This document shows positions 1 to 32,000 of a stretch of DNA of 32,000 bases, one piece after another. The stretch comes from Erysipelotrichaceae bacterium. Its GTDB lineage: Bacteria > Bacillota_I > Bacilli_A > Erysipelotrichales > Coprobacillaceae. Both the position numbers and the translations under genes were made by a program. The stretch covers positions 115,312 to 147,311 of the forward strand of contig JAQVDW010000003.1 of NCBI GenBank assembly GCA_028698185.1. Direction: 5' to 3'. Below the pieces are notes generated by a model. The model made no database searches. It was not told where the DNA came from and saw nothing but the letters and a program-made list of their open reading frames with translations. Every line of letters starts with the position of its first letter. Position 1 is the stretch's first letter.

Positions 1-1004
1 TTCAGCCGGACATCATCGTATGCCGAAGCGAGGTTCCTTTCGATGATTCAATCAAAAACAAGATTTCATTGTTCTGTAATGTTCCAGCCAAGAATGTAAT
101 TGCAAATCTTGATGTTGAGGTACTGTACCAACTGCCGATGGACCTTCTGGCTCAAAAAATGGACGACATTGTTTTGGATCAATTGAAGATCACAGCGCCA
201 CAAGCTGATATGAGCGAATGGAGCTCTTTAATCGACCGCGTTAAGAACCTTAAAGATGAGCTTCATATCGGTTTGGTAGGAAAGTATACTCAATTGGCCG
301 ATGCCTATCTGTCTGTCAATGAGGCACTAAAGCATGCTGGATACTATGAATCAAGCAATGTAATCATTGATTGGGTTGACAGTGAAAAAATAACACGTGA
401 AAATGTGGCAGAAACACTGAGTAATGTCGACGGGATAATCGTTCCTGGAGGATTTGGTGACCGCGGAATCGAGGGTATGATTGCCGCAATCGAATATGCC
501 CGCGAAAACAAGGTTCCTTTCCTGGGGATCTGTCTGGGAATGCAGCTGTCATGCATCGAATATGCCCGTCACAAATGCGGACTTTTGGATGCGAACTCGA
601 TCGAATTCAACCAGAACACAGAGAATCCGATCATTTCCCTGATGGCAGACCAGAACCTGAACGATCTTGGGGGAACTCAACGTTTGGGGAATTACGACTG
701 TCATCTTGAAAAGGATTCCAATGCATACCGTCTGTATCAAAAACAGGATATCCAGGAAAGACATCGTCACCGATATGAATTCAACAATGACTACAGGGAA
801 GTACTGGCCAACAACGGTCTGAAGATTGTCGGTGTCAACCAACAAAGGGATCTTGTTGAGATTGTGGAAATTGAAGATCATCCGTATTTTGTGGCTTGCC
901 AGTTCCATCCGGAATTCTCGTCGCGTCCAAACCGCGCGCAGCCTTTGTTCCTGGGACTGATCTCGGCTGCTCATAAAATTAAATATAACAGCTCAAATTA
1001 TTAA
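1..1004 (+). CDS. pyrG: CTP synthase, C-terminal part (5' end lies upstream of the window)
   Basis: The frame is already open from base 3 (QPDIIVCRSEVPFDDSIKNKISLFCNV...), so the ORF-track start at 69 is not the true start. The translation carries glutamine amidotransferase motifs typical of PyrG (PFLGICLGMQ, HRHRYEFN, QFHPEF). The stop is at 1002-1004. Confidence 0.95.
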   Translation, partial: QPDIIVCRSEVPFDDSIKNKISLFCNVPAKNVIANLDVEVLYQLPMDLLAQKMDDIVLDQLKITAPQADMSEWSSLIDRVKNLKDELHIGLVGKYTQLADAYLSVNEALKHAGYYESSNVIIDWVDSEKITRENVAETLSNVDGIIVPGGFGDRGIEGMIAAIEYARENKVPFLGICLGMQLSCIEYARHKCGLLDANSIEFNQNTENPIISLMADQNLNDLGGTQRLGNYDCHLEKDSNAYRLYQKQDIQERHRHRYEFNNDYREVLANNGLKIVGVNQQRDLVEIVEIEDHPYFVACQFHPEFSSRPNRAQPLFLGLISAAHKIKYNSSNY

Positions 1005-1024
1005 AATTTCATATTCAAATTCAT

Positions 1025-1057
1025 AAAAGTATGGAATATTCTTGCCATACTTTTTTT
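1025..1057 (+). terminator. Rho-independent terminator after pyrG
   Basis: A 10-bp stem pairs AAAAGTATGG (1025-1034) with CCATACTTTT (1045-1054), with a 10-nt loop and a T-run extending to 1057. Confidence 0.8.
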
Positions 1058-1101
1058 AAATTCATATTTATGGTAGAATGAGTAGGGTAGGGGTGAGTGA
1101 A

Positions 1102-1584
1102 ATGTACCGTATAGGACAGTCAATTGATATCCACCAGTTAGTACCGGGACGTGATCTTGTTTTGGGGGGCGTCCATATTGAAAATGATTTGGGATTGCTG
1201 GGTCACAGCGATGCCGATGTGCTGTTGCACGCCATAATCGAAAGCATAATCGGTGCCTTGGGATTGGGCGATATCGGCAAGCACTTCAGCGACCAGGACC
1301 CGCAGTACAAAGGGATTTCTTCGTTGGTCCTGCTGGAGCACTGTTACAGGCTGATGGATGAAAACGGGTACGAGATAAGCAATCTTGACAGCATCATAAT
1401 AATCGAGAAGCCCAAAATGGCGCCTCATATAGATCGTATGCGCAGCAATGTCGCCAAATATTTGCACTGCGAACTGAATGCCGTCAATATCAAAGCAACC
1501 CGAGGCGAGAAGATGGGATTTGTCGGTCACGGTGAAGGCGCCGTTGCCCAAGCTGTAGTTTTGTTGAAGAGAAAGGATAAGTAA
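1102..1584 (+). CDS. ispF: 2-C-methyl-D-erythritol 2,4-cyclodiphosphate synthase
   Basis: [13 protein letters not shown]...[12 protein letters not shown]...GDIGKHF is the IspF metal and substrate-binding signature. I chose the ATG at 1102 because AGGGGTGAG lies 5-13 nt upstream. The ORF-track start at 1078 overlaps a TGgTAGAAT extended -10-like element at 1071-1079. Confidence 0.92.
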
Positions 1585-3017
1585 TGGAAAGAGTCAGAGT
1601 AAGATATGCCCCAAGTCCAACGGGACATTTACATATTGGAGGTGCGCGTACCGCACTGTTTAACTATTTGTTTGCGAAACATCATGGCGGAGATTTCATT
1701 TTCCGTCTTGAAGATACGGATGTTGCCAGAAACATCGAAGGTGGCGAAGCGAGCCAGTTGAAAAACCTGGAATGGTTGGGGATCATTCCCGATGAATCGC
1801 CTTTGAAACCGGTAGAAAAGTATGCGCCATATCGCCAGATGGAAAGATTGGATATCTATAAGAAGTATATCGATATCCTGCTTGAAAAGGGATATGCATA
1901 TAAATGTTTCTGCACGCCTGAAGAACTTGAAGAAGAACACGAGCGCCAGGTTGCCAGCGGGGTTGCGCCGATGTACAACCGCAAGTGTGCCAATCTGACT
2001 GCACAGCAGGTCAAAGCCAATGAGGATGCCGGTATGCCTTACACCATCAGGGTAAGAGTTCCGGAAAACAAGGTTTACGAATTCGAAGACATGATCCGCT
2101 CTAAAGTCAGCTTCGAATCAAAAGATATCGGGGACTGGGTAATTCAAAAAGCCAACGGAATCCCGACTTACAACTTTGCGGTGGTTATCGATGACCACAC
2201 GATGGAAATAACCCATGTTTTCAGAGGTGAAGAACATCTTTCCAACACCCCAAAACAGATAATGATTTTTGAAATGTTGGGGTGGGAAGCTCCTAAATAC
2301 GGTCATATGACATTGATTGTCAATGAAAACCGTAAAAAATTGTCTAAACGCGACGAAACAATCATGCAATTCGTTTCCCAATACAAGGAAGAAGGATATC
2401 TTCCGGATGCCATGTTCAACTTCATGGCGCTGCTGGGGTGGTCACCTGAAGGTGAACAAGAGATTTTCACCAAAGATGAATTGATCGCCGCTTTCGATGA
2501 AAATAGATTATCAAAATCACCTTCGATGTTCGACAAAGAAAAACTGATCTGGGTCAACAACCGCTACATAAAGGAAAGAAGTCTTGGGGAAGTTGTCGCT
2601 TTATGTCAACCGTTCCTGGAGGAAGCATATGATCTATCCGACAAATCACAGGAATGGATTGAAATGCTGGTAAGTGTATATCATGATCAATTGTCTTACG
2701 GCAAGGAAATTGTGAAACTTACATCTTTATTCTTCAATGATGATTTGCAGTTGGATGACGAAGCTCGCGAATTCATGCAAGATGAGTCAATCCCCAATAC
2801 ATTGGATGTATTTAGCAACCAGATTGCCGCGATTGAAGACTTCAACAGAGAAAATGTTCAAGCCGCAATCAAGGCCACTCAAAAAGAGGCAAAAGTTAAA
2901 GGCAAAATGCTGTTCATGCCTTTGCGTATTGCAACAACTGGAATTATGCATGGTCCGGATTTGGCAAGCTCGATCGTTCTGATCGGGAAAGAAAAGGTGC
3001 TGGACCGTTTGAAGTAA
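1584..3017 (+). CDS. gltX: glutamate--tRNA ligase
   Basis: The N terminus [24 protein letters not shown] carries the HIGH motif, and KLSKR (the KMSKS equivalent) is present. The start overlaps the ispF stop (TAATG). ispF-gltX adjacency is known from the Bacillus subtilis ispD-ispF-gltX operon. Confidence 0.96.
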
Positions 3018-3075
3018 AAAGGAAAGTATGATTGCTTTTCTTTTTTAGCAGGGTGATTTTGAAAGGAGCCGAGTG

Positions 3076-3891
3076 ATGAAAAACAGGATAATTGCTGCAG
3101 TTATTGCTTTTTTTGTGATTGTTTCGGCTACCTTGGTTGTCCTGGCATTCAGCCTTGATCCGATTAGCCTGAAAAAGGAGACCTTTGTCTTCCAATATGG
3201 AGAGGCCATTCCTCAGGAAGTCTACGAGTATGCGAATGGGTCGAGCGAGGTACTCGACCTTTCAACTTTGGATCTGACTCAGGTGAAGGCCGATATCGGG
3301 TCCTATCCGGCGAGCTTGACTTACTACAACAAGACATATGACTTTACCATCAAGATTGTGGATACGACTCATCCTGTGGCTGTCTTGAAGCAGGTCCAAG
3401 TCAATATCGAACCGCATGATACCCTGACTGCCAGTGACCTGGTCGAAGTCACCGACAATTCAAGTTTTGTGGCCTACTTCATCCTGGAAGACGGGGCCAC
3501 CAGTGAGACCCAGACCTTCAATGAAATCGGGTCTTACGTTGAAAACATTGTCGTTATCGACGCTTCCCAGAATGAATCGGCCAAGTTGCGGATCAAGATT
3601 GTCGTCCGTTACAATAATGATATTCCGACCTTGACAGGAGTCGAGGATTTGGAAATCTATCTTGGCAAGGATTTTGACCCTTATCTTGGGGTGAAGGCGA
3701 CTGACGGCAAGGGCAATGATATCACCGGCAATATCGTGATTTTGAAAAATGATGTGGATACCCAAAGCATAGGTGTCTACACTGTAATCTACAAGATAAC
3801 CAATGAACAAGGAAATACAATCCAGGTAAACCGTAAGGTCACTGTGATTGAAAACCCTGGGGTGTTGGATTCGCTGGATAATCGAACCTGA
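3076..3891 (+). CDS. membrane-anchored protein with about three tandem Ig-like (DUF5011-like) modules, function unknown
   Basis: AAAGGAG at 3062-3068 sits 7 nt before the ATG at 3076. There is an N-terminal TM helix (IIAAVIAFFVIVSATLVVLAF). Modules repeat, each ending IGSY/IGVY...I(K/V)IV. The last one (PTLTGVEDLEIYLGKDFDPYLGVKATDGKGNDITG...GVYTVIYKITNEQGN) looks like the bacterial Ig-like DUF5011 type. Confidence 0.75.
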   Translation: MKNRIIAAVIAFFVIVSATLVVLAFSLDPISLKKETFVFQYGEAIPQEVYEYANGSSEVLDLSTLDLTQVKADIGSYPASLTYYNKTYDFTIKIVDTTHPVAVLKQVQVNIEPHDTLTASDLVEVTDNSSFVAYFILEDGATSETQTFNEIGSYVENIVVIDASQNESAKLRIKIVVRYNNDIPTLTGVEDLEIYLGKDFDPYLGVKATDGKGNDITGNIVILKNDVDTQSIGVYTVIYKITNEQGNTIQVNRKVTVIENPGVLDSLDNRT

Positions 3892-3943
3892 CAAAAAAAA
3901 GACGGACTGATGAATAAATCTTCATCAATTCGTCTCTTTTTTT
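3892..3943. terminator. bidirectional terminator between convergent genes (Ig-like protein and asnB)
   Basis: A9 run (3892-3900), then a stem pairing GACGGACTGATGAA (3901-3914) with TTCATCAATTCGTC (3921-3934) with one wobble and one mismatch, a loop TAAATC, then a T-run 3936-3943. Confidence 0.8.
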
Positions 3944-5528
3944 ATAGTCCGGAATCTCCGTAGTTTTTAAGAACGCGGGCACTTGGATCGTCAACATCAC
4001 AGTTTTCCCATTCCTTGTTGGGCATCCAGAAATCTTTGATCCATAAGTCTTTGCCTGGATAATAAGATTCGAAGATATCACGGTACAGAAGGGATTCTTT
4101 TGTGAATGGTGTGTGGGTTGGATATTTCACACTTGCATTCTTCAAGTCCTCATCACTGTAGTGTTCTTGTGCGTATTCTTTAAGGTAATCCACCATCGAG
4201 TGTCCAACTGCATCGGAGAATGCCGCCTTTTCCCTGAAAAGAATCTCATCAGGAAGATAACCGGTACCTTCGAATGCGTGGCGCAGCAGATATTTACCTT
4301 TGTTGTAGGTGTTCATTTTCTTGGCAGGATCGATGCTCATGGCATATTCAACAAAGAACTTGTCTCCAAAAGGAACGCGGCCTTCCAGGGAGTTTGCCGA
4401 AATGCAGCGGTCGGCACGAAGCACGTCATACATGTAAAGTTCGCGAATTCTTTTCGCGGACTCTTCCTGGAACGCTTGAGGAGTCGGAGCGAAATCGGTA
4501 TATTTGTACCCGAAGATTTCGTCGCTTACCTCTCCTGTCAGGATTACCTTGATGTCAGTGTTTTGCCGGATGTAACGGCAAAGAATGAACATCGCCATGC
4601 TGGCGCGGATGGTTGTAATATCGTAAGTTTCCAGGTTGTAGATTACTTCCCGCAAGTTGTCCAGCACATCATCTTTGGTCATGATGACTTCGGTATGGTC
4701 TGTTTTCAAAAAGTCGGCAACCTGTTTGGCGTATTTCAAGTCAATCGGATCTGTTTCCATCCCGATTGCGAATGTTCTGATTGGCTTGTCGGCAAGTCTT
4801 TGACCGATTGCACAAACCAAAGAAGAGTCCAATCCACCAGAAAGAAGATAACCGATAGGCGCATCGGATTGCAATCTCTTTTCAACGCTGACTTCCAATT
4901 TCTCTCTAAGTTTGTTTGCGATAGTCGGAATGTCATCTTGAACAAAGTAATCAACAGTGCTCAGGTCATGATATTGAGTGAACTTGCCGTCTTCATAATA
5001 GTGGCCTGGAGGGAATGGATATATTTCATCGCAATATTCCATTAATGCCTTTGCTTCTGAAGCGAAACAAATTTCTTTAGTGACTTTCTCGTAACCATAA
5101 AACATCGCCCGAATTCCCATTGGATCGCGGGCTGCCATCAATTTATTGTTGTTTTCATCTTTGATAACCAAAGCGAACTCGCCATCCAGCGATTTGACTA
5201 GAATTTCGATTCCGTATTTCAGATATCCGGGAATTATGACCTCGCAGTCACTTCCGGAATTAAAGTGATAACTGCTCTCAAGATTATTTTTTAGTTCAAG
5301 GTAATTATAGATCTCACCATTACATACCATAGTACAATTATTGTATTCGAATGGTTGATTCCCATGATCGCTTAAGTCCATGATAGATAGACGATTGAAA
5401 CCATAGGCGATACCTTTTTTTATAACTAATTCTTGATCATCAGGCCCGCGATAGCTTGCAGCATCTAAGGCTTTTTGGAGTCTTTGTTTGTTCATGTCTT
5501 CACTTTGAACAACTAGTATTCCACACAT
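3942..5528 (-). CDS. asnB: asparagine synthase (glutamine-hydrolysing)
   Basis: MCGILVV is a class-II amidotransferase N terminus, which needs Cys2, so the start is the ATG at 5528 rather than 5537. The SGGLDSS PP-loop motif is present, and length and overall similarity fit AsnB. Confidence 0.95.
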   Translation of the reverse strand: MCGILVVQSEDMNKQRLQKALDAASYRGPDDQELVIKKGIAYGFNRLSIMDLSDHGNQPFEYNNCTMVCNGEIYNYLELKNNLESSYHFNSGSDCEVIIPGYLKYGIEILVKSLDGEFALVIKDENNNKLMAARDPMGIRAMFYGYEKVTKEICFASEAKALMEYCDEIYPFPPGHYYEDGKFTQYHDLSTVDYFVQDDIPTIANKLREKLEVSVEKRLQSDAPIGYLLSGGLDSSLVCAIGQRLADKPIRTFAIGMETDPIDLKYAKQVADFLKTDHTEVIMTKDDVLDNLREVIYNLETYDITTIRASMAMFILCRYIRQNTDIKVILTGEVSDEIFGYKYTDFAPTPQAFQEESAKRIRELYMYDVLRADRCISANSLEGRVPFGDKFFVEYAMSIDPAKKMNTYNKGKYLLRHAFEGTGYLPDEILFREKAAFSDAVGHSMVDYLKEYAQEHYSDEDLKNASVKYPTHTPFTKESLLYRDIFESYYPGKDLWIKDFWMPNKEWENCDVDDPSARVLKNYGDSGL

Positions 5529-5559
5529 ATTTATCACCCTTTCGTTTTATATTGTATAC

Positions 5560-5588
5560 AGTATACCGAATTGAAAATCTAAATGCAA
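5560..5588 (-). promoter_or_regulatory. candidate sigma-A promoter for asnB
   Basis: On the minus strand: TTGCAT (5588-5583), a 17-nt spacer, then TATACT (5565-5560), about 30 nt upstream of the asnB start. Confidence 0.55.
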
Positions 5589-5741
5589 TTGTTTTCACGG
5601 AATATTGAGAAAAATTTGGCCAATTCATAAAAAGCACGCATATCATCATGGTAGTGGCACAATATTTACCAGTGAGACAAAACCGGAACCATATTGATAC
5701 CAAAATACCGTAAAAACATGCTACGATATTAGTGTCTTTTA

Positions 5742-5770
5742 TTGACAACGATTTCTACTTTAGGTACTAT
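5742..5770 (+). promoter_or_regulatory. candidate sigma-A promoter for the HAD phosphatase gene
   Basis: TTGACA (5742-5747), a 17-nt spacer, then TACTAT (5765-5770), 25 nt upstream of the ATG at 5796. Confidence 0.6.
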
Positions 5771-5795
5771 TGAAACAAAGAAAAGGAGCGCTATA

Positions 5796-6611
5796 ATGAA
5801 ATATAAATTGATTGCTTTGGATTTGGATGGTACCCTTACAGACTCAAATAAGTTAGTTTTACCCAAGACGGCAGCCATACTCAAAAGGCTTGCCCAAAAA
5901 GGAGTAATTATCACACTTGCATCAGGTCGACCTACTCCAGGGATGCATTATGTAGCGGACACTGTCGAACTTGAAAAAGGCGGCTATGTTCTTTCCTTTA
6001 ACGGGGCCAAAATTATCAATTGGCGGACTAAAGAAGTAGTATATCAAAAGACGTATGACAAAAGCATCGGTCATCAGGTTATCGATCGGGCTAGAGAGTA
6101 CAATCTATGTTCAATCAGCTACAGTGATGAAGCTATATTGACTCAGACCCCTGAAGATGAATACACGATTGAAGAGGGACGGATCAACAACATGGAACTC
6201 TTGAAAGTATCCGATATCAAAACGGTCCTTGATGACAACGTCGACAAGCTGTTGCTAACTGGCGATGGTGATTATCTGGCGAAGATAGTCGATGAGTTCA
6301 AACAGCCGTTTGAAGGTCAGCTGGCGATCTATCGTTCGCAGCCATTCTTCATTGAAGTCATGGCGGAGGGCATCGACAAAGCCCAATCGCTTGACAGCCT
6401 GATCAAGGAATTGAACATCAAACAGGAAGAAGTCATCGCTTTTGGCGATGGATATAATGACCTTTCGATGATCGAATTTGCGGGATTAGGAGTGGCAATG
6501 GAAAATGCCTGTGATGAAGTTAAACAAAAGGCGGACACGATTACCCTGAGCAATGACGAGGACGGAATCGCCCATATTCTCGAGCATCTCGAATTGAACG
6601 GAGCATTCTAA
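5796..6611 (+). CDS. Cof-type HAD-IIB family hydrolase (sugar-phosphate phosphatase-like)
   Basis: MKYKLIALDLDGTL carries the DxDGT motif I, ...ASGR... is motif II, and GDGYNDLSM is motif IV. AAAGGAG at 5782-5788 precedes the ATG at 5796. The ORF-track start at 5742 lies inside the promoter. Confidence 0.9.
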   Translation: MKYKLIALDLDGTLTDSNKLVLPKTAAILKRLAQKGVIITLASGRPTPGMHYVADTVELEKGGYVLSFNGAKIINWRTKEVVYQKTYDKSIGHQVIDRAREYNLCSISYSDEAILTQTPEDEYTIEEGRINNMELLKVSDIKTVLDDNVDKLLLTGDGDYLAKIVDEFKQPFEGQLAIYRSQPFFIEVMAEGIDKAQSLDSLIKELNIKQEEVIAFGDGYNDLSMIEFAGLGVAMENACDEVKQKADTITLSNDEDGIAHILEHLELNGAF

Positions 6612-6619
6612 GAAAAATC

Positions 6620-6642
6620 AGGGAATAAATTTCCCTTTTTTT
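6620..6642 (+). terminator. probable terminator after the HAD gene
   Basis: AGGGAA (6620-6625) pairs with TTCCCT (6631-6636) around loop TAAAT, followed by a T-run to 6642. The stem is short. Confidence 0.5.
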
Positions 6643-6688
6643 CTTAGAATTTTAGTGATATACTACTATTACTAGGAGGAATTTAGCA

Positions 6689-7891
6689 ATGTTACAATTA
6701 GAGGATTTCAAAGAAGCGAAAAGAAGGGTGGATGAAGTCATCCTGCAGACACCGCTGATATACTCACAGTCGTTTAGTGACGAATGTGGGAATCAGGTGT
6801 ATATCAAACCCGAAAATCTTCAAAAGACTGGAGCATTTAAAATCAGAGGGGCGTACAACAAAATAAGCAAACTTCCTGATGCGGCTAAAAGAAAAGGCTT
6901 AATCGCTTCTTCAGCCGGTAACCATGCTCAAGGTGTAGCATATGCGGCAAAGCAACAGGGTGTTGCAGCAACTATCGTGATGCCGGCAGGAACTCCTTTA
7001 ATCAAGGTCAACGCGACAAAAGCGCTGGGGGCCAAGGTGATTCTCTATGGTGAAGTATACGATGAGGCTTATCAGAAAGCTTGCGAACTCCAAAAGGAAC
7101 AAGACCTGACATTCATCCATCCTTTTGATGATGAAGATGTGATCGAAGGTCAAGGAACAATAGCTTTGGAAATACTTGAAGAGCTTCCAGATGCCGATGC
7201 GATCCTGGTTCCTATCGGGGGTGGCGGTCTTATTTCCGGAATCGCAGCCTGCGCCAAAGCGATCAATCCGAATATTCAAGTAATCGGAGTCGAACCCGAA
7301 GGTGCGGCAAGCGCCGAAGCGGCGGTCAAAGAGGATAAGATCTGCCTGTTGCAAGAGGTGAATACAATCGCTGATGGTACGGCGGTCAAACAGATCGGAG
7401 TAAAACCTTTCGATTATATCCGGAGATATGTCGATGATATCATCCTGGTCAATGACTACGAGCTGATGGAAGCGTTCTTGCTGCTTGTTGAAAAACACAA
7501 GCTGGTGGCTGAGGGTTCAGGAATTTTGGCCCTGGCGGCGACCAAGAAGCTAGGCTTCAAAGACAAAAAAGTGGTGGCTTTAGTTTCGGGGGGGAACATT
7601 GATGTTTTAACCATTTCATCAATGATCAATAAAGGACTTATCTCCCGCGGCAGAATTTTCAGTTTTTCGATCCAGTTACCTGACAAACCAGGCCAACTGG
7701 AATTGGTTTCACATGTGCTTAACGAACTTAACGCGAATGTAATTGGTGTCGAACATAACCAGTTCAAAAATTTCGCACGCTTTTCTGAGGTTGAATTGCG
7801 CGTTACTTGCGAAACTTCAGGTGAGGAACATATTGAACAGATCATCAAAAGATTCAATGACTTGGGTTATGAAATCGTCAAAGTGAATTAA
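6689..7891 (+). CDS. ilvA: threonine ammonia-lyase (threonine dehydratase), short form with one C-terminal ACT-like domain
   Basis: FKIRGA holds the PLP lysine, and SSAGNHAQGVA and GGGGLISG are the PLP-binding loops. The roughly 80-aa C-terminal regulatory domain is as in B. subtilis IlvA. Confidence 0.92.
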   Translation: MLQLEDFKEAKRRVDEVILQTPLIYSQSFSDECGNQVYIKPENLQKTGAFKIRGAYNKISKLPDAAKRKGLIASSAGNHAQGVAYAAKQQGVAATIVMPAGTPLIKVNATKALGAKVILYGEVYDEAYQKACELQKEQDLTFIHPFDDEDVIEGQGTIALEILEELPDADAILVPIGGGGLISGIAACAKAINPNIQVIGVEPEGAASAEAAVKEDKICLLQEVNTIADGTAVKQIGVKPFDYIRRYVDDIILVNDYELMEAFLLLVEKHKLVAEGSGILALAATKKLGFKDKKVVALVSGGNIDVLTISSMINKGLISRGRIFSFSIQLPDKPGQLELVSHVLNELNANVIGVEHNQFKNFARFSEVELRVTCETSGEEHIEQIIKRFNDLGYEIVKVN

Positions 7892-7913
7892 TATTTCCAA
7901 ATTCAATATCTTA

Positions 7914-7935
7914 GATGCCATTGGCATCTTTTTTT
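7914..7935 (+). terminator. Rho-independent terminator after ilvA
   Basis: GATGCC (7914-7919) pairs with GGCATC (7923-7928) around loop ATT, followed by T7 (7929-7935). Confidence 0.75.
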
Positions 7936-8062
7936 GCGCCCAAATTGGGGCACATCGCTTTTCCCAGCTGGAAAGAAAAGCCAGTGCGATTGCCTCGAAA
8001 TGGTTAAAAAAGAAAAACACCGAGATTTCGCAACTGTCAAATTTGACGGAAAGGAGAAAACT

Positions 8063-8128
8063 ATGTTTTTGCTTGCACTGCTTTCATTTTTAGTGGCAAC
8101 AATCCCGATGATTATCAAATTGTATTGA
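8063..8128 (+). CDS. candidate 21-aa hydrophobic micropeptide (MFLLALLSFLVATIPMIIKLY)
   Basis: AAAGGAG (8050-8056) sits 6 nt before the ATG at 8063. The product is a single predicted TM-like helix. The ORF ends 25 nt before the adhesin gene start. The only evidence is the RBS and hydrophobicity. Confidence 0.3.
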   Translation: MFLLALLSFLVATIPMIIKLY

Positions 8129-8153
8129 TCAGTTTCAACAAGAGGATAGGACT

Positions 8154-10523
8154 ATGAACAAAAACAGGAAGCACCAACCAATTATTGCCTTTCTAATATT
8201 ACAAATTATAATTTATCTCTCAATCAATAACGTCCAGGGCATAAGCGCGTTGAGCATCCTGGAAAATGTTCCCTATCCTTTCTATCCGGCTATAAATGCC
8301 AACATGTACCAGGTTGAGGGCGACATCGGCTTCAGTGTGAATCCGTCAAAGACGCCCCAGCCATCGGGCACAATCACTTCTCAATATCAAAGCGCGGATG
8401 CGAATCTGATCAAGGCTCTTTATTATGGCTATTCGGGTCCGGGCAATCTGATGAGTGACCTGTCGCTCGCCCAACAGAAAACCTACACCCATCTTTTGGC
8501 CAGTTACATCTATTCCATGGACATGGGAGGGCTGACTTTCTATACGCTGCAAAGCTATTTCAACTGCAACTTGATTGACTATTACAACCAGCTTCCTTAT
8601 TTGCAGGATCCCAACCATTACGAATTGGCATTCACAAACGAGCGGCTGGATTTTGTGAGCGACGGGCTGGTCCAAAGGTCGGATTCGACCCGGCTGGTCG
8701 CCACTGATGGTACGGGCGGATATTTCGATCTGCCGGATGGTCTGACAATCGTTAATGAAACAACCGGTATTGTTACAACGTCGCAGCGCTGTCATGTCCA
8801 AGCTCAGGATTTGATCCATTTCGAAGCGGCAGCCAATTATCTTGGCGAGTTTGCGACTGTGGATTTCACCCTGGCAAGCAATGTCTTCGATTACCGGGTC
8901 AATCTTGCCAAAGTGCAAGGTACGGTCGATCCGGCAAACCCCGTCAACGACGGGTACCAGGCAGTCGCGAGTCTGCTGAAGATTCCAAAAGAGATCCATA
9001 CATCTTTGGATCTGGAATTTCAGTTCAAACCCAAGCTGTCAATCAAAGCGCAGTCGGATAAGGGAGATGCGATCACCGGTCAGGCAATCAGTGTCACCGG
9101 ACCAGGTGCATACGCGAATTCGAGCCATACTGATGGAAACGGAATATTGGAACTGGTGAATCTCGAACCGGGAACCTACTTCATCACCCCGGCCGCCACA
9201 AACTTCCCTTACAGGGAAAACACCGGAGTCTACAGCGTGACTGTCAACTATCGCCAGAGTCAGGAAATGACAATAATATTTGACGAACTGACCCAGGCAA
9301 CCGCAACCTATCTGTTGAATGGTGAAAATCCGCCGTTGTTATCAGAAAGTTTCAATATCAATGATGACTACCAGACCAGAGGATTCGCTGATTTTATGCT
9401 CGATGGTTATGACCCAACCGGTATCGCGATCGTTAAAGATGGTCTACCGATTTTGGAATCAAAAGAAGCGGACGAGGTGATCAACGGCATTTTGATTGGC
9501 AAAAGTGATTTTTCCAATTGCCTTGATTATGTGGAAGGAGGATATCGACTGACCATCGATCTAAAAGCGGATCTGTCGGCTATTGCCATCCCGGTGTTTA
9601 GCGGCCGCAACGGCATAATCAACATCGCCGACGTGAATGAGGCCAATCTCAAAGAAATGATTTATGATGCGACCAAAGTAAAATGCATGTATGAAGACAT
9701 TGATGAAACAGCGGCATTGACCGTCAAAGACCTGAACATCGATTATTTCAACAGGCCGGGAATAGCGGTTGTCGAGTTTAACTTTTTGAGCCCCGCCGGT
9801 CTGAATTTCAAAAAAAGTTATAATGTGCTCGTTGTCGGGGCGCAAGATGGAGACGGGGCCAATCCGGTAAGGTTCATCGATAAGGACAATTTCAATAAAC
9901 TTGGCACCGGTTTTTTTGGCACAGTTCAGGTGGCGAACAGTTTGCTTGAGGATAGCCTCTTTAAAGAACAACCGGTGTTATCCTGCAGTCTAAAAAGTGA
10001 CAATCTTCAAATGATCAAGGAAGATTATCGGGACATTGAAAACTTCGACCGATACTATCATGAAGCCATCGAAACTGGCATGAGTGCAAGCCTGCCGCCG
10101 ATCGAAACAGCTCAAATAGAAGCGTCATTTGATGAGGGGCGGGCAATATCAATATATGCAAAAGGGGTGATGCTGGAAGAAAGCGAAATCTATCTCGATA
10201 TATCAAATTATCGCAACGGACAAGTCGAGTGCCTGCTTGCCCTAAAAGAAACTTATTCGGGTTCGTTAAGAATAAATGGCTACCAGAACAAGACAAGTAT
10301 GGCGATGGCGACAATTGAAGACATTGCCGTGCAACGGTTCAACGGTGTGTCCAAATATCCCGAACCCGTGATTTATGTACAAGACAACAGGCTTCTTCGT
10401 GGGCGCGATTATCAGTTAAGCTACGCTGATAATGTCCAGGCCGGAGAAGCGACCATCATTGTGATGGGAATTAACAGGTATCAAGGTGAACTTACAGTGA
10501 ATTTTAAAATAGAAGGAGAATAA
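8154..10523 (+). CDS. secreted multidomain adhesin-like protein (thioester-domain-like N-terminal region, CnaB/SpaA-type prealbumin-fold domain, C-terminal Ig-like module); no LPXTG or TM anchor
   Basis: The Sec signal peptide is MNKNRKHQPIIAFLILQIIIYLSINNVQG. Residues ~294-377 (TGQAISVTGPG...HTDGNGILELVNLEPGTYFITPAATNFPY) match the CnaB/SpaA-like pattern. The C terminus YQLSYADNVQAGEATIIVMGINRYQGELTVNFKI is the common Gram-positive Ig-like repeat pattern. The protein ends ...KIEGE with no sorting signal. Confidence 0.85.
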   Translation: MNKNRKHQPIIAFLILQIIIYLSINNVQGISALSILENVPYPFYPAINANMYQVEGDIGFSVNPSKTPQPSGTITSQYQSADANLIKALYYGYSGPGNLMSDLSLAQQKTYTHLLASYIYSMDMGGLTFYTLQSYFNCNLIDYYNQLPYLQDPNHYELAFTNERLDFVSDGLVQRSDSTRLVATDGTGGYFDLPDGLTIVNETTGIVTTSQRCHVQAQDLIHFEAAANYLGEFATVDFTLASNVFDYRVNLAKVQGTVDPANPVNDGYQAVASLLKIPKEIHTSLDLEFQFKPKLSIKAQSDKGDAITGQAISVTGPGAYANSSHTDGNGILELVNLEPGTYFITPAATNFPYRENTGVYSVTVNYRQSQEMTIIFDELTQATATYLLNGENPPLLSESFNINDDYQTRGFADFMLDGYDPTGIAIVKDGLPILESKEADEVINGILIGKSDFSNCLDYVEGGYRLTIDLKADLSAIAIPVFSGRNGIINIADVNEANLKEMIYDATKVKCMYEDIDETAALTVKDLNIDYFNRPGIAVVEFNFLSPAGLNFKKSYNVLVVGAQDGDGANPVRFIDKDNFNKLGTGFFGTVQVANSLLEDSLFKEQPVLSCSLKSDNLQMIKEDYRDIENFDRYYHEAIETGMSASLPPIETAQIEASFDEGRAISIYAKGVMLEESEIYLDISNYRNGQVECLLALKETYSGSLRINGYQNKTSMAMATIEDIAVQRFNGVSKYPEPVIYVQDNRLLRGRDYQLSYADNVQAGEATIIVMGINRYQGELTVNFKIEGE

Positions 10524-10524
10524 C

Positions 10525-10680
10525 ATGAAAGATTTTTTAGGTGAATACGGATTGGTAGTGGTGACAGCTTTAGTGATTCTGGCGTTTGTCGTAATTGGTC
10601 CCGAAGTTGGGAACCAGGTCGGTGATGCGATAAAGGCTCAAGTGACAAATATCACAACCCAAACAGCTCCTGGAGTCTGA
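10525..10680 (+). CDS. Flp-like pilin candidate, 51 aa (MKDFLGEYGLVVVTALVILAFVVIGPEVGNQVGDAIKAQVTNITTQTAPGV)
   Basis: This ORF is not in the ORF track and was found by reading. GAAGGAG (10512-10518) lies 6 nt upstream, the ATG is 1 nt after the adhesin stop, and the stop overlaps the ATPase start (TGATG). The EYGL motif followed by a hydrophobic helix is as in Flp/Fap pilins (xxxxEYGLI). Confidence 0.7.
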   Translation: MKDFLGEYGLVVVTALVILAFVVIGPEVGNQVGDAIKAQVTNITTQTAPGV

Positions 10681-11684
10681 TGGAACTGATAGATGAGGTG
10701 ATTCCCCGAGAGATGTTCGGGGAATTGTCCGTTTATTTGGATGACGATAATATCACCGATATCAATTACAATGGTCAGACCGTTTGGGTGGACCATATTT
10801 GCAAGGGCCGATATCAGGCTGACATCGTCTTGAGCGAGGAGTTCATCGATGCGTTCATTATGAAGATAAAAAACAGTGTCTCGAAGAATTTCAATATCGA
10901 ACACAATGTGCTTGAGGCTGAGACGGCGCAGTTGAGAATCTCGATTATCCACCACTCCGTGGCGAAGACCGGAACAGCCATCTCGATCAGGAAGACACCG
11001 CCAAAACAAAGGCTCAATGAACTTCTGATGCTTGAAACCGGCTACTGCGATCAGGCCATTATCGATTTTTTAAGCAAATGCGTCAAATCATCATGCAATA
11101 TCATAATCGCCGGAACTACTGGTTCGGGTAAAACAGAATTGTTGAAATGGCTCACGAATTTCATTGAAGCCAACGAGAAAGTCATCACTATCGAAGACAA
11201 TCTTGAGATCCATTATCGCCAGATAAATCCGGGCAAAGATTGTATCGAGCTGAAGGTCGACGAGAAACGGTTCTCCTATTCCAAAGCGATAAAGACATCG
11301 TTGCGCCAGCTGCCCCAATGGATCATTCTTTCCGAGGCACGCTCAGTCGAAGTCAAGTATTTGCTCGAAACATTTTCAACAGGGCACAACGGGATAACGA
11401 CAATTCATTGTGATGACGTCAGAAAGATACCTAAAAGAATAAAAAATATGATTCAGGATGACATAAGCGAGGAGGTATTGTTCGATGATATTTTCAGTTT
11501 CATCGATATTGGCATATTGATTTCCAAACATATCGTGAACAACGAAATCAAGCGTCGCATCGAGCAGATATGCGTCTACGATTTTGTTGACAAAAAAAGG
11601 GAGACCGTAATGATTTACGAAAGGGACCGCATTCCCCTGCACGGGGATTCTCCGAAGCTGAAACGGAAATTTGAAGGTCTGTAG
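10680..11684 (+). CDS. TadA/CpaF/VirB11-family secretion ATPase
   Basis: Motifs present: Walker A AGTTGSGKT (11109-11135), ITIEDNLEI (Asp box), WIILSEAR (Walker B-like) and TGHNGITTIH (His box of the TadA/VirB11 type rather than GspE TGHLV). ISIRKTPP matches the conserved tIRKf segment. Confidence 0.9.
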   Translation: MELIDEVIPREMFGELSVYLDDDNITDINYNGQTVWVDHICKGRYQADIVLSEEFIDAFIMKIKNSVSKNFNIEHNVLEAETAQLRISIIHHSVAKTGTAISIRKTPPKQRLNELLMLETGYCDQAIIDFLSKCVKSSCNIIIAGTTGSGKTELLKWLTNFIEANEKVITIEDNLEIHYRQINPGKDCIELKVDEKRFSYSKAIKTSLRQLPQWIILSEARSVEVKYLLETFSTGHNGITTIHCDDVRKIPKRIKNMIQDDISEEVLFDDIFSFIDIGILISKHIVNNEIKRRIEQICVYDFVDKKRETVMIYERDRIPLHGDSPKLKRKFEGL

Positions 11685-11692
11685 GGGGGACA

Positions 11693-13156
11693 ATGAAAAC
11701 AAAGATCAAACGTTATTTCAAAGTTCAAAGCGAGATTGAACGTTACGGTTACAGTTTTTCAATGAGGCGGTTCTATCAGGTAGTTGCATTTTCTATTATC
11801 CTGATAGTTGTCATCGGAATAACGTTCAACCTGAGCCGGGGCTATCTTGCTTGCGTGATTCTTGTCATGGTCGCATCCCTGCCCCAGATAATCACAGTCA
11901 CCTACAGGGGGCTTGATTCGCAACAGCGGTTCGCCGATTTGAACAATTATCTTGAACAACTGGTTATGTCATTCAAGCGACGGGGCAATTTGATTACGGC
12001 CTTGCAGGAGACACGGCAGATATTTGCCCCGGGTGCGATGGCTGTGATTCTTGACCGGGCGATAGGGCATATCAATGAGGCGAATGGCAGTGAGGCCTAT
12101 CGCCAGGGGCTGGGTATGATCGAAGAAAAATACGGGTGCTCACGGATCAGAAAAGTCCACGATTTCCTGTATGATGTTGAGAAATTGGGCGGCGATTACG
12201 GATCGGTCCTGAACCTGATCGACCAGGAGCGGTTGCTGTGGCAGGAACGGGTCTATCTTGTTGCCGCAGGAAAGAAGCAAATTGAAAAGACCATCTACCT
12301 GTCCTGTGTTATGGCAACAATAATCGCGGCGGTGATGGGTCTTATTTTACCTGATGAACTTAATGTGTTCGCCCTTGATTATCTACAGCTTCTCACGGCC
12401 GGATACCTGGTGGCGATAATCGTCATTGTGACTGTTGTCCACTCGTTGCTTTCTGGTGGTTATTTTGAGGAACTCCGGGTTCTCGATCAACATGAGTATG
12501 AAAAATATGTCCGGTTGCACAGTCAAAGGGGACTCTTGAACCGGAATGACATCATATCGCTCTTTATTGTGGCCGTGGGTCTGCTTTTGCTGGCTGTAGG
12601 AAGGCAGGTTGTCGCAGCTGGTATTTTAGCCATGGTTTTTGTCCTGATCATAATAAAAATCGGCGGTCGCAAAAAAAGATGTCAGCGGGTATTGCAATCA
12701 AACCTTTCCATTGCTTTCATGTACTGGCTTCTTGATATCTCGCTCTTGCTGCAAAACAACAATATCCATATGGCCATCAAACAATCCATAGAAAAAGCTC
12801 CGGCAATGTTGCAAAATGATTTGAAAAAGCTGGTTGATGACCTGGAAAAGTCACCAAACTCGATAACACCATATCAGAATTTTCTGGGCGGTTTCGATTT
12901 GCCGGATGTCAAATCGGTCATGCGCTCATTTTACGCTCTTGACCGGAATGGCTCCGGAAGTAACGGTAAGTTTTTAAACGACCTGCTTGAGCGGAATAAT
13001 CATCTGGTCGACAAGACGGAAAAACTGGCGTTGGAAAATCGGCTGGCTTATATAAATGTGCTTCAATACTTGCCCATGCTTCTGGCGACATTCAAGCTGC
13101 TTGGCGATCTGACAGGATTCATGATGGTTCTTATTATAAAGATGAAAGGGGGTTAA
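11693..13156 (+). CDS. polytopic membrane protein, apparent TadB-TadC (T2SS-F-like) fusion platform protein
   Basis: It consists of two similar halves. Each has N-terminal TM helices, a ~110-aa soluble helical segment (e.g. LEQLVMSFKRRGNLITALQE...; MAIKQSIEKAPAMLQNDLKKLV...) and C-terminal TM helices. Its position directly after the ATPase fits a platform protein. The family assignment is an inference. Confidence 0.7.
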   Translation: MKTKIKRYFKVQSEIERYGYSFSMRRFYQVVAFSIILIVVIGITFNLSRGYLACVILVMVASLPQIITVTYRGLDSQQRFADLNNYLEQLVMSFKRRGNLITALQETRQIFAPGAMAVILDRAIGHINEANGSEAYRQGLGMIEEKYGCSRIRKVHDFLYDVEKLGGDYGSVLNLIDQERLLWQERVYLVAAGKKQIEKTIYLSCVMATIIAAVMGLILPDELNVFALDYLQLLTAGYLVAIIVIVTVVHSLLSGGYFEELRVLDQHEYEKYVRLHSQRGLLNRNDIISLFIVAVGLLLLAVGRQVVAAGILAMVFVLIIIKIGGRKKRCQRVLQSNLSIAFMYWLLDISLLLQNNNIHMAIKQSIEKAPAMLQNDLKKLVDDLEKSPNSITPYQNFLGGFDLPDVKSVMRSFYALDRNGSGSNGKFLNDLLERNNHLVDKTEKLALENRLAYINVLQYLPMLLATFKLLGDLTGFMMVLIIKMKGG

Positions 13157-13161
13157 GTCTG

Positions 13162-13260
13162 ATGGTTGAAATTATTGGCGAATACGGACAAGTTGTGGTT
13201 TTAGGCGTTATTAGTCTGATTTTGATAGGCGCATTTAGTTATCTGGCTTCAATAGTATGA
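13162..13260 (+). CDS. Flp-like mini-pilin candidate, 32 aa (MVEIIGEYGQVVVLGVISLILIGAFSYLASIV)
   Basis: Not in the ORF track. AAGGGGG lies 10 nt upstream. The GEYGQ motif plus hydrophobic helix is paralogous to 10525-10680. The stop overlaps the next start (ATGA). Confidence 0.6.
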   Translation: MVEIIGEYGQVVVLGVISLILIGAFSYLASIV

Positions 13261-13400
13261 AGGCGGTGATAAGCGAGTACGGATTGACTGCAGTCGGCGT
13301 GTTGGTGACATTTGTGTTGTTACAGGTGATTGGCCAGCTACTGGGCGGCAATCTGCTCTATGAGTTGGTGCGCATCAAGGCGGACTGCATGTTTTTATGA
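13257..13400 (+). CDS. Flp-like pilin candidate, 47 aa (MKAVISEYGLTAVGVLVTFVLLQVIGQLLGGNLLYELVRIKADCMFL)
   Basis: Not in the ORF track. ATGA overlaps occur at both ends (13257-13260 and 13397-13400). It has the SEYGL motif plus a hydrophobic helix. Confidence 0.6.
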   Translation: MKAVISEYGLTAVGVLVTFVLLQVIGQLLGGNLLYELVRIKADCMFL

Positions 13401-13855
13401 AAGCAACGATTGAAAACTACGGACAGGTACTGGTGGGTGCCATCCTTGTTGTGCTTTGCCTGGGATTCTTGAATTTTGCCTTAGCTGCCTCTTATCTACC
13501 ATCAATCAGAAGCGTACCGGTTCCCTGGCGAAGTCCAAGTGAACTTCTTGATTTCGTCCCATTAGATATCAAGTCAAATCCGGGTCTGGTTGATCCGGTA
13601 GATCTGATCGGCCAGGACACATTCGGTTTCAATGATTTTTCATATCTAAAAACCCAAGGCACCGCCATTTACTACCGGGACGTCGATTATAATCGAGTCA
13701 TGGTTCAAAGCGATTTTGTCAATGGGGATAGTCTCGATTATTCAAATGTGGATTTTCATGACTACCATAGTTTCATTGACAAAGTCAGGATAACAGCCAT
13801 CATCAATAACCAGGTACTGGTCAAAGAAGGTATGGTAATAATAGAGGAGGACTAG
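13397..13855 (+). CDS. pseudopilin-like protein, 152 aa, with a Flp-type N terminus (MKATIENYGQVLVGAILVVLCLGF...)
   Basis: It shares the N-terminal register of the small pilins (Y at residue 8, G at 9) and continues into a ~110-aa globular part. It is translationally coupled on both sides. Confidence 0.7.
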   Translation: MKATIENYGQVLVGAILVVLCLGFLNFALAASYLPSIRSVPVPWRSPSELLDFVPLDIKSNPGLVDPVDLIGQDTFGFNDFSYLKTQGTAIYYRDVDYNRVMVQSDFVNGDSLDYSNVDFHDYHSFIDKVRITAIINNQVLVKEGMVIIEED

Positions 13856-14173
13856 ATGAAAAGCGCAATTGAGTTATATCTTTCGATTTTTGTGATTGCC
13901 ATATTCGGGGTCCTATGCGCAAACATGGTTGCCATGAACATTGAAGCCAACAATGTCAGGAGTTATCATAACGCTTGCATCCAAGTGATTGAGAACAGCG
14001 GCCACAACCAGGATGTCATAAACCAACTCATCGAAGAATCTCCCTATGATCTTGCTGTGGAACGGAATCCAAGCAACGGGGTGATCACAAGCCAGGTGCG
14101 AGTCGGTTATAATTACACAATCCCGCTTTTGAACTTCAGCGAGTACTATTGTATCGAGGGGGTCGCACGGTGA
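13856..14173 (+). CDS. TadE-like pseudopilin candidate, 105 aa
   Basis: GAGGAGG (13844-13850) precedes an ATG that abuts the upstream stop. MKSAIELYLSIFVIAIFGVL keeps E6 and Y8 of the shared register. The small beta-rich C-terminal part (VRVGYNYTIPLL) is reminiscent of TadE/TadF. Confidence 0.6.
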   Translation: MKSAIELYLSIFVIAIFGVLCANMVAMNIEANNVRSYHNACIQVIENSGHNQDVINQLIEESPYDLAVERNPSNGVITSQVRVGYNYTIPLLNFSEYYCIEGVAR

Positions 14174-14721
14174 AACAGGCGGTGCTGGCGTTTGGGATGC
14201 TTGCCATGGCAATCGGAGCAATAGTGGTCATACTTGCTTCAAACTTTCAAGTCAACAAGGAGACCATGTTTGAAAAGGCTGTGAGCGACAGCCTGTACAA
14301 GAGCCTCGAAGATATGTGTTTTTATAACCCGGATATGAGTTATGAGCAGATCTTCAATGGCTATATGACAAATCTGGCAATCAATCTCAATGGCACAAAC
14401 AAGCTCAAGGTGGACGTGGTTACAATTGACAGGAATTTTGGGATTATGGATACCATTAACGAACTTACCTACAGCGACTTTTTCAATAATGAAAAGACGA
14501 TTACCATAAGGAAGACGATCATCCACAATCCGGAAGTAAAAAATGATTTCTATCAAGTCGACTTCGTGGTTGATGATGCTTTCAAAGGTGCCCTTTTTGT
14601 GAAAATCGGGACCACAGTCGCCCAGGCGATTGCGGATTTTGGCTGCAAGGCGGATTGGAATCTAAACGGCCTTGATCCTGACGAACCAATCACTGATGAC
14701 CTGACTATATACGCAAATTAA
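14170..14721 (+). CDS. membrane-anchored pseudopilin/TadF-like candidate, about 184 aa
   Basis: I preferred the GTG at 14170 because it gives a GTGA overlap with the upstream stop and GAGGGGG lies 7 nt upstream. The ORF-track start at 14149 is an alternative. N-terminal hydrophobic helix: AVLAFGMLAMAIGAIVVILA. Confidence 0.6.
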   Translation: MKQAVLAFGMLAMAIGAIVVILASNFQVNKETMFEKAVSDSLYKSLEDMCFYNPDMSYEQIFNGYMTNLAINLNGTNKLKVDVVTIDRNFGIMDTINELTYSDFFNNEKTITIRKTIIHNPEVKNDFYQVDFVVDDAFKGALFVKIGTTVAQAIADFGCKADWNLNGLDPDEPITDDLTIYAN

Positions 14722-14743
14722 TCCGATTGTATCGGATTTTTTT
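14720..14743 (+). terminator. Rho-independent terminator ending the pilus-like operon
   Basis: AATCCGAT (14720-14727) pairs with ATCGGATT (14731-14738) around loop TGT, with a T-run to 14743. It overlaps the stop codon. Confidence 0.85.
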
Positions 14744-14792
14744 GCTTTATCCGGAATCTGAAAAAATGGTTAATAATTTTACGAACTTTTCC

Positions 14793-14821
14793 TTGATTTC
14801 TAAAATCAAATTGTGTATAAT
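14793..14821 (+). promoter_or_regulatory. candidate sigma-A promoter for the carAB leader
   Basis: TTGATT (14793-14798), a 17-nt spacer ending in TGTG (extended -10), then TATAAT (14816-14821). Confidence 0.65.
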
Positions 14822-14846
14822 CTTTCAAAGAAAAGGAGTGATTGTG

Positions 14847-14921
14847 ATGCCAAAACTGACAGCTAAAGTGAATATTTGTGTGTCACAAGGCGAATTTTTT
14901 ATCGTTGGTTTTTGTTGTTAA
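14847..14921 (+). CDS. candidate 24-aa leader peptide (MPKLTAKVNICVSQGEFFIVGFCC) in the carAB leader
   Basis: GGAG (14835-14838) sits 8 nt before the ATG at 14847. The stop TAA (14919-14921) abuts the first base of the terminator stem. The last 30 nt are U-rich. Confidence 0.4.
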   Translation: MPKLTAKVNICVSQGEFFIVGFCC

Positions 14922-14951
14922 CACGTTACCCTATAGGTGACGTGTTTTTTT
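14920..14951 (+). terminator. intrinsic terminator inside the carAB leader (attenuator)
   Basis: ACACGTTACC (14921-14930) pairs with GGTGACGTGT (14936-14945) with one G-U pair, around loop CTATA, followed by T6-7 (14946-14951). It lies 17 nt upstream of the carA ATG and before its RBS AAGGAGG (14957-14963). Confidence 0.75.
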
Positions 14952-14968
14952 AAAATAAGGAGGATTTT

Positions 14969-16048
14969 ATGAAAGCATATTTAATTTTGGAAGATGGAAA
15001 TGTGTTTGAAGGTGAAAGCATCGGCGCTAAAAAAGAAATCATTAGCGAGTTTGTTTTCAACACGTCGATGACGGGTTACTTGGAAGTATTGACGGACCCT
15101 TCTTACTGTGGCCAATCAGTTGTTATGACTTATCCATTAATCGGGAATTATGGAGTGGCTTTGGAAGACCAGGAATCATCTAGGGCTTTTTTATCGGGAT
15201 TTGTGGTTAAAGAACTGGCACGGCTTGGAAGCAATTTTAGAAAAAACGTCGAATTGTCACAATACCTGGTTTCACAGGACATTGCCGGGATTCAAGGTGT
15301 TGACACTCGGGCAATCACTAAAATCATCCGCAAAAAAGGTTGCATGAACGGGATGATCACTACAACCAAACATGAAAATCTTGACGAAGTACTAGAAAAG
15401 ATCAAAGCATTCAAGGTTACCGGAGTTGTTGAAAAAACAACTTGCGACCAACCTTACACCTTAGGTGAAGGAACTAAAAGAGTTGCCTTGATGGACTTTG
15501 GAGCCAAGCGCAATATCGCCAAATCACTTGTTAAACGTGGTTACCAAGTGACTGTATATCCTGCAAGCACAAAGGCAGAGACAGTGTTGGCAGAGAATTA
15601 TGATGGAATCATGCTTTCAAACGGTGCGGGAGACCCTGAAGAAAACGTCGAAATAATCAAAGAAATCAAAAAATTGAGCGAATCAAATGTGCCGATCTTT
15701 GCAATTTGTTTAGGTCACCAGCTGATGGGTCTGGCTCACGGATTCAAGACTGAAAAAATGAAATACGGTCACCACGGTGCAAACCACCCGGTAAAGGATC
15801 TAGCTAGCGGTCGTGTCTATATTTCGACTCAAAACCACAACTATGTAATTGATGAAAAGACGATTGATCCCAATACCGCTGAAGTATGGTTCAAGAACGT
15901 AAATGACAACACCCTTGAAGGGCTTGTTTATAAAAACAAAAATATCAAAACCGTGCAATTCCATCCGGAAGCTTGTGCGGGGCCACTGGATACAGACGCC
16001 TTATTTGATGAATTCACAAAGATGATGGGAGGAAATGTTAATGCCTAG
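14969..16048 (+). CDS. carA: carbamoyl-phosphate synthase small (glutamine amidotransferase) subunit
   Basis: The N terminus MKAYLILEDGNVFEGESIG is typical of CarA. The GATase triad region is PIFAICLGHQL ... QFHPEA. Confidence 0.96.
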   Translation: MKAYLILEDGNVFEGESIGAKKEIISEFVFNTSMTGYLEVLTDPSYCGQSVVMTYPLIGNYGVALEDQESSRAFLSGFVVKELARLGSNFRKNVELSQYLVSQDIAGIQGVDTRAITKIIRKKGCMNGMITTTKHENLDEVLEKIKAFKVTGVVEKTTCDQPYTLGEGTKRVALMDFGAKRNIAKSLVKRGYQVTVYPASTKAETVLAENYDGIMLSNGAGDPEENVEIIKEIKKLSESNVPIFAICLGHQLMGLAHGFKTEKMKYGHHGANHPVKDLASGRVYISTQNHNYVIDEKTIDPNTAEVWFKNVNDNTLEGLVYKNKNIKTVQFHPEACAGPLDTDALFDEFTKMMGGNVNA

Positions 16049-19000
16049 AGATAATTCGATTAAGAAAGTATTAGTTATTGGTTCTGGACCAATTATCATC
16101 GGTCAGGCTGCCGAATTCGATTATGCTGGGACTCAAGCTTGCCGCGCTTTAAAAGAAGAAGGTTGCGAGGTAGTCTTGATCAACTCGAACCCGGCGACTA
16201 TCATGACTGACAAAGATATCGCGGACAAGGTGTTTATCGAGCCATTGACAGTTCCTGTTGTTAAGAAGTTGATCCTTCAAGAAAAACCGGATTCGATCTT
16301 GCCTACTTTAGGTGGGCAAAATGCCTTGAATATCGCCATGGCTTTGGCTGATGAAGGTTTCTTGGAACAAAATAATGTTCGCACTATCGGTACATCTACC
16401 GACACTATCAAAATGGCTGAAGACCGTTTGGAATTCAAGGAAGCCATGGAACACATCAATGAACCGTGTACGGCTTCTAAAGTCATTACTATTGTTGACG
16501 ATGCCGTGGAATTCGCCAACCAGATCGGATACCCGGTTGTTGTTCGTCCTGCCTACACCTTGGGTGGTTCTGGCGGGGGAATCGCCCACAATGATAAAGA
16601 GTTAAGAGAAATCGCCGGAAACGGTCTGCGTCTATCAAGGGTAACTCAATGTCTGATTGAAAAATCAATCGCCGGTTGGAAAGAAGTCGAATATGAAGTG
16701 ATGCGCGACAGCAAGGGTAACTGCATTACCGTATGTAATATGGAAAACTTGGATCCTGTGGGTGTCCATACTGGAGACAGTATCGTTGTTGCTCCTTCAC
16801 AAACTCTTTCTGACAAAGAATACCAGATGTTAAGAACATCGGCATTGAACATCATCTCCCATTTAGGGATCGAAGGTGGCTGCAACGTCCAGTACGCTTT
16901 GAATCCTGACAGTTTCGAATACGCGGTTATCGAAGTTAACCCGCGGGTTTCTCGTTCATCGGCTTTGGCATCTAAGGCGACTGGATATCCAATCGCCAAA
17001 CTGGCTGCAAAAATCGCATTGGGGTACACGCTTGATGAAATCAAAAACGCGGTTACCCAAAAGACATATGCTTCATACGAACCGACTCTGGACTACATCG
17101 TTTGTAAGATTCCAAAATGGCCGTTTGACAAATTCGTCGGGTCATCACGTGAACTGGGAACCCAAATGAAGGCCACCGGTGAAGTTATGGCAATCTGCGA
17201 CAACTTCGAAGGGGCATTGATGAAAGCCTTGAGATCCTTGGAACAAAACTTCTATTATCTCGAGCCGAACGGGCTTGAGGAGTTGTCGGTTGAAGAAATC
17301 GAAGTGAAACTTAAGGATGTCGATGACCAACGTTTGTTTGCGGTTGCCCAGGCAATCCGCCTTGGTGTAAGCGAAGAGCGAATTCATGATATCACTAAGA
17401 TTGATCTTTGGTTCTTAGACAAGATCAAACATCTCGTTGAGATCGAACAACGGATTAAAAACGAAGAGCTGACTGAAGAGTTGCTCACACTGGCTAAACA
17501 TCATCAGTTCCCGAATCGGGTTATCGCTGCCTTGACTGGAAAAACAGTTCAAGAGGTGAAGGACCTGACTGAAAAATATCAAATCCAATCAGTATATAAA
17601 ATGGTTGATACCTGTGCAGCCGAGTTCGACGCATCAACTCCTTACTACTATTCAATCCAAGGTGATGTCAACGAAGCTGAAGTTGACCACAGCCGCAAAA
17701 AAGTAATGGTTTTGGGATCAGGACCAATCAGAATCGGTCAAGGGATCGAGTTTGACTACTGTTCAGTGCATTCAGTATGGGCTCTTAAAGAAGCCGGATA
17801 TGACACAATCATCGTAAACAACAACCCGGAAACGGTTTCTACGGACTTCGATATCGCCGACAGACTTTACTTCGAGCCTTTGACTCCTGAAGATGTTGAA
17901 AATATCGTGAAAGTGGAAAAACCGGATGGTGCGATTGTGCAGTTCGGTGGCCAAACGGCAATCAAACTGACAAAAGCCTTGATGGAAATGGGTGTGAATA
18001 TCCTAGGAACCGCAGCTGACGACGTCGATGCGGCGGAAGACAGGGAACGTTTTGACCAGATCCTGGAAAAATGCGGAATTGACCGACCTAAGGGTTCCAC
18101 TATCTTCACTGAAGAAGAAGCTCTTGAAGTTGCAAACAAGCTGGGTTACCCGGTTTTGGTTAGACCATCATACGTATTGGGTGGAGCCGGAATGGAAATC
18201 GCCTTGAACGACTCGGATGTCCGCAAGTTCATCAGAATCGTCAACAAGACTTACCAAGAACATCCGATTTTGATCGACAAATACCTTATGGGTAAAGAAG
18301 TCGAAGTCGATGCGGTTTGCGATGGTCATGACATCCTGATCCCAGGTATCATGGAACATATCGAAAGAGCTGGTGTCCATTCAGGCGACAGTATTTCGGT
18401 ATATCCGACTCAGAAAGTAAAAGATGAGCTGAAAGATGTCATTGTCGATTACACTCGACGTCTGGCTAAAGCTCTGAATGTCATCGGATTGATCAATATC
18501 CAATTCATCCTATATGATGATCAAGTTTATGTAATCGAAGTAAACCCTCGTTCTTCTAGAACGATCCCATACATTTCAAAGGTCACTGACTTGCCGATTG
18601 TTGAAATTGCAACTAAGGCAATCATGGGTAAAACCATTCCTGAACTTGGATACAGCTATGGTATCGCTCCGGAGAAAGAAACCATCGCAGTCAAAATGCC
18701 GGTATTCTCATTTGAAAAAATCAAGGGTGCCGAAATTTCACTTGGTCCTGAGATGAAATCTACCGGGGAAGTGCTTGGCGTTTCGAAAAACTATGACGAA
18801 GCCATCTACAAGGCATTCCTTGGTGCCGGTTACGACTTGCCAAAGAAAAAGAATATCATCTGCACTGTCAAAGACAGTGACAAGGAAGAGTTCCTGCCGA
18901 TTGCAAAACAATATTACCAATTCGGTTATGACTTGTACGCAACAACTGGAACTTACCAATATCTGGTTGACAATGGATGCCCATGCAACCTGGTTAACCG

Positions 19001-19235
19001 AATTGATGCCAAAGAAAATACGGTATTCGATTTGATGTATGCCGAAACAGTTGACTTGATTATCGATACCCCAACCCGTAATGATAATCTAAAAGACGGA
19101 TTCCTTATCAGAAGATTTGCGGTTGAAGCCGGGATTCCAATTTTCACTTCATTGGATACTGCCCAAGCATTGATCACATGTCTCCAAAACAAAGATAAAT
19201 TCGAATCTACTTTGGTTGACATCTCTAAAATATAA
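16041..19235 (+). CDS. carB: carbamoyl-phosphate synthase large subunit
   Basis: MPRDNSIKKVLVIGSGPIIIGQAAEFDYAGTQA is the canonical CarB N terminus. The ATP-grasp halves are duplicated (second copy VMVLGSGPIRIGQGIEFDY) and there is a C-terminal MGS-like domain. I chose the ATG at 16041 (GGGAGG 8 nt upstream), which overlaps the carA end by 8 nt. Confidence 0.96.
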   Translation: MPRDNSIKKVLVIGSGPIIIGQAAEFDYAGTQACRALKEEGCEVVLINSNPATIMTDKDIADKVFIEPLTVPVVKKLILQEKPDSILPTLGGQNALNIAMALADEGFLEQNNVRTIGTSTDTIKMAEDRLEFKEAMEHINEPCTASKVITIVDDAVEFANQIGYPVVVRPAYTLGGSGGGIAHNDKELREIAGNGLRLSRVTQCLIEKSIAGWKEVEYEVMRDSKGNCITVCNMENLDPVGVHTGDSIVVAPSQTLSDKEYQMLRTSALNIISHLGIEGGCNVQYALNPDSFEYAVIEVNPRVSRSSALASKATGYPIAKLAAKIALGYTLDEIKNAVTQKTYASYEPTLDYIVCKIPKWPFDKFVGSSRELGTQMKATGEVMAICDNFEGALMKALRSLEQNFYYLEPNGLEELSVEEIEVKLKDVDDQRLFAVAQAIRLGVSEERIHDITKIDLWFLDKIKHLVEIEQRIKNEELTEELLTLAKHHQFPNRVIAALTGKTVQEVKDLTEKYQIQSVYKMVDTCAAEFDASTPYYYSIQGDVNEAEVDHSRKKVMVLGSGPIRIGQGIEFDYCSVHSVWALKEAGYDTIIVNNNPETVSTDFDIADRLYFEPLTPEDVENIVKVEKPDGAIVQFGGQTAIKLTKALMEMGVNILGTAADDVDAAEDRERFDQILEKCGIDRPKGSTIFTEEEALEVANKLGYPVLVRPSYVLGGAGMEIALNDSDVRKFIRIVNKTYQEHPILIDKYLMGKEVEVDAVCDGHDILIPGIMEHIERAGVHSGDSISVYPTQKVKDELKDVIVDYTRRLAKALNVIGLINIQFILYDDQVYVIEVNPRSSRTIPYISKVTDLPIVEIATKAIMGKTIPELGYSYGIAPEKETIAVKMPVFSFEKIKGAEISLGPEMKSTGEVLGVSKNYDEAIYKAFLGAGYDLPKKKNIICTVKDSDKEEFLPIAKQYYQFGYDLYATTGTYQYLVDNGCPCNLVNRIDAKENTVFDLMYAETVDLIIDTPTRNDNLKDGFLIRRFAVEAGIPIFTSLDTAQALITCLQNKDKFESTLVDISKI

Positions 19236-19237
19236 CT

Positions 19238-19277
19238 AAAAAATCACTTGGACCGATACCGGTTCAAGTGATTTTTT
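19238..19277. terminator. bidirectional terminator between convergent carB and the HAD gene
   Basis: A6, then a stem pairing ATCACTTGGACCG with CGGTTCAAGTGAT (13 bp with one G-U) around loop ATAC, then T6. Confidence 0.85.
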
Positions 19278-19287
19278 AATATTAAAT

Positions 19288-20067
19288 TTATTTTTCGAAC
19301 AGCCCCAGATGCAAGCAGGCATTGTAGATGCCGTCATCTTCAATTTCGCTGGTAACATAGTTGGCAATCTCTTTTGTTTTTTCATGGCCGTTGCCCATGG
19401 CTACTGCGATAGTTGCGTGGGCAAGCATCTCAATATCATTGAGCGAGTCGCCAAACCCGATATAATTGGAGCAAGCATAAAGTTCGCAAAGGATGTTTAT
19501 TCCCGTTCTTTTGGAGGCGTCTGGTAGCGTCAAATCGCAATAGGAAGACATTCCTGGAATTGCGTGCAATCCGGAAATGGCGCGGTAATCTTGATAGTCA
19601 TAGTTTTCAGGCCCATAGGCCACCATCGCTCCGATTTTCTCGCCCCGGTACTTGTCCACCGGTGGAATCGAGTTGTTTAAAAACGCCCGGGCACGATGGA
19701 CATCCTCATTGGCCGGTTGGGTGATTATTCTGTTTGGTCCCTTGAGGACAAGAGGAATGTCCAGCTTCTGGGACAGTTCGACAGCCCGTTCAACAGTTGA
19801 CTGGGGGAAATAAGCTTCGAAGATCAGATCCAAATTGGCATCATAGACACTTTGGCCATTGTTCAATACAAAGCCGTCGAAAGCGAATTGGCTCAAGATG
19901 CCTGTGTCGATCAGTGACTGCTTGCTTCTCCCGGTAGCAATCCCCAGTTTGTAACCGGATGCCTGCAACCTCTTCAATGCAATCAAGGTTGTCTTTGGTA
20001 ATGATGGATGGGAGCTGGAAATCAAAGTCCCGTCAACATCGAAAAATATCATTAAATCCTGAATCAT
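19288..20067 (-). CDS. Cof-type HAD-IIB family hydrolase
   Basis: FFDVDGTL is motif I, ATGRS is motif II and GDSLNDIEM is motif IV. The start overlaps the upstream stop (ATGA at 20064-20067). Confidence 0.88.
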   Translation of the reverse strand: MIQDLMIFFDVDGTLISSSHPSLPKTTLIALKRLQASGYKLGIATGRSKQSLIDTGILSQFAFDGFVLNNGQSVYDANLDLIFEAYFPQSTVERAVELSQKLDIPLVLKGPNRIITQPANEDVHRARAFLNNSIPPVDKYRGEKIGAMVAYGPENYDYQDYRAISGLHAIPGMSSYCDLTLPDASKRTGINILCELYACSNYIGFGDSLNDIEMLAHATIAVAMGNGHEKTKEIANYVTSEIEDDGIYNACLHLGLFEK

Positions 20068-20744
20068 TTATTCTGCATTGGCATGTAGTTTAAAACCGCT
20101 CCAGCCAACTTGCTTACTGGCATTGACTGGATCCAGACTTTTCCCGGTCCGGTGACGATCGTATTGAACAAGCCTTCTCCTCCTAATAATTTGTTTTTCA
20201 AGCCCGGCACCTGGGCAATATCGAACGAGCATGAATTTTCCATCATAGCCAGGTGGCCGCTGTCGATAATGATCTGCTGGCCTGGGGCCAAGTAATATTC
20301 AATGCAGCTGCCGTCGATTTCGACAAATGCCAATCCGTTTCCCGAGAGCTTGTTCATGATGAATCCCTCTCCCCCAAACAGCCCGGCCCCGATCTTCCTT
20401 TGGATGGCGATGTCCAGGTCGACCGATTTCTCGCAAGCCAGAAATGACGACTTCTGGACGATGATCTCAAAACCCGGCTTGATCTCCAGGGCTCTGATGT
20501 TGCCTGGAAAGGAGGATGCGAAAGCAATTTTTGCTTGGCTTGCCTGGCAGGTGTAATGATTCAAAAACAGCGATTCGCCACTTAACAGCCGGCCGAACAT
20601 TTTTTTCATTCCAGCTCCGGTTGTCTCCATTTTGATTCCGGCATCCATCCATGACATTCCTCCACCTTCAGTGACGATTGTTTCACCTTGGTTGAGGGTG
20701 CAGATGACAACGGGCAAGTTGTCTCCGATGATATTGTATTCCAT
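20064..20744 (-). CDS. AIM24/TIGR00266 (DUF124) family protein
   Basis: GESLFLNHYT...GLFGGEGFIMNKLSGNGLAFVE...APGQQIIIDSGHLAMME...LLGGEGLFNTIVTGPGKVWIQSMP matches the repeated AIM24-family pattern. A GGAG RBS lies inside the end of the upstream gene. Confidence 0.85.
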   Translation of the reverse strand: MEYNIIGDNLPVVICTLNQGETIVTEGGGMSWMDAGIKMETTGAGMKKMFGRLLSGESLFLNHYTCQASQAKIAFASSFPGNIRALEIKPGFEIIVQKSSFLACEKSVDLDIAIQRKIGAGLFGGEGFIMNKLSGNGLAFVEIDGSCIEYYLAPGQQIIIDSGHLAMMENSCSFDIAQVPGLKNKLLGGEGLFNTIVTGPGKVWIQSMPVSKLAGAVLNYMPMQNK

Positions 20745-20747
20745 CTT

Positions 20748-21776
20748 CTATTCTCCTTTGATTACACAGACAGGCTGGTTGATTTTGAACAATGATGTTG
20801 AGCGCACCAGGGTTTCGTTGGTTTCGTTCAGGAAGAACAATTCAATTTCGTTGGCATCCTGGCAAGCGGCGAAAACGTATTTGTCGTCGACAATGCAAAA
20901 GTCGCGTGGAGTCGCTCCGGTGTGGACCATGTAAAGGAGAGTCAGCTCGCCGTTTTCTTGGTCAATCCGATAAAAAGACAGGGAGTTATGGCCACGGTTT
21001 GATACGAGCAAGTGATTGTTCGAGTCGGTTATCTTGATGGCGCTTGCGCTGTTTTCCCCTTTGAAGTGGTCAGGCTTGGCTTTTATTCGTTGGAAGAACT
21101 CGAAATGGCCGTCTGCATATCTGTAGCAGTCGATCTTATTGGAAATCTCACATACTACGTAGGCAAAGCGACCACTATGGTCGAACGCCAGGTGACGAGG
21201 ACCGCTTCCGGGGGTCAAATTGACCGTTCGACCCTGATCTTCGACCAGCTTCTCGTTTTTCACGGTGTAAACTACGATCTTGTCGGCACCAAGATCAACC
21301 GTGTAGTAATATTTGCCATCGGGAGTCTGACCGACCATATGGGGATGGGCCGAGGTCTGGCGTAAGTTGATGTCAGGCCCGATGCCGGTGTTGACGAATG
21401 AATCAAGTATCTTAGTGACCAAAGGAAAGTTGAGCTTGTAAAGGTCGGTAGTTCCACCGTGATAGTTGGCCCCTAGAATATAGCTGTTGTCATGGTTGAC
21501 AAAAACATGGGTGTAACTGCAACCGTATGATGAGACATGGCTTATCAGCCGGATGTCTTCAGCCTTCAATTCGTAACTTGCCAAGCCGCCTTGGGACTCG
21601 CTTGATCCGCTGTTCTTCAAGGAAGCAAACAGGTAGTTGTCTTTTCTGTTTAGGTATGATGGTAAATCCTTGGTAACCAACCAACGGTCAAGTTTGAATT
21701 TGAGCGTTTTTTTATCGAAATCAATCAAATATATTCCTTTTTCCTTTTTATCATAGGAACTAGCCAAAATTTTCAT
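20748..21776 (-). CDS. lactonase-family 7-bladed beta-propeller protein (6-phosphogluconolactonase YbhE/Pgl-like)
   Basis: SAHPHMV...GADKIVVY...GSGPRHLAFDHSGRFAYVVCEISNKIDCY...GATPRDF are motifs typical of the Lactonase (PF10282-type) family. Confidence 0.85.
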   Translation of the reverse strand: MKILASSYDKKEKGIYLIDFDKKTLKFKLDRWLVTKDLPSYLNRKDNYLFASLKNSGSSESQGGLASYELKAEDIRLISHVSSYGCSYTHVFVNHDNSYILGANYHGGTTDLYKLNFPLVTKILDSFVNTGIGPDINLRQTSAHPHMVGQTPDGKYYYTVDLGADKIVVYTVKNEKLVEDQGRTVNLTPGSGPRHLAFDHSGRFAYVVCEISNKIDCYRYADGHFEFFQRIKAKPDHFKGENSASAIKITDSNNHLLVSNRGHNSLSFYRIDQENGELTLLYMVHTGATPRDFCIVDDKYVFAACQDANEIELFFLNETNETLVRSTSLFKINQPVCVIKGE

Positions 21777-21937
21777 TGAAAATCCCTCCTCGCTGGCTAA
21801 ATTATATCATAATTGCAACCCTAATGCTTTCCATTTTAGTAAAAAAGAAAGTCGCTGACGCCATTTGTCGCTTTAACTGGTAGGGATTAAAGGTGAATCA
21901 CTAATAAAGTCAAAAAATCGAATAGTCCTAAAAAATG

Positions 21938-21966
21938 TGTACAACATTTCGTTATTCATATATAAT
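21938..21966 (+). promoter_or_regulatory. candidate promoter for the Lrp-aminotransferase operon
   Basis: TGTACA (21938-21943), a 17-nt spacer, then TATAAT (21961-21966), 24 nt upstream of the ATG at 21990, with RBS AGGAGG between. Confidence 0.45.
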
Positions 21967-21989
21967 GGATACATTAGGAGGCTTGAAAA

Positions 21990-22481
21990 ATGGAAAAACG
22001 CTTATTATTGAGTTTATTGGAAACCAACGCCCGCTACGAAGTTACTGACCTGGCAGCGGCATTAAATGAAACCGAAGAAGCGGTAAAATCCGCAATGAAA
22101 GAACTTGAAGCCGAAAACATCATCGCCGGTTATCATACCTTGATAAACTGGGATAAAACAAATACCGATGCGGTGACAGCTTTAATTCAAATCAACGCGG
22201 ACCCGGTTCGTGATTTTGGATATGAATTGGTCGCCCGGAAAATACAACAATACAGTGAGATAGATTCTTTATTTTTAATCAGTGGAAGTTATGAATTTTT
22301 ATGTATAATCAAAGGAAGGACTATGCAAGAGGTGGCTCAGTTTGTCAATCGCAAACTGGCTCCAATTGAGGGGGTAACCGGAACCGAGACATATTTTGTC
22401 TTGAAGCAATACAAAGCTTCAGGGATCATCCTGGATGATGAAGACAAAGATGTCGACGAAAGGTTATTGGTGTCAGCGTAA
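21990..22481 (+). CDS. Lrp/AsnC-family transcriptional regulator
   Basis: There is an N-terminal wHTH (LLSLLETNARYEVTDLAAALNETEEAVKSAMKELEAENII) and a C-terminal RAM/AsnC_trans_reg-like domain. The stop overlaps the aminotransferase start (TAATG). The arrangement resembles B. subtilis alaR-alaT (yugG-yugH). Confidence 0.88.
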   Translation: MEKRLLLSLLETNARYEVTDLAAALNETEEAVKSAMKELEAENIIAGYHTLINWDKTNTDAVTALIQINADPVRDFGYELVARKIQQYSEIDSLFLISGSYEFLCIIKGRTMQEVAQFVNRKLAPIEGVTGTETYFVLKQYKASGIILDDEDKDVDERLLVSA

Positions 22482-23647
22482 TGGAATTTGAAAACATATT
22501 CAACGAACAAGTAAAAAAAATCAAACCTTCGGGTATCAGAAAATTCTTCGATCTGGCCAACACAATGGAAGGGGTCATTTCCCTTGGGGTAGGCGAGCCT
22601 GATTTTGATACGCCTTGGAATGTCCGGGAAGCAGCGATATATTCGATTGAAAAGGGCAAAACTTTCTACACTGCCAATGCCGGTTTGTTGGAACTTAGAC
22701 AGGAAATATGCAAGTATCAAAAACGGAGATTCAATCTGGATTATATTGCGGAAAGCGAATGTCTGGTCACAGTCGGCGGATCCGAAGCAATCGATCTGGC
22801 TTTTCGCAGCCTGATCAACCCAGGGGAAGAAGTCATTCTTCTTTCACCTAACTATGTCGCTTACACTCCTGGTGTGGAGTTGGCTGGGGGCGTGGTCAAG
22901 AACATTCTTTTAAGTGACGAGAATGATTTCAAATTGACTCCGGAACTGCTAAAAGAAGCCATTAACGACAGGACCAAGGCAATCTTGCTGAACTTCCCGT
23001 CAAATCCGACCGGTGGAGTCATGACCAGAGAAGATTATGAGAAAATCGTGCCGATTCTTAAGGAAAGTGGCATCATGGTCATCTCGGATGAGATTTATGC
23101 CGAACTATCATATGATCATGAATTCTGCTCTATCGCCTCATTCGATGAAATCAAGGACCAGATAATCCTGATCAGCGGATTTTCAAAGGCTTATGCGATG
23201 ACTGGATGGCGCTTGGGTTATGTCTTGGCTCACAAAAAAGTCATCTCGATGATGAAAAAAATCCACCAATATGTGATCATGTGCTCACCGACCGCTGCCC
23301 AATATGCTGCGGTGGAAGCATTGCGCAACTGCGATTTGGAAGTTGAGAAAATGCGGGAGTCTTATATGTTGAGACGCAACTACATTACCAAGGCTTTCAA
23401 CGACCTGGGATTGAAGACGTTCCTGCCACAGGGGGCGTTCTATATTTTCCCAAACATCAAATCAACCGGCCTTACCAGCGATGAGTTTTGCGAACAGCTG
23501 CTGGCTGCAAAAAAGGTTGCCTGCGTACCGGGATCGGCATTCGGCGAAGCCGGCGAGGGATATATCCGGGTAAGTTATGCCTACTCAATCGAACAGATCA
23601 AAGAGGCTGTAAGTCGAATAAAGGAATTTTTGGAAGAGAGGGAATAA
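22481..23647 (+). CDS. class I/II PLP-dependent aminotransferase (AlaT/AspB-like)
   Basis: PSGIRKFFDLA...GVISLGVGEPDFDTP, YTANAGLLELR and SGFSKAYAMTGWRLGY (PLP lysine) are present. Substrate specificity cannot be read from the sequence. Alanine transaminase is suggested only by pairing with the Lrp regulator. Confidence 0.9.
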   Translation: MEFENIFNEQVKKIKPSGIRKFFDLANTMEGVISLGVGEPDFDTPWNVREAAIYSIEKGKTFYTANAGLLELRQEICKYQKRRFNLDYIAESECLVTVGGSEAIDLAFRSLINPGEEVILLSPNYVAYTPGVELAGGVVKNILLSDENDFKLTPELLKEAINDRTKAILLNFPSNPTGGVMTREDYEKIVPILKESGIMVISDEIYAELSYDHEFCSIASFDEIKDQIILISGFSKAYAMTGWRLGYVLAHKKVISMMKKIHQYVIMCSPTAAQYAAVEALRNCDLEVEKMRESYMLRRNYITKAFNDLGLKTFLPQGAFYIFPNIKSTGLTSDEFCEQLLAAKKVACVPGSAFGEAGEGYIRVSYAYSIEQIKEAVSRIKEFLEERE

Positions 23648-23663
23648 CCCTCTTTTTCTTTTT
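23634..23663 (+). terminator. probable terminator overlapping the aminotransferase stop
   Basis: AAGAGAGGG pairs with CCCTCTTTT around loop AATAA (which contains the stop TAA 23645-23647), followed by a T-rich tail TTTTCTTTTT. Confidence 0.6.
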
Positions 23664-23754
23664 ACAAACCGTTTATACGGTTTCTAAAAAGATGGTTTTC
23701 CTTTAAAAGATTTGGATTTCCGCTATAATGGAGGTAGAAGGTGAGGAGAGAAAA

Positions 23755-24408
23755 ATGAAAAATTACCAATCTGCCAATGACAAGTCAATAATCGAAGTTA
23801 AGAAGTATCTGATGAACAATCTGTCCGATGAACAGTTGAATAATTACGCATGTCTGATAAATTCTTCATACAGCGTGAAGGATCTGATGAAGAATATAAA
23901 TCGCAACCCTAAGGTCCAACTGGCCATATTCTCGTTGATCAAATGTCGCTTGAAAGCGACGGAACGGTTTGATGAACTGGAGGAGGAACTGGTATATCTA
24001 AATCTCCTGATCGATCACAATTACAAACCGGCCCTTGATTACAAGTATTCATTGACATCGATCCTGATCAACAATTTTGAGTTCGATGAGAGCATGGTCA
24101 TGATCATCCGCCATCTTGTCAACTACAGGATCATGATAATCAGCGACCTGGTCGACTATTTTGGAAAACGCCAAAAATTGGATGAGAACCAAATTGAAAA
24201 GATCAAGGTTAAGGTATACTTGATTGAAGGTGAATCAAGCAGGGCATTCAAGACAATTGACCGGGTACGGATCGACAGCATGGGCGAGTGGAGCAAAACG
24301 ATGGAAAGTCTCTCGCCGCTACGCTATGCTAGGGTCTTGAAAAGACAACAAAAAAATAGAAATGACAGGTGCGTGAACTATGTTAGTGAGAATGTATTAC
24401 ATCGTTAA
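23755..24408 (+). CDS. hypothetical protein, 217 aa, no recognisable family
   Basis: GGTGAGGAGAG lies 5 nt before the ATG at 23755 (the ORF-track start at 23728 lacks an RBS). The product is predicted soluble and helix-rich with a basic C-terminal tail (RYARVLKRQQKNRNDR). The 3' end overlaps the WYL regulator gene by 29 nt. Confidence 0.7.
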   Translation: MKNYQSANDKSIIEVKKYLMNNLSDEQLNNYACLINSSYSVKDLMKNINRNPKVQLAIFSLIKCRLKATERFDELEEELVYLNLLIDHNYKPALDYKYSLTSILINNFEFDESMVMIIRHLVNYRIMIISDLVDYFGKRQKLDENQIEKIKVKVYLIEGESSRAFKTIDRVRIDSMGEWSKTMESLSPLRYARVLKRQQKNRNDRCVNYVSENVLHR

Positions 24409-25372
24409 GATAATCAAGGAAAACATGGAACCATTGAATGGTCAGTCCATAAAAGAAGCTCTCGAGCGTTACAACATCAGCGTCGATGTCAAGACCGTCC
24501 AAAAATCGATAATCAAGATTAATGAAATGACGCGTGTTGCTTTAGGGTACGATTTGGTTTATAATTTAAAAAAGAGGGGCTATTGCATTAAAAACAACTA
24601 TTTCAGCGATGGCCAGATCCAGTTTTTATTGGATGTCGTATTGTCGAATGACAATCTTTCAAAGGATTCGAAGACCCAGCTTGAGTCAAAACTGAAGTTC
24701 CTGGCCAGCGAAAACCAGCTTGCCGGTATGAATTTCACCAAGAAGGCCAGCGGCAATCTTGATTACGATCTGCTTTTGAATCTTTCAACCATAATCAAGG
24801 CAATCAACAACAAGAAAAACATCATCTTCAAATACATTACATATGATGTGGTTGATAACAAGCTGAATATTGTGGAAAACAAAGGGGGTAATTGCACTGT
24901 AAATGGAAACAATTATTACATGATTTCTCCTTATCGCCTGGTAATGGACAACTCAAATTACTATGTGCTGGGCCACTATAATCAAAGGTCCGATTCATTG
25001 AGTGTTTATCGCGTGGACCGGATGCGTCTGGTTCAGACTTACAAAGGGCGATTTGTCAAGGAGCCCAAGGAACAAATAATCGACAATTATTTGAAAAACA
25101 ATGTCAACATGTACATTTCTGCTTCATCGAGCAGCCTGGAATTCATTTTCACCAATAAGGTTATCCGGGAAATCGGAGCCAAGTTTGGCGATGACCTGTG
25201 GGTTGAAAAAGTCGGTGAAAAGTATCGGGGCATAATTCATGATGTCAACATCAACGATGGTCTGATCGGATGGATCATGATGCTAAACAGCGAGATTGAG
25301 ATTGTAAAACCCGCCAGCCTTAAACAACAGATAAGAGAAAAGGTCGCTATCTTGAAGAATACCTACAAATAA
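24380..25372 (+). CDS. WYL-domain transcriptional regulator (N-terminal wHTH, WYL, C-terminal WCX-like)
   Basis: The HTH region is RMYYIVKIIKEN..LNGQSIKEALERYNISVDVKTVQKSIIKINE. The WYL core is IIFKYITYD...YMISPYRLVMDNSNYYVLGHYNQRSDSLSVYRVDRMRLV (YYVLG replaces WYLxG, and the YRVDRM motif is present). The alternative start ATG 24425 would delete helix 1, so 24380 is preferred. Confidence 0.8.
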   Translation: MLVRMYYIVKIIKENMEPLNGQSIKEALERYNISVDVKTVQKSIIKINEMTRVALGYDLVYNLKKRGYCIKNNYFSDGQIQFLLDVVLSNDNLSKDSKTQLESKLKFLASENQLAGMNFTKKASGNLDYDLLLNLSTIIKAINNKKNIIFKYITYDVVDNKLNIVENKGGNCTVNGNNYYMISPYRLVMDNSNYYVLGHYNQRSDSLSVYRVDRMRLVQTYKGRFVKEPKEQIIDNYLKNNVNMYISASSSSLEFIFTNKVIREIGAKFGDDLWVEKVGEKYRGIIHDVNINDGLIGWIMMLNSEIEIVKPASLKQQIREKVAILKNTYK

Positions 25373-25389
25373 TTAGCCAAAACAAAATC

Positions 25390-25457
25390 TTAACCTATTC
25401 TTAACATTACTTAACTGAAATTTGCTTTTTTAAAGAGTTACAATCGATTATTATAAT
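25390..25457 (+). promoter_or_regulatory. Pho-box-like direct repeats plus -10 element upstream of pstS
   Basis: TTAACC (25390), TTAACA (25401) and TTAACT (25411) are spaced 11 and 10 bp apart, with TTACAA at 25438. TATAAT is at 25452-25457, and the hexamer at the -35 position (TTTAAA) is poor. The B. subtilis PhoP box consensus is TT(A/T/C)ACA repeats at about 11-bp phasing. Confidence 0.6.
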
Positions 25458-25493
25458 AACGTCTTAACCAAGAAAAAAGGAAGGAATTTTGAA

Positions 25494-26321
25494 ATGAAAA
25501 AGTTAGTTAGTTTGTTTTTAGCTTTTGTAATGGCTGTTGGTCTAGTAGGATGTGGATCTTCAAGCGATAATGGAAATTCATCAGTTGGCGGTGTTGTAAA
25601 ATTAGATGGTTCCACTTCAATGGAAAAATTGGTTGGAGCATTATCAGAAGCGATGCCTGAGGCATATCCAAATATTTCATTGGAAGCTCAATTCACCGGA
25701 TCTTCATCAGGAATCAAGGCATTGATTGCCGGGACTGCCGATATCGGTGATGCTTCTCGAAATCTTAAAGATGATGAAATCGCCTCTGGAGCGGTCGAAA
25801 ACATCGTGGCAATCGACGGGATTGCAGTAGCTGTTAATCCAAACTTAAGAGTAGGGGATATCACTTCTGAACAATTGGCACAAATTTATACCGGTGAAAT
25901 CACAAACTGGTCACAATTGGGTGGTCAAAATGAAGCAATCGTTGTAATCGGACGTGACTCGGCTTCGGGAACTCGTGGTGCCTTCGAAGAAATCCTGGAT
26001 ATTGAAGGTGCATGCAAATATGCACAAGAAATCGAATCAACTGGTGCGGTAGTGGCGAAAGTCGCTTCAATCGAAGGAGCTATCGGATACGTATCATTGG
26101 ACATGATCGATGACACTGTAAAAGCCATGTCTTTAAATGGAGTGGCGCCTTCAAATGAAACCATTGCAGATGGTTCATACACATTGGCTCGTCCATTCGT
26201 AATGGCGACTATGGGAGAAATATCTCAACAGTCTGAAGCAGTTAAAGCAGTCTTCGATTTCATCGCATCGGAAGATGGTCAAAAAGTGTTGGAAGCTGTA
26301 GGATTAGTAGGAGTGAATTAA
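25494..26321 (+). CDS. pstS: phosphate ABC transporter substrate-binding lipoprotein
   Basis: The lipobox is LVGC (Cys20). The motifs GSTSM...TGSSSG...ASR...GRDSASGTR are typical of PstS/PBP-like_2 proteins. Confidence 0.93.
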   Translation: MKKLVSLFLAFVMAVGLVGCGSSSDNGNSSVGGVVKLDGSTSMEKLVGALSEAMPEAYPNISLEAQFTGSSSGIKALIAGTADIGDASRNLKDDEIASGAVENIVAIDGIAVAVNPNLRVGDITSEQLAQIYTGEITNWSQLGGQNEAIVVIGRDSASGTRGAFEEILDIEGACKYAQEIESTGAVVAKVASIEGAIGYVSLDMIDDTVKAMSLNGVAPSNETIADGSYTLARPFVMATMGEISQQSEAVKAVFDFIASEDGQKVLEAVGLVGVN

Positions 26322-26324
26322 TTT

Positions 26325-27260
26325 ATGGAAGCTAAAAATTTATCGATTTTTAGCAGCCGCAAATCTAAATCAGTGACAGAGCGCACAGCTGCGATTATCC
26401 TTCGCATCTGTGCCATTATGTCTATAGTGGCGGTTGCTTCAATAACAATTTATATGGTCATATCCGGAACCCCAGCCTTGTTCAGCCAGGGTTTTGCAGA
26501 TATCCTTTTCAATCCGGTTTGGAATCCAACCGGAAAGAATCCGGAATTCGGGATTTTATATATTATCATTACCTCGATTTTCGGTGTGGCTGCAGCTATC
26601 GTGATTGGTGTTCCAATCGGGTTGCTTACAGCGGTTTACCTTTCTGAAATCGCGCAGCCTAGAGCGCGAACTGTAGTCCGTTCGGCAGTTGAACTTTTAG
26701 CCGGAATTCCTTCTGTAATATATGGTTTACTTGGTATTCTTATTATCAACCCAGTGATGTACGATATTGAAAGGGCGCTGTTTGCCAATGATCCAAACCA
26801 TCAGATGACTGGTGGATCCAATTTGCTGTCAGCCATCCTGGTATTGGCAATAATGATTCTACCAACCCTTATCAACATTTCGCAAACGGCGTTGGAGGCT
26901 GTACCTGACAACTTCCGCAAATCATCTTTGGCGCTTGGTGCAAGCAAAATCCAGACGATTTTCAAGGTGGTCATTCCCGCTGCCCGCAACGGAATCTTGT
27001 CGGCCATTGTCTTGGGTGTCGGCCGGGCAATCGGGGAAGCGATGGCAATCGTTCTGGTTTCGGGGAACTCAGTCAATTTCCCGACACCATTTGCCTCAGT
27101 TAGGTTCCTGACAACCGGAATCGTTACTGATTTTGCCTATGCAACAGGTGTCCATCTCGATGTTTTGTATACTATCGGTTTGGTTTTGTTTGTGTTTATT
27201 ATCGTCATCAATATTGTATTGACCAAGGTTGTCAAAGCAGGAGTGGCAAATGGCAAATAA
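26325..27260 (+). CDS. pstC: phosphate ABC transporter permease PstC
   Basis: It is polytopic, with the EAA-loop region ALEAVPDNFRKSSLALGASKIQTIFKVVIPAA, and holds the first permease position after pstS. Confidence 0.92.
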   Translation: MEAKNLSIFSSRKSKSVTERTAAIILRICAIMSIVAVASITIYMVISGTPALFSQGFADILFNPVWNPTGKNPEFGILYIIITSIFGVAAAIVIGVPIGLLTAVYLSEIAQPRARTVVRSAVELLAGIPSVIYGLLGILIINPVMYDIERALFANDPNHQMTGGSNLLSAILVLAIMILPTLINISQTALEAVPDNFRKSSLALGASKIQTIFKVVIPAARNGILSAIVLGVGRAIGEAMAIVLVSGNSVNFPTPFASVRFLTTGIVTDFAYATGVHLDVLYTIGLVLFVFIIVINIVLTKVVKAGVANGK

Positions 27261-27294
27261 CAGTGGCGATAAGGAATTAGTGAGGAGTGCGAAT

Positions 27295-28155
27295 ATGCGA
27301 AGCATATATGATAAAAAAAGACGCGTCAGTGATACGATCTTGAATGGACTGATCCATTTGAGTACAGGCTTTGCTTTGACGATTGTTCTTGTTATATTGG
27401 GGTATATAGCCTTCCGGGGGGTTCCGGAATTGGATTTTGGCTATTTTATCAACCAGACAAGTATTTTGAAAAATACAGTGGGTATTTTGCCGAATATTAT
27501 CAATACGCTATATATGATTGTATTGACCCTGTTGATTGCCGTGCCAATCGGGGTCGGAGGCGCGATATACTTGAATGAATATGCCGACGGAGGCCGTTTC
27601 GTTGACCTTGTGAGTTTTACGACCGAGGTTCTTTCGGGTATTCCTTCAATTGTATATGGACTTTTCGGTTACTTGTTTTTCGGGATTTTCATGGGACTTT
27701 CTTATTCGATTTTGACCGGGGCGTTAACGTTGGCTATCATGGTTTTGCCATTGATTTCCCGCAATACCCAGGTTGCCCTGGACAATGTTCCCAATTCATA
27801 TCGCGAAGCGGCGTTGGGAATCGGTTCAACCAAGTGGTACATGATCAGGACGGTGCTTCTGCCAAGCGCGATTCCGGGGATTTTGACCGGAATCATCCTG
27901 GCCATGGGTCGGGTAGTCGCTGAATCCGCAGCCTTGATTTTCACGGCCGGAGCGGTGGCGAAACTTCCGTCTAGCTTTTTTGGCCATATCACGACTTCGG
28001 GTGCGACGTTGACAATTCAGCTTTATTTTGAAATGGCAAAGGGGAACTTCGATATCGCCTTTGTAATTGCAGTTGTGCTGATGGTGATTGTCCTTACTTT
28101 GAATTTCCTGGCCCGCTGGATCTCGATGCGTTTTGATGTAAACAGAATAAAATAA
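27295..28155 (+). CDS. pstA: phosphate ABC transporter permease PstA
   Basis: I chose the ATG at 27295 (GTGAGGAG 6 nt upstream). The ORF-track start at 27229 overlaps pstC and lacks an RBS. The EAA loop is ALDNVPNSYREAALGIGSTKWYMIRTVLLP. Confidence 0.9.
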   Translation: MRSIYDKKRRVSDTILNGLIHLSTGFALTIVLVILGYIAFRGVPELDFGYFINQTSILKNTVGILPNIINTLYMIVLTLLIAVPIGVGGAIYLNEYADGGRFVDLVSFTTEVLSGIPSIVYGLFGYLFFGIFMGLSYSILTGALTLAIMVLPLISRNTQVALDNVPNSYREAALGIGSTKWYMIRTVLLPSAIPGILTGIILAMGRVVAESAALIFTAGAVAKLPSSFFGHITTSGATLTIQLYFEMAKGNFDIAFVIAVVLMVIVLTLNFLARWISMRFDVNRIK

Positions 28156-28167
28156 AGGATTATATAT

Positions 28168-28923
28168 ATGGAAAATAAGATTGTAGCAAAAAACTTAAAC
28201 CTCTGGTACGGTGAAAAGCAAGCCTTGAAGAATATCGATTTGGATATCAAGGAGAAATCAATTACCGCATTCATCGGACCTTCAGGATGTGGAAAATCGA
28301 CATTCCTGAAAACCTTGAACCGGATGAATGACTACGTTGACAATATCAGGATCGAAGGTGATGTCATTCTTGACGGTGAAAATATTTATGCCGATGGGGT
28401 CGATACGACAATCCTTCGAAAAAAAGTCGGGATGGTATTCCAACAACCGAACCCCTTCCCGATGACTATCTACGACAATGTCGCTTATGGGCCACGGATT
28501 CATGGCATCAAGGATCGCAAGACGCTAGATAAGATTGTCGAAGAATCACTTAAGGATGCGGCCTTATATGATGAGGTCAAGGATCGTTTGCATACCAATG
28601 CCCTAGGTCTTTCGGGTGGTCAGCAGCAGCGTCTTTGTATCGCCCGCTGTCTGGCGGTTGAACCTGAAGTTATCCTGTTAGATGAGCCGACTTCGGCCTT
28701 GGACCCTATTTCTACTTTGAAGATTGAAGAGCTGCTGATGGAGCTTAAGGCCAAATATACCATTGCAATTGTAACTCATAACATGCAACAGGCCAGTCGG
28801 ATTGCCGATTATACCGCCTTCTTCCTGATTGGTGAAATGATAGAATATGGAAAAACTGATGATCTGTTTTCAAGACCGCAAGATGAGCGGACTGAAAATT
28901 ACATTACAGGTCGCTTTGGATAG
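28168..28923 (+). CDS. pstB: phosphate ABC transporter ATP-binding protein
   Basis: Walker [13 protein letters not shown] signature LSGGQQQR and Walker [12 protein letters not shown] are present. The PstB-specific N terminus is [11 protein letters not shown]. Confidence 0.96.
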
Positions 28924-28932
28924 GAGAAAAAT

Positions 28933-29592
28933 ATGTTAAGAAGCTCTTTTTTGAATGATCTTAATCAATTAAAAGTGGATTTGAACAAGATGTGTTATCT
29001 GGTTATCAAGCAGTTGGAAAACGGAATTGACGCTTTCAAGAATGACGACAAGGAACTAGCAAAAACAGTCATTCTTAAAGACAAGGAAGTCAATGACATG
29101 GAGCGCAAAATCGAAGCGGCCTGCCTGAACCTTATTTTAAGACAGCAACCGATTGCCCGCGATTTGCGAGATATCTCTACTGCCTTGAAAATTGTAACCG
29201 ACCTTGAAAGAATCGGTGACCAGATTGCCGATATTTGCGAAACTATTATCAGACTGAATGCGAAACACGCATTCAAAATGGTTGAAGATATCCCGGAAAT
29301 GGCTGAAATCGCGACCAAGATGGTGCGTGACGCGATTCAGTCTTTCAATGACAATGACATCATTTTGGCAAAAGAAGTCAAGTTGCGTGATGACAGGGTC
29401 GATGAACTCTTCAACAATGTCAAACTGGAATTGGTCGAAATAACCAAGAATGCTCCAGATCAGATTGATGCCTGCATCGAATTCACCATTATCGCCAAGT
29501 ATCTTGAAAGAATCGGGGATCATGCGGTAAATATCTGTGAATGGACTGAGTTCCAGGAAACAGGGGAAATGGATCATACCAGATTGATTTAG
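28933..29592 (+). CDS. phoU: phosphate signalling complex protein PhoU
   Basis: There are two PhoU repeats with the ERIGDxxxNI motifs (DLERIGDQIADICE and YLERIGDHAVNICE). Confidence 0.94.
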   Translation: MLRSSFLNDLNQLKVDLNKMCYLVIKQLENGIDAFKNDDKELAKTVILKDKEVNDMERKIEAACLNLILRQQPIARDLRDISTALKIVTDLERIGDQIADICETIIRLNAKHAFKMVEDIPEMAEIATKMVRDAIQSFNDNDIILAKEVKLRDDRVDELFNNVKLELVEITKNAPDQIDACIEFTIIAKYLERIGDHAVNICEWTEFQETGEMDHTRLI

Positions 29593-29601
29593 GAGGCAGT
29601 T

Positions 29602-30285
29602 ATGGCTGATAAAATTGTAGTTGTAGAAGATGACGAGAGCATCCGCGAGGTGATCGAAATTGCGTTGGGCTCGACGGGTTATAATATTACCGGTTTTGAC
29701 AATGCTTTGGATGCAATCGATTATATAAAATCAAATGTTGTCGACCTGGCCATTTTTGACGTGATGCTTCCGAAAATAAGCGGGATTGAAGCGATCAAAA
29801 TTATCCGGCAGACAAACGGCCAATTGCCGATATTGATTTTATCAGCGAAGGATCGGGAGATTGACAAGGTCAACGGTCTTGACAGCGGCGGTGATGATTA
29901 TCTTGCCAAGCCGTTTGGTATCCTAGAGCTCCAGGCCCGGGTCAGGGCTTTGATCCGTCGCAAGAAAACCACTGTTCGCGAACTGAAATCGCCGACTCTT
30001 GCCGTGAATTTGGCTACCAGGGTTGTGACTCAAAACGGGATTGAGGTCGATCTGACAAATAAAGAATATCAGCTACTTACCTATCTTATGGAAAACCGGA
30101 GCCGGGTAGTCGGCCGGGATGAGCTTCTCAACGAAATCTGGGGGTTTGATTTCATGGGAGAATCTCGGGCTCTTGATGTCCACGTCAGAGCGCTTCGCTC
30201 GAAACTGGATACGGAAACCACCAAATATATAGCGACAACCCGCGGGGTTGGATACCGGTTTGAAGAGAGAAATAACGATGAATAA
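29602..30285 (+). CDS. phoP: OmpR-family response regulator (PhoP/PhoB-like by context)
   Basis: The receiver domain has DD (E9-D10-D11) and D53 (FDVMLP). The C-terminal winged-helix region is LTNKEYQLLTYLMEN...VHVRALRSKL...TTRGVGYRF. It lies immediately downstream of pst-phoU. Confidence 0.85.
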   Translation: MADKIVVVEDDESIREVIEIALGSTGYNITGFDNALDAIDYIKSNVVDLAIFDVMLPKISGIEAIKIIRQTNGQLPILILSAKDREIDKVNGLDSGGDDYLAKPFGILELQARVRALIRRKKTTVRELKSPTLAVNLATRVVTQNGIEVDLTNKEYQLLTYLMENRSRVVGRDELLNEIWGFDFMGESRALDVHVRALRSKLDTETTKYIATTRGVGYRFEERNNDE

Positions 30286-31945
30286 AGCGATATTCAGATA
30301 TATGGCCGCTGCGATGACTTTGGTTTTTGTCATAGCAGTGGTCGTTAGTTCTATTGCCATAACGAATACCTTGCGATACCAGCAGGAGAAAATCGTTGAG
30401 TACACATTGGAGTCGACTGTGTCCTACGCCAAGCAAAATGATTTCAATCTTCCGACTTATTACAATTCCCAGATAATCCAGATCGCGGTGATCGACCAGG
30501 AAGGCGATATCGTCAAATATAACGGGATGGCGTCACCGACAAACCAGGCGGCAGCTGGAGAGTTTGTGGAAGCCAATCTGTTTGGCAATGGCAAGGAAAT
30601 ATATTACTCCACCCAGTTTGGCCAAAATGTCCTGGCGGTAGCCAAATCAGTTGACAACTATATAGTAAGGATAACGTTCGCATATCTAGGTTATGGCCAG
30701 ATATACTCGCAGCTTTTCAATCCTTTGTTTATAACCTATGTAATCTGCCTGGCCATCTGCTATCTTATCAGCATCTTGCTGGCCAAAAGGATGATCAAAC
30801 CGATCAATGAGGTTGCCAGCTACCTTGAAGATGTTCTTTTGAATGAAGAGAATGAGGACATCACAATCAAGGATAGCGAATACAACATCATCTTATCGAA
30901 AGCGAAACGGATTTCACGCCGGGTCAACAGCCAGATGCGCAAGATTCAGTTCGAGAAGTCAAGAATCAATTCGATTCTCGATCAGATGAAGGAAGGCTTT
31001 GTCCTGCTCAATGAAAAAAACCAGGTTATAATGGCGAACAAGAAGGCGCGCCAGATAAATTCGGCTGCATTCGTATACAAGCAACCGGCTGGTGCTTTTT
31101 TCTTCGACAGGAAGATTCTCGACGCCATCGAGTCGGTTGACGAGGAGATCAAATTCGATTACCAGTCAATTGATCGGATATATTCATGCATAATCACGAA
31201 AGTTGAATTCGGAGTGACGATACTTTTCATCAACGTCACCGACAACCGCAAGGCAATCCAGATGCGGAGTGAATTCTTCTCCAATGTTTCCCATGAATTG
31301 AAGACGCCGATAACTGCGATAAGGGGGTATAGCGATATCCTTATGGCCGGATATATAAAGAACCCAAAAACGCTGAGCGATATATATGTCAAGATAAACA
31401 AGGAATCGGTCAATATGACAAATCTTGTTTCAGACATCCTGATGATTTCGATGCTTGAAAACAACGCCATCGAAGTCGAATACAGCGACATCAGGCTCAC
31501 CAACGTTATCCAGGATGTGGTGGAAGCGCAATCGAAACTGATTCATGACAAGAACCTTGCGGTGAGTGTCGAGTGCGATGATATCTCATATCATGCCAAT
31601 TACAAGCATATCCATCAGCTGTTCAACAACCTGATATCCAATGCCTGCAAATACAACAAAGACAATGGCAAAGTCGATATCAAAGTCATGGAACAGGATA
31701 CTTACATCAATATCATCGTCAGCGACACCGGAAGGGGCATTGCGAAAAATGAGATTTCAAGAATTTTTGAGCGATTCTACAGGATCGATGACGGCCGGGA
31801 CAAGGAAACCGGGGGAACCGGGCTTGGTCTTGCAATTGTAAAACACATCGCAGCCCATTACAAAGGGGTTGTGACTGTAAATTCAGTTATTGGTGAAGGG
31901 TCGAAGTTCGTGGTCAATCTACCAAAGAAATCCAAGGGGCACTAA
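30278..31945 (+). CDS. phoR: sensor histidine kinase (PhoR-like by context)
   Basis: I chose the ATG at 30278 (ATGAATAA overlap with the regulator stop). There are two TM helices, a PAS-like region (LDQMKEGFVLLNEKNQVIMANKKA), the H-box FFSNVSHELKTPITAIRGY, the N-box NLISNACKY and G-boxes DTGRGI / GGTGLGLAIVK. Confidence 0.88.
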   Translation: MNKAIFRYMAAAMTLVFVIAVVVSSIAITNTLRYQQEKIVEYTLESTVSYAKQNDFNLPTYYNSQIIQIAVIDQEGDIVKYNGMASPTNQAAAGEFVEANLFGNGKEIYYSTQFGQNVLAVAKSVDNYIVRITFAYLGYGQIYSQLFNPLFITYVICLAICYLISILLAKRMIKPINEVASYLEDVLLNEENEDITIKDSEYNIILSKAKRISRRVNSQMRKIQFEKSRINSILDQMKEGFVLLNEKNQVIMANKKARQINSAAFVYKQPAGAFFFDRKILDAIESVDEEIKFDYQSIDRIYSCIITKVEFGVTILFINVTDNRKAIQMRSEFFSNVSHELKTPITAIRGYSDILMAGYIKNPKTLSDIYVKINKESVNMTNLVSDILMISMLENNAIEVEYSDIRLTNVIQDVVEAQSKLIHDKNLAVSVECDDISYHANYKHIHQLFNNLISNACKYNKDNGKVDIKVMEQDTYINIIVSDTGRGIAKNEISRIFERFYRIDDGRDKETGGTGLGLAIVKHIAAHYKGVVTVNSVIGEGSKFVVNLPKKSKGH

Positions 31946-32000
31946 GTTGCCTCTTTTTCATTGATTTTGGCAAGGATAACTGGGATAATTGAAAAAAGAG

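Follow-up and report, generated by a model that had tools for sequence, protein, structure and literature searches.

A compact Tad-like gene block with leaderless pilins and a secreted anchor-less adhesin in an Erysipelotrichaceae genome

Examination of a 32,000-nucleotide stretch (hereafter the window) of the genome of an Erysipelotrichaceae bacterium, a gut Firmicute, revealed nine consecutive plus-strand genes at 8154-14721, packed between two terminators. Our best explanation, to which we give slightly better than even chances when it is taken as a whole, is that these co-oriented and translationally coupled genes form one operon coding for a minimal, peptidase-independent, Tad-like (type IV filament) machine of single-membrane Firmicutes, which presents an adhesin. 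The analysis, all of it in silico, shows the gene set and how it is coupled, the homologies and conservation of the genes, the N-termini without leader, and a repeated association with large secreted proteins that lack an anchor. A sequence-only reading of the same DNA had proposed a compact Tad/Flp-like machine joined to a secreted adhesin gene; its observations were confirmed, and its interpretation is partly supported.

Gene content and limits of the block

The features of the locus, all on the plus strand, are as follows.

7913..7935, +: left boundary, terminator of an ilvA-like (PALP) gene (hairpin and T-run, terminator scan)
8063..8128, +: candidate tenth gene, 21-aa hydrophobic micro-protein MFLLALLSFLVATIPMIIKLY (Shine-Dalgarno, conservation)
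8154..10523, +: secreted anchor-less adhesin, 789 aa (signal peptide, Pfam TED_2, HHalign)
10525..10680, +: major Flp-like pilin, 51 aa, leaderless, MKDFLGEYG... (weak Flp_Fap, PDB profile matches)
10680..11684, +: secretion ATPase, 334 aa, TadA/CpaF/archaeal-GspE/VirB11 class (T2SSE, PDB profile matches)
11693..13156, +: polytopic platform, 487 aa, two T2SSF-like repeats, fused TadB/TadC equivalent (internal duplication, T2SSF borderline)
13162..13260, +: tiny leaderless Flp-like pilin, 32 aa, MVEIIGEYG... (conserved position, dN/dS 0.17)
13257..13400, +: tiny leaderless Flp-like pilin, 47 aa, MKAVISEYG... (conserved position, dN/dS 0.08)
13397..13855, +: pilin-like protein with globular C-terminal domain, 152 aa, MKATIENYG... 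(positional orthologues)
13856..14173, +: minor-pilin-like protein, 105 aa, MKSAIELY..., C-terminus ...GVAR (conserved family, AlphaFold2 model)
14170..14721, +: N-anchored 183-aa protein, last module gene, GTG start (conserved family)
14720..14746, +: right boundary, intrinsic terminator (eight-pair stem and T-run, scan)

All nine open reading frames were recovered at the coordinates, and with the junction types, given by the sequence-only reading. The adhesin and 51-aa pilin genes are separated by a 1-nt gap, the pilin and ATPase genes overlap by 1 nt (TGATG), and the spacing is +8 from ATPase to platform and +5 from platform to the 32-aa gene; ATGA overlaps join the 32- to the 47-aa gene and the 47- to the 152-aa gene, the 152- and 105-aa genes abut, and the 105- and 183-aa genes overlap through GTGA. 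Shine-Dalgarno motifs precede most starts. For the 183-aa protein, GGGGG lies 8 nt 5' of the GTG start, gene callers give the same length, and TTG at 14149 is an alternative. The coupling to the gene of the anchor-less adhesin was borne out, and a terminator scan found the two bracketing T-run hairpins, at 7913-7929, behind a gene carrying PF00291 (Pfam), and at 14720-14738, ahead of carA, which starts at 14969.

Comparison with a relative in which synonymous sites are saturated (locus L010) gave pN far below pS in 9/9 genes, the 32- and 47-codon ORFs included, and dN/dS of 0.03-0.20 in the seven genes with correctable dS. Purifying selection thus acts on all nine genes, which are real. The suspicion that small genes had escaped automatic annotation proved right, the 32- and 47-aa genes being omitted from the NCBI annotation of the source MAG.

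The precomputed Pfam matches (680-21684) and a scan of the other ORFs yielded no Peptidase_A24, TadZ/CpaE or sortase in the window, as had been claimed, nor any relaxase, VirB4, VirD4 or integrase; comEA and comEC were likewise not found near the locus.

Pilins without a leader

The 51-aa pilin is 94% identical to its L010 copy despite saturated dS. Its match to Flp_Fap is weak (E 0.076, Pfam), and 5/12 members of its family match the same model (best E 0.003); in the PDB the family profile finds 8u1k, the mature PilA of Caulobacter (E 0.006), and 8u2b, an Flp (E 0.03), and in the alignment pilin residue 7 falls opposite mature residue 5 (E7=E5). The pattern M-K-x-x-x-x-E-Y-G begins at the first possible start codon. 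Among 55 distinct N-termini from ~20 loci, Met stands exactly 6 residues before E, and in 36/55 an upstream alternative start is impossible. Position 6 is G or E, hence there is no conserved Gly(-1). By this alignment the pilins are mature Flp extended by two residues; they lack a leader peptide and apparently need no prepilin peptidase; the absence of an A24 peptidase from the window would be explained by the lack of both leader and conserved Gly(-1). This point had been missed by the sequence-only reading. The Met-Lys N-terminus retains a positive charge, which might hinder membrane extraction.

All related loci have the 32-aa pilin at the corresponding place, and the position of the 47-aa pilin is also kept in relatives. 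Positional orthologues of the 152-aa protein retain the EYG N-terminus, and some carry BspA LRR_5 domains (L020, 203 aa, E 8e-13), which would make these proteins modular pilins. The 105- and 183-aa families are conserved in all loci. An AlphaFold2 model of the 105-aa protein (pLDDT 89.8) predicts a helix over residues 2-47 together with a second, short one and a sheet of three strands, a pilin-like topology, with no significant Foldseek match; for the 183-aa protein no family match was found.

Adhesin, ATPase and platform

The adhesin has a signal peptide, a thioester-type domain of class II at aa 38-151 and a prealbumin/CnaB-like one; its C-terminus is Ig-like, with neither an LPXTG motif nor a transmembrane segment. 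In Pfam it matches TED_2 (E 3e-12) and, weakly, SpaA. The thioester Cys is replaced by Ser, FSVNPS standing opposite FCIDPD of the pLS20-family TIE, a substitution also missed by the sequence-only reading; this copy is therefore not likely to adhere covalently in the manner of Tie.

The ATPase motifs named by the sequence-only reading are present, and the protein matches Pfam T2SSE with E 1e-27. Among solved structures, A. fulgidus GspE 2oap ranks first (1e-24), followed by CpaF (2e-18), HP0525 (1e-15) and FlaI. The protein is VirB11-sized, without the long N-terminal extension of CpaF.

The two-halved nature of the platform is supported by a duplication within the protein (HHalign pairs aa 97-204 with ~355-459 at 91% probability, E 9e-7). 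Its homology to T2SSF is borderline: the N-half family consensus scores E 2e-5 and 24.9 bits where the gathering threshold is 25.2 (profile 2-121/125), T2SSF is the commonest weak match in the platform family (15/61 members), and the highest-probability Foldseek matches are EpsF/OutF/PilC cytoplasmic domains (0.66-0.87, E ~1). Single Rhizobium TadB/TadC sequences gave no signal.

Homologous genes in Gram-positive conjugation operons

The architecture had been thought undescribed. The same gene set is present in pLS20-family operons, where genes 34-41 code for Tie, p36, a 'putative VirB11' and p38-p41 (PMC8557374, PMC8092201), and in pAW63, where the equivalent is CDS 17-26 (PMC1196294); since occurrence in a known system was the test that the sequence-only reading had set itself, this claim is not supported. 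Our ATPase is 32% identical to p37 (E 3e-45), the N-half of the platform matches p38 (95%, 2e-8) and the C-half p39 (94%, 1.5e-7), and adhesin aa 1-232 match TIE aa 1-229 (HHalign probability 94.6%, E 7e-8). These comparisons show homology to four pLS20 genes: 34 for the TED, and 37-39 for the ATPase and the two halves of the platform. The 152-, 105- and 183-aa proteins showed no significant similarity to pLS20 p36, p40 and p41, the 105-aa protein giving a weak match to the pLS20-family p40 (E 0.003).

Gene order and sizes are shared as well: a TED adhesin without LPXTG, a small N-anchored protein, the ATPase, two ~250-aa membrane proteins, a ~115-aa protein and ~47-aa single-TM proteins (PMC8557374, PMC1196294). 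In contrast to the window locus, the plasmid modules are part of an operon for VirB4/VirD4 conjugation, two genes encode their platform, their small proteins have no E-Y-G signature and Tie retains the thioester Cys. In pLS20, tie adjoins the homologues of the module ATPase and platform (cf. PMC8557374), and the module homologues sit between VirD4 and VirB4 in pLS20-family plasmids, pAW63, a pXO2-sized plasmid and a Paenibacillus plasmid (cf. PMC8557374, PMC1196294).

Published accounts name the ATPase VirB11 and list the other module genes as 'unknown' (PMC8557374, PMC8092201, PMC1196294); in this literature the ATPase belongs to a T4SS and Gram-positive elements are said to make no pili. Tie is required for liquid mating and has no sortase signal, and its attachment is an open question to the authors (PMC8092201). 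The gene set is thus already in print, but we found no published reading of the module as a Tad-like or type IV filament system. The same module also heads Gram-positive conjugation operons, that of pLS20 among them, where it has gone unrecognised.

Distribution, proposed mechanism and alternatives

The module is no orphan, being widespread in Lachnospiraceae and Erysipelotrichales. Of ~13 different contexts, almost all feature a large protein with a signal peptide but no LPXTG, directly adjacent to the module or inside it. These neighbours measure 789 to ~2400 aa and carry adhesin-type domains (TED, BspA-LRR, Flg_new, beta-helix); no docking domain common to all of them was found, a 'VRFI' region matching weakly (E 6e-4, probability 29%).

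We propose that the 51-aa pilin and its 32-, 47-, 152- and 105-aa relatives would insert through the N-terminal hydrophobic helix with only Met-Lys in the cytoplasm. Being made essentially in mature Flp form (E7 ~ E5 of processed Flp), they would need no A24 step. A hexameric ATPase would dock on the two-repeat platform, and pilins would be extracted and polymerised into a thin filament or short pseudopilus crossing the wall, primed or capped by the 152-, 105- and 183-aa pilin-like proteins. The Sec-exported anchor-less adhesin may then be held on the cell and presented by the filament, so that the bacterium could adhere to a host, to particles or to other cells. That a filament forms, that no peptidase is needed and that the adhesin docks on the filament is what we infer from the sequences.

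The nearly constant pairing with very large anchor-less secreted proteins, together with the tiny size of the pilins, also suits a short T2SS-like pseudopilus, a piston pushing or releasing the Sec-exported neighbour through the thick wall and forming no long adhesive fibre. T4b pilus operons likewise include a Sec-exported non-pilin protein whose export depends on the pilus (TcpF in V. cholerae, CofJ in ETEC). We regard a piston as rather unlikely: the major pilin gene is duplicated in relatives, up to three times, which suggests bulk subunit demand, the LRR domains fused to pilin N-termini favour display over export, and monoderm bacteria export giant LPXTG proteins without help from a pilus.

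A conventional Tad/Flp pilus would have its pilins processed by a prepilin peptidase whose gene (for TadV, ComC or PilD) lies at another site in the genome, like the unlinked tadV of Bifidobacterium breve, and unlinked or shared peptidases are common among type IV filament systems (PMC6668835). However, there is nothing to cleave, Met-Lys preceding the +1 equivalent of mature Flp with no conserved Gly/Ala at -1. Moreover, no A24 gene was found near any of ~20 loci (none within 10 kb on either side of L001-L009 and L023-L028), TadZ/CpaE is absent from every module locus, and the ATPase lacks the CpaF N-terminal region. We therefore hold this explanation to be improbable.

The module could instead serve conjugation, its VirB11-type ATPase and accessory membrane proteins belonging to a Gram-positive T4SS; the window copy would then be a domesticated or decaying remnant left by an integrated element. 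VirB11 is indeed the top NCBIfam match of the ATPase (120.7 bits), the plasmid homologues lie within conjugation operons (PMC8557374; PMC1196294), and some Lachnospiraceae copies stand beside relaxase, T4CP, ParAB or SSB, in ICE-like settings. Yet no VirB11 model comes near its cut-off, conjugation genes are missing from the window as listed above, most Lachnospiraceae copies lie among housekeeping genes, and the ilvA-carA position is kept in three diverged genomes under purifying selection. To our knowledge, no canonical T4SS uses T2SSF-like platforms or Flp-like pilins. We consider this explanation improbable.

A ComG-type competence pseudopilus for DNA uptake is very improbable, even though the order of ATPase, platform and five small pilin-like genes in a single-membrane bacterium mimics comGA-GG and Tad-type pili mediate transformation in Micrococcus, for the ATPase scores 72 bits against a ComGA cut-off of 300, the pilins carry E-Y-G and not the G-FTLxE motif, and the link is to adhesins, not to comEA/comEC or other DNA receptors; ComG membership, already denied by the sequence-only reading, was rejected.

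Comparison with known filament systems

The peptidase-independent filament machine that we favour shares with Tad/Flp pili (type IVc; Caulobacter Cpa, Aggregatibacter Tad) very small pilins with E-Y-G in the mature Flp register, a TadA/CpaF-class ATPase, two T2SSF-type platform units, pilin-like proteins after the platform and a role in adhesion. Unlike them, it has pilins without leader or Gly(-1), no TadV, TadZ/CpaE, CpaB or RcpC, fused platform units, an ATPase without the CpaF N-terminal domains and a large secreted adhesin within the operon. Archaeal type IV pili offer the best solved-structure match of the ATPase (GspE, 2oap) and, in FlaJ/PilC-type proteins, a single platform protein with two repeats, RefSeq naming one plasmid platform homologue FlaJ; their class III signal peptides are cut by PibD/FlaK, whereas the window pilins have no leader. 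A pilus-linked secreted partner, as in T4b systems, or adhesin domains grafted onto pilin N-termini, as in the modular pilins of Streptococcus sanguinis, are further likenesses, although those systems are peptidase-dependent and show no sequence kinship. A Tad-like cluster of the TANB77 gut clade (Clostridia) also has a fused, two-halved TadC-TadB platform and several small pilin-like genes, but includes CpaB, TadZ, CpaE, a 640-aa TadA and pilin-like proteins of 143-237 aa (PMC11680825).

Finally, a conserved 21-codon ORF at 8063-8128 may be a tenth gene of the operon. A strong Shine-Dalgarno sequence, AAAGGAG, lies 6 nt 5' of it, and the L010 version reads MFLFALISFIVATVPMIIKLY, with changes mostly at third positions while the flanking intergenic DNA has diverged.

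Structure and conservation of the operon

The nine plus-strand ORFs described in the sequence-only reading were all recovered exactly in place, with junctions between -4 and +8 nt in the sequence read-out and a Shine-Dalgarno motif before most of their starts. T-run hairpins resembling terminators are found at both ends, and a further small ORF, missed by gene callers and by the sequence-only reading alike, precedes the adhesin gene:

7913-7929 and 14720-14738: terminator-like T-run hairpins
8063-8128, plus strand: 21-codon hydrophobic ORF, MFLLALLSFLVATIPMIIKLY, with a strong Shine-Dalgarno motif, directly upstream of the adhesin gene
8154-14721, plus strand: nine genes coding, in order, for a 789-aa adhesin, a 51-aa pilin, a 334-aa ATPase, a 487-aa platform protein and proteins of 32, 47, 152, 105 and 183 aa
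14170, plus strand: GTG start of the 183-aa gene, better supported than TTG at 14149

The flanks consist of housekeeping genes, with an ilvA-type PALP enzyme upstream, carA/carB downstream and the pst operon beyond. A search with Pfam found no mobility genes, no prepilin peptidase of the A24 family (Peptidase_A24), no TadZ/CpaE and no sortase in the window, in agreement with what had been read from the sequence, and no Rfam family reaches threshold anywhere in it.

Many metagenomic contigs show the same arrangement. Comparison with L010, a Coprobacillaceae relative that carries the block at the same ilvA-to-carA position, revealed non-synonymous divergence far below synonymous divergence in all nine genes, the 32- and 47-codon genes included (dN/dS 0.03-0.20 in genes with correctable dS), and the 51-aa pilin is 94% identical between the two. 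The 21-codon ORF is kept in L010 with mostly third-position or synonymous changes, and probably represents an unannotated first gene of the operon. A more distant Coprobacillaceae relative, L019, carries between ilvA and its thioester domain (TED) adhesin gene an additional gene (5274-6356) for a 360-aa secreted protein with a C-terminal membrane anchor; the 21-codon ORF was not found there within two short stretches at the ends of this gene.

ATPase and platform protein

The ATPase matches T2SSE (PF00437) with an E value of 1e-27 (96.8 bits against a gathering score of 24.9), as the sequence-only reading had proposed, and its Walker A, Asp, Walker B and His boxes are readable in the sequence. 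The nearest solved structures are the archaeal GspE of A. fulgidus, then CpaF, the VirB11 of H. pylori and FlaI. Since the alignment begins only at residue 148 of the 501-residue CpaF chain (69 in the 423-424-residue chains), the protein appears to be a VirB11-sized core devoid of the CpaF N-terminal domains. It falls below the cut-off of every NCBIfam equivalog by a wide margin, and its relatives match a recent Pfam entry, PF27713, named just 'UCP018868'. A SpoIIIA-like operon, which also combines an ATPase with small membrane proteins, was rejected, the window proteins giving no match to any Spore_III family.

The 487-aa protein itself has no family match in Pfam. Its family comprises 651 cluster representatives, those sampled being mostly of gut Clostridia, and T2SSF is the most frequent weak Pfam match among its members (15 of 61); the family consensus of the N-terminal half covers the whole T2SSF domain with a score just under the gathering score (E 2e-5, 24.9 bits against 25.2). 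An internal repeat relates residues 97-204 to approximately 355-459 (HHalign probability 91%). The AlphaFold2 model is all-helical (pLDDT 74.6); with it, Foldseek places the cytoplasmic domains of EpsF, OutF and PilC at the top by match probability, but at a non-significant E of about 1, no match reaching E < 0.3. HHalign of the two halves against the single Rhizobium TadB and TadC gave no signal, the pstC/pstA controls being as good, and PDB profile searches with the platform-family alignments returned chance matches only. The description as a two-repeat T2SSF-like platform derives from the repeat and the borderline T2SSF score, set beside the non-significant Foldseek matches and the missing TadB/TadC signal, and membership in T2SSF is borderline. 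Whereas Tad/Flp systems have paired TadB and TadC proteins, a single fused two-repeat protein is found here.

Leaderless pilins

Type IV filaments are defined in part by leader-bearing pilins and a dedicated peptidase, and to our knowledge the prepilin peptidase is regarded as universal for the superfamily. Four window proteins have N-termini of a different kind, each beginning at the first start codon past an in-frame stop:

51-aa protein: MKDFLGEYG
32-aa protein: MVEIIGEYG
47-aa protein: MKAVISEYG
152-aa protein: MKATIENYG

Among 55 distinct N-termini of this E-Y-G type collected from about 20 related loci, the initial Met always stands exactly six residues ahead of E-Y-G; for 36 of them no earlier start is available, and where one exists its distance varies. 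The major-pilin profile aligns with mature Caulobacter PilA (8u1k, E 0.006) and mature Flp (8u2b, E 0.03), residue 7 of the query pairing with mature residue 5 in both. Judged from these alignments, the window pilins would correspond to processed Flp preceded by Met-Lys. Lys occupies the position equivalent to -1, and residue 6 is either Gly or Glu, so that a conserved Gly(-1) site is lacking. As for a class III signal peptide, the helix and Glu are present, the 'leader' consists of Met-Lys, and there is no Gly or Ala at -1. Methionine aminopeptidase spares Met when the second residue is Lys, Arg or Gln.

The Flp_Fap match of the pilin is weak (13.3 bits against a gathering threshold of 32.2), with E-Y-G in the mature-Flp register and the Gly cleavage site absent, and there is no match to the TadE/TadF pseudopilin profile PF07811. 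No A24 prepilin peptidase lies in the window, nor within 10 kb on either side in L001-L009 and L023-L028, the related loci with precomputed Pfam annotation, and a TadZ/CpaE ParA-like localisation ATPase is absent from the window and from every related locus. The Tad-like assignment of the sequence-only reading was largely right but incomplete, in that the pilins are leaderless.

The 105-aa protein (MKSAIELY...) is modelled by AlphaFold2 (pLDDT 89.8) as a 46-residue N-terminal helix followed by a short helix and a three-stranded sheet, a predicted topology like that of pilins. Foldseek with this model returned no pilin and no significant relative, only unrelated PAS-like matches, and a homologue search yielded 4 close relatives only. 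The 183-aa protein has an N-terminal anchor only and is without match.

The adhesin

The first large protein of the operon carries a signal peptide followed by a class-II thioester domain (TED_2, PF20610; E 3e-12, 47.1 bits against a gathering score of 27), a prealbumin/CnaB-like region and an Ig-like C-terminus without anchor. It ends ...GELTVNFKIEGE, in which the LPXTG motif, hydrophobic segment and charged tail of a sortase-type C-terminus are absent. At the thioester Cys site (window approximately 8334-8342, adhesin residues 61-63) the sequence is GFSVNPS, with Ser, against AFCLNAS in L019 and VFCIDPD in TIE, the thioester adhesin of the pLS20 family, both with Cys; L010 has Asn. Because Ser replaces Cys, a canonical Cys-Gln thioester is impossible in the window adhesin, and to judge by this substitution the chromosomal copy probably binds non-covalently or has a changed function.

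Distribution of the module and its partners

Examination of the related loci revealed a recurrent gene order, in which the major pilin, encoded by one, two or three genes, comes first and is followed by the ATPase and platform, a pair of tiny pilins, the larger EYG pilin and, last, proteins of about 110 and about 200 aa. The carriers include Ruminococcus sp. OA3, Fusicatenibacter, Faecalimonas, Robinsoniella peoriensis, Lactonifactor longoviformis, a Fimenecus MAG and Coprobacillaceae MAGs. A large signal-peptide protein (789 to about 2400 aa) adjoins the module, and in one case lies inside it, with TED, BspA-type LRR, Flg_new or beta-helix domains; the single exception is a 406-aa NlpC/P60-like protein in L021. 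LPXTG is absent from all partners whose C-termini were read.

The giant partners of Lachnospiraceae share a C-terminal domain of about 100-160 aa (...VRFIS.KY...YTHEQV..IK...), also without LPXTG, for which no family was found and which is a candidate docking or retention domain. Residues 514-643 of the window adhesin resemble it only weakly (E 6e-4, probability 29%). Moreover, the BspA-type repeat LRR_5 occurs on leaderless EYG pilin-like proteins themselves, which suggests that adhesin modules may be displayed directly on the pilin scaffold, as modular pilins. In some Lachnospiraceae loci, genes for a MobA/VirD2 relaxase, DUF3801 and a VirD4-type coupling protein immediately precede the module, and in others it adjoins a 2501-aa SNF2-type helicase or ParA/ParB/SSB; these neighbours suggest that the module also travels on ICE- or plasmid-like elements, while most remaining Lachnospiraceae copies sit amid housekeeping genes. 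The loci concerned are:

L007, L011-L018, L020, L022, L023 and L028: partner with the VRFIS.KY C-terminal domain
L020, 11996-12607: EYG pilin-like protein with LRR_5 (E 8e-13)
L015, 11623-12744; L012, 11633-12757; L016, 11582-12676: further EYG pilin-like proteins with LRR_5
L022, 356-7727; L015, 800-8305; L023, 1-5322: contexts resembling mobile elements

Relation to Gram-positive conjugative plasmids

Among plasmids, the ATPase has its closest homologues in those of Bacillus (546 records), Paenibacillus, Listeria and Enterococcus. A B. subtilis plasmid, L029, encodes in order a 775-aa TED adhesin, a 126-aa protein, an ATPase of 407 aa and proteins of 267, 247, 114, 47 and 65 aa, sizes that match the conserved pLS20-family genes 34 (Tie), 36, 37 ('putative VirB11') and 38-41 (PMC8557374). 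The window ATPase is 32% identical to the plasmid ATPase (E 3e-45), the N-terminal half of the platform is related to p38 (probability 95%, E 2e-8), its C-terminal half to p39 (probability 94%, E 1.5e-7), the two plasmid proteins being split homologues of the fused one, and the N-terminal 230 residues of the adhesin to the plasmid TIE (probability 94.6%, E 7e-8). The block is colinear with the pLS20-type Tie/'VirB11' module (genes 34-41), with homology for the ATPase, both platform halves and the TED. The small proteins are alike in size, position and topology only; when the 152-, 105- and 183-aa families were aligned by HHalign with p36, p40, p41 and their neighbours, the best result was E 0.003, between the 105-aa family and p40, and a Lachnospiraceae platform protein had no match among plasmids in tblastn. 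A colinear block in pAW63 looks the same and adjoins a 1416-aa surface protein, the authors reporting a backbone common with pXO2 (PMC1196294). On a Paenibacillus plasmid, half-platform genes lie on either side of the ATPase gene, between VirD4 and VirB4, and one of them carries the RefSeq name FlaJ.

The claim of an undescribed architecture must therefore be softened, as this gene set already appears in the literature on conjugation operons, where it is listed as Tie, VirB11 and unknown genes. Mating in liquid requires Tie, which has no sorting signal and is sortase-independent, its attachment being called an 'intriguing question' (PMC8092201), and Gram-positive elements are said to form no conjugative pili (PMC8557374, PMC8092201). 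No paper reading the block as a type IV filament was found in the open-access literature. What appears to be new is that the block is recognised as a lineage of type IV filaments whose pilins are leaderless, which lacks a peptidase and which is tied to anchor-less adhesins.

A putative peptidase-free filament

The most economical reading of the operon is a minimal Tad-like type IV filament working without a peptidase. The ATPase and platform would assemble the leaderless Flp-like pilins into a fibre, primed or capped by the larger pilin-like proteins, and the anchor-less adhesin would be held and presented by that fibre; we infer each of these, filament formation, independence from a peptidase and docking of the adhesin, from the data presented here. 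The window copy may be a stable chromosomal version serving adhesion, and the plasmid and ICE versions the same device put to mating-pair formation.

Four alternatives remain, the last two of which fit the sequence poorly. The same proteins could form a T2SS-like piston for the large protein, in keeping with the presence of such a protein beside nearly every module; LRR_5 on pilins is in line with display, and the sequence alone does not separate the two models. The ATPase could also have a true VirB11 role in a T4SS, as its plasmid name and the Paenibacillus arrangement would have it, or the block could be a remnant of a mobile element. It scores 120.7 bits with the VirB11 model TIGR02788, whose cut-off is 249.95, no VirB4, VirD4 or relaxase is encoded in the window, and all nine genes are under constraint. 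A peptidase acting in trans would explain the missing gene as encoded elsewhere and fits the sequence poorly, leaderless pilins being the better account of its absence. A competence pseudopilus, suggested by an ATPase followed by a platform and pilins, is likewise a poor fit, as the sequence-only reading had argued: ComGA (NF041000) scores 72 bits against a cut-off of 300, the ATPase motifs differ and the ComGC-type motif G-FTLxE is found in none of six N-termini.

Extending the reading of a peptidase-free filament, we advance tentatively, and with the balance somewhat against it, the proposal that many single-membrane Firmicutes, together with conjugative plasmids and ICEs from Bacillus, Listeria, Enterococcus and Lachnospiraceae, make an unrecognised class of type IV filaments. 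The Flp-like pilins of this class would lack a leader from synthesis on, so that the prepilin peptidase is dispensed with, and its role would be to retain and present large anchor-less adhesins such as Tie. Were this so, Gram-positive conjugative elements would possess a mating pilus and the retention of Tie on the cell would be explained. A widespread lineage making its pilins in mature form would change the definition of type IV filaments and indicate how little such a machine needs: one ATPase, one platform protein and the pilins. The hypothesis is directly testable in the genetically tractable pLS20/B. subtilis system, and bears on gut colonisation as well as on the spread of resistance genes via conjugation in liquid.

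Other features of the locus

A separate 272-aa protein with a Bact_surface_Ig-like domain is encoded 4 kb upstream of the operon (3073-3891, plus strand). L010 and L019 each encode a protein with a similar N-terminus at the corresponding place, and the window protein appears to have no linkage to the operon. Downstream, a second strong T-run hairpin (14920-14946, plus strand) lies just before carA (14969) and resembles a pyrimidine-type attenuator. An element of about 0.9-1.2 kb is present twice in the operon of L010 (8979-9846 and 12785-13544; copies 86-98% identical), inserted in the gaps between the ATPase and platform genes and between the 155-aa and 105-aa genes, with every ORF still intact.

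Follow-up and report, generated by a model that had tools for sequence, protein, structure and literature searches.

In the window analysed here, a stretch of 32,000 nucleotides, positions 8154–14721 (+ strand) form one operon. Its products are a thioester adhesin, an Flp-like protein of 51 aa, an ATPase of the CpaF/VirB11 type, a two-repeat platform protein of 487 aa and five further small proteins with hydrophobic N-termini. Its 5' boundary is a terminator-like hairpin closing the upstream gene (7913–7929), which lies on the + strand as do all features described below. The first gene (8154–10523) encodes a 789-aa secreted adhesin with a thioester domain (Pfam TED_2, E=3e-12) and is followed by that of the 51-aa protein MKDFLGEYG... 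(10525–10680), a candidate major pilin that has no leader, and by that of a 334-aa ATPase of the T2SSE family (10680–11684; Pfam T2SSE, 1.3e-27). Behind the gene for the polytopic platform protein (11693–13156) come those for the small proteins of 32 aa (MVEIIGEYG..., 13162–13260), 47 aa (MKAVISEYG..., 13257–13400), 152 aa (MKATIENYG..., 13397–13855), 105 aa (MKSAIELY..., 13856–14173) and 183 aa (VKQAVLAFG..., 14170–14721), the last with a GTG start within a GTGA overlap. A further element (14720–14738) overlaps the final bases of the 183-aa ORF. The genes are tightly coupled translationally, and their order is kept over 89 sequences in which platform identity ranges from 24% to 90%.

Six of the operon products share the N-terminal register M1-[K/R]2-x-x-hydrophobic5-x-[E]7-[Y/F]8-[G]9. 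An earlier note on this DNA had described five of them, and the five ORFs are present at 10525, 13162, 13257, 13397 and 13856 with the N-termini it gave, Tyr being at residue 8 in all five and Glu at residue 7 in three and residue 6 in two. The note missed the sixth, which starts with the GTG at 14170, and its grouping of the five as one family stands for the shared N-terminal register but not for the 105-aa member (13856), which belongs to a separate conserved family without a conserved Glu. The recurring sequence GARTACGGA, found at exactly 10543, 13180 and 13275 as the note had it (chance expectation 0.24; at least three matches in 0 of 100 shuffles), amounts to the E-Y-G codons. Starts sit next to, or overlap, the stop codon of the gene before: the ATG at 10525 comes 1 nt past a TAA, 13257 and 13397 form ATGA overlaps and 13856 abuts a TAG. 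Nor could upstream in-frame starts supply a leader, which the note had named as the finding that would speak against it: in-frame stops lie 0–11 codons upstream in four of the five ORFs (4 codons in the case of the 51-aa pilin ORF, which has a GGAG ribosome-binding site), and the frame upstream of the 13162 ORF is open yet contains no ATG, GTG or TTG.

Of 89 related loci (Lachnospiraceae, Ruminococcus and Coprobacillaceae), 88 show the register again, typically in three to four copies per operon. For 160 of 170 matches to E[YF][GA] plus hydrophobic residues in the 89 sequences, the start codon lies exactly six codons before the Glu. A looser pattern gave 285 matches in 0.65 Mb of operon zones versus 30 in 2.49 Mb elsewhere, a ~36-fold enrichment. 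Among 268 unique starts, 220 (82%) are preceded by a Shine-Dalgarno-like core, compared with 15.6% of control ATGs; an in-frame stop lies at most 10 codons upstream of 149, and 170 lack an alternative start further upstream. Given these cores, upstream stops and missing alternative starts, a normal Gly-ending leader of 6–26 aa cannot exist, and what the note saw in one operon is a trait of the family. The family thus lacks the class III signal peptide of Flp prepilins, defined as a hydrophilic leader of 6–26 aa that ends in Gly/Ala and is cut by TadV to leave Glu at +5 (PMC4471445; PMC10191384).

The composition of this N-terminal segment is constrained. The segment before the motif has a fixed length across the family; cleaved leaders vary from 6 to 26 aa (PMC4471445). 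About one member in three has His, Gln or Thr in place of Glu7, so an assembly logic based on Glu is not universal across the family. The residue after E-Y/F, itself a search criterion, is Gly in 148 and Ala in 12 of 160 members. Position 6 is most commonly Glu and is Gly in only 25 of 160, including the window's clade. Charges at positions 2 and 6 are swapped, in counts uncorrected for phylogeny: with K/R at position 2, position 6 is D/E in 116 cases and K/R in 1, and with D/E at position 2, it is K/R in 41 of 81. Net charge over residues 1–9 centres on 0.

The Flp-type identity that the note had proposed is supported by profile matches, by the neighbouring T2SSE ATPase and by a platform family that is a putative remote T2SSF relative. 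Together with its orthologues, the 51-aa protein forms a class of 51–63 aa whose profile matches solved mature Tad pilins over nearly their full length (8u1k_A, C. crescentus PilA, E=2.8e-4; 8u2b_A, E=3e-3). Profile positions 7–48 pair with chain residues 5–44, and Glu7-Tyr8-Gly9 falls on mature Glu5-Tyr6-Gly7, the same two-residue offset that the note had deduced from the N-termini. The 51-aa protein has the feature that defines Flp/Fap (PF04964), a small single helix with Glu-Tyr in an N-terminal hydrophobic segment. In a single-sequence search of Pfam it scored 13.3 bits against Flp_Fap, below the cut-off of 32.2; among 22 family members none was above the Flp_Fap threshold (best E 0.019), and single-sequence matches to Flp1_like and Arch_flagellin were also below threshold. 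The class occurs in two to three tandem copies at some loci (L034, L020).

The remaining small proteins are conserved to differing degrees. A 32–37-aa class is present in most loci, and its 32-aa member here is essentially the N-terminal helix alone, in agreement with the note; the 47-aa protein belongs to a conserved class of 44–55 aa that often has a Cys at its end. The 152-aa protein, a candidate minor pilin with an extracellular domain, has orthologues in the five closest sequences only. The 183-aa family is found in 84 of 89 loci and the separate, universal 105-aa family in 87 of 89, with Met1 and Tyr8 of the latter nearly invariant. An AF2 model of the 105-aa protein (pLDDT 88.3) has helices at 2–47 and 52–61 and three strands, a lollipop-like predicted architecture. 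Foldseek gave no significant match for this model, pilins included, and Pfam TadE was not matched by the family; judged by the model, the protein appears pilin-like in architecture only.

By its solved relatives, which are afGspE (2oap, 1.3e-24), CpaF (1.8e-18), VirB11 (1.2e-15) and FlaI (2.5e-14), the ATPase is assigned to the TadA/CpaF-VirB11-archaeal branch of the T2SSE family; it also resembles the bindosome ATPase BasE. It supplies the extension ATPase (T2SSE) expected of the type IV filament superfamily, as delimited in Denise 2019 and Pelicic 2023. A Pfam search with the window's platform protein gave no match. An exhaustive search yielded a family of 933 representatives, and Pfam T2SSF was matched by 10 of 52 family members at E<=0.1, one of them (P0120) at the gathering threshold. 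The two halves of the protein align with each other (hhalign E=2e-4), indicating an internal duplication, and Foldseek gave weak matches to the cytoplasmic domains of EpsF, OutF and PilC (probability 0.6–0.87, E about 1). These sequence and fold comparisons identify the platform as a putative remote T2SSF relative. All 89 loci have one two-repeat protein of ~490–510 aa instead of the TadB and TadC pair described for Tad (PMC10191384). Among the components, none except the ATPase reached a curated Pfam/NCBIfam cut-off.

No prepilin peptidase is encoded in the 32-kb window. The note had remarked on the absence of a peptidase gene from the operon, and this held in 89 of 89 loci in a crude motif and clustering screen that covered 10 kb either side of each locus: no ORF carried an A24-like G-x-G-D-x-K motif, and no extra conserved polytopic gene was present. 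By this screen the dedicated A24 prepilin peptidase, a further hallmark of the superfamily, is missing from the locus. MSH loci also have no peptidase of their own, and a prepilin peptidase gene can lie elsewhere and serve several systems (PMC6668835), so a peptidase-free locus is not unusual in itself.

The 789-aa adhesin carries a Sec-type signal peptide and lacks a wall anchor at its C-terminus, its orthologues contain TED_2 and TEDa_beta, and it is a candidate filament-associated protein. Thioester adhesins of this class occur in only 5 of 89 loci; large secreted surface proteins always adjoin the system, with LRR_5-type proteins of 1.4–2.4k aa in 19 loci. Only 5 of 89 sequences have relaxase and coupling-protein genes next to the system, and no VirB4 was seen within 10 kb of the loci. 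We rejected a conjugative T4SS (VirB/Trb, Firmicutes MPF types), as the window has no VirB4, VirB6-like channel or VirB2-type pilin, and the SpoIIIA sporulation channel, as no SpoIIIA model is among the NCBIfam matches of any operon protein.

Compared with known systems, the operon resembles the Tad/Flp (type IVc) machinery of C. crescentus (CpaF-PilA) and Aggregatibacter (Flp1-TadA-TadV) in its small single-helix E-Y-G pilin with a similar C-terminal half, its CpaF-like ATPase and the several genes for minor pilin-like proteins that follow the platform gene. There may also be flp-like copies in tandem and, judged by eye only, a TadZ-like gene in 21 loci. The operon differs in that its pilins have neither a leader peptide nor a Gly at -1, the locus has no TadV, RcpA, RcpB or RcpC, a single platform protein replaces TadB and TadC, and the motif lies at residues 7–9 of the primary product rather than 5–7 of the cleaved one. 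Archaeal type IV pili and Epd-like systems are the proposed ancestors of Tad. They share with the operon a single two-repeat platform protein and a Glu that is not universally required; the best solved ATPase relative (2oap) is archaeal, and 5 of 22 pilins weakly match Arch_flagellin. However, archaeal pilins keep class III signal peptides cut by PibD, FlaK or EppA, whereas our host is a bacterium whose pilin has its best match in a bacterial Flp. The Com pilus (ComGA/GB/GC-GG and ComC) is likewise a minimal Firmicutes machine without a secretin, encoded in one operon with one ATPase, a platform, a major pilin and four or five minor pilins, but ComG pilins have canonical leaders and depend on ComC, the Com ATPase and platform fall within the PilB/PilC branch, and Com functions in DNA uptake. 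Finally, Imam et al. 2011 described 'No-Flp' tad-like loci of Gram-positive bacteria, among them the Lachnospiraceae C. bolteae and C. sp. L2-50; they found no prepilin-motif protein in these loci, whose genes are no more than distant relatives of other tad genes (PMC3244431). Compared by description, these share with our loci the lack of a recognised prepilin-motif protein but were reported with tadV, tadZ and rcpC homologues and without proposed pilin candidates; the two sets may overlap.

We propose that the operon probably codes for a Tad-like machine within the type IV filament superfamily, adapted to single-membrane Firmicutes, with pilin-like subunits translated at mature length. The short N-terminus (alpha-amine and Lys2) would stay cytoplasmic and the helix would span the membrane, from which subunits would be extracted by the CpaF-like ATPase and the two-repeat platform and polymerised into a thin filament. 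Its major subunit would be the 51-aa Flp-like protein, with the 32-, 47-, 152-, 105- and 183-aa proteins as minor or priming subunits; the large thioester adhesin, or the LRR giants in other species, may serve as adhesive cargo or form the tip. With no basic leader to remove, the subunits would do without a prepilin peptidase step, and the roughly electroneutral nine N-terminal residues, balanced by a position 2/6 charge pair, would stand in for the cleaved N-terminus that pairs with Glu5 in ordinary pilins.

Three other explanations have to be weighed against this. The pilins might still be processed by a peptidase encoded elsewhere, which we consider unlikely. An aminopeptidase or dipeptidase might remove Met-Lys, but Lys at position 2 disfavours methionine aminopeptidase. 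A cut after Gly6 (MKDFLG|EYG) would suit the window's clade and not the family, in which this Gly is rare. A ComC/PilD-type prepilin peptidase of the host, such enzymes often being unlinked and shared (PMC6668835), might cut after the nearly invariant Gly/Ala9, since Gly/Ala followed by a hydrophobic stretch is formally a Gly(-1)+hydrophobic site; E7Y8G9, however, matches residues of the mature subunit in solved Tad pilins, and therefore this cut would discard the sole conserved motif. The putative leader would, moreover, be neutral or acidic rather than basic, and both the 2/6 charge swap and the unvarying register of eight residues speak for a structural role of these residues.

It is rather improbable that the small proteins are membrane-resident partners of the ATPase and platform instead of filament subunits, forming a short pseudopilus or a bindosome-like device that exports, positions or anchors the large adhesin. 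The constant proximity of large surface proteins, the tight translational coupling, the likeness to BasE and 32–37-aa members that hardly exceed one membrane helix would fit such a device. Nevertheless, the class of 51–63 aa aligns collinearly with bona fide Tad filament subunits and can be tandemly repeated like flp genes, and adhesins with ordinary Sec signals require no special exporter in a single-membrane cell. An annotation or chance artefact, with true starts upstream or small ORFs that are not genes, is effectively refuted by the comparative data: NCBI annotation omits the 32-aa ORF and calls the 47-aa ORF as 44 aa, and some gene callers lengthen orthologues upstream (P0014, for example, to 73 aa), but ORFs, starts and ribosome-binding sites are conserved in 88 of 89 loci, upstream extensions are conserved neither in sequence nor in presence, and the pattern is strongly enriched in operon zones relative to flanks.

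If subunits of the Tad-like filament proposed for this operon, which is conserved in gut Firmicutes, assembled unprocessed, a rule held universal for the type IV filament superfamily would be broken. More tentatively, a whole type IV filament lineage, common in gut Lachnospiraceae and spread to Erysipelotrichales, may have dropped the prepilin peptidase, its pilins being made mature and a charge-balanced N-terminus (the 2/6 pair plus Glu7) replacing leader cleavage. On some integrative mobile elements, where it lies directly behind relaxase and coupling-protein genes, the system could perhaps act as a mating or adhesion pilus with a covalent thioester or LRR adhesin.

Speaking against the proposed filament, translation of the pilin gene is coupled to that of the ATPase gene in this window, an unusual arrangement for a major subunit with high expression. 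Immediately behind the pilin gene, just within the ATPase ORF, lies a conserved 14-bp hairpin with a U-rich tract (10697–10729; dG about -21 kcal/mol, z -3.3 to -5.4) that shows compensatory changes in a related locus (L001) and is possibly a partial terminator.

The small proteins are encoded in one closely packed plus-strand operon, bounded by two terminator-like hairpins (7913-7929 and 14720-14738), in a window whose GC content is even throughout at ~0.44. Housekeeping genes (gltX, asnB, a HAD hydrolase and a PLP enzyme) form its upstream flank and carA/carB its downstream flank. The first gene (8154-10523) encodes a secreted thioester-domain protein of 789 aa (Pfam TED_2, E=3e-12) and is followed, all on the plus strand, by genes for a 51-aa protein beginning MKDFLGEYG (start 10525, upstream of the ATPase gene), a T2SSE-family ATPase of 334 aa (start 10680), a polytopic membrane protein of 487 aa, here called the platform (start 11693), and small proteins with hydrophobic N-termini of 32 aa (start 13162), 47 aa (13257-13400), 152 aa (start 13397), 105 aa (start 13856) and 183 aa (VKQAVLAFG..., start 14170, a GTG in a GTGA overlap with the preceding stop). 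Public annotation labels all operon proteins as hypothetical, including an NCBI entry identical to the platform from an Erysipelotrichaceae MAG, and an Rfam search of the operon returned no family.

Related loci were collected through the platform, for which a word-indexed search gave only 9 relatives and an exhaustive profile search 933 representatives at E<=0.001. The comparative set of 89 sequences comprises the window, 8 contigs reached through proteins and 80 genome loci; since a few entries duplicate one another (L002 and L009, for instance, represent one chromosomal locus), independent loci number somewhat fewer than 89. The hosts are mostly Lachnospiraceae (Roseburia, Robinsoniella, Lactonifactor, Muricomes, Faecalicatena, Lachnobacterium, Blautia), with some Ruminococcus and Coprobacillaceae. 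The core common to the loci consists of the ATPase, the platform, a ~111-aa family, a ~197-aa family and several small E-Y-G proteins.

Of the core components, Pfam and NCBIfam recognise the ATPase alone. Among solved structures its best relatives are afGspE (1.3e-24), CpaF (1.8e-18), VirB11 (1.2e-15) and FlaI (2.5e-14), which places it on the Tad/archaeal/VirB11 branch. A type IV secretion reading of the VirB11-like ATPase was ruled out as no VirB4, VirB6 or VirB2 is present in the window, and a SpoIIIA reading as there were no NCBIfam matches. The window copy of the platform has no Pfam match; T2SSF is matched by 10 of 52 members of its family, one member attains the T2SSF gathering score, and no other family recurs in more than four. 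With hhalign, one half of the platform family alignment matches the other (E=2e-4 over 191 columns), and the AF2 model (pLDDT 74.6) gave weak Foldseek matches only, to GspF/PilC-type cytoplasmic domains of EpsF, OutF and PilC; the platform profile found nothing useful among PDB sequences. We treat the platform as a remote two-repeat GspF/PilC-type protein. Upstream of the ATPase, 21 loci (L025 8130-8702, L051 301-1008, L066 8067-8684 and 18 others) carry a gene, missing from the window, for a ~206-aa protein whose sequence starts MKIAFWGGEHGCGTTSNMF. Neither Pfam nor NCBIfam matches this protein; inspected by eye, it resembles the ParA/TadZ type, its Walker A motif being deviant.

In the 89 sequences the start codon lies exactly six codons 5' of the Glu in 160 of 170 plus-strand matches to E-[YF]-[GA] plus a hydrophobic stretch, with the consensus M-K-[E/A/T]-[F/I/V]-[L/I/M]-[E/G]-E-Y-G; the other matches fall in unrelated genes (glutamate synthase, pstC) or belong to rare variants two residues longer. 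Relaxed to a start codon, Y/F/H at 8, G/A at 9 and a hydrophobic tail, the pattern is present in 88 of the 89 sequences, typically 3-4 times per operon, and gave 285 matches in 0.65 Mb of operon zones versus 30 in 2.49 Mb elsewhere; that the register is an artefact of annotation or chance is effectively excluded. Of the 268 unique proteins, 220 are preceded at 5-18 nt by a Shine-Dalgarno-like core, which random ATGs have in 15.6% of cases; for 149 an in-frame stop lies no more than 10 codons upstream, and 170 are without any alternative upstream start. Start spacing, Shine-Dalgarno cores and upstream stops thus exclude for this family a leader as the field defines it, 6-26 residues ending in Gly (PMC4471445, PMC10191384). 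Extended gene calls in two orthologous proteins (P0014, P0015) and three loci (L043, L054, L060) were discounted, their extensions not being conserved.

An earlier note on this DNA had proposed five Flp-type pilins with a two-residue leader, and its reading of the five N-termini is accurate, every start abutting or overlapping the preceding stop. Four of the five ORFs have in-frame stops 0-11 codons upstream; at 13162 the frame is open upstream yet contains no ATG, GTG or TTG, and no alternative upstream start was found for any of the five. The recurring GARTACGGA that it had remarked on occurs at 10543, 13180 and 13275 only, against 0.24 occurrences expected, and simply spells the Glu-Tyr-Gly codons. 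The membership of the family needs amending: the 105-aa product belongs to a conserved family of its own, in which Met1 and Tyr8 are nearly invariant and Glu is not, and the VKQAVLAFG protein, with the same register (aromatic at 8, Gly at 9), had been overlooked.

Single-sequence Pfam and NCBIfam annotation of the small proteins was set aside as it gave sub-threshold matches only; the Flp_Fap match of the window protein alone reaches 13.3 bits against a cut-off of 32.2, and relatives show scattered weak Flp1_like and Arch_flagellin matches in Pfam. When the 51-63-aa proteins encoded 5' of the ATPase gene were combined into a profile, it matched two mature Tad pilins of solved structure, C. crescentus PilA (8u1k_A, E=2.8e-4) and a Flp pilin (8u2b_A, E=3e-3). 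The alignment pairs profile positions 7-48 with residues 5-44 of the chain, bearing out the two-residue offset noted earlier, so that Glu7-Tyr8-Gly9 of the primary product corresponds to Glu5-Tyr6-Gly7 of the processed Tad pilin. About a third of family members have His, Gln or Thr in place of Glu7 and still keep Tyr8-Gly9, so the Glu is less fundamental than the register and the aromatic-Gly pair. For the 105-aa family the AF2 model (pLDDT 88.3) predicts a 46-residue helix at the N-terminus, then a short helix and a sheet of three strands, a pilin-like lollipop architecture. A Foldseek search with this model gave no significant match and no pilin among the top matches, and our claim is therefore limited to architectural resemblance, as distinct from demonstrated membership.

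Two variations on the small proteins deserve mention. The 46-47-aa E-Y-G class in L020-L042 ends in a conserved Cys (…FSQSIC, …FAQGIC, …FIESAC), and the window protein at 13257-13400 has a Cys four residues from its end; this Cys may be the site of a disulfide or other covalent link. In L058 (8419-13166, Lachnospiraceae bacterium ZAX-1) the ATPase, platform and two universal families are kept and the small proteins are without the Y-G register (e.g. MNLSTEQIVLIAIG…), a divergent variant that may illustrate how the motif evolves.

The absence of a peptidase gene from the operon, on which the earlier note had also relied, extends to the 32-kb window, across which there is no prepilin peptidase of the A24 (TadV, PilD, ComC) type. 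A crude, local screen of the 89 sequences found no hydrophobic ORF of 120-350 aa with G-x-G-D-x-K and, within 10 kb, no conserved polytopic ORF besides the platform; the G-x-G-D-x-[KR] matches of note all fall in a soluble loop of the platform, are unconserved and were judged coincidental. A locus without a peptidase gene is not unusual in itself because MSH loci also lack one and peptidases are shared between systems (PMC6668835). The unusual feature is rather that the predicted substrates have nothing to cleave. The observation is confirmed and generalised, and the proposal that these subunits bypass canonical processing is supported as far as sequence reaches.

We infer a Tad-like filament machine of single-membrane bacteria in which the subunits are made at mature length. 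Residues 1-9 would be functional and not a disposable leader because their length is fixed over paralogues and very divergent orthologues, because they align to the mature Tad N-terminus, and because positions 2 and 6, separated by one helical turn, exchange charge in concert. Cleaved leaders vary in length. In counts uncorrected for phylogeny, K/R at position 2 is accompanied at position 6 by D/E in 116 sequences and by K/R in 1, and D/E at position 2 by K/R at position 6 in 41 of 81. The net charge of residues 1-9, alpha-amine included, is centred on zero, like that of a cleaved Flp N-terminus (amine plus Glu5) and unlike that of a basic leader. The leading idea on cleavage is that it removes cytoplasmic charge so that the subunit can exit the membrane. 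A near-zero net charge would provide a rationale for membrane extraction without a cleavage step. The subunits would leave the membrane without prior leader cleavage, residues 1-9 standing in for the processed N-terminus.

It is possible, though we think it unlikely, that these are pilins processed by an unlinked enzyme, either by removal of Met-Lys or by cleavage after Gly6 or Gly9. Gly9 is formally a Gly(-1) followed by a hydrophobic stretch, but cleavage there would strip a motif that belongs to the mature subunit in the solved relatives, and the leader removed would not be basic. Cleavage after Gly6 would yield a T4a-like six-residue leader in the window's clade, yet Gly6 is found in only 25 of 160 members. 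Less probable again is a non-filament membrane complex, or a pseudopilus, in the service of the adhesin.

We rate the putative leaderless machine as a Tad-like member of the type IV filament superfamily without the leader and peptidase step. It resembles Tad/Flp pili in its workings, with common pilin and ATPase ancestry, whereas their defining features (class III signal peptide, TadV, separate TadB and TadC) are absent from its loci. In ATPase and single platform it is similar to archaeal type IV pili, and in having a minimal layout without a secretin to the Com pilus. Tad-like loci without a recognisable prepilin have been described in some Clostridia by Imam et al. (PMC3244431), who reported tadV and rcpC in them and proposed no pilins. 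No description of leaderless type IV or Flp pilins was found in full-text searches of largely open-access literature. If the subunits assemble uncleaved, they would break one of the superfamily's defining rules, a point that cultured gut isolates allow to be tested directly, and such a natural family would be a direct test of why cleavage is needed. It would also offer a minimal reconstitution system (one ATPase, one platform, no peptidase), and Roseburia, Robinsoniella, Lactonifactor, Muricomes and other abundant gut commensals would turn out to possess an adhesion apparatus that annotation has passed over. Software that detects pilins or whole systems by a leader, a pilin profile or a platform profile is probably blind to it.

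The function is probably adhesion, to judge from gene content: the operon opens with a thioester adhesin, and 19 other loci carry a surface protein of 1.4-2.4k aa 3' of the operon (LRR_5-type in the one copy scanned). The adhesin (8154-10523) carries a Sec-type signal peptide but neither an LPXTG nor a membrane anchor at its C-terminus; its gene and the pilin gene are translationally adjacent, and adhesins of this class are limited to the window's clade (5 of 89 sequences). In three contexts represented by five sequences (L004-L006, 1-9800; L021, 700-7500; L036, 600-8600) the system lies directly downstream of conjugation/mobilisation genes, including relaxase, VirD4/TraG-type coupling protein, DUF3801, ArdC and integrase; no gene for a VirB4-type ATPase was seen within 10 kb of it. 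Beyond the system in L021 come genes for a giant surface protein and a non-specific nuclease, and an ImpB/UmuC gene. In these contexts a mobilisable element could be carrying the system as cargo, or the system could act as a mating/adhesion pilus. A plasmid search with a platform homologue gave no match. In L002/L009, a 72%-identical relative (Coprobacillaceae MAG OY776328.1), the operon is interrupted at 8746-10001, by 1.25 kb without a called gene between ATPase and platform, and at 12205-13699, by a resolvase fragment plus ~1 kb between the 155-aa and 116-aa genes, which suggests decay or mobile-element insertion.

A 14-bp hairpin with a U-rich tract behind it (10697-10729; dG about -21 kcal/mol, z -3.3 to -5.4) lies 17 nt into the ATPase ORF, directly 3' of the candidate major pilin gene. 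Both L001 and L002 share it, compensatory changes included, and it may act as a partial terminator that favours adhesin and pilin transcripts over the machinery genes. As a general feature a post-pilin terminator was rejected, being restricted to the window's clade with no equivalent in L004 or L030. The region from the operon to carA (14727-14968), with no Rfam family at the gathering threshold, is conserved and contains a small ORF and, just 5' of carA, a terminator-like hairpin (14920-14946) that looks like a pyrimidine-responsive attenuator. Farther downstream, between an aminotransferase gene and the pst phosphate-transport operon, a 226-aa protein without a Pfam match overlaps a 330-aa WYL-domain protein 3' of it (23728-25372).
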